Source: Eledone cirrhosa
Lineage: Eukaryota
Reading direction: 5' to 3'
Assembly (NCBI GenBank): GCA_964016885.1
Contig: OZ024743.1
Coordinates: 22,010,001-22,074,000 of the forward strand
DNA length: 64,000 bases
In this document: positions 1 to 64,000 of the stretch, piece by piece
Layout of the letters: each line of letters starts with the position of its first letter
Position numbering within the stretch: position 1 is the first letter of the stretch
Notes under the pieces: generated by a model
What the model was told of the DNA's origin: nothing
Seen by the model: only the letters and a program-made list of their open reading frames with translations
Database searches by the model: none
Program-made: the position numbers and the translations under genes

Positions 1-603
1 CTAGATATGATCTAGATGACTCTATGCGATTTGTCCAAGTCCACATTGGCACATTCGGGAAATCCAATCGGTACCTGTCAGACAGTTCAAAACGCCTTAG
101 CAGGTTGGTGAGACTCTTGCACCTTCCTCCCCTATCCGTTAATAGTCCCGCCGTGCATCTAAGATCCCGTTCCAGTCGCCTACTAACACTAAAGAGCGGG
201 ACGTTCCAAGAAAGGTCTCCAGACGCCGGAAGAAATCAGGCCGCCCTGCTCCTGTCGGGGCATAGACGGCCACTAGCCTGAAAGCTTGCCTGTCTCCGCT
301 GGTCACGTCCAGCACCACCAACTTACCTTCTGGGTTCAGGAAGATGGCCCATATGGCGAGATCCAAACCTCTCCGAAAAAGCACAGCAACTCCCCCCCCC
401 CCCCCCGATCCCGGACGGCTGGGAGATGCGTACACATCGTAGCTGCCGAAGATCGGTGCGAAGGCCCGTGCTTCGGAGATTCTGGTCTCGCTGATGGCCA
501 CTACATCTATGTTTAGTGACCTGAGGTCGTTGAGCAGGTGGCCCTGCTTCCATGACGATCCCAAGCCACGCGCATTTATGCTGCCTATTCTGAGTGAGGT
601 CAT
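1..603 (-). pseudogene. ORF2 apurinic-like endonuclease (APE) domain, frameshifted near 140
   Basis: Motifs SINARGL, VAISET, GVAVLF, VAVYAP, LVGDWN; continues in another frame as DRYRLDFPNVPMWTWTNRIESSRSYL. Confidence 0.85.
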
Positions 604-2776
604 GTTGAAATGGAGTGGAAAAGATGGGAAAGACCACTTACCTTACTTCTCGTAGAGGAAGGACGGTTTCTCCATCCTTTTCACTGCTTGTGGCCACCTC
701 AGGAAGGATGTCCTTATAAATACTTCTGGAGAGTGCTTGTCGGAAGTCTCCGATGTCTTTGGGGAATTTTTTGTTTTAGTGTCATGTACGTTTTCTGTGT
801 GATGCGAGTGATTTGTATGTGTGGAGGTGGTGTGAACTTTTGGGTTGTTGTGTAGTCTTTTTCTGTGATGCTGGTGTTGTGTTGGATGTAGTGTAATAAT
901 TGGTTGTTGTTCAAATTTAATGCTGTGTAGTGTGTATCGTTTTGGTTGTTTTGTTTTGTTTGTGTTTGTTGTGGGTTTGTTTCTGTTTCGCTTTTTGGTG
1001 ACTTTTGTGGTGTAGGTGATGGTGGTGTTGGGGTTAATGATGGTGATGGTGTTGGTGTTTGGGTTGATGGGGTTGGTGATGCTGGTGTGGATGGTGGCAT
1101 AGTTGTCCTAACTTTTTTTTTGATAGTTTATTTGTTTCCCTCTGTATTTTGTTTTTGGAGGGGGAAGGAAGGGGATTTTTTTCTTTTTTGGTTTCTTTTT
1201 TCTTTTTTTCTTTTTTTCTTTTTTTCTTTTTTTCTTTTTTTCTGATACCGTTTCCCACTCCTCGTCCTCACAATCTGTCTCCAGTTGCGATAGGAGTGGA
1301 AAATCCTCCACAGGCGTTGGTTTTGGTTGTGGTGTGGTGGATTGTGTAGGCGCTGGTGCTAGTTCTGGCACGTCGGGTGGTGGTGGTGTTGGTTTTGCTA
1401 CTGTTGCTGGGGTTGTTGCTCTTACAGTTGCTTCTGTTGTTGCTGCTACAGTTGTTGCTGTCATTTCTGCTGCTGGTGGTGTTGATGGTTGAGTCACAGG
1501 GGTGGGTAAGAGAGGTGGCCTCAACCTTTTAGCCTGAGGGCAGAAAGCCCTTAGGTGGGTTCCTTCACCACAAACGACACACCTAGGCCTTCTGCCCTCG
1601 ACGATTATGGTGAGGTGGCTGCCGTCAGTGAGGTCTATTACCTCTGGGATCTCCTCAATGCTTTTTTGGTCCGCTTGGATCAGGAGCTCCAGCCCAGATC
1701 CGGACCAGTTCTTCTTTTCTTTCGCTATTTCGATTATCTTGGTGTTGGCTTCGATACCGGCGAGGACGGCAGCCATTAGCCAGGGAATTTCGATGGCCGG
1801 TGGAACGTGGGTCACCCTGATCTTCACGAGCCACAATAGCTTGGGACGAGTGTGAAGTCGTCACTTCTTAATGGGGCAATGGAGTGTTCTCTGGCCTCCT
1901 GTGGTGTTTTAAAGAACACGTCCACGGTTCCATATTTCTACCCACGTCAGATGTGTGGGTTTTTTTGCCCACACATGTCCCAAAGCTTTTTGGATTTGGG
2001 ACTCGGATGCCCGTTCCACTTGGCGCGATTTTATGTTAATCGTCCGATAAGACACGGTGCATAGGCGCCGATGCTCCATTTTATTAGGTGGGGGGTGGGG
2101 GTTAGGCTGACCCTGTACGCATCTTTCTTTACCATATTTTTGGCTTCTTCTAATTCCTCCTGAGTTACTTGGAATGCTTCGCACTTTTTTGCTACTCTGG
2201 CAAAAGACAGGGTTGTTTTCTTAATTTCATTGTTGCTGTTGTTGTTATCGTTATTTTTGTTATTGTTAATTTTAGTTTCAGTTGTGGTGGTGGTGGCGTC
2301 AGTGGTGTTCGGTGTGGAAGAGTTCATTATCACGTGATAATTTATTTTTTTATTTTGTTTCTGTTGTCGCTGTGGTGGTGGTGGTGGTGGTGGTGGCGGC
2401 TTCAACACCTGCAGTCATTGGTAATGGCGGGAAATGAATGTCTGCTTGAGACAAATTTAAAATATTGTTACTGCTTATATTTTTAGTGTTGGCAAACGTA
2501 GTAATATTTACAATGGTGGTGTTGGTGTGAGGTGTTAGTTTGTGAGGAAGGCTCTCAGCTACTGGGTTCAGCTGTGAGTCGGCCATGATTTTTCAAAGAA
2601 ATTTTTTTTTTTTTTTGATAGGCCCCAATCTTTTTGAGTGTCATTTTCAGAAAACAATGTATGTGCACTTATATACAGTTAACAATAAACATTTTCCAAT
2701 AATGGCAATTTTAAACAAGTGAAAATAACAAACCTTTGCGGAGCTCACGATAATACGATTTACTACGTAGGTCGCC
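1..2776 (-). mobile_element. Tx1/L1-clade non-LTR retrotransposon, 5' half (5'UTR, frameshifted ORF1, start of ORF2); runs off the window start
   Basis: ORF1 pieces 2586-2350, 2408-2031, 1836-1108 (gag knuckle CVVCGEGTHLRAFC = CX2CX4HX4C) and 1100-714, followed by an APE-domain ORF2 starting at 603. 5' end abuts (AAT)n at 2777. Confidence 0.85.
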
Positions 2777-2805
<29 letters not shown>

Positions 2806-2809
<4 letters not shown>

Positions 2810-2994
2810 TGTTTCTACTTTTGGCACAAGGCCAGCAATTACCCCAGTATATTACTGGTACTTTATTTTATCGACCCCATAAGGATGAAAGGCAAAGCTA
2901 ACCTCGGCGGGATTTGAACTCAGAATGTAAAGGACCGAAACTCTATGTTGCAAATCATAGTGTCCGACACTACCGATTCTACCAATCCACCACC
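2806..2994 (-). mobile_element. tRNA-derived SINE, family A (Meta/Sauria-type central domain, (ATT)n tail)
   Basis: A-box-like head, B box GAGTTCAAATCC, core GCCTTTCATCCTTAYGGGGTCGATAAAATAAAGTACCAG, tail AGTAGAAACAATTATT; more than 10 copies in the window. Confidence 0.85.
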
Positions 2995-3020
2995 CAATAA
3001 TAATAAAAAATAATAATAAT

Positions 3021-3500
3021 AATGATTTCTTCATTGGCCACTAAGGCCCACATATAGGGCCCACAAAGACAGGGACAATGGGGGTTTACAATGAAATCGA
3101 GTATAAATACACAATAACAAAACAATTAACAATGAACATATATAAAATTATATAAAAATATAAAATATATAAAATATTACAAACTAAATTCTCCAATGGG
3201 TGAAGGGGGAGGGGGGGCAACCACTCAGGGGCTATTCAAGTACCCCATGATTCTTGAACTACCCAACGCTTCAAGGGCAACCAGGAATAATAATTATTAT
3301 TTCTTTAAATTGGCCATGAGGGCCGAACATAGAGGACAATACAAAGATGGACAATACATAAAATCCAGTAAAAAAATAACAAAACCAATAAACAAAAAAT
3401 ATAAACTACAGAACTCCCTAATAGTGGGGAGAACCAGCGAGGGGTGACTTTTGAACCCCACCAATTCTGAATCACCCGACACTGCGACAGCACATGTGGA
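3021..3500 (-). mobile_element. 5'-truncated LINE 3'UTR fragment ending in (ATT)n (probably Tx1-type)
   Basis: Homologous by eye to 57199-57418 (+); both end GTGGYCA.T.AAGAAA.CATTATT. Confidence 0.5.
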
Positions 3501-4332
3501 AATCACTCCCCTCCTCTTCAAATCAACCAGCCTACTGGTACTTGCTCAGAATAGGCTGATTTATATGAGCCATTCTCACAACATTCACCCAACTTTTAGC
3601 AAATGTACTGAGGGGCAGCACTTCCCTCTCCACCCTCACCAGCCTTTCCAAGTGAAACTAACCTTTAAGGGATTTGAACTCCAAATGTAAAGTGTTGTAA
3701 CTATAAGCTGCAAAATACATTGTCTGTCACTCTTCCAATACAGCTAATTCACATGTCTAACAATAATAATTGTAACAGGCCCAAGTCATCAAAAGAGCCT
3801 CTTTGCAGTCTCACAGTCAATGAAAAATAGCAGCCAAATCACCCTCAAAGAAAGACCAACTATTTTTTAAGAGAAGTACACATTAGATAATGTAGTCCAT
3901 GATAGACTCTGTTTGAAAGATAAAAAGAAAGGAATATTTAGTGCTAGAATGTCTTTTATCTTCCTTGCAGGGCTACTAAGGTAATGAGGCACAGCCCCTT
4001 CCTCCAGACCAAACCAATTAAAAAAATATCTGTTCACTCAGGACTCACCTGAGGCTAAATAACAGCAAAGGCCGAATCATGATTTTTTAATATGTTGGCA
4101 CAAGGCCTATTAGTTGCATGTTGAATTGTTAGCAAAGTTATTTCTGTATATATCAGTGACTTATCTTAACAGTAGTGAATTTTGATCTTCTCTTCTTCAT
4201 ATTTTCACATCAGGTCACAATAATGCACAAACATTTTCATGCAAATTTCCATTCAAACTCATCTCTTTTCATTTCAAATGTTTATTTTTCTATCCATCAT
4301 TCGTTAATATAAATGTCTTTTTTTCTCCAAAT

Positions 4333-4380
<48 letters not shown>

Positions 4381-7288
4381 ATTCGTTGCTTTTTACAACC
4401 ATACAGATGTTCCTGAAGACATCTGGTATAGAAATGTTATTGTATTATTAACTTCAATACCAAGAAGTTATACAAAAGCAGTAAAAAATAACACAAAAAA
4501 AAAAACAACAAAAAAACAAGGGAAGAAAACAAACAACAATGGAGCAGTTCAGAATAAAGTATCAATGAATGCCAATCTGGTTTTTAAACATCTGATTGAT
4601 TGAGTATTTATTTATACTCAGGTCATATTTAAATACCTTTGGCTCTCATTTATTTTTGCTTAATTTCCATGGTGCATGCTGTGTTTTATAACAGCATAGG
4701 AGATTCTGTCACATCTCCTATCATTTCTAAAAACCACACGCATTTCTTGTTTAATGAGATATTTATTCTCAATGGCTATTTCATAGCTATTATTATACAA
4801 ACCAGTTGTAAACCCAGTTTGAATGATTTTATTTTAGCAGGCTGAGAAGTATTTGGCATTAGGAAGGGCATCCAGCCAACGAAACCAAACCCAAAAGGGA
4901 ACATATGAGCAAGGCGCAGTCATCTGACATGCCTAGTCTCAGAACATGATAACCTGTCTAATCCATGCAAGCAAGAAAAATAGATGTAAAATGGTGATGA
5001 TGATGATGATAATGGTGAGCATAGCTTCCTTTATTTCTTTTTTAATATATCCCCCCCCCCCACACACACACACACCCCACACACACACCACCACCACCAT
5101 CTATCAAATACAGTGGCTTCACGAATGGCAAACTTTTATTTTTTCTTTGGTTATTTGATGGATATATAGGAAGTATTTGTATCCACCTGATCTTTGTAGC
5201 TCTCTAAGACTTGAGGAATGTTTTGTGCCCTCTTGATTTTTTTAAGCTCTCTAAAATTTAAATTTGTCTCCCTTGATCTTTGTAAGCTCTCTAAAACAGA
5301 AGGAAGGGGTTGTGCACACTTGATTTTTATAAGCTTTCTATGATTGATGGAAGGAATTGTACCACTCTAAGACAGGTGAAATTGTTATGGTTAATGTCCC
5401 TCTTGAATAGTTGCAAGTTGATAGTTGACAGAGATGGAATTCCTGTTGACTGACATTCTTGGGAAGAAAGGATTGAATGTAATGATTAATGCAGACCAGG
5501 GAAGAGGACATGATATGATTGTCAAGAGCAGGAGGAGGAGTGAGCTGGAAATGCCGGAGTTGAGATTACAAAAAACTAACCAAACTTTGAGGAATAGAAT
5601 CCCCAGTAGCAGTGGTAGAAAAGTCAGAGAAATGAAACAGCATGGTCGAACAGAGGTTTAATTGTATTGTGCAACTAGCTGGTTTATAGTCCATTCTTTC
5701 AAAATTTTTGCATGTCTTCATTATATTTCTAAATAGGGTACCTATTTACCCATTGCTCCAACAGTACCTAGATGTAGGGAATACCAGATTGTTTGAAAAG
5801 CATCTTGTCCAGTTGAAATTTTATTCTAATTCTTTTAAAATTATAGAAATCAAAAATGTGAGCTGTCCCCTATAGATACTTATATAAAGAAAATATTGTC
5901 ACTTAATTATGATGAAAGGCAGTGCCCATGACCTTTTTCAGGTTCTTCCAAGGCTGGAAGGAAGGGTAAGGAAGTTATCTTCAAACTGGAAGCCTGATTC
6001 AAATGCTTGAAACACAGTTGATTCCACTAAAGGACCGGGCAGTGGTGTGAAACTGAGTAGCCAATTAATTTTACCACCAAAGTAGGCCACAGTGAGATTT
6101 GAACTCAAAGAACAAGAACAAATACTGTGACACTTCCTATCCACTCCAATGACCAGATTGATAATTTAATTATTGACCCCAGAAGTTCATCTAGTGGTAT
6201 TTGAGCTGAGGACACATGGAACTGGAATATACCACAAAGCATTTTCTCTAATGCTTAGTACTTCTGCCAATTAATCTCCCTGAATTGCATAGATTGGGGC
6301 ATTTTATAAATTCAGATTTTTGCATCATTTTCTCTTGTGCAAACTATACAACAATACAGCTCTGATAACCTTCATTGTCAGTGGAAGTAATTACAATAAT
6401 TCATTTAAGAAACACAATACAATGTCCTTTTACAAGATTTAAACATGTAATCTATGAAGCTGAAGTCTAGGAATTTAGCATTTTAGCCAGTCTGTTTCAT
6501 GAATGATGTTTGATACAACCCTACTATTTCTGAGATATTGATTTACTTCATAGGAGCAGAGAACCACATAATTTTAGCAACTCAGGAAATGGTGTATTGT
6601 GATGTTTATACATTTCACAAAGGATTTAAAGAAAGTAAAATAGCTTCATCTGGGAATCAAAACTATTATAGAACCAAAGCTTGCTTGGAGCTTACCTTTT
6701 CCTCTCCACTATTCACCGATATTCTAGTAGTTATATCATGACTATCCCATTATTTTAATTCACTGCTCTGTTAGCCAAAGTATTGATTTCTAATTTCCTC
6801 ATAAGACAACAGATGCAGCATAGCCCTATGGTTAAGAAGTTAACTTTGAAATCAAAAGGCCCCAGGTTCAGTTCCATTGCAGGTGTCGTTGGCTCTAGGT
6901 TGACCATACAGTTGGAGGAGAAATTCTGTAGGTGAAAATGGTGGAAAAGTCTGTCAATTGAATTGTCACTGTAATTCAAAGATCTAGGCTTACCACACAG
7001 TGTCTTATTGATTCTTTCTGAAGATAAAATCAAGAAATCACATGTCTGAGGAATATGCAGCCACTTACAAACTAATTCAACAACTTAAAGTTTACTTGAT
7101 TGACCAACAGAATACTCATCATCAAAACTGAGATCGATTGATACAAGGCAATATGTTTATAAGAAACAGTCAACTGGTACATTGTAATATTTGGATTTTT
7201 CTAGTCAAGAATTGTACAAAAGCCTGTCATATGTATGTGTGTGTGTGCTTGTGTGTATGTGTGTAATTATTTGTATATATATATATAT

Positions 7289-7594
7289 CTTGCAATCGAA
7301 AGGTTGTGAGTTCAATTCTCAGACTGGGTGATGTGTTGTTTCCTTGAGCAAGACACTTTATTTCACATTGCTCCAGTTTACTCAGCTGTAGAAATGAGAT
7401 GATAGGACTAGGGTCCATATCATTCCACTGTAAAGTGGTCGTGGAGGTGCCACGGCAAAAAAGCACCCAGCACTCACTGTAAATGAGGTTGGTGTTAGGA
7501 AGGGCATCCAGCTGTAGACATCAAGCCAGAATCAGTTCCCGTCCCACCCTTGCAAGCAGGGAAAAGCAGACGTAAAATGAAATGATGATGATGA
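7289..7594 (+). mobile_element. SINE family B copy, 5'-truncated, with an alternative RTE tail
   Basis: Body near-identical to 52180-52430; tail matches the RTE 3' end at 36652-36710. Confidence 0.85.
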
Positions 7595-9002
7595 TATATA
7601 AAGTAAAATGGCTGTGGGTTTAGAATATGTACACCACCATACAAAATGGTTAAAAGGGTTGGCATCAGGAAAGACATCTGGCTGTAAGACACTGCCCTAA
7701 ATGTCACCTCCAACCCATATCAGCTTGGAAAAGTCAATGTAAAAATGATAATTATAATTATGATGATAATGATTTACATATGTGCTGGTGTGTGTGTGTC
7801 TGTGTGTATGTTATCATTTATGTTTACTGGTGTAAAATCTAGTCTTTTGTCCAGAAGATAACTTAGCTATTCAATACATGTAAATCAATAAAAGACATAC
7901 CAGATTGATCAAATATTGGGATTGATGTGATTGACTAAAAAGCCATGACGGTTATGCCTCAGCAGAGTCATAATCCAGTGATTGAAGCCAGTAAAACAGT
8001 CAATGAAAAGAGTTATATTAAATCCAAAGAACAAATAACCCAACAAAAGTATTAATCGACTTTGAAAGGATGACAGACAATTGACTTCTGTTTGATTAGA
8101 ACTCTGAATGCAGAGAACCAGGACAAATACCCAAAGGTCTTTTATCTGATAATCTAACGCCTCTGCCAATTCCATTGTTTGTTTCGATTTATCAAATTTT
8201 ACTCAGAAGGTATTGGTTGTTTTGAGCTTATATTTTCCATTTATTTATTCATGTATACTCATTTGTATATAATGTGCACATATAATCATAGGCAGTAAAA
8301 TCTTGAAAAAATATCTCTCATGTGTAATATGCACTGACTTTTCTCTGGTATCATCATCATCATCATCGTTTAACGTCTATCTTCCACGCTAGTATGATTA
8401 TGTAAGGGGAAACATATGTATGGAAACAGTCTGATACATGATAGAATGAAAAATCATTGAGCTCATTTATCATTCACTTTCTCAGCTAGCAAGAAGTTGG
8501 ATGGGTCCTCAGCAGACAGGATTGATACTCAAAACAGAAGTACTGACCACCCAGTAGGCTGGGAGACTGCATCCTGCTTACATATTTTCCTGTACTCTAC
8601 TGAGTATTCAGATGGGCTGGCAGCCTGCAATTTGCTTAAATACAATCCCATGTGCTACTGAGTGTGATTTATTGTGATATTTTATTATTTATATATCCTA
8701 ACTAAAATCGTAAAAAAAGTAAATTTGAAAGTAGCCATTGAATTTTCACAGTATAGACCATAAAAGAACATCAACCATAAAGTCAACATTATCGAAATCA
8801 CACTATCATGTTCTTTCATGAAAAAGAAAAAAATTGATATTATATACAAATAAATACGATATAGTTTCTAAGACATAGTAATGAAATTGGAAGACTTAAG
8901 CAATGTTGGCTTAATGACAAATATTTTCCTTTGTCTTGGTCATCTTGGAGTCAAGCCCATAATTCTTATTTTCAAGATTCTTTATCAACTCTTCAATTGA
9001 TT

Positions 9003-9260
9003 CATCATCATCATCATCATCATCACATCCATTTTTCCATGCTTACATGGGTTGGACTAATCTTTTCCAGCACAACAGTTCTCCACTCATGGTCCTTCGT
9101 CATCTTGCCTGTGAGCTTCAGCAATTTGATATCAGCTCTCACAGCTAGATCTTTCTTGGTCTCCCTCTACTGCAGCATCCTTCCACTGGGATTTCTTGGC
9201 ACTTCTTCACCCAACAATTGTCCTCCATATGCATCACATGATCTGCAATGAAAACTGAAT
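9003..9260 (-). mobile_element. RTE LINE 3' fragment
   Basis: HVMHMEDNCWVKKCQEIPVEG...RGRPRK, then (GAT)n tail. Confidence 0.7.
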
Positions 9261-9642
9261 GGTCATTATATGACAATGTCCAGGGATTTGTGGAGGTATG
9301 CAAAGCTGTGTAGTTAAGATACCTGCTTTGCAACCACATTGTCTTGGGCTTCGTTCTGCTGTGCACCATCTTCTAACATAACTTCCAGATAACCAATGCT
9401 TGAGTGAAATTCATCCAATTATGTGTAATATTGTGGTGAGTGTATATCAGTAAAAGATATACAATTCAGTGAGAAAATGCTAATAAACCAGTGTGTCAAA
9501 CAGAAATATCTTGAGGTACATATTTTGCCTATGCTGCACAAATGCTTATCATCATGTTTACCTCCATTTTTCCATGCTGGTATGGGTGAGGTGTTTTGAG
9601 ACAATGTTTTACAGCTAGATGTCTTTCTTGTCATATAAATAA

Positions 9643-9800
9643 TTATTTCTACTTTTTGGCACAAGGCCAGCAATTATCCTAGTGTATTACTGGTACTTTA
9701 TTTTATCGACCCCGTAAGGATGAAAGGCAAAGTTAACCTCGGCAGGGATTTTAACTCAGACCATAAAGGGCCGTAACTCTTTGCTACAAAGCATGGCGTA
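9643..9800 (-). mobile_element. SINE family A copy
   Basis: Same core and tail as 2806-2994. Confidence 0.8.
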
Positions 9801-10202
9801 TGGTTTTCATTTTTAAACATAAGGACATCAATTTAGAAGAGGATAAGTTAATTAACTTAACGCAGCATATAACAGGTATTTATAGTTGTGATCCTTGAAG
9901 TATGAAAAGCAAACTCAGCTCCAGTTTGATTTGAACTCAAAACTTATTAGAATAAAATCTATATACTGTCAGGCAACTGTTTTACTGTTTCAGATACACA
10001 CCTGGATTTCTCATTATAAATGTACTGACCCTGAGAAAAGGTCTTGAAAATGCACTTTGTTTCACTGATCCACTTGTGAACAAGTACATTGTTGAGCTGT
10101 GATGGGATTATGATGTAATTGTAATTCATCAGTGAATATATATATATGTTGTGTGAGTGTGAGTGTGTGTTTATACATACATACATACATATATACATAC
10201 AA

Positions 10203-10252
<50 letters not shown>

Positions 10253-10659
10253 GGACACACACACACATACATACGGACACACAGACATACATACATACAT
10301 TACATTAAATACATCATACATATATATAAAGGCATAGTTATTAGTAAATAGATTACAAAATCTTTTTCCAGTTGACTAAACACTTCAGTAATTTGTTTGT
10401 TTGTGGTTGACTGAATCTGCAAGTGAGAAAGTAAATAGAGCTGAGTAACTACTTCATCTGATTGATGTTTTCTACAGTTTAATGAGGGATTTGAAATTTG
10501 GCAAGGTCGTTTCAGGTCGAAATAAAACAAAACATTATTTAATGACACAAGAGATTGATTCATTTTCTTTTGTTTCCAGTATTTTAATTCTTTTTTTTAT
10601 ATATATATATATATATATAGATGAGTTTTGGGGGTGGAGTAGCCGCTTGTTCACATTTG

Positions 10660-11305
10660 TTTGTATTAATCCTATTAACATTACTGTATTGCCAAAGATT
10701 GTCTTCAGATATACTTATAAAAAAAAAAGCGCTAGTGTAATAAGACTGAGTCTTCAGATATGCTTGTATCACATTAACACTACTGTAACATGAAAAACTG
10801 ACTTTTTAGATATATTTATATAACATGATCACTAATGGCAGAGGTATAACTAGGGAAAATAGCACCTATGGCAAGCAGTGAAATTGCGCCCCTGCTCAGC
10901 ACTGTATTTTTATCTATGGAGGCCTAATAATTTATATAAATCGTTTAATGGTCCAGCCACCATAGTGTTCTCACTCATGATAACCAGAGATAGATCACAC
11001 ATCTGAAAGAGTTTCTTTTTTTCATTCTCCAAAAGGCTTATTTGACTTTAATAGAACATGCTCCCAGTCCAAGTGGTGCCCCCTTCATGTGGCAAGCATG
11101 GCATGTGCCATGCTTGCCATACCTTAGTTATGCCTCTGACTACTGGAACACCAACCAATGACTGAGCCTTCAGATATACATATAAAACATTAACATTACT
11201 GTAACACCAAAGACTGAGTCAACAGATACATTTGTATAACATTAACAATATTGTATTGCCAAAAGCTGAGTTTTCAGATAGGCTTGTATGACATTCCTGA
11301 CAATA
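10660..11305. repeat. Degenerate ~48-bp minisatellite interrupted by a MITE
   Basis: Recurrent ACATTAACA.TACTGTA.CACCAAAGACTGAGTCTTCAGATA units on both sides of 10839-11138. Confidence 0.65.
10839..11138. mobile_element. hAT-type MITE (300 bp)
   Basis: TIRs CAGAGGTATAACTAGGG / CCTTAGTTATGCCTCTG; 8-bp TSD ACTAATGG (10831-10838) / ACTACTGG (11139-11146). Confidence 0.8.
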
Positions 11306-11529
11306 TCATCATCATTATCACTGTTTAATATTTTATTGTTCATGTATGTTTATTTTAGACAGTCACACACTGAGGCTAGACTGATAACATGGAAAATCAG
11401 CGATATGTTAACAATTATATTAATATATATATACACACATGCACATATAATTGAATATGTATGCATATATATATATATAATCAATATATATATATATATA
11501 TATCAGAGAGACTGATAAATGTAGATGAT

Positions 11530-13222
11530 AAATGGGAGGAAGAGATGCTAACCCCAACCTACCCAACAGAAGGACTAGCCATTGCATTAAAGTTGACAGT
11601 TATAGGATTAAGGAAGCAATCAAAGAGATGAAAAAGGTTAAAGCTGCAAGACCCTCAGAAATAGTTGCTGAGATACTAAAGGCATCTGGAGAAGTAGGAG
11701 TTGAACTGATAACATGCATAGTCAATCAGGTAATACAGGACGGAGTGATACCCAATGACTGGCGCAGCAGTACAATCATAAATTGCTACAAGGGCAAAGA
11801 TGATTCTCTAGAAAGGAGCAACTATTGAGGAATAAAACTAATGGACCAAGTTATGAAAGTGATGGAAAGAGTTATAGCACAACTAATCAGAGAACGAGTC
11901 AAATTAAATGAGATGCAGTTTGGTTTTATGCCTGGGAAAAGTACTGCAGTAGCTCTCTTCTTTAAAAATAAGCCACTATATCTAACTTTCATTGATCTAG
12001 AAAAAGCCTTTGACAGAGCATCTTGATCTATTATCTGGTGGTCCTTCAGGAAATTAGGTGTAGAAGAATGGCTGGTGAGAGCAGTGCAAGCCATATACAG
12101 AGGAGCTGTCAGCAAAGTGAGAGGAGGAAGTGAGTTCAGTGAGGAATTCAAGGTACAGGTAGGAGTTCATCAGGGTTTGGTTCTTAGTCCACTACTATTC
12201 ATCATAGTTCTCCAGGCTATGACAAAGAAGCTTAAGACTGACTGCTCTATGCAGATGATCTGGTCCTTATAGCCAAATCCATTAAAGAACTAAAAAATAT
12301 GTTCCGACTATGGAAACTGAATGTGGAATCAAAAGGTATGAGAGTAAACTTAGTCAAAACTAAAGGGCTAGTGAGTATGAGAGGAGATAGGACCCTGATT
12401 CCTTCAAGGAAGTGGCCCTGCCTAATATGTAGAAAAGGTGTAGGGATGAATTCTACACAATGGATGAGTTCTATACAATATACAATGTAAATCTTGGGTA
12501 CACAAGAAATGTTGTGGGATAACAAGTAGGCTAAAAGGAAAGGAGGACTTTTTAAGTAGAAGATGCACATGAGTAACTGAGGGGAAGAGTGCCAATGATG
12601 TAGACCTTTTCCAGTTGCAGGAAAGATTCATAGAAGTGGTTGATAACTTCTGCTATCTAGGTGACTTAATTATCAATGGAGGAGGGTGCTCTGAGAACAT
12701 AGAAGTTAGAAATAAGGATAGGATGGAAAATGTTTAGAGAGTTACTCCCACTGTTGACCACAAAAGGTTTCTCCCTATATACAAAAGGACAACTATAAGT
12801 GTGTGAAGTGTGATGTTTCATCGTAGTGAAACGGGCTGTGACTGCAGAGAATATGCATAAACTGGAGAGAAGCAACCATGAAGCAACCATGCTTCGTTGG
12901 ATGTGCAATGTAAGTATGAGAGAAAGGCAGAGCTTGGATGAGTTGAGGGAGCAGCTGGGTTTGCAAGGAATCTGAGGGGGTGTGCAGGAGAGAATACTGC
13001 ATTGGTATGGACATGTGATGTACATGGATAATGACTAATGAGTTAAGAAATGCCAGGAAATCCCAGTAGAGGTAGACCAAAAAAGACCTGGGTGGAGTTT
13101 GTGAGAGCTGACCTCAAATCGCTGAAACTCACAGAGGAGGTGATGAAGGAACGCGATGACTGGAGAGATACTGTGCTGACAATAACCCATGCAACCATGG
13201 GAAACATAGACATAAAATGATA
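11530..13222 (+). mobile_element. Decayed RTE-clade LINE (RT to 3' end)
   Basis: IPNDWRSSTIINCYKGK, MQFGFMPGKST, FIDLEKAFDR, VGVHQGLVLSPLLF, ADDL; many stops and frameshifts. Confidence 0.9.
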
Positions 13223-13314
13223 TATATATAAATATATATATAATATATAATGATATATATATAAATATAAACTCTCCTATATTTCATTTCATGTCCGCTT
13301 TTTCCCTGCTTGTA

Positions 13315-14505
13315 CTTATAGCTGAATCTATGGTAGAACTAGAGAAGAAATTCCAAACTTGGAAGCAGGGACTAGAAAGAAACGGTCTCAAAGTCAACCT
13401 GACAAAGACTAACTAAGTCGACGAGAAAACAGAACCCAGATCCCCTCAGGGAAATGGCCTTGCTCAGTATGTAGTAAATGTGTAGGTGGGAACTCCATTC
13501 TCTGCCCCAAATGCATACAATGGGTACACAAGAGATGTAGCGGGATCTCAGGAAGCTTAACTAAGAATGTAGGCTTCACATGTAGCAGCTGTACTGGGAC
13601 AGCAAGCAGCAAACAGCCACAGAAAACAAGTACCACCAAACTCTGGGAGGGCTCTGTAGAAACAGTAGACAACTTCTGCTACCTAGGTGATCGAATTAGC
13701 AGCGGAGGTGGGTGTTCGGAAAGTACAATAACTAGGGTAAGAACGGGATGGAAGAAGTTCAGAGAGCTAGCTGCAAAAGGTTTTTCCCTCAAAATGAAAG
13801 GCAGACTGTATGATGCATGTATACGAACAGCAATGTTACATGGTAGTGAGACCTGGGCGCCGTCTGTGGAAGACTTGCGTAGATTAGAAAGAAACAAAGC
13901 TTGCATGCTCCGATGGATGTGTAATAGTAATATATGCAAATGGCAAAGCATAAATGAATTGAGAGAGAGACTGAGCATAAGAGGAATCAAATGCTGTGTG
14001 CAGGAGAGGCGGTTGCGTTGGTATGGACATGTGATGCCTATGAAGGATGATAGCTGCTTAAAAAGGTGCAGAGCACTAGAAGTCGATGGAAACCGCGGAG
14101 TGGGGAGACCCAAGAAGACCTGGGATGAGGTGATAAAAGCTGACCTTGCCCAATTACACCTCTCAAAGGCGATGACACATGACCGTGACCTCTGGCGTCA
14201 CGCAGTAATACAGAAGACCCGACCCCCCATGGGTACAAACCGAAGCTGAAGCATATAGATAATATGCCCCCACACCCTCCCACTGCAAAGTGGTCGTGGA
14301 GGTGCCACGGCAAAAAAGCACCCAGCACTCACTCTAAATGAGGTTGGTGTTAGGAAGGGCATCCAGCTGTAGAAATCAAGCCAGAATCAGTTCCCGTATG
14401 AGCAAGGCATGGTCAGCTGACTGGACACTGCCCACAACAGGACAACCCGTCTAACCCATGCTAGCGTGGAAGAACGGACGTAAAACGGTGATGATGATGA
14501 TGATG
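13315..14505 (+). mobile_element. 5'-truncated RTE LINE with 3'UTR and (GAT)n tail
   Basis: KGRLYDACIRTAMLHGSETW...RRLRWYGHV...GRPKKTW (13794-14249); 3'UTR shared with SINE family B. Confidence 0.9.
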
Positions 14506-16076
14506 ATATATATATAAACATATATAAATATATATATATAAACATGTATGTATATATACAAGTATATATGATATATATCATCAAAGGATGTAAATTTCAG
14601 TATGTTCTTTGGTATATTTCCCTGCATCAATTTGAGACATCACAATGGTAGTAAATCAGTGGTTGGTCCATTGGGAAGCATTAAGTTGCACTGCTGTTTT
14701 TTCACTAATCCTGTTATAAAATAAATAAATATATAGACTTGTGAAATAAAAAGTAGTTTATGTTTTAATTGTTTTTTTAAGAGAAGAATAAGAAACATAC
14801 ATTTATCAACCTTCCAAAGAGTCAAAAATTTGGAATTAAGGGAAACCAAAACCATGGCTCAAGTTTTGAACTAGTGCAGGATAAGAGACAAAGAGCCCCT
14901 TTTTACCTGGAATGTACCCCCGCTGAGGCACCAGCCCAGGCAAGGTGTTTTTTGGAAAGCGCAGCAGTCACCCGTGCATACAAGTCTCCCCTCTCCATAC
15001 CACTGGTGTCATTCTAGGGAAGGGTATAGGCTGATACAACTTGGCACCAGTAATGTCATAACTCATTTTTTCCAGCTGAAAGTAATGGAGTAATGTAAAA
15101 CAAGTGTCTTATTCACCCAGTGTCTGAATCAAACTAACAACCTCAAGATGGTAAGTCCAACAATCTAACCCCTAACTAGTATTTCCATTAAAAATCTAAA
15201 TAAAATTTATTTATCTTCTTATGATGATTGAGCTGATGTGTATTAGATAGCCAGATGAGAGTTCAGAGATGTGTATATTTTTATTGATACCAGCATCATC
15301 ATATCTAAAGTAGAGATATTAACACTCATTTAGCCACAAATATGTATTAAAAGGATGGGACATTCACCACTATTAGCATTAACTATATTGCAATATTGTT
15401 AGTGTATGAAATAGATATGTCACCAGCATTATTGAGTTTATAGTAAAGATAGGGTTGGATTAAACATTAAGTATATACTTAAGGCATCAAGGGAAGAGAG
15501 GCCCATAATTATTCAAATTATATGTATTTGTCATTCCAGAAAAGAAAATTCTTGCAGACTTTATAGGTGCTGAGGTGGAGGGATAATCATAATCACTTAA
15601 GCAGTTAGGGTCTCAAAGAGACTCAATGCAACTTGAGTAGAGACATTGGACATTTTTCACTTCTCTGACTAAGCCATAAATCCCATCTAGCTCTATAAAT
15701 CTTAATGATTCAGAATGGAATAGCTTTACACATTTTCTTGATTCCATTTTCAAAGTTATGTAAATGCCTCCTAATCCTTAAAGAGCATTTAAGATTACCT
15801 AACATCACTTAAATTTAGGAGTTAAATCTTTTCCTAGAGAGCACACCAATCTGGCCCAGATAACACTACCAAGAGATCTGGTAACCATTATCAACAGGTG
15901 TACTGAAATGCATAGAACTGAATGCTTTACCCAAGAACCTTGATAAAAAAATATTTGTAGATTCTTGTGTTATATACTTTTTAAATGATATCCACTATAA
16001 ATGGTACTTTATAGTTATGGTAACGGCATGGTAAAACAAATGTAAACTGGTGATTCATCATCATCATCATTATTTA

Positions 16077-16238
16077 TCGGTAGAGGGTCGGGCGCCATGC
16101 TTTGAAGCATAGAGTTACCTCCCTTTCTGATCTGAGTTCAAATCCCGCCGAAGTAAGCCCTTTACGGGGTCGATAAAATAAAGTACCAGTAATGCACTGG
16201 GATAATTGCTGGCCTGGTGCCAAAAGTAGAAACAATTA
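16077..16238 (+). mobile_element. SINE family A copy (internal deletion)
   Basis: B box and tail match the family. Confidence 0.8.
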
Positions 16239-17034
16239 TTTAACGTCCACTTTCCCTGCTTCCAATGGTTGGATGGTTCTACATAAAACAAGTCAGTACT
16301 GAAACGAGGCTACTGACTGCTCATGTATGGTCTTATGTTTTATCGAGTACACAGGAGAGGTTGTCAAGTCTTTGACACAACTGAAGTGTCCTCCCAACCC
16401 TGTGTTTGGTAAGCTTTCTATAGCTGGATACCTTTCCTATCTTTCCCTTTACGTGTATTGGGTATATTTATCGTGTAAATCACCAACACCAGGGAGGTTG
16501 TTATGTCCTTGAAAGGATTGTAGGGTCCTCCCAACCCTTTGTTTGGCAGGTTTTCTATGCCTGCATGCCCTTTCTATCACAAACCACTTTCCAGCATGTA
16601 CTGGGTGCATTTTATGTAATTAAATAAATATTTTTTTAATATTCAATGAATTGCTTGAAATGGAACTGAACTCAAAATTTATTAGCTGCTATATTAATAT
16701 GTCTTGTGGCAGCCAGATTATAAGTATGCAAAAATAGTATTGAGGTGTACATCAAGAGGAGGAAAGCAAAGTTGACCTCAGCAAGATTTGAACTCAGTGC
16801 ACATAGGGCCAGAACAATTATTGCAAAACAAGCATCTGTCTGATGTTCTAACTAATCTACCAATTCTTTATGAATAATTGTACAAAACTTCATCTATTTT
16901 ACTTCTAAGTAAAGTAAAGTGCTCTTTCCTGATTGAGAAGTGGGAGGACCATCTTGATACATGGCATGTTTTGGGCCTTTTAAACCTGGCAGATCCCATT
17001 CTTCTCCAGGTTGGAACACAACCAATTTTCTCCA

Positions 17035-17101
<67 letters not shown>

Positions 17102-18131
17102 CACCTCATTCTTGGACTGGTACTTTATTTATTGAAATCAAAAGGATGAAATTTAAAGTTGACCTTGGTGGGATTTGAACTCAGAGCACAGTGACCCAGA
17201 ATATATACCAAGACATCCACACACCTACTAAAATCCATTGAATTTGTTGGGTACCAGCAAAGACTTCATTTCCAATTATTAAAGAGATATACTTCTTGGT
17301 GTCTTTTCCCAGAGAACATAATCCCAGCAGTGAAAGTTATGGAAATACTGGTCAATTATGCAATACACCCATTGTACAAAAGCACTGAACTGTACTTCCA
17401 TATGATATCTATCAACCAAAAAAGTTGATAGGTTTATAAAGAGATAAGTGTTGTGGCATAGGATTCAATGAAGCATTTCTAATAATGTATCCACAAACTT
17501 GTTCAGTCGGCTGTAACTCTCATTCATCACTTGAAAAATGGTGAATATTTAGAATATATAATTAGAATGACTGAATGTACAGGATCAAATATGAAGGAGT
17601 GAAGGCGATAGAAACAGAAAAGAATATTTGCTACATTTCTCATTTTCATTTTTTAGTAATAAAAGTGAAACATTACTTATTAAATACTTCTCCAAATTGG
17701 AAAGTCAAGGACAATGTCAACAATTTGTAACTACAAAGAAGATTAATTTAAAGAATATAATTTTAAATAAAGCTATAATTTTCCTACAAACAGGTATGTT
17801 AATTGTTTAATCAAAGTAATTTTATTCAACAAATTTCAATTAAATTATATAATGATTGCATTAACTTTTTAAAATTAAATAATGAAATTAAGAGGAAGGC
17901 TGAGCAAGTAGCTGATACTACATCCCAGTCTATGTGGTAAATCTTAGATGCATCCTACAGATAAAATGGTGAAAGCATTTCCAGAGAGAACATCCAGTGA
18001 TGCCTGTTACATCAGCCACACCACCTCATGGGACTTCTACCTCAGGCAGGATGCACAGTGTGAACAAGCATTTATAAAAATATTACTGGTACTAATTTTG
18101 TATGTGCAATACGTGTTTTTCTAATGAACTA

Positions 18132-18251
18132 ATAATTGTTTCTACTTTAGGCACAAGGCCAGCAATTACCCAGTGCATTACTGGTACTTTATTTTATCGA
18201 CCCCGTAAGGATGAAAGGCAAAGTCAACCTCGGCGGGATTTGAACTCAGAT
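18132..18251 (-). mobile_element. SINE family A, 5'-truncated
   Basis: Core and tail match the family. Confidence 0.8.
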
Positions 18252-18299
18252 CAATAATACTACACAGTATGTATGTTAATCTACAACATCAAGTGTAGA

Positions 18300-18527
18300 T
18301 GAATTTGCAAATACAGGAGCTTGTCTGGCTGCTTCCTCTTTACAGTAGTCACCATTGAGATCTCAGATATCCTCGGACCTCGGACTGTCGATCATCACTG
18401 TAAAATCAGATCAACAGCAGCCCATCTGAGGAAGGAGCCCTGTGAGGTGAGGTGGCTGTTGCAGCATGTGATGCTGGCAATTGTCTTTGAAAATACCTTT
18501 GACATTTTATTCATGAGGCGCAGCTGA
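18300..18527 (+). pseudogene. Decayed C-terminus of a restriction-like-endonuclease (CRE/NeSL-type) non-LTR element
   Basis: KYRSLSGCFLFTVVTIEISDILGP...EPCEVRWLLQHVMLAIVFENT resembles KY..L...F.P...ET.G.LG...WL.QR.SLAIQRGNA. Confidence 0.45.
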
Positions 18528-19053
18528 AACATTGATCTAAATTAGGTGTAGAATCTGTCACCCTCTCCTCTTCCTATTTCTTTGTCTAGTAATCCTTGTT
18601 CTTCCCCTCAATTTCCTCTCATTTATGGCATTTATAGTCGTTTCCAATACTACTTTCTGATTCTGTATGTTTAACCAAATAAGAAATAATTGCTAGAATA
18701 TATGTGCATAAGTGTATGAAAATATAATTTAAAATTTAAGAAAAGGCAAAAAAAAATCTTGCATTCTATTAACAAGCTATAAAAATGAGAAATGGCATTC
18801 AGCTGCTAGTGAGGCTCCTTTTTCAGAATTAAGTAAAAAAAAATAATTAAAAAAATAAAAAGAGAAAGTGAGAAGAGAAAGAAACAAAAACAAAACAGGC
18901 AATAATTTCCACTATCATCAAGGTAACATTTCAATCATCATTTTGCACTGCCTGTTATTTTTACCCTTCTGTATGAGTAGAGAAGGAATTGCCCAAGGCA
19001 ATTCATACATACACACACATGTGTGTGTATATATATATATATACATAAACATG

Positions 19054-19153
<100 letters not shown>

Positions 19154-19202
19154 AACACACACACACACATATATATATAGGTATATATGTATATATATAT
19201 AC

Positions 19203-19234
<32 letters not shown>

Positions 19235-19489
19235 TTACATATGTATTATATTATATTCTTATGTGTGTGTGTTCATGTGTATTCAGGATAGTAATACATT
19301 CTTACATTATTTCTATTTCATGTGTTACTGGACTATTTATAAACATAGTAGGCTGTCACTTTAAGCATATGCCACTTACTTCATTAAACAGGATGTTTAA
19401 GTTTACTTTTTTGCACTGTTTAGCAGCACATGCTGTTTCAGTACCTATGATCTACCATAGGGATTTTATCACAGCACAAACAGTATAAC

Positions 19490-19657
19490 ACCAAACCTGT
19501 CAATTCTCCCCATCCGATGGGGGAAATCTCCCATCCCATATGGGGTGGGTGAGAGATGTCTTCTCTTGTGAAAATGGGTATAGCTTTCATTATGTAAAAT
19601 CTCCCCATTTTGCCTCGTTTCTCCCTGTTTAGGTTTTTAGAGGTTGGCAGGTCTGTA
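19490..19657. mobile_element. Possible small MITE
   Basis: Imperfect inverted ends CAAACCTGTCAA / TTGGCAGGTCTG. Confidence 0.35.
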
Positions 19658-21499
19658 ACACTGATATCATAAGGCTGATGGAAAAAAGAATATATCTCGT
19701 ACTCAATATAATTGATTTCTAATTTGGGCAAAACTTTACAATTTGGGAGGTGGTAATGGGGTTTTTCTAGTAATGTTACTCAATAGGGTACATAATTCAG
19801 ATAGGAATTCACCACTACTTCTCTGCATCAAGAGATTGCAGGTCTGGTACTATGGATATTTAGTTGGAATCTTTAAAGTAAGAATCTCAGGGGAGATATG
19901 ACAAGCAATGTTAACTGGCAAGAGACCCATAGATAGACCACAAGCAAGATGATTGGATAACATCTATAAGTTCTGTGGGTGACACTTGGGGATCCAGCTG
20001 GTTCATTTGGAAATGGTTACTCCTATATGACCCTCAGGAAGGCCAGTCTGAGGACTATGCCCCCACCCCCTCAGGGATAAGTGATTGAAGAACGAGTAGA
20101 AACAATGCACTCCGTATTTTCGTGGTGCTAAACAAAGTGGAAAAACCTTTGTAAGTACCATCTTACATTGTCTATTTTAATAAAAGTAAGACATTTCTTG
20201 GTAAAAAAAATTGAAAGCTGTCCAGTGCTCAGTTTTCAACATTTTGAATGCAGTGTATTAAAGATGATAAAAATATAACTACCATATTATTTGTAATATA
20301 AGAGGTGTCAATTTTAAATAGCAAACTTATAAGAAAATGTTTTGAAAAAATATTATACTGGTATTTTGAAATATTTTTATTAAATAAAAATTCAACTTGA
20401 TATTAAAAAGTCCATTTTTCTTTACACAAAAGAGCTCAAATCATCTAAATAAAAATAAATTTTAAACTCTTTTCTGTAAAAACAAGATTTTATTTAGCTT
20501 CAAAATTTATGACATTTTTGTCAATTTGTCTATTGTTTGGAAAGGAATCTGAAATTTCATCATTGGATGCACAATCATTTTCAAAGAGTATGTCATCCTT
20601 GGTGCTATCCATTATGTTACTGAGGAGAGGAGGAGGAGAAGAAGAAATAGAAAAAGAAGAAAACGAAGAATCGACCATATTAGGTGGTAAGAATAATCAA
20701 TAACTTCCCAATCTTCCTAGGAATTTGTCATGTCTCTTTTAAACCTTTTGTTACCAAACAGTCTGAAACTGCACTGGGTTCTATATGCAAGAACCTTTGT
20801 ATGTTCCAAAGAATGAGAAAGTTTGTTATCTTACAAAATCCCTCTAGATTCTTTGTTATTTTCAAAATGATGTCATTAGTTGATGATGAAAGGGTTTAAT
20901 ATCACCCACCTTGCAACTACTTCCAGTTTTATAATACAAAATCTCTCATTTTAAAATGCTTGTAGTTAAACTAAAAACTTCTATGATAATTCTATATAAG
21001 AACCTTTTGTTAAGTAATGATCAAAATGCCATCTTAATAATTCTTAGCAGCATTGGCACAAGGCCAGCAATTTAGGGGAAGGAGTAAGTCAATTATATCA
21101 ACACCAGTATTTAACTGCTACTTTATTTTATCAACTCCTGGAAGATGAAAGGCAAAGTTGCCCATGGTGAGATATAAACTCAGAAAGTTGTAACTAAATA
21201 TTGTAAAGCATTTTGTCCAATACCCTACTGATATTGCCAATCTACTGTGCTAAAATGGCATCTTAGAAATGAAAAATATATTTATTTTGCTAAATCCATC
21301 AAAATTCTGGATTATATTTGAAATTAATGGAAATATAAAACCTATTAACATTTTTTATTTTATTGTGATATAAATACCAAACAGAATATGTGACATTCCT
21401 GATATATATATTAGTGTTGTCATATATATTAGTGTAGCCCTAGATTAACATAATACAGAAGACCGACAATCAAAACCATACCAGCCAAAACCCTCCTTC

Positions 21500-22130
21500 T
21501 ACTTCTCTTCTTCTTTGCCCACTTATTCCTGAGGAGACAGTGGGGGCAGAATCCTCAAACACTCTTTCCAGTGGGTCCTATCAGAAGCAATAATCTCCAA
21601 CTGATCTGGCTGAATTCCCAAGCGATACCAGCCAAGCTCATGGATGTTACCCAACTATCTTGCTCGAGGTCTCCCCTGGGTTTCCTCTCAGTTGGTTTTG
21701 CCTATAAAATCTGTACAACAATTCTTTTCTGAGACATTCTAACCACATTTCCATAGTATCAGAGCTACGATCTCTCAATTTGTAGAAGTAGTGACTCTAC
21801 GTGGAGAAACTATCTAATCTCCAAGCTCCAAGCTATGCACTCTATCGAGTAATATTATTCCAAAGACACTTCAGAGGAACCCCATTTTGGCCATTTGTAT
21901 TTGCAATTGTATTCTTTGTCATTACCCAAAATTCATGATCATAAGTAAGGGTAGGCATGAATACCAAATTGAAGATAGTGAGTTTGGCTTTTACACCTAT
22001 CTCCCTTCTTCTGATTACAGAATGCTGAAGCTGGAGCATTACTGCACCAGCTCCTGTAATACTTGCACATAATTCAGCCTCATACCTTCCGTCATTCATG
22101 AACATGGCTCCAAGATACTTGGCCCAAACC
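21500..22130 (-). mobile_element. Decayed RTE LINE 3' fragment (a different subfamily)
   Basis: KAKLTIFNLVFMPTLTYDHEFW; similar remnants at about 19800-20100 and 55090-55480. Confidence 0.6.
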
Positions 22131-23549
22131 CTCTCATCTTTTTTTTTCAGGTGTCATATATCAAATACTACATCATTCAATGTCATAAATATCATCATTT
22201 TTAAGGGTAATTGGGCTCCTACTTCTAACAGATTAAGTGACCCTATAGACGATACCTTTTTTGGCTGCATGATCATATCATACAAAAGTTTTTTTTTATA
22301 TTTTTAATTTTTAACATGAATTTTTATTTTATTTTATATTGGACAAGTGCACACATTTATAAAATATGATTATAAAGGAAAGATGCACCATTAGGTCAAT
22401 GGATGATTTCAAGGCTGCCGATTGAATTTTCCTGGAAAAGTGGTTTCCTTTGGGAAGTTTCTTTTTCAAAATACTAGCTCGTCTTCATTTGTCATCTTTA
22501 GCCATTTGAAAGAAAGAGAAGAAAGTACAATCAACCCCAGCATTTGCAGTTTGACTGGTACTTTATTTATCAACCTTGGCATAATGAAAGGCAAAGTATA
22601 CCTCAACCTGATTCTGAATTCAGTTCACAGAGCAAATACCATAAAGCATTCTAACTGATACTCTTCTGGCTCTGACGATTTCCTACCTAGTCAATAGAAT
22701 CCCTACCCCCACTATATGCTAGGTACTATCTCTCTAATGAATCCCAAAGTGGTGAAATGTAAAGTCTCAATCTAGCAAGATTTGAACATAGAGAGACAAC
22801 ACAAAGTATTCGTTTATGCTTTTTATTATGTACATGTTCCAGTCATTAGACTGTGGCCATGCTAGGGTATTACCTTGATTTAGTCAATCATATTGATGCC
22901 AGTACTTATTTTTCAAGTCTGATACATATTCTATCAATCTATTTTTTATTGAACCACTAAGCATGCATAGGCACAAATGTAGACAAATCTGAGACACACA
23001 TGCACATATATATATGGTGGTATTCTGAAGTCTCTATCTACCAAATTCCACTTCCAAGGCATTGGTCAACTCAAGGATACAATTGGAAATACTTGCTTAT
23101 TAAATGGGCCATATCTGGCCAGAATTCTCTCATCTCTTTCTGTTCAAACCAGCCATAATTGGCCACTCATACCAATGTTAAGGTATTGTTCTCAAAATAA
23201 ATAACATCAAAATCTTGTAGCTTCGATATCATGTGAGATAGTTATGTAAGATAAAACCTTTACTGTGTAGATATAGAATAATGTAAATGCTAAAAGGTTA
23301 AGGTACCATGCAGAAGGATTGAACCCAGAACTAACTGGTTATGAAGTGAACTCCTTAACCACTCAGAAATAAGAAATTAGTGAAATGATTATATCATTAC
23401 TTATTGTCACAATTGTTAGTCTTAAATTCAAAGTTGGTTAAAAAGACATCTGTCTGAGGTAATTTAGTTCTGTAAATAATTAACATAAAAGTGTTGGCAC
23501 CTGTCATAGTATTATAAAGATATCACTGTTACACCTCATATCAGCCATA

Positions 23550-23613
<64 letters not shown>

Positions 23614-25658
23614 AAAATATATATTTTTGTTTTACTAAAATTGAGATAGAGGTAGTAAAAATTATGAAAAAGAATAATAAAAAAAGGCCTATTCTGTTAA
23701 CAGCTATATAGCCTTGTACTTGATAAACTTCATATTACGGTTGTTATCATACTCAGGAGGGAGAAACTATAAGTTCATAAATTAATGTTGCTTTCATCAA
23801 CATCAATGTGCATAATTACATCAACGAATCATATTTATCACTTCCACCATTCTTTTCAACAAAAAGACAAAAACAAACACAAGAAAAAAAAATGAAATAA
23901 CAAATTTCAAAATAAAAATATAGTTTTAAAATGCTGTCATTTCTACCTGAATACTAGTTTCTTTCATGTTTTCTCATCCACAATTCAGTGGAATCCTATT
24001 CCTTTCAAACCCCTTTTCTCCTACCACCATATATGGTGGTTGAGACAATGTGTTAACATGTTATATGATTATCAAATACTACAACTTAAATGATAGATTT
24101 GTAGGTGTGAAAATATAAATCATTAATATCTGTTTTTGTGTGGTATATTGCCTACAAATTTTATTCTATTTTCTCTTCATGTTATTTACTCAAGAGTTGG
24201 TCAACCTGCTAGAAACAGCAGTCGAATTTCCCTCAAATAAAATCATACTATGCCTTGCTTTTCCTTGGATTTACACTCTTAGTGGAACCATTGGGACACC
24301 ATCAGGATATACTTCATTTATCAAACCCCAGAAAATGAAAAACAAAGTTGGCCTCAGAAGGATTTGAACTTGAAGTGTAAATAGAGAAAGGTAATACCAA
24401 ATTGGTTAAGTTAATTCAATGATAAATTAAATCTTTTGTTAGGAGCTGTAAATCAATTTTATCCTATTTTGTCACTTGGAGCTCATGGAATCCATAACAA
24501 ACTCTAACTCATAACATTCTATAATGATTTAGAAGAAATTATCTAAAAACCAAGTTTATTAATTCATATGTTTATCGTATCTTTACTTGTGGAGAGATCA
24601 TTGTGAAAATTTGCAATATTAGACTTTAATTTTTCATGTGATACAGTTATAGTGCTGTTTGGATGTTAAGTGTTAAATAGAAATCACAATATGAAATGGC
24701 TTTCTGTTTTAAGTAGTAAGGAGTACTGTAAAACTCATAAGTGCTTTATTAGCACTTATGGGCGTGGGCTACTTTCAATTCTACCAGCAACTCTTGAGAA
24801 AATCTTGGGAAAAGAATGACATTCAGGAAATCTTTGAAAAAGAATGCCATTGCTTAGAATACTAATGCTCAGAAAACGTTTTGGACACATGTATGATTAT
24901 GGTGTGAAAAGGTTTGTTTTGCCAGCACATAATCCTGGTTTTATTCCCCAGTGCTGTATTTTGGGCAAGTATTCTCTACCGTAAGTGATTGATGGAAAAT
25001 GTAGAGAAGCATATCATATATATATCATCATCATCGTTTAACGACCATCTTCCACGCTAGTATGGGTTATATATATATATATGTGTGGTGTGTGTGTGTG
25101 TGTGTGTGTGTGTTAACGGTTGTTTTGGAAGCCTCTAAAATACAGATGGATAAATCTCCAGGTAACAAAATCATGTGGTAGTAGGAAGAAAGGAGATAAT
25201 GGGGGAAATAAATGTAAAATGAAATAAAAACCAGAGATGACGTTATCTTGGAATAGATTTATTGGTTCCTATATTTCGGATTTCATATCCATCGTCAGGG
25301 GATTCCGAAAAAACTTCAGAAGTTTGTCGGAAAAGAATCTACGTGGCAATTTGTTGTTAGTGTTTGTGTCAGACTGATTCAAATACACCAATGAAGGGCG
25401 CATGCATGTGAAATCGGCGAGGTCATTCAGGGGTCATTAACGTTAGTAGTCACCTACTAAGTGTAGGATGGGTGTGATATGGCAATGCTCGCGTGTTATT
25501 GTCTCCTTGAATTCCGGTAGTGGCTCTGGTTGATGTGAGAGGTAGGTGTGCGAAACGGGGACAGGCACAGCATAGTAGCAGAGCCTGTCTGTCTGTTTCT
25601 TTGTTTGTATGCTGACAGTTGAGCGAAATATACAATAACATTCATTCGCTCATCTGTT

Positions 25659-25848
<190 letters not shown>

Positions 25849-26569
25849 TATGTGTCATCGTTTGGGTTAGAGCAGCCACCGTGATTTGCTCCTTTCGGAA
25901 CTGTTGTTGATTGGCGGTTTCAGCCGTTTGATTCAAAATGTTTCCTTGATCCTTAGAGATCCAATGTTGCATTCATTGTACATATACACACTGCAATAGA
26001 CGCCCTAGGTTATCATAGTACATTTGCACACACTATTATATATAAATATTGACAAATACATACCAAGGTCTACAGAGTATGTACGCACAAACGAGCACAC
26101 CTCCACCCAACGTTCAATAGTAGACGCTAATAGCACCCAGGAATAAACAGGGAACTAGAGCTTACGCATAAACGAGCACTACTCGACACAAACGTCATCA
26201 GCAGACCTCACTAACATCCAGAAAATCGGAGAGAACTAGCTCTTACTGAAACATTTGAGCCGACAGTGTCACACAAAAACACACATACCATCAGTTGACA
26301 AAACAAAATTAATAGCACGTACAACCAGTACATGATCAGCACATCTTGCACCTACCCAAGCTACACATCCTATCCTTCAGCCACATACATTTACTCCTAA
26401 ATAGGTACGTACCACATTTTTTGTACTAGTGGCATTAAAGCTACAACACCCATCCTAGCACTCTATTACAGAAATATCAATACCTAATTGCACGCAGAGA
26501 GCCCCGCGACCACCTTGGAACTCACATACGTAAGCAAAACAAACGTAGGACCATTAATAAAGAATAAGA

Positions 26570-26757
26570 GGGCGGTGGATTGGCAGTATCGGTAGAGGGT
26601 TGGAGGCCATGCTTTCCAGCATAGTTACGTCCCTTTACGATCTGAGTTCAAATCCCGCCGAGGTTGACTTTGCCTTTCATCCTTACGAGGTCGATAAAAT
26701 AAAGTACCAGTAATGCACTGAGTAATTGCTGGCCTTGTGCCTAAAGTAGAAACAATT
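26570..26757 (+). mobile_element. SINE family A, full length
   Basis: GGCGGTGGATTGGCAGTATCGG head, B box GAGTTCAAATCC, core and tail. Confidence 0.9.
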
Positions 26758-26809
26758 AATAAAGGATAAATAGTAATCACCCACTCCACCTATTCCACTA
26801 TTATACATG

Positions 26810-28165
26810 AAATATAATTACCACCAATAAACTCTCACCCCTCTCTATAACCCACTACATACCGCACTCTCTTTCACAATTCCCCTCTCTCACTAGTCCA
26901 CCAAATTCTCTCCCCCTCTCTATAATCCACTACATACCCCACACTCTCTCACTCCCACAATAACCCCTCTCTCACAAAACCAACAAATTTTCTCCTGCTC
27001 TTTATATCTCACTATATACCTCACTCTCGCTCACAATTCCCCTCTCTCACTAGACCACCAAATTCTCCCTCCCCCTCCCCCATTACTCTATACTACTACA
27101 TACCTCACTCACTCTCACTTTCACAATAGCCCCTCTCTCACCAGGTCAATTAACTCTATCCCTCTTTCTGTAACCCACTACACTTCTGACTCTCTCTCAC
27201 AATTACCCCTCTTTCACTAGACCACCAAATTCTCTCCCCCTCTCTATATTCCACTAAATACCTCACATTTCCCCCCTCTTAATTCCCCCTCTCTCACAAA
27301 ACCAACAAATTCTCTCCAGCTCTGTATATTCCACTACATAACACACACTCTCTCTCTCACAATTCTCCCTCTCTCACTTGACCACCAAGTTCTCCTCCTC
27401 TCTATATTCCACGACATACATCACTCTCTTAATTCTCCCTCTTTCACTAAATCAACAAATTCTCTCCCACTCTCTATATACCACTATATAACTCACACTC
27501 TCTCACTAGACCACCACATTCTCTCCCCCTCTCTATATTCCACTACATGCCTCAATCTCTGTCACTCTCTTAATTCCCCCTCTCTCGCGTGAGCTACAAA
27601 TACTCCCCTCTATCTATATTCCACTATATACTCCATTCTCTCTCACTCTCTCAATTAGCCCTCTCTCACTAGACCATTAATCTATCTCCCCCTCTCTATA
27701 TCCCACTACATACCTCACTCTCTCTCACAATTCCCCCTCTCTCACTAAACCAACAAATACTCTTCCGCTCTCTCTATCCCACTACATACCTCACTCTCGC
27801 TCACAATTCTCCCTCTCTCACTAGACCAACAAATTCTCTCCACCTCTCTATATTCCACTATATACTCCACTCTCACAATGCCCCTCTCTCACAAGGCCGA
27901 TAAACCCTCTCCCTCTCTCTATAACCCACTACATACCTCACTCTCCCTCTTAATTCTCCTCTCTCACTAAACCTACAAATTCTCCCCTTCTCTATATTCC
28001 ACTACATCCGCACTCTCTCTCACTCTCACATTACCCTCTCACTAAACCAACAAATTCTCTCCCGCTCTCTGTATCCCAATACATACCTCACTTTCTCTCT
28101 CTCACAATTCCTTCTCTCTCATTAGACCAACAAATTCTCTCTCCTTCTGTATATCCCACTACATG
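26810..28165. repeat. CT-rich minisatellite, unit about 75-80 bp, roughly 17 copies
   Basis: Recurrent CCACTACATACCTCACTCTC...CACAATTCCCCTCTCTCACTAGACCACCAAATTCTCTCCCCCTCTCTATA. Confidence 0.9.
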
Positions 28166-28696
28166 TTTTACATTGAAGCAAATGTTTTCATCTTCTGTAG
28201 AGAGCGACAAAGTTTTCCATACTCTTCCCCACCTTTTGAACTCTGGGGTGTGGGGGGAGATCTTTTTTTTGTAGTGTACCTTGACAAGAGTTTAAAATAT
28301 GTAGTGGAAGTTGGTGGTGGTGGTAGGGTGGTGTTGTCGGCGGTGTTTGTTTATTTTGAATCTATCTATCTGTCTGTCTATTTACCAATCAGTCTACCTA
28401 TCTATCTATCTATCTATCTATCTATATACTACTAAAACTCTGTGATTGTGTGCTTGCCTGTAATGTAATACAGTCAAAACGGCGCATAATGGGAAAATAC
28501 CTTGAAAGGAAGTTGCCCCTGAAATGAGAATACAAATAAGTTTCGCGTAAATCGGAGACGGGTCCCGAAATACGGGTTTTTTCCGGGTACCTTCATAAAT
28601 AGAGAGAGAGAGGGAAAGATAGCGAGAAAGAGATAGTGGTTATGAGAGAGTAGATTGAAAGAGAGACATATATATATATATAAATGAAAAGTATAG

Positions 28697-28750
<54 letters not shown>

Positions 28751-28836
28751 AAAGTTATATTTAAATTGTTGGGTTAACAACGAGTAAATATTTATAACTG
28801 ATATAAAAGCACTCAACAAGTATTTGGAGTATATTT

Positions 28837-29242
28837 ATGATATTAAATAAATGGAAACTATATTTATAAAACCATATTTATTTCGTTATATATATTTCAG
28901 GGATATCATATTAACAATATGTTATGCCATCTTCAGACAAAATACAATATAAACAGTCTTATAAATAAATAGATACGACATACCTTTCAATCACCTTGCA
29001 TTTGTGAGGTTGATTTGGCAGTAAAAAATATTGTGGACAGTTGTAAAAAGAAAGAGATAAAGAGAGAAAGAAAGAGAAACGAAGAAAAAGAAGAAATGTA
29101 TGTGACTAAATAGAGGAATATAGAAAGATAGATAAAGAGAAGAACTTCATGTAAAGAAACAGAGAGAAATATATAGAGAGAGAGGAAAAAAGAAAGAGAT
29201 AGATAGAGATAGATAGAGAAATTAGGAAGTTGAGTATCGGTT
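28837..29242 (-). repeat. Inverted 5' pseudo-LTR of PLE 1
   Basis: Reverse complement of 32548-32953; I spotted only two mismatches by eye. Confidence 0.95.
28879..28944 (-). ncRNA. Minimal type I hammerhead ribozyme in the inverted pLTR
   Basis: Reverse complement of 32846-32911. Confidence 0.8.
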
Positions 29243-29338
29243 ATAAATATTTACTCGTTGTTAACCCAACAATTTAAATATAACTTTCCATGTATCTTGC
29301 TCCAATACTGTTGAGCGCTTTATACTATAACTGAAAAA

Positions 29339-31552
29339 ATGGAATTCTTTAAGATTACTTCCTCTTTAAAAGACATACCTCTACCTAGAAACAAAGACTT
29401 TATAAAACAATTAATAGATAAATCTGACTCTTTTATAAGGAGAATCAGGTGGCGAGCATTCCACTTTGATAAATCTAATATAAATGAAAATGTCTCGGAC
29501 TTAAACAAAGTTTTCAAATCCAAAAGAAATCCACCCCCCAACAAACTTTTATCTGACTTTGAAAACGATATAATTTCTATCATACAAGGAGTCAAATTTA
29601 AGAGAAACTTCAAAGGCCAGGAATATCTGAAAGGCATTAGGGATAATATTGTGAACTTGGAGAAAACTGAGAAGATCTTGGTAAAATCTGACAAGACCAA
29701 CAACCTCTATGGAGTGCAGAAAGACATGTATAATGGCCTCATACTAAAAGAACTGAGGAAAAAGTACAAGGTAGCAGATAAGGCCGAGCTAGAGAAATTG
29801 AATGTTGAGGCATCTTGTATAATGCACGAGTTGGAAATCGAGAACAGAACACAACCTTTCGTGCCCAGGAAACCGAAGATCAATATGAAAGATCATAAGA
29901 GAAATTTCGAGAATGACTTGCCAGTCAGATTGATTGCACCATCAAAATCGGACCTGGGTAAACTAAGCAAAAACATTCTTGACAGGGTGATACAGCAAAT
30001 TAAAAACTTGAGTTGTTTACCTAACCTGAGCTTGTGGAAGGGAACTGGTGAGGTTGTTGAGTGGTTTAAGCAAATTAAATATAACAATAATAATAAGTTT
30101 ATTCAACTTGATATTGCTAACTATTATTCTTCCATTACCCCTAATCTACTAAATAAGGCACTAAATTACGCATTCAAACATACAGACCTAACTAGCAATG
30201 AAATGCACATTATATTATCGGCTAGGAAAACATTGATAGAATTTAATGACCAACTATGGACCCGAGCAGATAGAGATAACAATTTTGACATTACTATGGG
30301 ATCATCCGACTCAGCTCAGGTAACTGACCTTGTGGGCTTATTTTTAATCAATTCGCTGCATAGGAAAACACCTGGTACTACCGGAGGTTTATATAGAGAT
30401 GACATGCTTTTACTTATTGATAATAATAACTCTGAACTAAATAGAAAAAGAAAACAAATTACACAATTTTTTAATCACTTTAATCTAAAAATAGAAATTG
30501 AGAATAACCATAGAATAGTCAACTTCCTAGATATAACATTAAATCTCAACACATGTCTTCACTATCCATTTCACAAGTTGAATGAAAACTTAAACTATGT
30601 CAGCTTTAACTCTAACCACCCCAAATCTGTTAAAAATACTATAGTAAACTCTGTTCAATCACGTATCTCTAGAATCTCATCTAATAAAAAGATTTTCGAC
30701 GAAAAAGCCCATTATTACAATGAAGCGTTAGCTAGAGCAGGATATAGTGATAAAATTATGTACATAGATAATGATAAACAAATTAAACAAAATAACAACT
30801 ATTTTAATTATGGCCACAACCTTAACAACTATAATAGAAAGCATTACAATAATTCCAAAAGCCATAAAAGAAATAGAACTAGGAATATAATATGGTTTGC
30901 CCCCCCTTTCTCACTAAACATTAAAACCCACATTGCTAAACTATTTTTTAAAGCTCTCGATAATCGCTTCCCTAGAACACATAGGTATCACTCAATTTTC
31001 AATAGACATACTATAAAACTAACCTACTCATCCACCAAAAATTTAGCGCAAAATATTAATAGAATAAATAACAGGAACTTAAAACCTAGCGATAATACCA
31101 TAAATAATATCCAAGTTAACAAATGTAACTGTAGAGATAGATCTAAATGTCCGTTAAATAACAACTGCTTAGTTAAAAATATAATATACAACTGTAATGT
31201 TAAAACGGACATTAATTCTTTTAACTACGTTGGTTCTACATCGACGGAATTTAAACTTCGCTATAACAACCACAGGAATTCTTTCACAGATCCATCCAAA
31301 AAATCTTCAACAGCACTATCAGGCGTACTCTGGCAACTTAGGCATGATAACGTTAGATATTCGACGACTTGGAATATAGTTTCAAGGGGGATTCCTTTTA
31401 ATTCATCCTCTGAGACATGTGACCTCTGTGCGGAGGAGATATTCTTTATACTAAAATCTAAAAATTCCCTTAATCTACGGACAAATTTATTCAGTTGCTG
31501 CAGACATAGATTGAACTCAACGTTTAAATATAAATTTAAATTTAAAATGTAG
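29339..31552 (+). CDS. PLE reverse transcriptase + GIY-YIG endonuclease (737 aa)
   Basis: KSDKT (DKG-equivalent), QLDIANYY, ITMGS, YRDD, NFLDITL; linker CNCRDRSKCPLNNNC; NIIY...YVGST; C-terminal CDLC...CRH. Confidence 0.95.
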   Translation: MEFFKITSSLKDIPLPRNKDFIKQLIDKSDSFIRRIRWRAFHFDKSNINENVSDLNKVFKSKRNPPPNKLLSDFENDIISIIQGVKFKRNFKGQEYLKGIRDNIVNLEKTEKILVKSDKTNNLYGVQKDMYNGLILKELRKKYKVADKAELEKLNVEASCIMHELEIENRTQPFVPRKPKINMKDHKRNFENDLPVRLIAPSKSDLGKLSKNILDRVIQQIKNLSCLPNLSLWKGTGEVVEWFKQIKYNNNNKFIQLDIANYYSSITPNLLNKALNYAFKHTDLTSNEMHIILSARKTLIEFNDQLWTRADRDNNFDITMGSSDSAQVTDLVGLFLINSLHRKTPGTTGGLYRDDMLLLIDNNNSELNRKRKQITQFFNHFNLKIEIENNHRIVNFLDITLNLNTCLHYPFHKLNENLNYVSFNSNHPKSVKNTIVNSVQSRISRISSNKKIFDEKAHYYNEALARAGYSDKIMYIDNDKQIKQNNNYFNYGHNLNNYNRKHYNNSKSHKRNRTRNIIWFAPPFSLNIKTHIAKLFFKALDNRFPRTHRYHSIFNRHTIKLTYSSTKNLAQNINRINNRNLKPSDNTINNIQVNKCNCRDRSKCPLNNNCLVKNIIYNCNVKTDINSFNYVGSTSTEFKLRYNNHRNSFTDPSKKSSTALSGVLWQLRHDNVRYSTTWNIVSRGIPFNSSSETCDLCAEEIFFILKSKNSLNLRTNLFSCCRHRLNSTFKYKFKFKM

Positions 31553-32547
31553 TTATGTTTGTTTTGATTTGATTTGTAATTATTTATGAAACTAGCCGAT
31601 AAATCTTTCGATTTCTTCTTTTTATTAAAACATTCTTTTTATTAAAACATTCTTCATGAATAATTAAACTACCCTAATAGCTGATGCTCCAAATATATCG
31701 AATTAAATTTTAAACTAGATAAACTTCTATATTATATATAAGAACATATGTAGACCAAATGGGTATCCTAAACTTTTGGAATGATTTCTGCTAGACAGGA
31801 TTTGGTAAACAATTTTTGTTTTATCTGTTTCGACTCTGATGCTTATGATGATCTTGGCAATATATTGTCAATTAACCTTGAAAGGCTGATCTCTGTGTTT
31901 TATTTGTATTATTTTTTAATATTTTTTAATATTTTGTAATATTTTTATTTTTAATATTAAATGTTTTAGTTTTCTGTTTATTTATTTATTTTCTTGTCTC
32001 TGATATTTTTATTTTTATTTTTATTTTTATTTATATTTATTTTTATTAATATATTTAAATCTGTTCTCTATTTCTGCTTGATCGAAAATCATGTAGAATA
32101 AAGACAAGAATAGTATTGTTAAAATTAATATAGACTCTATTTATATGTGTATATATACGCACATATATGTATACTTGAATTTTTATAGCACAATGAGAAT
32201 GTTTTCGTGTGAATTGGGAGTTTGTTTATAATTATGATATAAACATATGAATTTTTAAAAACTAGACATAAGATCATTACTTCTCACACATTATAGATAC
32301 ATGCCTCATTCATGAATACTGGTACTTACATTATAGTGCCTGTTTTATACGAACTAATATTTTCTACGGATAAAACATAGCGGTTTTAAATTCTGCATCG
32401 TTTATGTCTGGTTATGTTTCATTTTCTCTTTTTCATTTTCTCTTTTTTCTCTCTATATAACGGCTATTTTCTCTCTTAACTACATACATCTCTCTTTACA
32501 TTAATACTAGAGCTAAATATATAAATAAATAAATAAATAAATATATC

Positions 32548-32948
32548 AACCGATACTCAACTTCCTAATTTCTCTATCTATCTCTATCTATCTCTTTCTT
32601 TTTTCCTCTCTCTATATATATTTCTCTCTGTTTCTTTACATGAAGTTCTTCTCTTTATCTATCTTTCTATATCCCTCTATTTAGTCACATACATTTCTTC
32701 TTTTTCTTCGTTTCTCTTTCTTTCTCTCTTTATCTCTTTCTTTTTACAACTGTCCACAATATTTTTTACTGCCAAATCAACCTCACAAATGCAAGGTAAT
32801 TGAAAGGTATGTCGTATCTATTTATTTATAAGACTGTTTATATTGTATTTTGTCTGAAGATGGCATAACATATTGTTAATATGATATCCCTGAAATATAT
32901 ATAACGAAATAAATATGGTTTTATAAATATAGTTTCCATTTATTTAAT

Positions 32949-32953
<5 letters not shown>
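32548..32953 (+). repeat. 3' pseudo-LTR of PLE 1
   Basis: Matches 28837-29242 inverted; ends at (TA)n. Confidence 0.95.
32846..32911 (+). ncRNA. Minimal type I hammerhead ribozyme; predicted cleavage after 32903
   Basis: Stem I UAUUUUGU/ACGAAAUA, CUGAAGA, stem II with a CAUAUU/AAUAUG hairpin, GAAA, palindromic stem III AUAUAUAU, AUA site. Confidence 0.8.
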
Positions 32954-33032
<79 letters not shown>

Positions 33033-34276
33033 GAGAGAGAGAGAGCGAGACAGAAGGAAAATGGAAGCGAGCGCTGGTGGTGAAATTGAATGAAATATAT
33101 ATATATATACACACACACATATATATGTACACACACATACACACACATACACACACCCGCATATATATATATATATATGGGTCTTCCAATTTCATTTTAC
33201 ATTATATATATGTCTGTGTATATTTTAATTATTCAAAAATTACTTTTAAGTAAACATTATTTTTTTTAATATTTTTAAGTGAACGTGACCCAACGGGTCA
33301 TGAGTGGTCTAGTAGTAAATAAACTTGACCCAAAAATCCGCTAGATTTTAGTTTAACCATGAACATTTTGGATATTTCCATCATGCTAAATGCATTTATT
33401 TTATTATTGATTTCATCGACGTATTCGTTATCCACAACATTATCTTTTAAGCCATATCTGTGCAAAGTTTCGATTTTAAAATATGAATTATGAAGAAAGT
33501 TCAGGATTATCTTATTTAAATAATATCCAATATCCCCAACTTAGTCAACGTTGTCACAATAACATCTGTTGATGTCTTATTAATGATGTGTTGATGAACC
33601 GGCTGGTTGTTGCTTGTTTCTTTCAGATAACTAACAAATAAGTCGTCACTTCGTTGACAGATATATTTGCCATTCAGCGATCTTGGACTATTGTTTGATT
33701 ATGGCGATCTGCTGCCAGGACTGACGCCAATTCTATAGACCTGTTCTCTGAAGGTTGCAATAACCATGCATGGGGCAGACATACACACACTAATATATTT
33801 TCTCGATAAATATAATTCCACCCTCTCTCCACGATTATTCTATCTCAAGTTGACCACTCACATACACTCGGATGTACACATACATATAAACACGCACTAA
33901 GCCAGATATCTACATACACAACCATTTCCTAATCATATAAAAAATTAACACTTATATAAAGAGAATTTACAATTGGATAAACAATGTATTACTGTTTTAA
34001 GACCTGGATTCAGTCATGTGAATTCTTTCATGACCAGTTCACGCTTCAAGTGTAAAGGAGTAACTATCGAGATTTTCGTGATTAAAAACGTAAAGTTTTC
34101 ATCAATTTATTCATTCCAATGCTTTAAAATTTAATTTTAAATATATCAAATTATTTTAAAATAAGTTACGTAAAAATGTAAATTCGTACCTACTTTTTTG
34201 TTTTTGTTAGAATAAAGCTTCGATTCATTAAACAAATTATATCCTTCTAACATTTTTCACATTTTCATTCACTCAC

Positions 34277-35990
34277 ATGATGGCAAAAGAGCCAATTAGC
34301 TCACTTTTCTCACTACTTTCCCCGATCGTTTGCAACGGAAGAGAGAAACCGAAGCTTGAACTGAAAACCCAAACCAAAGTGGGTAGCAAGGAATATTATC
34401 GTTATTTTGATTCCAAGTATTACAAACTGTATATGACGGTTTGTCCCATTCTGAACAAATTGTTCTGTTCCCTATGTCTGTCATTTTTTTTCAACTTAAG
34501 AACACATGGCTGTTGGGATTTGAACAATTTGATTACATCTTTGACAAGACAGAAAAAATCTCAGAACCAACTGAGTTGCGTAATTGCTCTGAAAACCTTT
34601 GGCCGACAACGACTTGATACAGAGATTGATCATTGGAAAGTAGCTTTGATTTAGTCGCATACTAGATCAGTTGAAACAAATTGTGATATATTGAAAAGGT
34701 TAATTCATTCTGTTGAGATTTTGGCTTGTCAAGTATTACTATTTTGAAGACATGATGAAAGAGAAGAATCAAATAATAAGGGTAATTTTCTGGCTATATG
34801 TGAAGCAGTAGTGGAATACAATGATTGTTTAAGATCACATTTAGATAATGTGAAGAAAAATGATAACTGCACATTTTCTGGACTTTCAAGTGATATTCAA
34901 AGCAAGATCATTAATTGTATAGCTGCTACAATTGATGTGAAATTAAGGTAATGATCGAAAAAGCATCATTTGTTGCTGTTATGTTTGATGAGAATACGGA
35001 TCTTTGAATGGAAACTCGATTGTCACGCTTTTTGCAATTTGTTGATGAGTACCAAAAACCCCAAGAAAGGTTTTGGGGATACGTCGATATTAGTACAGAT
35101 AGAAGCGCTGCATCGCTGACAGAAGAAGTTCGAAAATTTGTTAATGAATTCAATTCCCACAAAGGGGATTTTTCGTGCGAACGTCATATTTGTATATTGT
35201 TATGGGCATTCACTTAATTTGGTATTTTCTTAATCAGCTTCAAGTATTCGTGAATGTCTAATTTTCTTCCAAACTTTAAAAGGAATTTCAACTTTTTACT
35301 TAAAGTCAACGGCTCGAATAGTTCTATTGGATGAAATCGTTGGAAGACGATTTCCAAAATTACCTGAGACACGGAATTATTCATCTTGACGGGTATCTAT
35401 TTTATGCGATAAAGTGTGGTCAGCATCAGAATCAGAAGCTGTTTTAAGAACTTTGTTTAACAACATTTTGGATGGATTTATTGTCCACGTTGAGCAAAGA
35501 TTTAAAAGAATCGGAGAGTTCAGATTTTTGTTATTGTTGAATCCAACGTTTTGTCACGTTTACGAAAGAAAATTTCCGATGGAAGCGTTTTCATCTTTGG
35601 GTGTCTATTTAAACATTGGATTTCGATGGATTGAAATCAGCATATGCTGAACATTTTGTAAAGCAAGCAGCCAGGAAGTTGCAGGCATAATACGGGAACT
35701 TGAATTAATTCTGACCATAACTGCCATATCTGCTTCATATGAGAGACTGTTTTCGTCATTAAAGAAAGTAAATAATTAAATGAGGTGTTCTCAAAGTGAA
35801 GAGAGATTGAGCAATATGGGCTTCATTTCCAGAAATAAAGTCCTTTTGAAGAAGATGAAGGCAGGGCGTGGTGCTGATACATTTTATAGCAAAGTGATCA
35901 TGGATTTGCCAAAAAGAAATGAAAAATTGAACTGATTTACAGATGAATTTTAAAGGCTCCACAGCCCCATTATTTCCCATGACGATTGGA
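34277..35990 (+). pseudogene. Decayed hAT (ZMYM1-like) transposase
   Basis: GHDEREESNNKGNFL, SSDIQSKII, FVAVMFDENTD, QERFWGYVD, and dimerisation motif TAISASYERLFSSL...EERLSNM; many stops. Confidence 0.8.
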
Positions 35991-36145
35991 CTGCACAAAC
36001 AATGGACATGTCCCCTCTTCAGTTGTCTGCTGGAGCCGAGACCCTCAGCGAATAACTGGAGAGGGGACCTGTCCCTTGTTTGTGCTTTCCTTTTATTTCT
36101 AAATACACTTTATCAAGTAACCACACAGCCCTTGTTTCTTCTAAA

Positions 36146-36206
<61 letters not shown>

Positions 36207-36651
36207 AATAATTATGCATATATACATTGCTGATGTATATCAGTAAAAGATATACACGATTGTGAACAACAAATGAACTGGTATGTTCTGACAAAATAAT
36301 ACCTTGATTTTTATGTATTTATTCTAAGTTGAAAAGACACTCCCTAGTCACATACTACTGTAGGAAATTCAGTGAACCAGTGATTGCTTAATAGGAAACC
36401 AGCAATTATTCACAAAATGTGTGATATAAAATATATAAATAAAACCTCACAAAAACAAATTCAAGCAGAAGAAATCTCTTAGTGAGTAAACTTTGAAACA
36501 AAATTTGTATGCTGGGTGTAACTATTTTACTTATATAACTTTTGGAGGATAAATCTTTATCTAGGGAAAGGCATGAACATCATACACTCTTGTTTCCTTT
36601 TTCTAATAGATCAAACAAATTGTGTCTGTAAGAAATCACTCAATATATATA

Positions 36652-38130
36652 TTATCATCATCATCATCATTTTACGTCTGCTTTTCCCTGCTTGCAAGGG
36701 TGGGACGGGTCTTATTCAGCACAGCATCTCTCCACTTGTCACGGTCCTTCGTCATCTCCACCGTGAGCTTCAGCGATCTGAGGTCTGTTCTCAACACCTC
36801 CGCCCATGTTTTTCGTGGTCTACCTCTACCACGTCTTCCTTCAACTGGCATTTCCTGGCACTTCTTCATCCATCGGTCATCCTCCATGCGCATCACATGT
36901 CCATACCACCTCAGTCTCCTCTCTCGCACCCTGCATTCTATCCCTCTAAGACACAGTTTCTCTCTCAACACATTCATGCTGGGTCGTTCACGCACATTGA
37001 CACTGCACATACAATGGAGCATGCTTGCCTCATTTCTCTCCAGCCGTTGCATATCCTCTGCAGTTGCTGCTCATGTCTCACTACCATGCAGCATCGCACT
37101 CCTCACACAGGCATCATATAACCGGCCTTTCGTACGCAGGGAGAAACTCTTCTTCGTCAGCAGAGGAAGCAGCTCCCTAAACGTCTTCCAACCTGTCCTT
37201 ATTCTAGATACTATGGCCTCGGAACACCCCCCTCCCATGCTAATCTGATCTCCTAGGCTATCCACCACTTCTATAGCACCCGCCTGCATTTGAAAAATGT
37301 GTCTATCAATGCGACTTCTACTGTCTAATTTCCCTGTACATCTACTGCATATGTACTTCTCCCTACCTGTTAGTTTGCCTGCTATCCCACTACATCTCTT
37401 GTGTACCTAGGATCTGCATTGTGTGCATTTTATAGAATTTATGCCAGTTCCTTTTCTGCATATCGAACATGGCCATTTCCCTGAAGGGATCAGAGTTTTG
37501 TCCTCTTTTCTACTCATCAACACTTTTGTCTTAGCTAGGTTCACTGCTTGCAACTGCAGTTTCCATAGCCAGAATTTATTCTCTAGCTCCTCTACTGATT
37601 CTGCTATAAGAACCAGATCATCAGCACAGAGAAGTTCCCATGGACAGCCAGTCATAAACTCCTCTGTTATGGCTTGGAGGACTTTAATGAACAAGAGCGG
37701 GCTGAGGACTGAACCTTGATGTACTCCTACTTGTATCTGGAATTCCTCACTAAACTCCATTCCTACCCTGACTTTACTGAGAGTACCTCTGTACAAAGTT
37801 TGCACTGTCCTCACAAGCCATTCCTCAACACCTTGTTTCCTTAGGGACCACCAGATGACAGATTGGGGTACTCTATCAAAGGCCTTCTCTAGGTCAACAA
37901 AGGCTAAGTATAGTGGCTTATTTTTCTCTAAGAACCTCTCTTGCAATTGTCTCACCAAGAAGAGTGCATCTGTTATACTCTTCCCAAGCACAAAACCAAA
38001 CTGTATCTCATCTAGTTTGACCCTTTCTCTAATTAGTTGTGCTAATATCCTTTCTGCCACTTTCATAACCTGATCCATGAGTTTTATACCCCTATAATTG
38101 CTCCTCTCCAGAGCATCCCTTTACCTTTGT
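36652..38130 (-). mobile_element. Decayed RTE LINE (RT to 3' end, (GAT)n tail)
   Basis: ORFs 38078-37407, 37289-37071 and 37052-36672: QFGF, FVDLEKAFDRV, GVHQGSVLSPLLF, ADDL, LHGSET, RRLRWYGHV. Confidence 0.92.
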
Positions 38131-38363
38131 AGCAAACTTGCTAGAAGGCAGCACTTGCCTCTCCACCCTGATTTTTCCCTTCATGTTTTAAACTTGAAAA
38201 AGTTAATCAGGGATTCGCCGAAGAGGAAAGTGTCTGTCTTTAACCCTTTCAACCTTGTCCACCACACAATCTCTTTCGCCATGGCCACCAGGCAGATGAA
38301 AACTGCCTGCCCTTCCTCCTCGAAGGAAGACGGTGAGACCATCTGCACAATGGACTCAGTCGA
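38128..38363 (-). mobile_element. Probable Tx1/L1 ORF2 C-terminal fragment fused to the RTE
   Basis: Reads QAVFICLVAMAKEIVWWTRLKGL...LINFFKFK, similar to the AK..IW..R motif at L1/Tx1 ORF2 C-termini. Confidence 0.55.
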
Positions 38364-38662
38364 TAATAATTGTTTCTACTTTAGGCACAAGGCCAGCAAT
38401 TACCCAGTACATTACAGGTACTTTATTTTATCAATCCCGTAAGGATGAAAGGCAAAGTTGACCTCGGCGGGATTTGAACTCAGAATGGAAAGGGCCGTAA
38501 TTCTATGCGTCAAAGCATGGCGTCTGACCCTCTACCGATACTGCCAATCCACAATAATAATTGTTTCTACTTTAGGCACAAGGCCAGCAATTACCCAGTG
38601 TGTTACTGGTACTTTATTTTATTGACCACGTAAGGATGAAAGGCAAAGTTAACCTTGGCAGG
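38364..38662 (-). mobile_element. Two tandem SINE family A copies (38364-38552 near full length; 38554-38662 truncated)
   Basis: Core and tail repeated, separated and followed by (AAT)n. Confidence 0.85.
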
Positions 38663-38695
<33 letters not shown>

Positions 38696-38758
38696 GTGAT
38701 AATGACAATAATAATTAGGGAACAAAGAATCAGTGTTGCATCATATACATATTTAATA

Positions 38759-38849
38759 ACATATTACATATGTTTCACTGCAGATCAGCTTGAGGAATGA
38801 TTGATTATGTTCATTCCTGACTCAGGAATTGAAAGCTCCTCAGATATGT
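38759..38849 (-). ncRNA. Hammerhead ribozyme motif with a 60-nt stem II
   Basis: ACAUAU-CUGAGGA-[60 nt]-GAAA-CAUAUG-UA-AUAUGU; perfect 6-bp stem I, palindromic ACAUAUGU. Confidence 0.75.
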
Positions 38850-38980
38850 GTTCTTACATGTAGACTCCCATCCAAATGTTGCTGAATTAGTAGACACCCG
38901 ATTTACTATTTTGGATTGCCACAAACATTGTTAGAAGAATTTGTATGCTGGGTGTAACTATTTTACTTATATAACTTTAT

Positions 38981-39025
<45 letters not shown>

Positions 39026-39254
39026 AAGTCAATGAACTCGATGTGAGCCTACTTCTGGTGGTTAAAACAGACATGTCCATTTATAACAACCGACCACCTT
39101 ATATACAGTTCTACGTTCGACGGAAATAAATGGTTTGCAATTTCCTTTCCTGTTTTATTCAAATTTCTCCCTCTGACACCTATTGTAAAGACAAGATGAA
39201 GTTTCTATTGATATAAGTCCACCGAACCTGTAATTCTCTACTGACACTCACACT

Positions 39255-39865
39255 TATCATCATCATCATCATCATCATTATTATCATCATCATCATCTTT
39301 GTTGTCGTTGTTGCCATCATTATCATCATCATTACCATCATCATGATAGTCATTATCATCATCATCACTATGATCGTGACCCTCATGATTATCATCATCA
39401 TTGTCTTCATCTGCATCATCTTCATTAGCATCATCATCATGGTTATCACCACAATTGTCATCATCATAAAGATCATTGCCATCTTTGTCAGTACCCCTAC
39501 TAAAACTATTAACATTACCACCAACACCACCAATACTACCACTACCTCCTCCACCAACACAACATACCACCACTACCGCCCCTACTAACACAACATACCA
39601 CCACAACCAATCTATCCACTCCACCACTTCTACTGTCACAATTAGCACCATTAGAACCAATTATGCTGCCACCACAACAATTTCTATCATTGTCATTATC
39701 TCTTCTGCTATCATTATAATCCTCCTCCTCCTTCTACTCCTCCTCAATGCCACCAACAACTCTACCACTACCATCTACTCCACTAACAAAACCACATCAC
39801 CAACAGCACTAATACCATCACCACCACCACCACTACCATTAACCTCACCACCACTACCACCATTC
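39255..39865. repeat. Degenerate (ATC)n/(ACC)n low-complexity tract
   Basis: Directly visible; produces spurious ORFs. Confidence 0.85.
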
Positions 39866-41428
39866 ATATAACATCTTTTATTTCATTTCCACTCCTGAAA
39901 ATTGGTCTAGCTAAAGAAACAAAAATAAAAAATAGATAAATATAAAAACAATTAAACATATAAATCAATCAAACTGTGTGAAATAGTCTAGAATTTCACT
40001 TGCAGGATTCAGTTTGAGTAGAAATTTCACAGATAAAATTACAATGCTGCTCCATATCTTTTGGATGTTTTATTCCTTAGTATTTGAAAGACCTGAAGAA
40101 CATCAGTTTATTTAGAGTGTTTAGAATACTAATTAATTATTGCTAGGTTCTAAGTTAGACCCTTCATGTATGTAAGCATTGCAGAGTAGACATAAAGTCT
40201 CTCAGTAAATATAGCCAAACGTGTAGGACATCTTTTTGGTTCCTCGTTGAGTCTCTTTGCTTCACTCAATCTTCAAACCTGGGAATTTTGAAATGCAGTC
40301 AATCTACTGACATCAATAGATACAGTGAATGGTGAACTGGTGAAATCCTTAGAGTGTTGTCAAACATGATAATAACTTGGTTCATTACATTCTGACTTCA
40401 AATCCTGCTGTGGCCTTCTGAAGTGGTAGACATAATCCACTTGGTCCTTGGCTTCCTTTCAGAGAGTCTACTCTATTTTAATCATTTTAGCTATATTTCT
40501 GGTCTAAGAATATATAATTGCTTCACTCTAACCAGTCTCAAAGCCACTAAAGAGGAGTATGGGCACTGAGCTATTTCTTACTAAACAATATATATATTGT
40601 TATGCTTTGGGAGGGTCATGTTTTCAGATAAAGAATCTTGCTAAACAAATTCAGAAACGAAATATATATATATATATATATAAGATTGAACAAGGAAAAT
40701 AAATAAGACATGGTTTAGTACTTAGTTAATCCATTGTTTTACAATCATTTCATAAGGCAAAATAAACTAAGATATTATTGATATATTGACTAATCGATGA
40801 CAGTTATGCAGCTCTATAGCAGTAGCTTCAACAAAATACATCCATTCTACTATTCATCCTCAGAAACATATATATCTGATTATGTAGATTTTGATTACTA
40901 AACAAGTTTGCTTTGCTTCGATTGAATATTCCTATCTACAATACATTGAGTTCTAATAGGGTCATAAGTCCTACCTTAATTGGATGGAATATTAATGTAT
41001 CATGATCATTATATATATATATACACACACACACAAACACACACACACATTCATATATACAACCCGTGCTAGCGTGGAAGATGGACGTTAAACAAAGATG
41101 ATGATGATGATGATGATACATAGCATGATCCATATCTTAGATATTTGGCTAGTTTTATTGGTTTATATATATAGTAATAAATAGCTAGGCAGATGAAGAA
41201 ACAGATAGATACTTAGATGGCAAACTAGATCGATAGATAGAACATATATATATATATATATACACAGTGTGTTCACATTTCACATGAATTCGTTTTAACA
41301 GGTCTTGAAAAAATATTATTAAATATTCACTTTGTGCAAATAATGCGCTATAACGCGTGTGGATTTTAATTATCAGAAATATAATATAATATTAGAATTG
41401 ACAAAGGAAATCATCAGAAATAATAATT

Positions 41429-42559
41429 TCTATATATATAAAACAGAGGATGTCTGTCTGTATAAATCCCTAAAACTCGAGAAGTACCCAACCGATATTT
41501 TTTCAAACTTTATACATGCGTTACTTATATTTCTTGAAGTCCAATGGGCTAAAGAGAAATTTAACTTTTTCTCTCCTAGGGCCCGCATTAGTCATTTTTA
41601 GGCTTTTTTGAGATGTAACTTAAAGATAATCCAGCCGATTTCCTTGAAATTTGTACCACACATTAGATAGTCTCCTCGAATTGCTGTGGACGAAATAAAA
41701 TTCCAATTCCATTAATGGTTTCTAGGAAATTTACGAATTAGCATTGGGCATTATATGCCATTTTCCTTTTCAATATAAATGCTACTTAAACATCGTAAGT
41801 AGCATATAATATTTTGATAAAAATTTGGTTTATTTAACAGAGGACACAACACTTACTTTTAAGCAGGACCATTTTCGGGGAATTAAGGAAATGAGGAGGA
41901 CCTTAAAAACTTTTGCCGGTGCCCTGTTTATGTTTTGTGCTTTCATCACACGCAAATCCGGGCCCTGTGTACGTTGCCGGGTTATTGACACTGTAAAACT
42001 CACGTCTGTGCTACTTCTACTAAGACCTCTTTTGTTGCACCTACACCACGGTATGAACGCCCTGTGCAATTATGCCGAAGAGCGGTTGTGCTAATTCCGC
42101 AGTGACCCCTTTTGTCACACCTTTGTTACTGTGTAAACGCAGTGAAACCAGTGCCGCCCAGCATTTTTGCAAATTGCACTATGACCCCCTTCTGCTGCAG
42201 CTGCGTTGCCACGCTGATTTCGTCATCTCAATATTCCTACTTGGTTTTCACACAATTGACTACGTTGCTCCTTCAGACTGACACATGTTCCCCATCCGTG
42301 ACGTAATTCATGAACAAACTTATGACATACATCAACCCACAACACTTACTCCTTTCGCATACAGTATTTCCTCAATCAGCCCACTGACACTGCCCCTACT
42401 GGATTCGGCCTGCTGGTGTTCTATGTTTCCAGTAGATGAACAATTATTCCCTGAGAATAAGGGAATTCAAAAAATACACAGCTACATTCCTCTATCTTTG
42501 CATATGCATGTTGCTATTTCACGTTTCCTACCCCGTGCAACACCGGGTCCTGCTGCTAG
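41429..42559 (+). mobile_element. Non-autonomous Helitron
   Basis: 5' TCTATATATATAAAA; 3' hairpin CCCGTGCAACACCGGG then CTAG|T; helicase-like remnant HVAISR near the 3' end. Confidence 0.75.
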
Positions 42560-42743
42560 TATAGAATATATTAGAGTTGTATTTGTATTGAATTGTTTCT
42601 AACTCCACTGACAGTCCCTACTAGAGTACTGTATTGAATTATTATTAGACTTGAATTATGCGGATTTGCTTTATGCCCCCGATTCACAAATGCATCTTCA
42701 CATAAAAAGTGAAGACACTGTATATATATATACACACACACAT

Positions 42744-42793
<50 letters not shown>

Positions 42794-42795
<2 letters not shown>

Positions 42796-42921
42796 TCAGC
42801 ACCGTTTTATGTCCATTCTTCCACGCTATCATGGGTTAGACGAGTTGTCCTGAGGTGGGCAGTCCCCAGTCAGTTGACCTTGTCTTGCTCATACGGCAAC
42901 TGATTTTGGCTTGATTTCTGC
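42794..42921 (-). mobile_element. RTE/SINE-B 3' tail fragment
   Basis: Reverse complement resembles 14370-14500. Confidence 0.7.
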
Positions 42922-45039
42922 AATACATATACATACATACATACATATATATATATTTAATACAATAACAGAGATAGTTTAAAGCTAAACTCTGACTGGT
43001 AACCATCTCACTCAACAAACATTAGGTTATATTAAAATATAAACCCAATTTAAGTGTTTGGGGTGCTAACAATATGTATAATGTGGAAAAACCAGTTGTA
43101 TTATTTTATGAGATATAATTAAAGTTAAAGTATATCTATATATCCTAATATAGGTTGGGAACATAGATATCCTAATATAGGTTGGGAACATTTGATATAA
43201 GTTTGTGCTTATTTCTGTTGAATCAGGTTTTTACCTTGAACAAAACAATAATATTAATAGATGCATAGACATAAATAAAGCATTTGTGAAGTAAATAGGC
43301 AGTATGATGCAAAAAAAGGAAGAGATAGAATTATGAACAGGCAGATATGATGGACACTTGACAGATTAGTATGGAATCACTCATGAACACTCCTCAATCT
43401 CTGACAGATGTGCTGTTAATTTTCCCCTCTGTCTTTTCTACTGCTATTCAAAGCTAGTTTTTTAGTCACTCATCTTGTGAACAAACCATTATGTTCAGTC
43501 CTTCCTCCCCCAGTACATCAACCTACTGGAATTCTGCACATTTAAAAAAAAAAAAAGAAATAGACCAACTATCAGCTTGTGTGCATTCAAAAGGAATATT
43601 AATGACATTAGTCTCCTTGGTCATTGAGGGCCTGTGGAGGCCCTGAGGCAGCATCACTTTCTCCAGATAAAACAATTTAAAATGTGACAGTTAGGAAGAA
43701 AAAGAGAAGAAAAGAAAAAAGTGAGATAGCAAGGGAAAGATGGAAAAAAGATGAAAATCAAATAGACAGTTCACAGTTCTTTCATTTTCTTTATGTAAAT
43801 ACTATATAGCCTTGTTCTTTTATTTTAACATTAAAAACGGTTAATCGTTATGTCAGAACTGGCAGTGTGGAAAATTTACTCCTTCCCTCATTCCAAAACA
43901 CACATGCACACAAAAAAAGTCTTAAAATAGGTGCAATTTATTACCACTAAGGCACACAAGTCTTGATAAATAATTAGTTTAAAAAGTATAGTTTAATTAA
44001 AAATATATTAAGAATGACACTTGCCATTGACATGCTAGTCTTTGCTATATTTTGTTATGTGAGTTGGAAGCAGATATTTGGTGGGATGAAGTGTTCAAGG
44101 CTATATTTAGTTTGCTGTTTTATGCTCCCAGCATTAAATATATTAACACTAAATAAATTTTTTTTTTCATGGGGCTGGTATCTTTGGGTTATTTATTCTT
44201 TAAACAATTCTATTTTTCTATGCCAACCAGTATAAAATCTTGTATATTTATTTCATGATTGAAAGGCAATCTGTCTCAGACTATCACAAGCCATCATGGA
44301 AAGTGTCCATAGAAATGAGGATGTTAATGATGACTAATATTACTTTATTGCTTAGTCAGGAGAAAGGGTGGTGTTGATGTCTCTTTTTCTGAGATTCTAA
44401 AACTGGCAGGAGGGAGGGTGGGAAGAAGGTATCTTATCCTCTAAAAACACCCGAATACCATGTAGTAATATCAAACCAGGTGACTGATTAAGTCTACTAC
44501 CTAAGTAGGCCATGTTGGGATTTGAACTCAGAAAGTAAAGAACCAGAACAAATACCACAAGGTATCCTAACATTCTAGCGACTCTGTTAGTCCACTATTT
44601 TAGGCTTTTTCAACCTGGAAAAATAAAAGGCAAAGTTGATTTTGGTGGAATTTGAACTAAAGATACAAGTAATCAAAATAAATGTTGCAATGCATTTTGT
44701 CCAACACTTCTTCCAATTCACCATTTAATTACTTTTAAATAGCTTTTTAATACTCCATGTATTAAATATGTTAACACAAATCTCTAAACATTAAATATGT
44801 TAACAATAAATAAACCATTGTTTAAACTACTGTTGACTAACATTACCAACTAACCAACTAACCAATTACTCATTTTATAAACAATGAGGAATGGCATCTG
44901 TTTCTCAACACAATATTCTTCTAGCAGGAGAAATGTATGTTAAATGATGATGATAGTGATGATGATAAAATGACTAGTGCTTTTTTACTTGTTTTCCTCT
45001 TCTTTTCCCCAACCCCTTAATTTCTTGCTGTAATAAGGG

Positions 45040-45440
45040 TTTCTGATTTAGGCAGAAGGCCAGCAATATTGGGGAAAAGGAAAAGTGATTTAACTTGACC
45101 CCAGTATGTGACTGGTACTTTAATTTATCAGCCTTGTAAGGATGACAGGCAAAGCTAACCTCGGCTGGATTCGAACTCAGAACGTAAAGGACTGTAAATC
45201 TATGCTGCAAACCAGGGTGTTCGATGCTCTACTGATACTGCCAATTGCTGTAATAATTATTTCTAAATTAGGCACGAGGCCAACAATATTCGGGATGGTG
45301 AAAGTAGATTTAAGTTGACCCCAGTACTTGACTGGTACTTTATTTCATTGACCGTAGCAGAATTTGAACTCTGAATATAAAGAGCCAGAAAAATACTGCA
45401 AAGCATTTGTCCAATGCTCTAATGATTCTGCCAATCCACT
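45040..45440 (-). mobile_element. Tandem older SINE family A-related copies
   Basis: Core and B box recognisable but diverged. Confidence 0.65.
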
Positions 45441-46883
45441 GTCCATTTTCTTTACTTTTTATGTAATAATAATTTTGGAATCTATGCTAGAATTTGTTTA
45501 TGTTTTGTTTGAATCTATTCTTATTCCTTTCCTCCTCCTTCACATCATCATCATCATCGCTGTCCTTGTCATTATCGTCATCATCATCATCAGCAGCAGC
45601 AACTCCAATAAACTGAAGATAAATAGAATTCTCACAAGTAATGTGTGTTTTACATGTGCTTTTTACAGCTTGCATGAGGTGACTGGTTTAATCATTGGAA
45701 GCAATTGTCTTTTTACACCTGGGGTGTCTATTCTACTGCTAATCATTCAACCATGAAGGAAGGAGAAGAATATAACATTAATTAAGACAATAACTGAGGA
45801 AATGATCCTGAGACATCATCCACATAAAACAATAGTTGAGTGAATACTAACATATTCAATGTATAGTGAACAAAAATATTTAAATAATTAAAATTGACTT
45901 TACAGCAACAGAAGGGGAATATCAATTCACTTACTACCGTTAATCAAAATTGGTTAAGACTAAGGGATGAAAACTCTAAAATTCTAATTAATCAAACTTT
46001 AAATTATGCATGCAGTAACGATATGAGAACATTAATTCAAAGTAGAATATTAATTGTACACCAAACTGCTTGAAATTACCTCTGGTTTTATGATATAAAG
46101 CTAAGTATTCTGTGTTTATATTTAACTAAAATCTTTGCTTCATAATTATATGTAAGAACCTTTGTGAAGTTATATTCCAAACACCAGATAAATAATGAAA
46201 CAGTTATTTATATTACTAAATCTCTCCAAATTCTTGATTATTACAAAAATAAATAAATTGCAAATCGTAGGCAATGTCTTTCATTAGAAATACAATAACA
46301 AGAGAGTTAATTTGATCTAAACTGAAGCTTGTAGGGGCAGAACATAAGAACTGAAGTAAATATTTGAACTTATGAACTCTGTTGTTACTTCAGCATTTTC
46401 ACCCCTTCCAGAGCCATTATATATATATTATAGTTTCTAATTTAGGGACTAGGTCAGTCATTTGGAGAAGAGGGAAATATTGATTAAATAGGCCTTAGTA
46501 CTTGGATGGAGTTTTATTTTATCAACCACAAACTGATGAAATGCAAAGTTGACCTCTGCTGGATTTGAACTCAAAATGTTAAGAGCCACAAAATACCATA
46601 AAGCATTTTTTTCCAGGGCTTTAAAAATTCTGCTAATCCATCTCAGTCTATAATAGTTTCTAACAAAGATAAAAGGCCAGGAATTTGAGGGAGGGAATAG
46701 TTGACTGGTATTTTATTTCAATTCCTCAGAAAGGATTAAACTGTAGTTGACAACAGCAAGATTTGAACTAAGAATGGAACGGAAATATCATAATTGAATA
46801 CTGCCTGGCATTGTTTCTGTTGCTCCAATGAATCTACCAATCCTCATCTCATTCTATACATTTGTACCGATATCTGTATCCTA

Positions 46884-47073
46884 ATAATTGTTTCTACTTT
46901 TGGCACAAGGCCAGCAATTATCCCAGTGTATTACTGGTACTTTATTTTATCGACCCCGTAAGGATGAAAGGCAAAGTTAACCTCGGCGGGATTTGAACTC
47001 AGATCATAAAGGGCCATAACTCTTTGCTGCAAAGCATGGCGTCAGACCCTCTACCGATACTGCCAATCCACCA
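46884..47073 (-). mobile_element. SINE family A within a cluster of older copies (about 46435-47265)
   Basis: Near-identical to 50008-50197. Confidence 0.9.
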
Positions 47074-47379
47074 GGCACAAAGCCAACAATATGAGAGGAG
47101 GGGGAAGTCAATTAGATCAATTCCAGTATTTGACTGGTACTTTATTTTAGAAAGATTAAAACCGAAGTTGTTCTTGGTAGGATTTTGAAACCAGAATGTA
47201 GAGGTCAGTAACAAAATTCTGCAATGCATTACATCCACTGAACTAATGATTCTGCCAATCCACCATTTTATCTCTATCTTAATAGTTATGTTTATAAAAT
47301 AACTTTATTTGCCATAGACAACTTCATTTCCTTTATTAGCTAAACAAAGCTGTGTTAGTAATTTATACTTTAAAATGAA

Positions 47380-48080
47380 ATATTCAAGGTGGTTTATACT
47401 TCTTTCTACACTATCTACATCAATGTTAAATTTTCTGTACAATTAATAACACCATCCTTATCTACAATCACCAACCCTTGGAGTGTGGGTTGCTCTTTCA
47501 ACAATTCTTCTCCATTCATTTAACTTTTCTGTTGTTTTTTAATTGTTGCATCTTTAATCTTCTTATCTCCATGCTATTAAATCAGTTTAATTTTACCTTG
47601 GGTTACTTCTTGGCATTTTTTCAAAGGCTTTTCCAGCAACAAACAACTTTTGTAGACCATCATTCTTTATGTCATGTTCAAAATATATAAATTCTTTCTT
47701 GATCAGTTTTTGCAAGACTTCATTCAATTCCAGTTTGCTTCAACTGATTTGTCCTTTTATCTGTCCAGTTATAATTCTTAGCATTCTTCTACAACACTAA
47801 ATTTGGAAACTCTCTATATTTTTTCTATCAGCTTTTTTAAGAGAATGTAGATCCCTGTATCTATTGGAAATATATAACTGCCCAGCAATTTCAACTTGTT
47901 CTTTTTACTTATTGATGGATTTTTCCAATGTGGTTTAAAGAAGTAACAGCAGCTATTGCTATCGCAATTATTCTTTTTATCTCTTAGCCGTTATCACATT
48001 GATTTGTAATAATACTTCCAAGATAGCAAAACTCATATACCATTTTGACAGTTTGATTATCTATAATATTATTCTGCTTG
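47380..48080 (-). mobile_element. Highly decayed RTE-like RT/C-terminal fragment
   Basis: Minus strand reads VKMVYEFCYLGSIITN, similar to the V..F.YLGS.I motif. Confidence 0.5.
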
Positions 48081-48976
48081 TTACGGTATGTTATACTTCA
48101 AAGGGAATAAAATATTCTGCTTCAAAAGGAATTTAAAAAATGAATATGTTTTCCTTAGAAAAAAAGCAAAAGTGCTTTTCTAGATGGAAAACGAAAGATT
48201 TATTTTTTTAATACAAAGGATAAATGGATTTAATATCTTTAAATACTTGTTCAAATCCATCATTATGAAAGGCATAATGCCACATAAACTCAATTACATG
48301 AGAGTTTAATTGTATGCAAGCAGTACCAATGTCTCATTTATTCTTCTTTTTACACAATTATACATTGATTTAATATACTTCCACCACACTAAATGATTTA
48401 TAGTATCTAGCTGGTACACTACTGTTCATGGTATACTTGACTGACATTATTAAATATTTTTTGTCTTTCATCATTTCATTTTCTATGGGTCCTAAGTAAT
48501 TTCACTCTCAGTTTTGGTTATGTTTTTTTGTGAAAAAGAAAGCACTCCCACCTTCACTTTTGACAAGGTAAACATCAGTAATAAAGCTAGGAGAACGGCA
48601 ATGGGGACAGTCCTATCAGGGTAACATTTTTATGGGGACCCCAATTTGAGATCTGTTGTATATATTTGATTGTGTGGGGTGTGGGGTATGAGAAGGGCAA
48701 CAACCTCAAGAGCTGCCCCAGGTAGCACACAATCTTTACACTACTAGGACAGTGTATTGGCAGAATTGTTAGAGTGTCTGACAAAATGTTTTACAATATT
48801 TAATTACAGTCCTTTATATTTTGAATTCAAATCCTGCCAGGGTCAACACTGTCTTTCATTTTTTCAGGATCAAGAAAAGAAAATACCATCAAGCTTTGGG
48901 GTTGAGTTGATTTCCCCCTCCAGAATTGCAGGCTTTATGCCTAAAGTAGATCATTATTTCTTTACACTTCGGTAAT

Positions 48977-49167
48977 GGCGGTAGATTGGCAGTATTGGTA
49001 GAGGGTCGGACACCATGCTTTGACGCATAGAGTTACGGCCCTTGCCATTCTGAGTTCAAATCCCGCCGAGGTTAACTTTGCCTTTCATCCTTACGGGGTC
49101 GATAAAATAAAGTACTAGTAATGCACTGGGTAATTGCTGGCCTTGTGCCTAACGTAGAAATAATTAT
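48977..49167 (+). mobile_element. SINE family A, full length
   Basis: Head, B box, core and tail. Confidence 0.9.
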
Positions 49168-50007
49168 TTCTTTACACTTCTGCAATCTTGTTTACTACAA
49201 ATTTAGTTCTCACTTTTCATTTAACAAAATTTCCAGAACAAAAAGTAAAGGTAAGTAAGTAAAAGTGTTTCCTGGGTGAAAAGTGATAGTTTTATTTACC
49301 TGTTTAATATAATGGACAGATCTGATATCTTTCAACAATTGTTTAAATCTGTCATCAGGAAAAAGAAATGTGTTGTGCTATATGTTTTAGCCCACCTTTG
49401 CATTATACTTTTACACTTCTGTATTTTCACATCATAATTAACTAATCTTCACCATGAAATTAAATCAAAGAGTTGAATAAACAAGACAAAGAATGAGAGA
49501 AGAAAAGTTACAGGAAATAAGAAAAAGTTTAAAACAAAACCAATGTACAAGAAAAACCACAAACATGAATGGTGCACATGGTATTAAAGCTGCTTGAGAA
49601 CTCACTAGAGTGTAGGAATATAGGTAAGTGAGATACAAGCTTCCAGCCCATCCCTGGGGTAAGTTACATCTTGAGTACCAGCCTGGTCTGCAGATGACCC
49701 GTTCAGCCCTTGCTAGCAGGGAAAGTGGATGTTAAATGATGGTGATAACGATGATGATAAAGAGAAAACATGTACAGTGAAGAGTGAGCTTGACAGAAAA
49801 TATGTTATGAAATAATGCAAATAAAGAATAGTGAACAGAACATCAGGAGAACCTTAAAAGGAATCCAGTATGACACAGAACCATGAAGAAAGAACAATTG
49901 CTTGAGAGGGTGTTGTAGTTTGCTTGAAGATTTGTGTGAAGTGTAGAAAATAGAATGTTTTATAAAAAGGCTTAAACAATGCAAATGGGACATTAAATGT
50001 TAAACAT

Positions 50008-50197
50008 AATTATTTCTACTTTTGGCACAAGGCCAGCAATTATCCCAGTGTATTACTGGTACTTTATTTTATCAACCCCCGTAAGGATGAAAGGCAAAGA
50101 TAACCTCGGCAGGATTTGAACTCAGATCATAAAGGGCCGTAACTCTTTGCTGCAAAGCATGGCGTCAGACCCTCTACCGATACTGCCAATCCACCGC
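50008..50197 (-). mobile_element. SINE family A, full length
   Basis: Head, B box, core and tail. Confidence 0.9.
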
Positions 50198-51067
50198 CCT
50201 TGTTTGAATGTTAAACATAATGATACCAAAGATGTAGGAATGTTACCCTGGAGTTGTTTAATAGTCCCTAATATTTCAGGACAAAATCCCTTCATCACAA
50301 GCACAAGAAAAACATAAATATTCTACTCTGAACCAGTTTCCTGCAGGAGTGGGGATAAGTCATGCACCAGAAGAAACAGCAGCAGCATCTTCATGTGAGT
50401 GGAAGGGGAAAAGGAGAGGAGCACGATGAGGATTTGATGTGAGTGGTTGTGTCTGTGAACCTGTGGAAACATGGGATTTCATGACAGGTTTCTGATATTT
50501 AACAAAATTGAAATACAGAGTCTATTATGATGATGTAAGGCGTGTAAATGAAAGCATAAACAATATATTTATGAGTAATAAACATATAAATCTTTAATTG
50601 CTACTGCCATTATGATGATCAAATTGATCAATTTCATTGTTATTCTTAACTCATGAATGTTTGGTCATGTTTCATTCCCACGATGCTAAATGTAAGTAGC
50701 AGAACTTATTAAAATATAAACAATCTGAGTTGAGGTTTATAATGTGGTAACATTTTAAGGACTGATATTGTTTTTCTGGAGCACCAACACAGGTTTTAAA
50801 TGCAATACTAGCCTTGCATATAGGTAATGATGCTTTTTAATCTTTGAGGGGAAATTTACTATCAAGATGCTAAAAACTGAAACATATACCACAATTCGTG
50901 TTGTCTGATACTCTCTCAATTCCAGAAAATCACCACCATAAAGGATAGCCATCTTATTTATTGGTCCAAGAGAATGAAAAGAAAAGTTGATGATAATGGG
51001 AAACAAGAAAGCCAGAATTAATAATTCAAGATTCTAACAAACCTTTCTATTTGTATATGTATATGTG

Positions 51068-51108
<41 letters not shown>

Positions 51109-51192
51109 GTGTATGTGTGTGTGTATGTGTATATATATATATATATATCACAGAAAAAAGAGAATCAGTGTTGTGATGAAAGGAATTTATTG

Positions 51193-51287
51193 GACATATT
51201 ACAATTGTTTCTCGGGCGACCAACTCGAGACACGATCGATATGGTGATCAAACCTGACTCTGAAATCGCATGGTCGTCAGATACGTC
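51193..51287 (-). ncRNA. Hammerhead ribozyme motif with a 62-nt stem II, inside an inverted-repeat unit (51145-51356)
   Basis: GACGUAU-CUGACGA-[62 nt]-GAAA-CAAUUG-UA-AUAUGUC, then AAUAAA. Confidence 0.72.
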
Positions 51288-51710
51288 TCGATTCTACAAA
51301 GCAGATTTTCCTATTTCCTAATTGTCGCAACACTGATTCTCTTTCTTCTGTGATATCATACTCTGCTCTATGAGGGCATTGAGTGCTCATACAGCCTACC
51401 GCATACGGACGCTTTAAGCATCCAACACCAATTATATATATATATATATACTGAAAGATAAGTAGCTCTGTTTCAGTACTAATTTGTGAAGAACTGTCCA
51501 ACATTTGCTAACAGAGAGGATGGATCATAAATGATGATGATAAGGATATATATACATAGGAAAATGTTAGACCCCGACGGCAGAGCTCACGCCGTTTCGA
51601 CGGCTATTTCTGGACTAGTCTAACAGTTTTCTATTACCTCCTCTACTACCCTAAGTATTGAGTACTCTGGTGCATTATGGTCCATCTGGTTCCTTACCAC
51701 ACCTCCTTCG

Positions 51711-51743
<33 letters not shown>

Positions 51744-51744
51744 G

Positions 51745-51810
51745 TCTGTCTGATGAGCGAAATAGATGTATGTTAATATTGTCTAGGGTCCTGAAACCTT
51801 TGGTAATGGA
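51745..51810 (+). ncRNA. Hammerhead ribozyme motif between (TA)n tracts
   Basis: UCUGU-CUGAUGA-stem II (UAGAU/GUCUA)-GAAA-CCUUUGG-UA-AUGGA; GUA site after 51805. Confidence 0.6.
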
Positions 51811-51842
51811 GGAGTTGAGTATTGTGTTGTTCACTTTCTAAT

Positions 51843-51898
<56 letters not shown>

Positions 51899-51905
<7 letters not shown>

Positions 51906-52120
51906 ATACTTTGGGAGGGTCATGTTGCCAATAAGATAAGAAACACATGCACCAGTTGCTTTCACTCCAATTTATTAAAATTTAAAAAAAAAATTTTTTT
52001 TAATTATAAATTTCCGGTGTGTTTCTTATTGGCAACATGAACCTCCCAAAGTATAACAATACCGGTTTCAACACACGTTTTCAGATAAAGAATCTTGCTA
52101 AACAAATTCAGAAACGAAAT
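51899..52120. mobile_element. (TA)n-flanked inverted-repeat element (MITE- or pLTR-like)
   Basis: Arms TATTGTTATACTTTGGGAGGGTCATGTTGCCAATAAG (from 51899) and its reverse complement (ending 52061); deleted copy at 40595-40663. Confidence 0.7.
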
Positions 52121-52148
52121 ATATATATATATAATATATAGTAATGAA

Positions 52149-52539
52149 GGCACATGGCTTAGTGGTTAGAGCATTGGCCTTGCAATCGAAAGGTTGTGAG
52201 TTCAATCTCAGACCGGGGTGATGTGTTGTTTCCTTGAGCAAGACACTTTATTTCACATTGCTCCAGTTTACTCAGCTGTAGAAATGAGATGATAGGACTG
52301 GGGTCCATATCATTCCACTGCAAAGTGGTCGTGGAGGTGCCACGGCAAAAAAGCACCCAGCACTCACTGTAAATGAGGTTGGTGTTAGGAAGGGCATCCA
52401 GCTGTAGAAATCAAACCAGAATCAGTTCCCATATTAGCAAGAGAAGGTCAGCTGACCGAACACTTCCCACAACAGGACAACCCGTCTAACCCATGCTAGC
52501 GTGGAAGAACGGACGTAAAAGGGTGATGATGATGATGAT
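52149..52539 (+). mobile_element. tRNA-derived SINE family B, full length (CORE-like domain, RTE tail)
   Basis: A box TGGCTTAGTGG, B box GAGTTCAATCT, CCTTGAGCAAGACACTT, 3' part matching the RTE 3'UTR at 14279-14505, (GAT)n tail. Confidence 0.9.
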
Positions 52540-53718
52540 ATATATATAAATGTTTGTATGTGTGTGTTGTTAATTATCCGACACATACAAATATACACAC
52601 ACGGAGTAAGTGATATGAGAAAGATGGGAAGGATGAGAGTTCAGATAAACGTATTAAAAACTATACTAAAATGTCATTTTAATCATATAGACTAAAATGA
52701 TTATTTTCAAGCATAAAATATACTTTAAGAGTATTAAATCTTTAATCTATTTAATTCTAAACATATAAAACTAATAGATGCACACTAATTTATATACAGT
52801 CTCCCACTATGTTTTTTATCATTTCCATGGATTTATGTTTGTGTATGTACATATAATTGTATGTGTACATATAATTGTACATATATATATGTACAATTAT
52901 ATGTTTATATATATAAATAAATGATGATGATGATATATAAATACATACAATGGTATGTAATTATATCTACATCAAAGAAACACTTGAGAATAAAATAACA
53001 TATTGAATTAAATACACAATATATTAGATATCATCTCTGGACACGATCATATTTCTAGAATTTAGACATCCATAGAAGTGTATGTATGGGTGTTACTTTC
53101 ATCAGCAGATCATTTTCATTGTTAATGTCTGTGATTTGAGCTCTCACTCTCTTTCACTTGCAGCCTTTTACAAAACAAATCAAGTGTATTTGTGTTATTG
53201 GTATTTCAACTGTTTACGTATATCAGCTTCCATGCTATGTTGTAAATAAACAATAAAACTTCAAATGACTAGTTTTGCATTTCTACTGGTGAAAAAATAT
53301 GGATGTATGACAGCTAAATATATGATCAGGATATAGAAATATAGAATCATCATCATCATCATCATCATCTTCATTTAGCAAGGGTTGAATGGGACTTCAT
53401 AGACTGAGTCAATATTGAAACAGATCAACTGACCTTTTTAATGAGCCATGTGACTACATCTTTCTTACATACATTCATGTGCTCTACTGATTGCATTCTC
53501 AACATTTCTCCTATAAATGTCCTTCCATACTCTTCATAACCCTCCTCATTTTGTGTCATGCATTTTCAGGATAATTCTTGGTGATCCAATTAAACATATC
53601 ATCCACTTCAAAATAAGCTTTCCAAGGTTTACCTTCAAGCCCTTTCTTGGTTACAAAGACTCCAATTGGCAAGATACTGACCTCGTCAGCATTTCATATT
53701 TCAAGCCAGCTTAATGTT

Positions 53719-53792
<74 letters not shown>

Positions 53793-54664
53793 TTGTAGCT
53801 GGCATGGTACATCAATTATTATCACACTCTTCACACTCAATTATTATCACACTCTTCTTATCCACAACTACAATGTTCAAATTTTGTTGTATTTTCCTTT
53901 AAGCGTATAAGGAAAATTCCCATAGCATTATCACACCTCATTGTTTTCTAGAATTTTCACTACAATTGCTACAAAATAATCATGACTCTTATCTGTACAT
54001 GCAAAGCCAACTCTCTTCCAAAAATTACAGAAAATTATTGTCACTATTTTATTGTCTACACTTTTTGTACAAATGCTGAGCTAACTGTGAGCATTCTGAA
54101 ACTATTTGAGCAATAAACCGATCAATAAACCAAAGCCATCTGCTTTTCTCATTGTTTATCTCTTTCGCCTCATTGAGAAACACTGAATGAAGCTTCGTTC
54201 CTTCAAAGTATGGTATTCTGTTTTGGCTTTACGAATTACCCTTGTCTTAATTCCTCATTAAGAACCCTTGTCTTATTTTCTCTACTTCAAACACATCTTC
54301 AACAATTATTAATCTCCATCTTCTTTCTGCTCTTCTCCAGTGTAATCAATCAACATCTGATTGTGAGTGTATGCTTTTATGTATTGTAAGCAGATTCCTT
54401 GTCTTCCTGTTGATATCATTTAGTTCATCAGTTATTCTTATTCTATAACATATTAGAGACACTGCCCTTGTGTTGATTCTTGTGAAATACTCTTAGCATT
54501 CAATTTGGGTTTTAGAATCTCTTTAATTCTACGGAAACATTCTTTACTAATGTCACCTTTATTTTTACACTTCTAATACTTTTCACTTTCTAACATTTAA
54601 AGTTATTTTTTTCTTCTTCTTCTTTTTTGATTATTGTTATTGTTGTTGTTGTTGTTGGTTTTGT

Positions 54665-54728
<64 letters not shown>

Positions 54729-54937
54729 TGCTGTTGTTGTTGTTGTTGCTGTTGTGGTAGCTGTGTTGTAAATGCAGGAGCAGATATTTTGTTATTGCTT
54801 TTTTATCTTTATTGTTTTTAAATCTTACTTTAATCCTTGCTCTTACATGCTAGCATTTACTGTGACATTCAGTGATATTTAGAAATATGCTATAATTGCA
54901 AAGTCATTGATTTTTCAAATCATTTCCATCTTGGTTA

Positions 54938-54991
<54 letters not shown>

Positions 54992-56629
54992 GGATGGTTT
55001 GCACAGTAAATAAAATGATTACTGGATTGTCTACTGCTTAAGTATCAACAAAAACTTTAGATAGACTGCTGAACAATGCAGTCTTTTGTAGGAGAGCAAT
55101 TTGTGTTTTGAGGTCTTTTCTTTTAAGATACCCTCTTTAAGACTCTTTTAAGAGTCGCTCCAGGTAGAGCTGCTATTTCTCCGAATTGAGAGATCACAGC
55201 TATGATACTATGGGCATGTGGTTAGGATGTCTCTGGAAAGAATCACTGGACAAATTTTATGGGCAAAATCAACTGGCAGGAGACCTTGTGGTTGACCCCG
55301 AGCAAGATAGGATAACATCAATGTAGGATAACATCAATGAACTTGGCTGGTCTTGCTTGGGAATCCAGCCAGATCAGTTGCAGATGGTTGCTTCTAACAG
55401 GACCCACTGGAAGGGGTGTTTGAAGACTCTGCCCTCATGACATTTTCAGGAATAATTGGGTAACAAAGAAGTAGAAGACATATAAGATTGTTTTGTGGTC
55501 ACCTGACAGGTCTAGCCTCAGAACTTGACCACCCTTCTTACACATACAAGCATAGAAAATATATGTAAAATGGTTATAATGTTGAAATGATGATGCATTG
55601 TGTCCCATAGAAGTTGCTGAAATGAAGGTTCTAGAGTTAATAAGTTTGGGCAGAGAGTCCAGCTGCAGTGCATACAGCAGTAACAGTCATTTAAGGGCCT
55701 TCTGTCTAGACAAGCTAAAACGAAAATGCAGCAACAACAGAAGCTGCTACTTATACAGCAACAACAGGCACAATTCCAGAGATTTCAGAAAAGATTGATT
55801 CACTTTCAATTCCAGAAGTTAACTAGGAAACAGAGAAACATCCACCCAGTTATAATCAGCAGTGACAATGAGGAAGAGATGGAAAGAGAGTTGGCCACAG
55901 CATCTTACTTCTGTTCTCGCAGTTCATGTACTTTCATCTTCCAAAATTGTACTTAAGAAATTTTGGCATTGCGAATGAAATGGCTTATTTAGTAGGTCAG
56001 GATCGGATCAAAATCAATGAGTTTTAACAGACTTGACTGTTATCCAGCTAAATATAATCTGTATATTAAAGGGACACCAGATAATGTATCAAATGTAAGG
56101 AGTTATTATGTACCACAGGAACAATATAGTACAAGAGGCAAAACTCTGAAAGAACAATAGAAACATGTCAGAATATCACAGAAGAGTCCAAGATTTGTTT
56201 GAAGGCTTTTATTAATATTATTTTTTAATAAGCCCAATTTAATCATAGCCCATCTTCTCAAAAATATGTACTGAATTTATCCTGAAATAGTCATGTAAAT
56301 ACTTTAAGTGTTTCATCAGTTCTTCATTTGTTAAGTGAAGAACTGAACTTCATCTTAACTTGTGTGTGTGTGCTGGTTGGCTGTCATACAGCAACCATTT
56401 TTAATTTATTGATTTTTTTTTCAGAAACTATTTTAACCTCAAAGGACTGATATCATCCACCACCACTTCTCAGTATTAGTCGTGGTTGGCTCCACAACAA
56501 AAATAATCTCAGAAAAAGAAGTCCACAAAACATCAAACTGACAGCATTTGTGCAAGATTTATGTAGCTTGTAGAAAGACATCTTATTATGACAAGAAAGA
56601 GGAAGGAGAAGAACAACAACAAAACTAAT

Positions 56630-57775
56630 AATAATGTTTTCTAACATAGGCACAAGTTCATAATTTCTTGGGGGAAGAGGAAAGTCGATTATATTGATCC
56701 TGTACTTGATTAGCTTTTTGTTTTATCGACCTTGGAAGGAATGAAAGGCACAATTGACCTCAGCTGGATTTGATCTCGGATTGCAATGAGCCAAAACAAA
56801 TTCTGCAAAGCATCTTCTTCAGTGGTTTATTGATTTTGAAAAACCACCTGACTAATAAAATAATTGTTTCTACTTTAGGCACAAGGCCAGCAATTATGGG
56901 GGAAGGTAAAATCGATTAAATCGATCCCAGTACTTTACTGGTGCTTTATTTATCGACCCCATAAGGATGAAAGGCAAAGCTAGCCTCTGGTTTCTACTTT
57001 AGGCACAAGGTTTGCAGTTTTGAGTGAAGGGGAAGTTGAGAAAATCGATCAAAGCACAAAACAGGTACTTTATTTTATTGACCTTGGAATGTTGAAATGC
57101 AAAGTTGACATTGATGGATTTGAATTCAGAAGGTAAAGGGCTGTAGCTAAATAAATACCACAGAGCATTTTGCCTGATGCTCTAATGATTCTGTCAAACC
57201 ACATCTTGGTGGTCAGGGTGACTGTGGTTTTTGTGGGCTTTCTCCATAAGTAACCCTCGGTAGTCTCCCCTCCTATTGGGGAATTTTCCTTTGTTTCCAT
57301 TTTTTTGTTTTATACTCATTTTTACACACAGAAACCCACATTATACCGTCCTATGCTGTCTTTAATGTATTTTTTATGTAAACCCTTTGTGGTCATTAAA
57401 GAAAACATTATTGTTATTGAATCGGTAGAGCGTCAGACAACATGCTTAGTGCATAGAATTTATGGCCCTTTACGTTTTGAGTTCGAATCTCAGTGAGGTT
57501 AGCTTTGCCTTTCATCACTACTGTGTCGATAAAATAAAGTACCAGTAACGCACTAGGGTAAATTCAATCGATTTCCTTTCCCCTTCAAATTTCTGGTCTT
57601 GTGGATTAGCAGTATCGGTAGAGGGTCGGACGCCATGCTTTGTTACGGCCCTTTATGGTCTCTGAGTTCAAATCCCGCCGAGGTTAACTTTGCCTTTCAT
57701 CCTTACGGGGTCGATAAAATAAAGTACCAGTAAAACACTGGGATAATTGCTGGCCTTGTGCCAAAAGTAGAAACA

Positions 57776-57812
<37 letters not shown>
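56630..57812. mobile_element. Cluster of SINE family A copies (minus 56635-57200, plus 57415-57780) around a LINE 3' fragment (57199-57418)
   Basis: Repeated core motif; the youngest copy, 57601-57780, ends in (ATT)n(AGT)n. Confidence 0.75.
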
Positions 57813-57872
<60 letters not shown>

Positions 57873-58241
57873 TTGAATACTAAGAAAAATGATAATACCA
57901 TCAAAATATGAAGACTAATTAATAGTCTTGATATTAATAATGATTAATAGATATCAAATAAAATAAAATTGGCAACTTATTTATGAAACAACTACCAACA
58001 ACAATACAAGAAAAAGGCAGCAGTAGTAGCAGTGACGCACAGAAAAAAAGCAATACCATTAACGGTGACAGCAGAAAAACAAGCATAACAATAGCAGCAA
58101 CAATGACAAGAAATATTAGACCAACGTCAACAGACCACAACAGCAAGATCAACAACAGTACCAACAGGATTAAACAGAGAGATAATCAGTTTGTAGAGGT
58201 TAATCATAAAGTATGTATGCATATAAATATATATTTTATGA

Positions 58242-58279
<38 letters not shown>

Positions 58280-58318
58280 ATATTAAATAAATGGAAACTA
58301 TATTTATAAAACCATATT

Positions 58319-58382
58319 TATTTTATTATATATATTTCAAGGGTACCAAGACAACATTGGTACGCTTTCATCAGATAAAATA
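58319..58382 (-). ncRNA. Minimal type I hammerhead ribozyme (3' pLTR of PLE 2)
   Basis: UAUUUUAU-CUGAUGA-AAGCGUACCAA/UUGGUACCCUU-GAAA-UAUAUA-UA-AUAAAAUA. Confidence 0.88.
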
Positions 58383-59358
58383 CAAAGTTTGTTTCATAAA
58401 TAGAGACATACCCATGAAAATCATACCTTAAAGGTTGAAAATTCACTGGATAGTGGAAATATATTAGGGATTTTTCAAACTTATGTGTGAATATGCAAAT
58501 GAATATGTAAATAAATGAAAAACAACCGTTTATTTAAACGACTATGGAGAGAGAGAAGAAATAAGAGGAGAAGGATAAAAAATAGTGCGAGAGAGAAAGA
58601 GAGAGAAGAAAGAAACAAGAGAAGGTGAATAAAACTCATATAAAAAGTATATATCTTAATAGTACGTGTATTTACGATTATTAGTTGTTTAAAATTTGTT
58701 TATAATATAATATTTTCTGTTATAAGTCGATAAATAAATAAATACATAAATAAATAAATAAACAAATAAATAAATAGGTATATCATGTTATAAATAATTG
58801 TTCTAATGAGTTATGAGGGATATTGGTTTTGTATTTAATGTAAATAAATATTAAGTTAAATTAAATTAAATTAACTGAGTTAATAAGAATATTTATATTT
58901 ATATGATTTAAAATGGGAAGATGCGGAAAAACTCCGGTTTAATTTATGTATTCGTTAGTGTGAGACTATTTAGTCAAAATAACTATAGATGTTGAAAGAT
59001 ACATTTAGCCAGAATGGTTATAAATCTATTGAAAAATATTGAAAAAGTATTGAAAAAATATTGAAAAATTTGAGAAAATTTTTTTTAAATAAATTGTAAG
59101 AGATAAGTAATTTTTAAAGAAATAAAAATTAAAGAAATAAAAATAAGGATTTAAAAATGATTAAAATTAAAATTAAAATTAAAATTTTAAAAAAATTTAG
59201 AATTATATACGTATATATTTTATGAAACTTTAAGAAGTGGAATTATAGCAAATGTTATAGATATTATGATTTAGAGATATCATAATATATATATGAAAAC
59301 CAATTGGATGAGATTGTTATGGAAATAAGTAGAAATATTAGAAATATTATAAGTATAA

Positions 59359-61579
59359 TTATAAGTTATATATAGTTATGAATGTTGAATGCAGGCGATG
59401 TCTACAAGAATTAAATAAATTCGTTCTTAGATTAATAGAGTTTTTACTGTTAAGTATGAAAAAAATTTCCTCAACGCACGATTTGCAGAATCTAGATAAA
59501 GCTGTGTTTCGGTACGCGGGTGCTTATGAAACTGTTTCCCAAGCTAAAGAATAGTCCATATTCTTGCATTTTAAGTTCCATATCAAGTTTGAAAGAGAAG
59601 TTGAAGATTTTTGATCAAATCTTAGGAATGAGCATTTGTGTTTATTCCAGCGATTTTTAAATTCTGTAGAAGTTGCACCGACATAAATATATTATCACTG
59701 GTTTTAACTGTTTATAGACCACGTTTTTATCTAAACAGTTATTTTGTAAAGGACAGTTTGATTTAATTCTAATTACATTTTGCTGAGTTGTTGTTCGGAA
59801 TGGTACTATTATGTTGGATATTGCTATTAGTTGGATATTGCTATTTTGGTTATTTTGGTTAGGGTTTAAATTTCTATTATTAATTCTATTTATATTTTGT
59901 GCTATGTTCATAGTAGTAGAGTAGGATAGTTTTATAGTATGTCTGTTAAAGATTGAGTGGTATCTGTGGGCTTTAGGAAAACATTTATCTAGTGCTTTAA
60001 AGAATAGCTTTGCTAAAGGTGTTTTTAGGCTTAATGAGAATGGGGGTGTGTACCAAATAATATTTCTAGTTCTAGTTCTTCTGTTAGTTTTAGAGTATAA
60101 GTTAAATTTTGTATTATAATTACAATTAATAGTAGGGTTATTTACCTTATTACTGTTGTCGATATATTTAATCTTATTTATATACCCTGCTCTATTTAAA
60201 GCTTCATTATAATATTCTGCCTTATCGTCAAAAATGTTTTTATTAGCGGAGATGCGTGAAATACGTTGTTGGACAGAATTGACAATAGTGTTCTTGATAG
60301 ATCTAGGATGATTAGAGTTAAAACTTACATAGTTTAGATTCTCATTAATTTTATGGAATGGATAGTAGAGCCCTGTGTTAAGGTTTAATGTTACGTCTAA
60401 AAAGTTTACAATTTTATAGTTATTCTCTATTTCTAACTTAAGGTTTGTAGCTATTGAAAAATTGTATTATGGATTTTCTTTTCCTATTAATTTCACAATT
60501 ATTATGATTTTCAATTAAAAGCAGCATATCATCACGATATAAACCTGGTATTTTTCTATGCAGTGTATTATTAATAAATAGCCCCACAATATCCGTTATT
60601 TGCGCCGAGCCAGATGATCCCATGGTGATATCAAAATTATTTTTTCTATCGGCTCTAGTCCAGAGATGATTGTTGAATTCAATTAAAGTTTTCCGTGCAG
60701 TTAAAATGATATGCATTTCTTCGCTAGATAAATATGGATGTTTAGATGCATAGATACTTTATTAAGTAAACTAGGAGTAATAGAGGAGTAGTAGTTTGCA
60801 ATATCCAATTGAATTAATTTTTTGTTACGTTTAAATTTTATGTTATTGAACCAATCTATAACCTCGTTAGTACCGTTCCGTAATTTTAGGTAAGATATTT
60901 CTTTAAGTTGCGGTATGATTCTATCTAATATATGTTTACTAACTATGCCTAAGTCTGATTTAGATGGTGCTATAAATCTAACTGGTAGTTCTATTTCAAA
61001 GTTTCTTTTGTGGTCTTTCAGGTTAATTTTCGGTCTTCTAGGTATAAAGGGTTCGGTCCTATTTTCGATGCCTAATTTATGAATTATTTCAGAAGCTTCT
61101 CTATTTACCATTTCAAGATCTTCATTAGTTGTTATTTTGTAGTTTTTCCTTAGTTCGTTCAATATAAGGTTATTGTATTCGTCCTTTTGCATTTCATATA
61201 GATTGTTAGTTTTGTCAGATTTTACGAGGATCTTCTCAGTTTTTTCAAGATTGTCTATATTATTCTTGAGGCCTTTAAGGTATTCCTGGCCTACAAATTG
61301 GTTTTTCTTGAATTTGATGTTTTGTATAATCGATATTATTTCATTTTCAAATTCCATTAATAGTTTGTTGTTAGGTGGATTTTTCTTGGATTTGAAGATC
61401 ATATCGAAGTTGTAACTGGATTTATTTGTTTTTTCATCTGATTTTCTATGAAAATGGAAGGCACGCCATCTATGGCTTCGTATAAAGGAGTCAGATTTCT
61501 CAATGAGTTGTTTAAGATAGTCCTTATTCTTAGGTAAAGGTACATCTTTTAGAGAAGAAGAAATCCTAAAGAATTCCAT
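59359..61579 (-). pseudogene. PLE 2 RT-GIY-YIG ORF with frameshifts
   Basis: Pieces 61579-60701, 60716-60438 (YRDD) and 59911-59657 (CPLQNNC) align by eye to the 737-aa ORF; ends SCRHRLHSTF. Confidence 0.92.
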
Positions 61580-61768
61580 TATTTAGCAATCAGTTATAAT
61601 TTAAAGTGCTCAATATTAAAGGAGCTATTTATAAGTAGAAGGGGTATTAATTTGTTGGAAGTCCGACAAATATAAATGTTTATAACTGATTTAGAGCACT
61701 CAACAGTTTACTGGAGTAAATATTCAATGATATTAAGTAAATGGAAACTATATTTATAAAACCATATT

Positions 61769-61832
61769 TATTTTATTATATATATTTCAAGGGTACCAAG
61801 ACAACATTGCTACCCTTTCATCAGATAAAATA
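61769..61832 (-). ncRNA. Minimal type I hammerhead ribozyme (5' pLTR of PLE 2)
   Basis: As 58319-58382, with stem II AAGGGUAGCAA/UUGGUACCCUU. Confidence 0.88.
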
Positions 61833-62007
61833 CAAAGTTTGTTTTATAAATAGAGACATACCCATGAAAATAATACCTTATCGGTTGGAAATTCACTGGA
61901 TAGTGGAAATTTATTAGGGATTTTTCAAACTTATGTGTGAATATGCAAATGAATATGTAATTAATTGAAAAACAAACGTTTATTTCAAAAAATTAATACC
62001 TCTTCTA

Positions 62008-62065
<58 letters not shown>

Positions 62066-62073
<8 letters not shown>

Positions 62074-62285
62074 TAACAGATTAAAGTTTAAGCAAAGAAT
62101 CGCTGCTTTCACCCTTAACGGGATCTGCTGAAACTAAACAAATTAATCTGTGAACGCAGAAGTAAATATTTTGAAAAACGTGGCAACTGAAGGAAGACAG
62201 GAAGACGATACTTTGGTTTCAGAAGATCCCGTTAAGGGTGAAAGCAGCGATTCTTTGCTTAAACTTTTTATCTGTTATTTTAATA
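62066..62285. mobile_element. (TA)n-flanked element with ~70-bp inverted arms
   Basis: 62066-62134 is the reverse complement of 62216-62285 with few differences. Confidence 0.8.
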
Positions 62286-62816
62286 AATATATATATATAT
62301 GTATATGTATATATATATATGTATATATATGTATATGTATATATATATATGTGTATTTATATGTATATATATATAAATATATATATATATACATATATAT
62401 ATATGTGTGTGTGCATGAAAGAGATGTAGTGTTGTATGTGTATGTGTGTATTATATATATGCGTGTAGTCATGTGTATCCCGGTTTTTAGAATAAGCGCA
62501 ATGTATCAAAACTAAGTACCAACATGAACGCTAATAATATAGAAATAAATACGTCCATTTCAGGAAACTATTGTAAAGTTTCCTTGCGGTTGTTTCAATG
62601 ATTATACATATCTTCTGATGTGAACCTAAATAGTTTCCAAAATCGATTTAAGATATTTCTTTCAATGTAAATGGAAGTACGTATATTTGGCATATTTACA
62701 TGACTATACAATGGTTAAATTTATATGCATACTTACGCAGTCCTCTTCAAAACATTGTTTTCCGTTTTGCCTTGTTTTTGTTCGTTGTCTTGTCTTCACT
62801 TTGTTAATTTTCCTAT

Positions 62817-63030
62817 ATCATCATCATCATCATCATCATCATCATCGTTTAACGTGCATCCTCCACACTATCATGGGTTAGATGGTTTTGTTCCATTTGA
62901 TGCGGGATTGGTCGGGAGACCGTGTCTTGCTCGTACGGAAGTGTCTCTGGCAGGTTTTCTACAACTGTATGACCTTCGTAACACCAACCACATTTACAGT
63001 GTGGACTGGGAGCCTTTTTACCGTGTCTCC
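62817..63030 (-). mobile_element. Diverged RTE/SINE-B-type 3' tail
   Basis: (CAT)n followed by CGTTTAACGTGCATCCTCCACACTATCATGGGTTAGA. Confidence 0.6.
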
Positions 63031-63221
63031 TACACGACCACTTTACAGCGTGGACTGGGTGCTCTTTGTTGTGTCACTGACACGGTGGGCGGAAATGGGA
63101 GGATGGGGTAGGATGTGTGGGTGGGGCGTATATTGGGTTAAGAGGTGACTACTGACTGTAGGTTTGTATGCAAGGGAAGGCGGGTCTTCTGTACAACTGC
63201 ATGGCACCAAAAATCTCGATC

Positions 63222-63645
63222 CAGATTTTTATAGTAGTCTGTATTAATGATGACTATTGTGCCACCTTTATCAACTTCTTTGATAGTGATTGTAAATCAA
63301 TTGAATTCTTCCATTCCTTTTTTCGAGAAATTTGATTTGGCATTTCTATTTCCAGTTTTTTCAAAGGGAAAATTCATAATGAGTTTGCAGTAGGAATCTG
63401 ATGCTTTATTCCTTCTTTTCTTTTGGGCAAAAATCTCTTTTGTTTCTAACAAGTGTTTCGACTTCATTGTAATTGTTTTTGTAGAGGAATTCAGCTAGCC
63501 TGAGCTTTCCTCAGAACTCTGTGATGCCATTTTTCAGTTTGGGGAATTTGGTTTTTTGTGGGGTGGATATAAATATCAGTCCCTTAATATATCTAATTTG
63601 GAGTTTGTCAATGACTTCTTTGAAAGGTTGATTACCTTCGGACTT
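63222..63645 (-). pseudogene. N-terminal fragment of a third, unrelated PLE ORF; probably extends to the window end
   Basis: PKVINLSKKSLT...IL/KGLIFIST, then SNFSKK...ITIKEVDKGGTIVIINTDYY (PLE DKG motif). Confidence 0.75.
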
Positions 63646-64000
63646 TTATGTGTTGAGGCCATCATATGTCCTGGTATTTCTCTCCTTGTGCTAACAAAAG
63701 ATTGTTATTTTGAGCGCAGTTGTTTCTTCTTCTTTGTCTGTTTTTGTGGGTCTCTAGTTTGATTTTTTTAATGGAAATTTGTGTAGTCTACGAGTGGTAA
63801 CTGTTATAGTCGTTTTTATGTAGAGGTTCTGTTGAAATTCATAGGTTTATATTATAGAGTTTCCCTTTGTTGTTTTGGAGTTTGGTTCTTTGGAAGGTTT
63901 TTTTTGTTATTGTCTATATTGTAGTGATTGGATGTGCTTTCCTGTTGTACTTGTTTGTGTATATTTTAAATAGAGGGGAATTATTTCTGTGGTTTGGATG

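What the first reader, a model, noticed from the sequence alone, without database searches (positions are those of the whole stretch)
32846..32953. pLTR hammerheads show compensatory change between two PLE families, plus an invariant terminus
Stem I is UAUUUUGU/ACGAAAUA in PLE 1 and UAUUUUAU/AUAAAAUA in PLE 2 (G-C to A-U, U-G to U-A). N7 differs (CUGAAGA/CUGAUGA), and stem II differs in sequence yet still pairs. Stem III is the palindrome AUAUAUAU, typical of PLE hammerheads thought to cleave as dimers, and here it mimics the (TA)n target. The ~45 nt from the ribozyme to the element end is essentially identical in both families, while the rest of the pLTR diverges.
Basis: partly seen in the sequence, partly recalled or inferred. 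Interest (0 to 1): 0.7.

Follow-up and report, generated by a model that had tools for sequence, protein, structure and literature searches.

The report
Penelope hammerheads and circular-template footprints
This is a predicted self-cutting RNA motif at the end of a very abundant known type of jumping gene, and the shapes of its genomic copies suggest the element is copied both from uncut capped RNA and, likely, from a ribozyme-made RNA circle that rebuilds its end repeats.

Summary
The sequence claims hold. Both elements are Hydra-type Penelope-like retrotransposons (PLEs) with type I hammerheads in their pLTRs, a known arrangement; this scan noted it before on other DNA of this genome. Corrections: the 47-nt exact match is confined to one subgroup (12 of 13 versus 0 of 37 core-selected hammerheads); stem II of PLE1 has three mismatches; stem III is constrained for self-pairing, not TA mimicry (49 of 100 copies read AUAUGUAU). 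Additions: stems I and II covary across 20 variants around a near-invariant C·C mismatch. Insertions are two arms, ending 50 and 138 nt past the predicted cut, each just before a conserved hairpin. Arms do not pile up at the cut. 48 of 114 stop about 135 nt upstream, a likely capped start (extra G in 14 of 46 PLE2 junctions). Yet 21 of 30 ORF-spanning copies run past that start, with own 5' and 3' repeats matching best (17 of 19). Best reading: capped uncut RNA gives short copies; dimer cleavage plus ligation likely gives a circle that regenerates pLTRs. Cleavage is untested; no RNA data were available.

The parts
32846..32911 (+). Type I hammerhead in the 3' pLTR of PLE1: stem I 32846-32853/32904-32911, core 32854-32860, stem II 32861-32891 (U.U, C.C, A.A mismatches), GAAA 32892-32895, palindromic stem III 32895-32902, predicted cut after 32903
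32906..32952 (+). 47-nt run identical to the PLE2 3' copy; conserved in subgroup A only; ends at inferred priming site 1 (about 32953, +50 from the cut)
32768..32768 (+). Inferred transcription start (A, -135 from the cut) where short arms end
32548..32953 (+). Part of the 3' pLTR of PLE1 that is repeated in the inverted 5' arm
   Evidence: I1, 99% complementary
29339..31552 (+). Intact 737-aa RT plus C-terminal GIY-YIG-type ORF with Hydra-clade motifs
28749..29242 (-). Inverted arm of PLE1: hammerhead (core 28936-28895, predicted cut 28887/28886), terminus, tail, ending at inferred priming site 2 (28749, +138)
28808..28831 (-). Bulged hairpin 1, starts 6 nt past site 1
29298..29319 (+). Bulged hairpin 2, starts 9 nt past site 2; base pair A-U of hairpin 1 is G-C here
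61769..61832 (-). Hammerhead in the 5' pLTR of PLE2 (predicted cut 61777/61776; inferred start 61904; hairpins 61718-61695 and 61626-61605)
58319..58382 (-). Hammerhead in the 3' pLTR of PLE2 (predicted cut 58327/58326; start-equivalent 58454; element end about 58274)
59380..61579 (-). PLE2 ORF, broken into four pieces that match P0001 at 56-74% amino-acid identity
61991..62010 (+). 20-nt inverted arm of PLE2 ending at site 2
   Evidence: read directly
32954..33026 (.). (TA)n target flank of PLE1 (also 28698-28748; PLE2 flanks about 62011-62068 and 58242-58273)

Best explanation
This is a predicted dimer-type hammerhead in the terminal repeat of a Hydra-type Penelope element; it likely cuts only when two copies pair through their palindromes, and the cut unit is likely ligated into a circle that serves as template for long copies. 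Shown in DNA: the conserved fold; two arms per insertion ending 50 and 138 nt past the cut; short arms ending about 135 nt upstream of the cut; long copies running past that point with matching repeats. Inferred: a capped transcript starts in the pLTR; the protein primes reverse transcription on both strands of a (TA)n target at two sites set by the twin hairpins; uncut capped RNA gives the short inverted copies; a template without a 5' end gives more-than-unit copies and so regenerates the pLTR. The 47-nt terminus is the first RNA copied from site 1 and is most likely a sequence-specific contact for this subgroup's protein (inferred, weak).
For: Fold: 88% of cells paired, 15 of 19 pairs with two-sided changes, 0 of 500 shuffles as high, slid controls 31-50%. 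48,101 core-plus-palindrome matches versus 111 control. One tail per inverted pair: 29 of 31 distinct pairs (12 duplicate rows removed by hand). Arm 5' ends: 48 of 114 in -146..-117, 2 in -10..+10. Extra G before the start base in 14 of 46 distinct PLE2 junctions with (TA)n; of the 15 with a letter fitting neither host nor element, 14 are G (hand count); extra G marks capped templates in LINE-1 (PMC11702581, passage). Partner arms share template class: 13 both at the start, 14 both beyond, 2 mixed, of 43 pairs (p 3e-6). ORF-spanning arms: 21 of 30 pass the start, 3 stop there, 0 at the cut (hand count). Own 3' repeat is closer than any other 5' repeat in 17 of 19, tied in 2; no recurring 5'/3' difference, no indel from the start to +40. 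A U.U at the base of helix II is compatible with cleavage in axolotl HHR_Amex2 (PMC7229834 section 15). The circle model was proposed in PMC4209133.
Against: No cleavage, ligation or circular RNA was observed. The Anolis PLE inserts from uncut RNA in vitro and hammerhead mutants do not change insertion (PMC11167929). About half of the arms come from RNA not cut at the hammerhead. 5'/3' repeat differences are more frequent upstream of the start (57 of 7480) than downstream (10 of 3213, p 0.007), mostly in a microsatellite-like block; this could fit tandem source copies. The 21-of-24 versus 45-of-93 contrast compares older subfamilies with the youngest; a matched count failed because the reference was too divergent. 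The core lacks the canonical G10.1-C11.1 pair. The cap G is ambiguous in PLE1, where most Gs could come from the inverted arm, and a crude test against 17% G gave only p 0.018.
Confidence: 0.5

Rival explanations
1. The template is always linear and uncut; more-than-unit copies come from reverse transcriptase jumping from the capped 5' end to the matching 3' repeat, and the hammerhead fold serves RNA turnover, translation control or protein binding.
For: Short arms show uncut capped templates; PAc uses unprocessed RNA; no ends at the cut; five AUGs lie between the start and site 2, so the leader needs some control.
Against: Random jumping would give many mixed pairs, but 2 of 29 were mixed; no indel scar from the start to +40 in 19 long copies; matching the start-to-+40 region in both repeats needs two jumps.
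Confidence: 0.25
2. Long copies come from read-through transcripts of tandem source arrays; the hammerhead cuts those precursors or rides along.
For: Partial tandems are typical of PLEs (PMC2377424); higher 5'/3' difference upstream of the start; a partial tandem of two arms in line occurs at L194.
Against: 19 long copies from several subfamilies each match their own repeat best, with no recurring 5'/3' difference; linear copying from an internal start shortens arrays each cycle.
Confidence: 0.17
3. The shared 47 nt results from recent recombination between the two families rather than selection (rival for the terminus only).
For: No covariation and no stable fold in it; template switching is common at these junctions.
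Against: It is 95% alike across 21 representatives whose stem II (68%) and tail (77%) differ on both sides (partly selected on the terminus); 12 of 13 core-selected subgroup copies keep 90% or more; two crossovers would be needed repeatedly.
Confidence: 0.15

Closest known systems
[quoted passage not shown]
   Same: Type I, in both pLTRs, sense strand, weak palindromic helix III, long helix II, dimer model, proposed circular template.
   Different: No extra base between 9 and 10.1; G10.1-C11.1 replaced by U.U or A-U in subgroup A; 8-bp stem I; near-invariant C.C at stem II pair 4; AUA cleavage triplet.
Hydra clade of C-terminal EN+ PLEs (Craig et al. 2021, PMC8557442; passages, section 11, supplement part 2 of 59 and term searches)
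   Same: DKT, RWK-like (RWR), CxCx5C, CxxC and CxH motifs; (TA)n target; hammerhead near the 3' end; U.U at the base of stem II in many listed Hydra hammerheads; inverted 5' copy and a tail at one end.
   Different: Unit is 3.75-4.0 kb, not under 3 kb; none of the Hydra hammerheads in their File S2 has the AUAUAUAU stem III, an AUA triplet or the C.C; Hydra-1_oBim has a different hammerhead and is another family; tail is 88 nt, not 30-40.
Poseidon of Anolis carolinensis, PAc (Frangieh et al. 2024, PMC11167929; parts 1-2 of 4 read)
   Same: Two internal start sites bracketing the tail, both strands of AT-rich DNA extended, uncut RNA used, no ends at the hammerhead cut.
   Different: Other clade; here each site lies just 5' of its own conserved hairpin in non-coding RNA; the evidence is genomic, and adds a capped start and a second template class.
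Axolotl retrozyme HHR_Amex2 (PMC7229834; passages and section 15 read)
   Same: U.U at the base of helix II, 2-bp helix III with tetraloop; cleaves weakly alone, better as a dimer; circles found in tissue.
   Different: Non-coding tandem repeats of about 350 bp with canonical loop contacts; here an autonomous element with a long stem II.

Membership tests
Type I hammerhead ribozyme | Core CUGANGA and GAAA, free N7 | tested here: met
   (core columns were part of the search pattern)
Type I hammerhead ribozyme | Stems I and II pair with covariation | tested here: met
   6 of 8 and 9 of 9 pairs change on both sides
Type I hammerhead ribozyme | NUH cleavage triplet | tested here: met
   AUA at 32901-32903; H17 is A in 99 of the first 100 listed copies
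Type I hammerhead ribozyme | G10.1-C11.1 pair | tested here: not met
   U.U in PLE1, A-U in PLE2, G-C in families B and C; U.U has active precedent
Type I hammerhead ribozyme | Self-cleavage | not testable with these tools
   needs bench work; no Rfam hit
PLE minimal/dimer hammerheads | Palindromic, monomer-unstable helix III | tested here: met
PLE minimal/dimer hammerheads | Unpaired base between positions 9 and 10.1 | tested here: not met
   the register without a bulge pairs across families
Hydra clade PLE | DKT, RWK, CxCx5C, CxxC, CxH motifs; no CCHH | tested here: met
   read by eye in P0001 against section 11 and the supplement alignment; RWK is RWR; Pfam gave no hit
Hydra clade PLE | Insertion into (TA)n | tested here: met
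   177 of 190 locus rows end in (TA)n (duplicates included)
Hydra clade PLE | Generally under 3 kb | tested here: not met
   unit 3747-3997 nt in 19 copies; given as typical, not strict
Hydra clade PLE | Placement in the RT phylogeny | not tested
   no tree with the published Hydra proteins was built; 17 mostly unnamed homologs at 33-39% identity
Non-LTR retrozyme | Non-coding head-to-tail repeats of a few hundred bp | tested here: not met
   both window elements carry an ORF; short copies are inverted pairs

The most novel reading that the evidence does not exclude
The genome holds a readable record of two PLE templates: capped uncut RNA that yields short inverted copies, and a hammerhead-made circle of unit length that yields more-than-unit copies and regenerates the pseudo-LTR. 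This would give PLE hammerheads a defined role. The ribozyme is a distinct subtype (3 bp, C.C, extended stem II; AU palindrome; AUA cut).
Probability: 0.4. Interest if true: 0.72.

Novelty: new variant of a known kind. Interest (0 to 1): 0.48.

Why it matters
What PLE hammerheads do and how pseudo-LTRs are regenerated are stated open questions (PMC8557442; PMC2377424). This family is young, has an intact ORF and tens of thousands of hammerhead copies, and gives exact coordinates for the start, the cut, both priming sites and their hairpins, so the circle model becomes directly testable.

Tried and rejected
No RNA holder listed for the element; laying two coded contig runs only showed that U is the common letter at 32905. 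Rfam: no hammerhead hit at gathering or E up to 10. Pfam: no family for P0001. The 32-nt terminus word has 0 matches in metagenome contigs. Terminal hairpin in the 47 nt: rejected, z 0.09 and 0.36; single-sequence z-scores for the hammerheads are also unremarkable (0.52, -1.38). Ends at the cut: 292 places have (TA)5 before it, but of 30 read, 20 were intact hammerheads with a longer palindrome or a changed GAAA, 7 TA-joined, 3 fold-backs (hand count); fold-backs near the cut 61 versus 93 in a control window. Intron around the hammerhead: donor-like GTATGT at 32807 is conserved, but no conserved acceptor and no spliced copy in the loci held; not supported. Linking families B-G to Hydra ORFs: not shown; they are grouped by shared hammerhead, hairpin and (TA)n ends. 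Arm classes in older subfamilies: unreliable. Lunse et al. (PMC5785218) is not held; known only as cited in PMC6765202.

Full report
Setting. The window is G000:C4:22010001-22074000 in a 3.0-Gb genome, probably an octopus (a recalled guess from a repeat seen; not tested). It holds two related elements. PLE1 lies on the plus strand: (TA)n, an inverted arm 28749-29242, an intact 737-aa ORF 29339-31552, a 3' region ending at about 32953, (TA)n. PLE2 lies on the minus strand with direct repeats and an ORF in four pieces, 56-74% identical to P0001. P0001 shows DKT, RWR, CxCx5C, CxxC and CxH, the marks of the Hydra clade (by eye). Pfam gave no family.

Observation. The exact match is 47 nt, 32906-32952; the next longest run between the elements is 18 nt and ORF identity is 70%. 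PLE1 stem II pairs at 11 of 14 positions, with U.U next to the core. This is a family trait: 350 exact copies, and 45 of the 51 matches listed for the 154-nt end are 100% identical over the full length, so the subfamily is young.

The hammerhead across the genome. The core plus AU palindrome occurs 48,101 times, control 111. On 20 hand-picked variants, 88% of cells pair, 15 of 19 pairs change on both sides, 0 of 500 shuffles reach the score, and slid controls pair at 31-50% (related sequences inflate the shuffle test). Pair 4 of stem II is C.C in 91 of 106 distinct variants (58 of 64, 11 of 13, 6 of 7, 7 of 11, 9 of 11 by group) while its neighbours swap among G-C, U-A and A-U. Stem III: of the first 100 of 33,368 subgroup copies, 48 read AUAUAUAU, 49 AUAUGUAU, 1 AUACGUAU, 2 other (hand count). 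The common variant keeps an 8-bp duplex through tandem U-G (-2.2 versus -3.2 kcal/mol); its mirror image, which would not pair, was not seen. These copies are not independent events, but they favour dimer pairing over target mimicry. Closing stem III in the monomer costs 2.5-2.9 kcal/mol.

The terminus. A 32-nt word of it occurs 23,625 times, control 0. Among 50 hammerheads chosen by core alone, 12 of 13 in subgroup A keep 90% or more of it and 0 of 37 others do. It has no notable fold. What all groups share is its length, about 50 nt, and a bulged hairpin just beyond it. That lead came from earlier scan notes and was tested here: hairpin 1 starts at +56, 6 nt past the usual 3' end, and hairpin 2 at +147, 9 nt past the second end, with an A-U to G-C change at the base.

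How insertions are built. In 29 of 31 distinct inverted pairs one arm ends at +50 and the other carries the tail; none has two tails. This matches the two internal start sites of the Anolis element. I mapped 68 insertions of the young subfamily, taken from the first 100 of 350 matches. Of 114 arms, 48 begin at -146..-117, 45 farther upstream, 12 at -116..-11, 2 at -10..+10, 7 beyond. The sample needs an intact core in one arm, so ends at the cut were tested apart: 0 of 31 rows chosen by the terminus begin at the cut (by eye); fold-backs near the cut number 61 against 93 in a control window; about 7 of 30 read among 292 TA-preceded places are true joins. The pile-up centres on A32768. In PLE2 the matching base is preceded by G in 14 of 46 distinct joins to (TA)n, by T in 15, C in 16 and A in 1; T fits the host and C the element, G fits neither, as for capped LINE-1 RNA. 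So a capped RNA, uncut at the hammerhead, is a main template.

A second template class. Partner arms agree: 13 pairs both stop at the start, 14 both pass it, 2 are mixed, 14 involve a shorter arm (43 pairs). Of the first 30 of 130 arms that span the tail-to-ORF junction, 21 extend upstream of the start, 3 stop there, 1 at -75, 5 in terminus or tail, 0 at the cut. In 19 of 20 such insertions fetched whole (one lacked a 3' hammerhead match), the 5' repeat is closer to its own 3' repeat than to any other 5' repeat in 17 and tied in 2, with 11 differences in 3325 nt from the start to +40 and none recurring. This is what copying one RNA segment twice would give. Against it: differences are about twice as frequent upstream of the start, and the two samples are not matched in age.

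Mechanism. Shown: fold, copy architecture, end positions. Inferred: transcription from the pLTR, twin priming at hairpin-defined sites, dimer cleavage of the two sense hammerheads of a direct-repeat copy such as PLE2, ligation to a circle, more-than-unit copying. I put this at 0.5, jumping on linear RNA at 0.25, tandem sources at 0.17. The window's PLE1 has only one sense hammerhead and its long arm starts inside the tail, so it likely could not make such a circle alone.

Known and new. Hammerheads in pLTRs, dimer cleavage, the circle proposal, tails and inverted copies are published. U.U at the base of stem II appears in many Hydra hammerheads and in an active axolotl ribozyme. I found no description of the C.C subtype, of this family, or of genomic evidence for two templates in searches; these cover open-access text only, and Lunse et al. 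and the supplements of PMC4209133 were not seen. The bioRxiv retrozyme paper (parts 1-2 of 5) added nothing on these points. This scan has already noted these hammerheads, the end rule and the twin hairpins elsewhere in this genome; a word search for the cap and circle reading returned nothing. Verdict: real, a new variant of a known kind; interest 0.48.

Noticed in passing
window 28831-28790 (-) and 29298-29335 (+); PLE2 61718-61680 and 61626-61590 (-): Beyond the twin hairpins, the words after them are mutually complementary (AGUGCU with AGCRCU; UCAGUUAUA with UAUAACUGA), a possible alternative long-range pairing or pseudoknot across site 2.
   Followed up: no
window 32807 (+), 39 nt after the inferred start: Donor-like GTATGT is conserved in subgroup A; Drosophila Penelope has an intron 46 nt after its start. 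No acceptor or spliced copy found.
   Followed up: partly
L136:321-407 and 515-600: A further hammerhead family with stem III AUACGCAU, not a perfect palindrome, and a different terminus.
   Followed up: no
L141-L170: In about 18 of 30 loci the stem III palindrome is longer by one or two TA units inside an intact hammerhead; 7 have long (TA)n directly at the cut, which may be nested insertions into the palindrome.
   Followed up: partly
L229, L020, L202, L203, L218: Short repeats of the first 10-25 nt of the transcript at arm junctions, as if the RT re-copied the 5' end several times.
   Followed up: no
window 2803-2971, 18129-18297, 38363-38552, 46882-47072, 48974-49168 and others: Many copies of one short interspersed repeat on both strands (D15-D17, I5-I8); one copy sits inside a PLE tail at L047.
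   Followed up: no
window 62071-62131 and 62244-62288: A short inverted repeat of about 60 nt next to the (TA)n flank of PLE2; the same sequence follows a PLE end in L069.
   Followed up: no
window 26800-28170: Degenerate CT-rich tandem array with units near 76 nt and strong strand skew.
   Followed up: no
window 11802-13206 and 36689-38117: Two diverged inverted copies (73-80%) of another repeat with ORF remnants.
   Followed up: no

Follow-up and report, generated by a model that had tools for sequence, protein, structure and literature searches.

PLE insertions typically contain an inverted truncated copy, carry a tail at one end and lie in (TA)n targets (PMC8557442; PMC3846280), and transcription start sites within the pLTR have been described for Penelope and Chlamys-3 (PMC8557442). 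The purified Poseidon protein cuts and extends both target strands, and its RT start sites are two internal RNA positions on either side of the tail; in that in vitro system ribozyme cleavage is not required (PMC11167929). Inverted-pLTR insertions and solo pLTRs are the closest described structures (Arkhipova et al. 2013, PMC3846280; Craig 2021). They share with the units reported here the head-to-head arms, the tail at one end, and the palindromes and microhomology at junctions. Solo pLTRs were ascribed there to recombination or deletion, and the accessible parts of these two accounts do not describe a 5' stop that is fixed and dominant in copies lacking the ORF. The basic reading of the locus, a PLE pLTR stub, is already known, and its anatomy is that of an ordinary PLE. 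Its value is as a genomic record of the way in which PLEs form inverted arms, tails and pLTRs and of the template used, in an element that is easily misfiled as a MITE or a retrozyme. In the papers searched, few of them from subscription journals, we found neither a fixed 5' stop in PLE stubs nor so long a stem II in Hydra-type hammerheads; the accessible text of the octopus repeat annotation counts PLEs and does not describe these units (PMC13282606).

The unit spans positions 51145-51433 (about 290 bases) of the 64,000-nt stretch of DNA analysed here (the window) and consists of two pieces of one pLTR, arranged partly head-to-head. Positions marked ref below refer to a 1378-nt reference taken in hammerhead sense from one long copy, L031. 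In these terms the unit begins with ref 1300 to 1132 in inverted orientation, continues with 10 nt of filler and ends with ref 1268-1378 in direct orientation. The tail-less inverted arm (51145..51313, minus strand, 94.7% identity to ref 1132-1300) runs from a 5' stop hot spot (51313, ref 1132) to an inner fixed end (51145, ref 1300), and both ends recur in many copies. The filler (51314..51323) is private to the window copy, junctions differing between copies. The tail-bearing arm (51324..51433, plus strand, 95.5% identity to the reference) includes a tail of about 78 nt (51357-51433, plus strand), delimited by the tail-ORF junctions of ORF-linked copies. A (TA)n/(TATG)n microsatellite (51056..51146), the likely target, flanks the unit on the left, and (TA)n at 51434..51451 flanks it on the right. 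The first-pass annotation had placed the unit at 51145..51356, with 32-bp arms beside (TA)n enclosing a hammerhead and AAUAAA. The arms (51145-51176 versus 51325-51356) are indeed complementary at 30 of 32 positions, and both the hammerhead layout and the hexamer are present. The right boundary was misplaced, as family sequence goes on for 77 nt past 51356 before (TA)n begins. Nor are the arms the ends of a fixed unit: they are a 33-nt overlap between the 169-nt inverted piece and the 110-nt direct piece, and the extent of this overlap differs from copy to copy. Folding of the 212-nt strand yields z = -7.6, mostly from the arms. No contig from three sequencing runs of one sample spans the window unit's own junction, and depth over the unit is high in these data. 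The same architecture recurs at dozens of other loci.

We searched the 3.0-Gb genome with the unit and analysed the best 40 scored of at least 2652 first-look candidates. Separately, 14 of 40 scored matches span the tail-ORF junction at 85% or more. L031 itself contains an RT fragment flanked by two long inverted arms. A search with this fragment returned 20 loci, 16 of which were extended, and in 15 of the 16 RT-anchored loci the family's non-coding sequence is contiguous with an RT-endonuclease ORF. In ORF-linked loci the RT is followed by a C-terminal GIY-YIG endonuclease, and the ORF of tandem-type copies starts with an ATG 42 nt beyond the tail end (ref 1378). Every ORF copy seen is broken by stops or frameshifts, the longest stop-free stretch being 587 aa. 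Read without frame correction, 7 of 16 loci have (S)DKT in the expected position, and several loci carry a CNCRVREEC-type linker (CxCx5C) and CKLCLSE...N...CRH (CxxC..E..N..CxH). In the non-ORF sets, 132 outer ends fall on the two fixed sites, and TA runs adjoin 122 of them. The insertions have the layout of PLEs, namely a pLTR both at the 3' end and upstream of the ORF, an inverted 5' copy and a tail at one end. Judged by its motifs and by eye against the published alignment, the parent is an endonuclease-bearing PLE with Hydra-clade motifs. The option that the first-pass annotation had listed first, namely that PLE families leave solo pLTRs in inverted arrangement at (TA)n, is supported.

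Like the described Hydra-clade EN+ PLEs (Craig et al. 2021, PMC8557442; including Hydra-1_Obim), this parent combines a C-terminal GIY-YIG with DKT, CxCx5C and CxxC/CxH around E and N, as well as (TA)n targets, a pLTR hammerhead and an optional inverted 5' copy. It differs from them in length from ATG to tail end (about 4.8 kb in L086 versus generally <3 kb), in the tail (78 nt versus 30-40), in having RWR at the place of the N-terminal RWK motif, and in a stem II that encloses 62 nt, versus 3-7 bp with 3-10-nt loops in 26 Hydra rows of File S2 (PMC8557442). Four short strings of the reported family are absent from the accessible supplement text of the same paper. We considered whether L031 and L032 represent a re-mobilised composite and rejected this, their common 100 nt being ordinary 3' UTR. 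A piece of the 3' UTR of about 52 nt is tandemly amplified inside long family copies at G000:C8:42387921-42389166 and C28:39374686-39375166. Three insertions about 150 kb apart (G000:C4:204153383, 204295589, 204450530) have identical arm and flank layout and are likely a segmental repeat.

Genome searches with the tail only gave 90 loci, among which are 76 distinct insertions including that of the window, all of them tail-selected; samples were the best-scoring 30-40 matches per query and hence not random. An inverted arm was found in 47 of the 76, which is a floor because the script missed very short arms. The start of the arm is ref 1300 in 46 cases and 1305 in the remaining one; no arm starts at 1378. 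An outer end is one of two fixed sites, the tail end (1378) or a position 78 nt inside it (1300). Each inverted insertion combines one tail-bearing and one tail-less arm, and the inner junctions are variable, with a non-terminal inverted overlap of anything between a few nt and about 170 nt. In 46 insertions where arm lengths were compared, the longer arm was the tail-less one in 31 and the tail arm in 12; hence, most copies cannot have arisen by simple fold-back from the tail end. The ORF start is reached by 2 of the 76 tail-anchored insertions. The first-pass annotation was right about a population of tiny units, which far outnumber ORF copies and have non-random ends. It had also proposed that fixed ends and no linked ORF would mark a non-autonomous family; the outer ends are fixed, but linked ORFs exist and the inner junctions vary.

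The 5' side of the stubs is sharply defined. Among arms that reach ref <=1136, 40 of 53 stop at 1129-1136 and 13 pass, two of the latter belonging to ORF-bearing insertions (L155, L212); a second, smaller cluster of ends coincides with the TAG that follows (1144-1149). The 1129-1136 stop is found where an arm borders (TA)n, where it folds back and where it meets a partner arm, the last of these at many positions, and is therefore independent of any one microhomology. In ORF-bearing insertions, one of 13 unselected arms stops at the hot spot (L156/L270), and L251 passes it by 10 nt only. Stop usage differs between ORF-free and ORF-bearing insertions (P-value = 1.6e-4, on an earlier count of 1/10 for the ORF-bearing set). 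When one arm was selected to pass the site, the partners reaching it also pass (L295, L300, L273, L106). The 5' pLTRs of ORF-bearing copies end elsewhere, at 917, 660, 820, 1065, 1078 and 1122, and in L270 a 1132-ended copy is joined to ORF-start sequence. Ref 1130-1133 is a poor match to the initiator consensus. A downstream-promoter-like AGACG lies 28 nt after ref 1130 and is not kept in the sister or the neighbour family. We rejected ref 1132 as a splice acceptor, as the short copies have no common upstream exon and there is no pyrimidine tract.

With a probability of about 0.7, we interpret the stubs as short, partly inverted pLTR insertions of a Hydra-motif PLE in (TA)n, likely produced when the element's protein primes twice in the leader of its own RNA and runs off at the likely RNA start. 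By analogy with other PLEs, the PLE protein would cut both (TA)n strands, and reverse transcription would begin at two internal RNA sites (1378 and 1300), one per target strand. The cDNAs would run upstream and then be joined, often via microhomology, the joining step being a guess. In vitro, the Anolis element Poseidon (Frangieh et al. 2024, PMC11167929) likewise has tail-bounding RT start sites near the pLTR-ORF junction, one of them in an AC-rich stretch, and its targets are AT-rich; Poseidon belongs to another clade, and its start sites are inside the ORF, whereas those considered here lie 42 and 120 nt before the ATG. We read ref ~1132 as the template 5' end because the stop recurs across subgroups, ignores the partner and is rarely used on long templates. 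Ref ~1130-1133 would then be the 5' end of a putative pLTR-initiated transcript, and the stubs would be run-off copies of its leader. Long copies may derive from read-through RNA, from RNA in tandem or circular form, or from a 5'-end jump, and the L270 junction fits a jump from the RNA 5' end. In line with run-off, the neighbour family at 51557 has a comparable stop in 39 of 40 arms and an ORF-linked parent. Against it stand the poor initiator match at ref 1130-1133 and the following: an mRNA starting at the hot spot should sometimes leave ORF-bearing 5' pLTRs that end there. Since pLTRs upstream of ORFs lack the hot-spot stop, a second class of template or further jumps must be assumed. The strict pairing of one tail-bearing with one tail-less arm and the sharp 5' stop provide exact positions at which the run-off origin can be tested.

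A bolder version of the run-off origin is possible, though less likely than not. Here target-primed RT would start at the two sites in the mRNA's 5' leader and run to the cap (ref ~1132). To go on, it would have to switch to the 3' pLTR that matches, in a 'strong-stop and jump', or to a circle made by the ribozyme; the 3' pLTR would be terminally redundant up to AAUAAA. If true, thousands of stubs would be integrated failed jumps that map the RNA 5' end and both priming sites, and the scheme would explain how a PLE rebuilds its pLTRs.

One could expect units so numerous to propagate by themselves, as solo pLTRs whose internal promoter would start transcription at ref ~1132 and whose RNA the PLE protein would copy in trans, as with a SINE. 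Stubs do greatly exceed ORF copies (at least 1,000-2,650 first-look candidates for pLTR pieces versus at least 92 for the ORF start), their 5' end is sharp, several complete 1132-1378 units lie between (TA)n on both sides, and in a rotifer pLTR sequences are described as enough for trans mobilisation (PMC3846280). We compared short and long arms on a weakly supported tree of 84 arms (165 columns; 42 of the arms short). The short arms never form a single group in 200 bootstrap trees: 20 changes are needed, the starred branches force at least 5, and short arms are interleaved with long or ORF-linked arms in at least 4 subgroups, each of which has such members, which argues against a separate lineage. 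They are more clustered than shuffled labels (20 changes versus 28.3), that is, beyond chance; sampling explains part of this clustering, and some re-copying of stubs would also give it. Also against self-propagation, each insertion makes its junctions anew, and the only PLE tested in vitro needed, in the published account, template sequence downstream in the ORF (PMC11167929), which is absent from stubs. On balance, we consider an independent family unlikely.

Slightly less probable still is that the stubs are ordinary 5'-truncated PLE copies and that 1132 marks a polymerase stall, or a preferred cut or annealing site, on a long template. A UAG lies beside structure at this position, TA matches the target, the next TAG has the smaller cluster of ends mentioned above, and a TAG is found at the stop in both families studied. 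However, TA sites at 1122, 1162 and 1256 are not hot spots. Moreover, 12 of the 13 arms in ORF-bearing insertions pass the site, as do long-arm partners, and a stall intrinsic to the template predicts otherwise.

The first-pass annotation had preferred an undescribed non-autonomous retrozyme-like family, a proposal that largely fails in view of the ORF-linked parents, the variable inner junctions, the missing hammerhead tandems and the interleaving of short copies. We give very little weight to reading the unit as a non-LTR retrozyme, with hammerhead monomers in tandem and a circular RNA, or as a DNA element of the MITE type that ends in 32-bp inverted repeats: the type I hammerhead with palindromic stem III, the short inverted repeats and the small size would suit them, but no two hammerheads lie on the same strand within 700 nt in 240 loci, and without tandem arrays the element is not a retrozyme, while the inverted overlap is neither terminal nor fixed as terminal inverted repeats would be. 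The published animal non-LTR retrozymes (bioRxiv 10.64898/2026.07.22.740005) do share with our units a type I hammerhead, a PLE pLTR origin and an ORF-free unit; as described there, they are tandem hammerhead monomers, an arrangement not seen in the reported family. Nor are ends clearly enriched at the cleavage site: 9 of 95 arms end at 1243-1249 (4.3 expected, P-value = 0.03), fewer than in several other 7-nt windows. In our reading, stub ends are not defined by the hammerhead.

The predicted type I hammerhead occupies 51193..51287 on the minus strand, with a 7-bp stem I (51287-51281/51199-51193), the core CUGACGA (51280-51274), GAAA (51211-51208), a palindromic stem III ACAAUUGU and a GUA triplet with predicted cleavage after 51200. 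The window copy thus has three stems and a canonical core of the form CUGANGA / GAAA / NUH. Its stem II region (51212..51273, minus strand, 62 nt) is predicted from single-sequence folds and pair counts to form an interrupted rod of about 22 bp, partly decayed in this copy, and the active fold lies 2.6 kcal/mol above the predicted minimum. An AAUAAA hexamer, a possible polyadenylation signal, stands just past stem I (51186..51191, minus strand); it is present in 105 of 122 copies of the main family and in 14 of 20 of the sister family, which has ATTAAA there. Cores of 99 distinct copies include 54 with U4C and 23 canonical ones; in vitro, U4C reportedly reduces activity to a considerable degree (PMC3088659). 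We counted pairs in 34 copies of the main family and the ~70% identical sister family (window 38714), using a structure named by hand from single-sequence folds. In this structure 90% of cells are paired, versus 83.8% in shuffles and 28-41% in slid controls, with two of five measures no better than shuffles (249/500 and 52/500). In stem II, both sides have changed in 6 of 22 pairs, the double changes being mostly one split between the two families. Given these 34 copies, RNAalifold predicted 4 pairs (-0.6 kcal/mol) and missed the hammerhead fold. An Rfam scan of the window at E<=1 gave 44 matches, with zero hammerheads among them and nearly all of the 44 being microRNA matches driven by microsatellites.

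PLE hammerheads with a small palindromic helix III are reported to cleave weakly, as dimers (PMC4209133). Those described by Cervera and de la Pena (2014, PMC4209133) resemble ours in being type I, in the bulged base after A9, in the small palindromic helix III suited to dimers, and in occurring mostly as single or opposite-strand copies from truncated PLEs. They differ in a helix II of 6-8 bp, far exceeded here, and in the G10.1-C11.1 pair, which is absent from our family, where U4C is found in more than half of the cores. We regard the hammerhead as a passenger part of the pLTR, with cleavage predicted to be weak and confined to dimers. Stem II regions of 36-105 nt, missed here by Rfam, suggest that counts of ribozyme motifs from standard searches are too low in genomes of this kind. 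A more distant, ORF-linked relative (L257-L269) has the same tail-ORF layout; its hammerhead cores are degenerate, more so than those of the main family, and its stem I and III sequences are kept, which suggests that a hammerhead fold may outlast catalysis.

The window holds further units of this kind. A second stub family (51557-51711), next to the reported unit and absent from the list in the first-pass annotation, has an inverted tail-less arm, a tail of about 80 nt and (TA)n, and no canonical hammerhead core; its 39 stopping arms end within 8 nt of one initiator-like start. Its summed contig depth is about 40x that of the reported unit, which is not a copy number, and its endonuclease-bearing parent L240 (G000:C3:299833500-299838800) ends in the same pLTR. 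The sister pLTR family (38714-38985), whose ~70% identity to the main family applies over the hammerhead, has a canonical core and the two-end anatomy of the reported unit; its tail-less end is often followed by (ATT)n, and at least 2436 first-look candidates were found. Four more units are flanked by (TA)n: 40716-40885 (minus strand), with hammerhead core halves and stems I and III around a 105-nt stem II region; 51742-51846, with a hammerhead core around 36 nt; 51899-52120, inverted and tailed; and 62066-62283, inverted, with a CAGAAGA core variant and a short stem II. Pfam matched no family to the window's three PLE ORF pieces. A broken Hydra-type ORF at 59657-61582 (piece 59657-61990, hammerhead core at 61824) is related to the element at 29 kb, and Hydra-type pieces at 58274-58540 and 9950-10140 have hammerhead cores at 58374 and 10132 (62-nt spacer). 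The 29-kb element (28743-32960) is a Hydra-type PLE that looks young; its ORF, open over 745 aa (29315-31552), lies between inverted arms of 413 nt with 99% complementarity, and the element has a shorter-stem hammerhead core at 32854.
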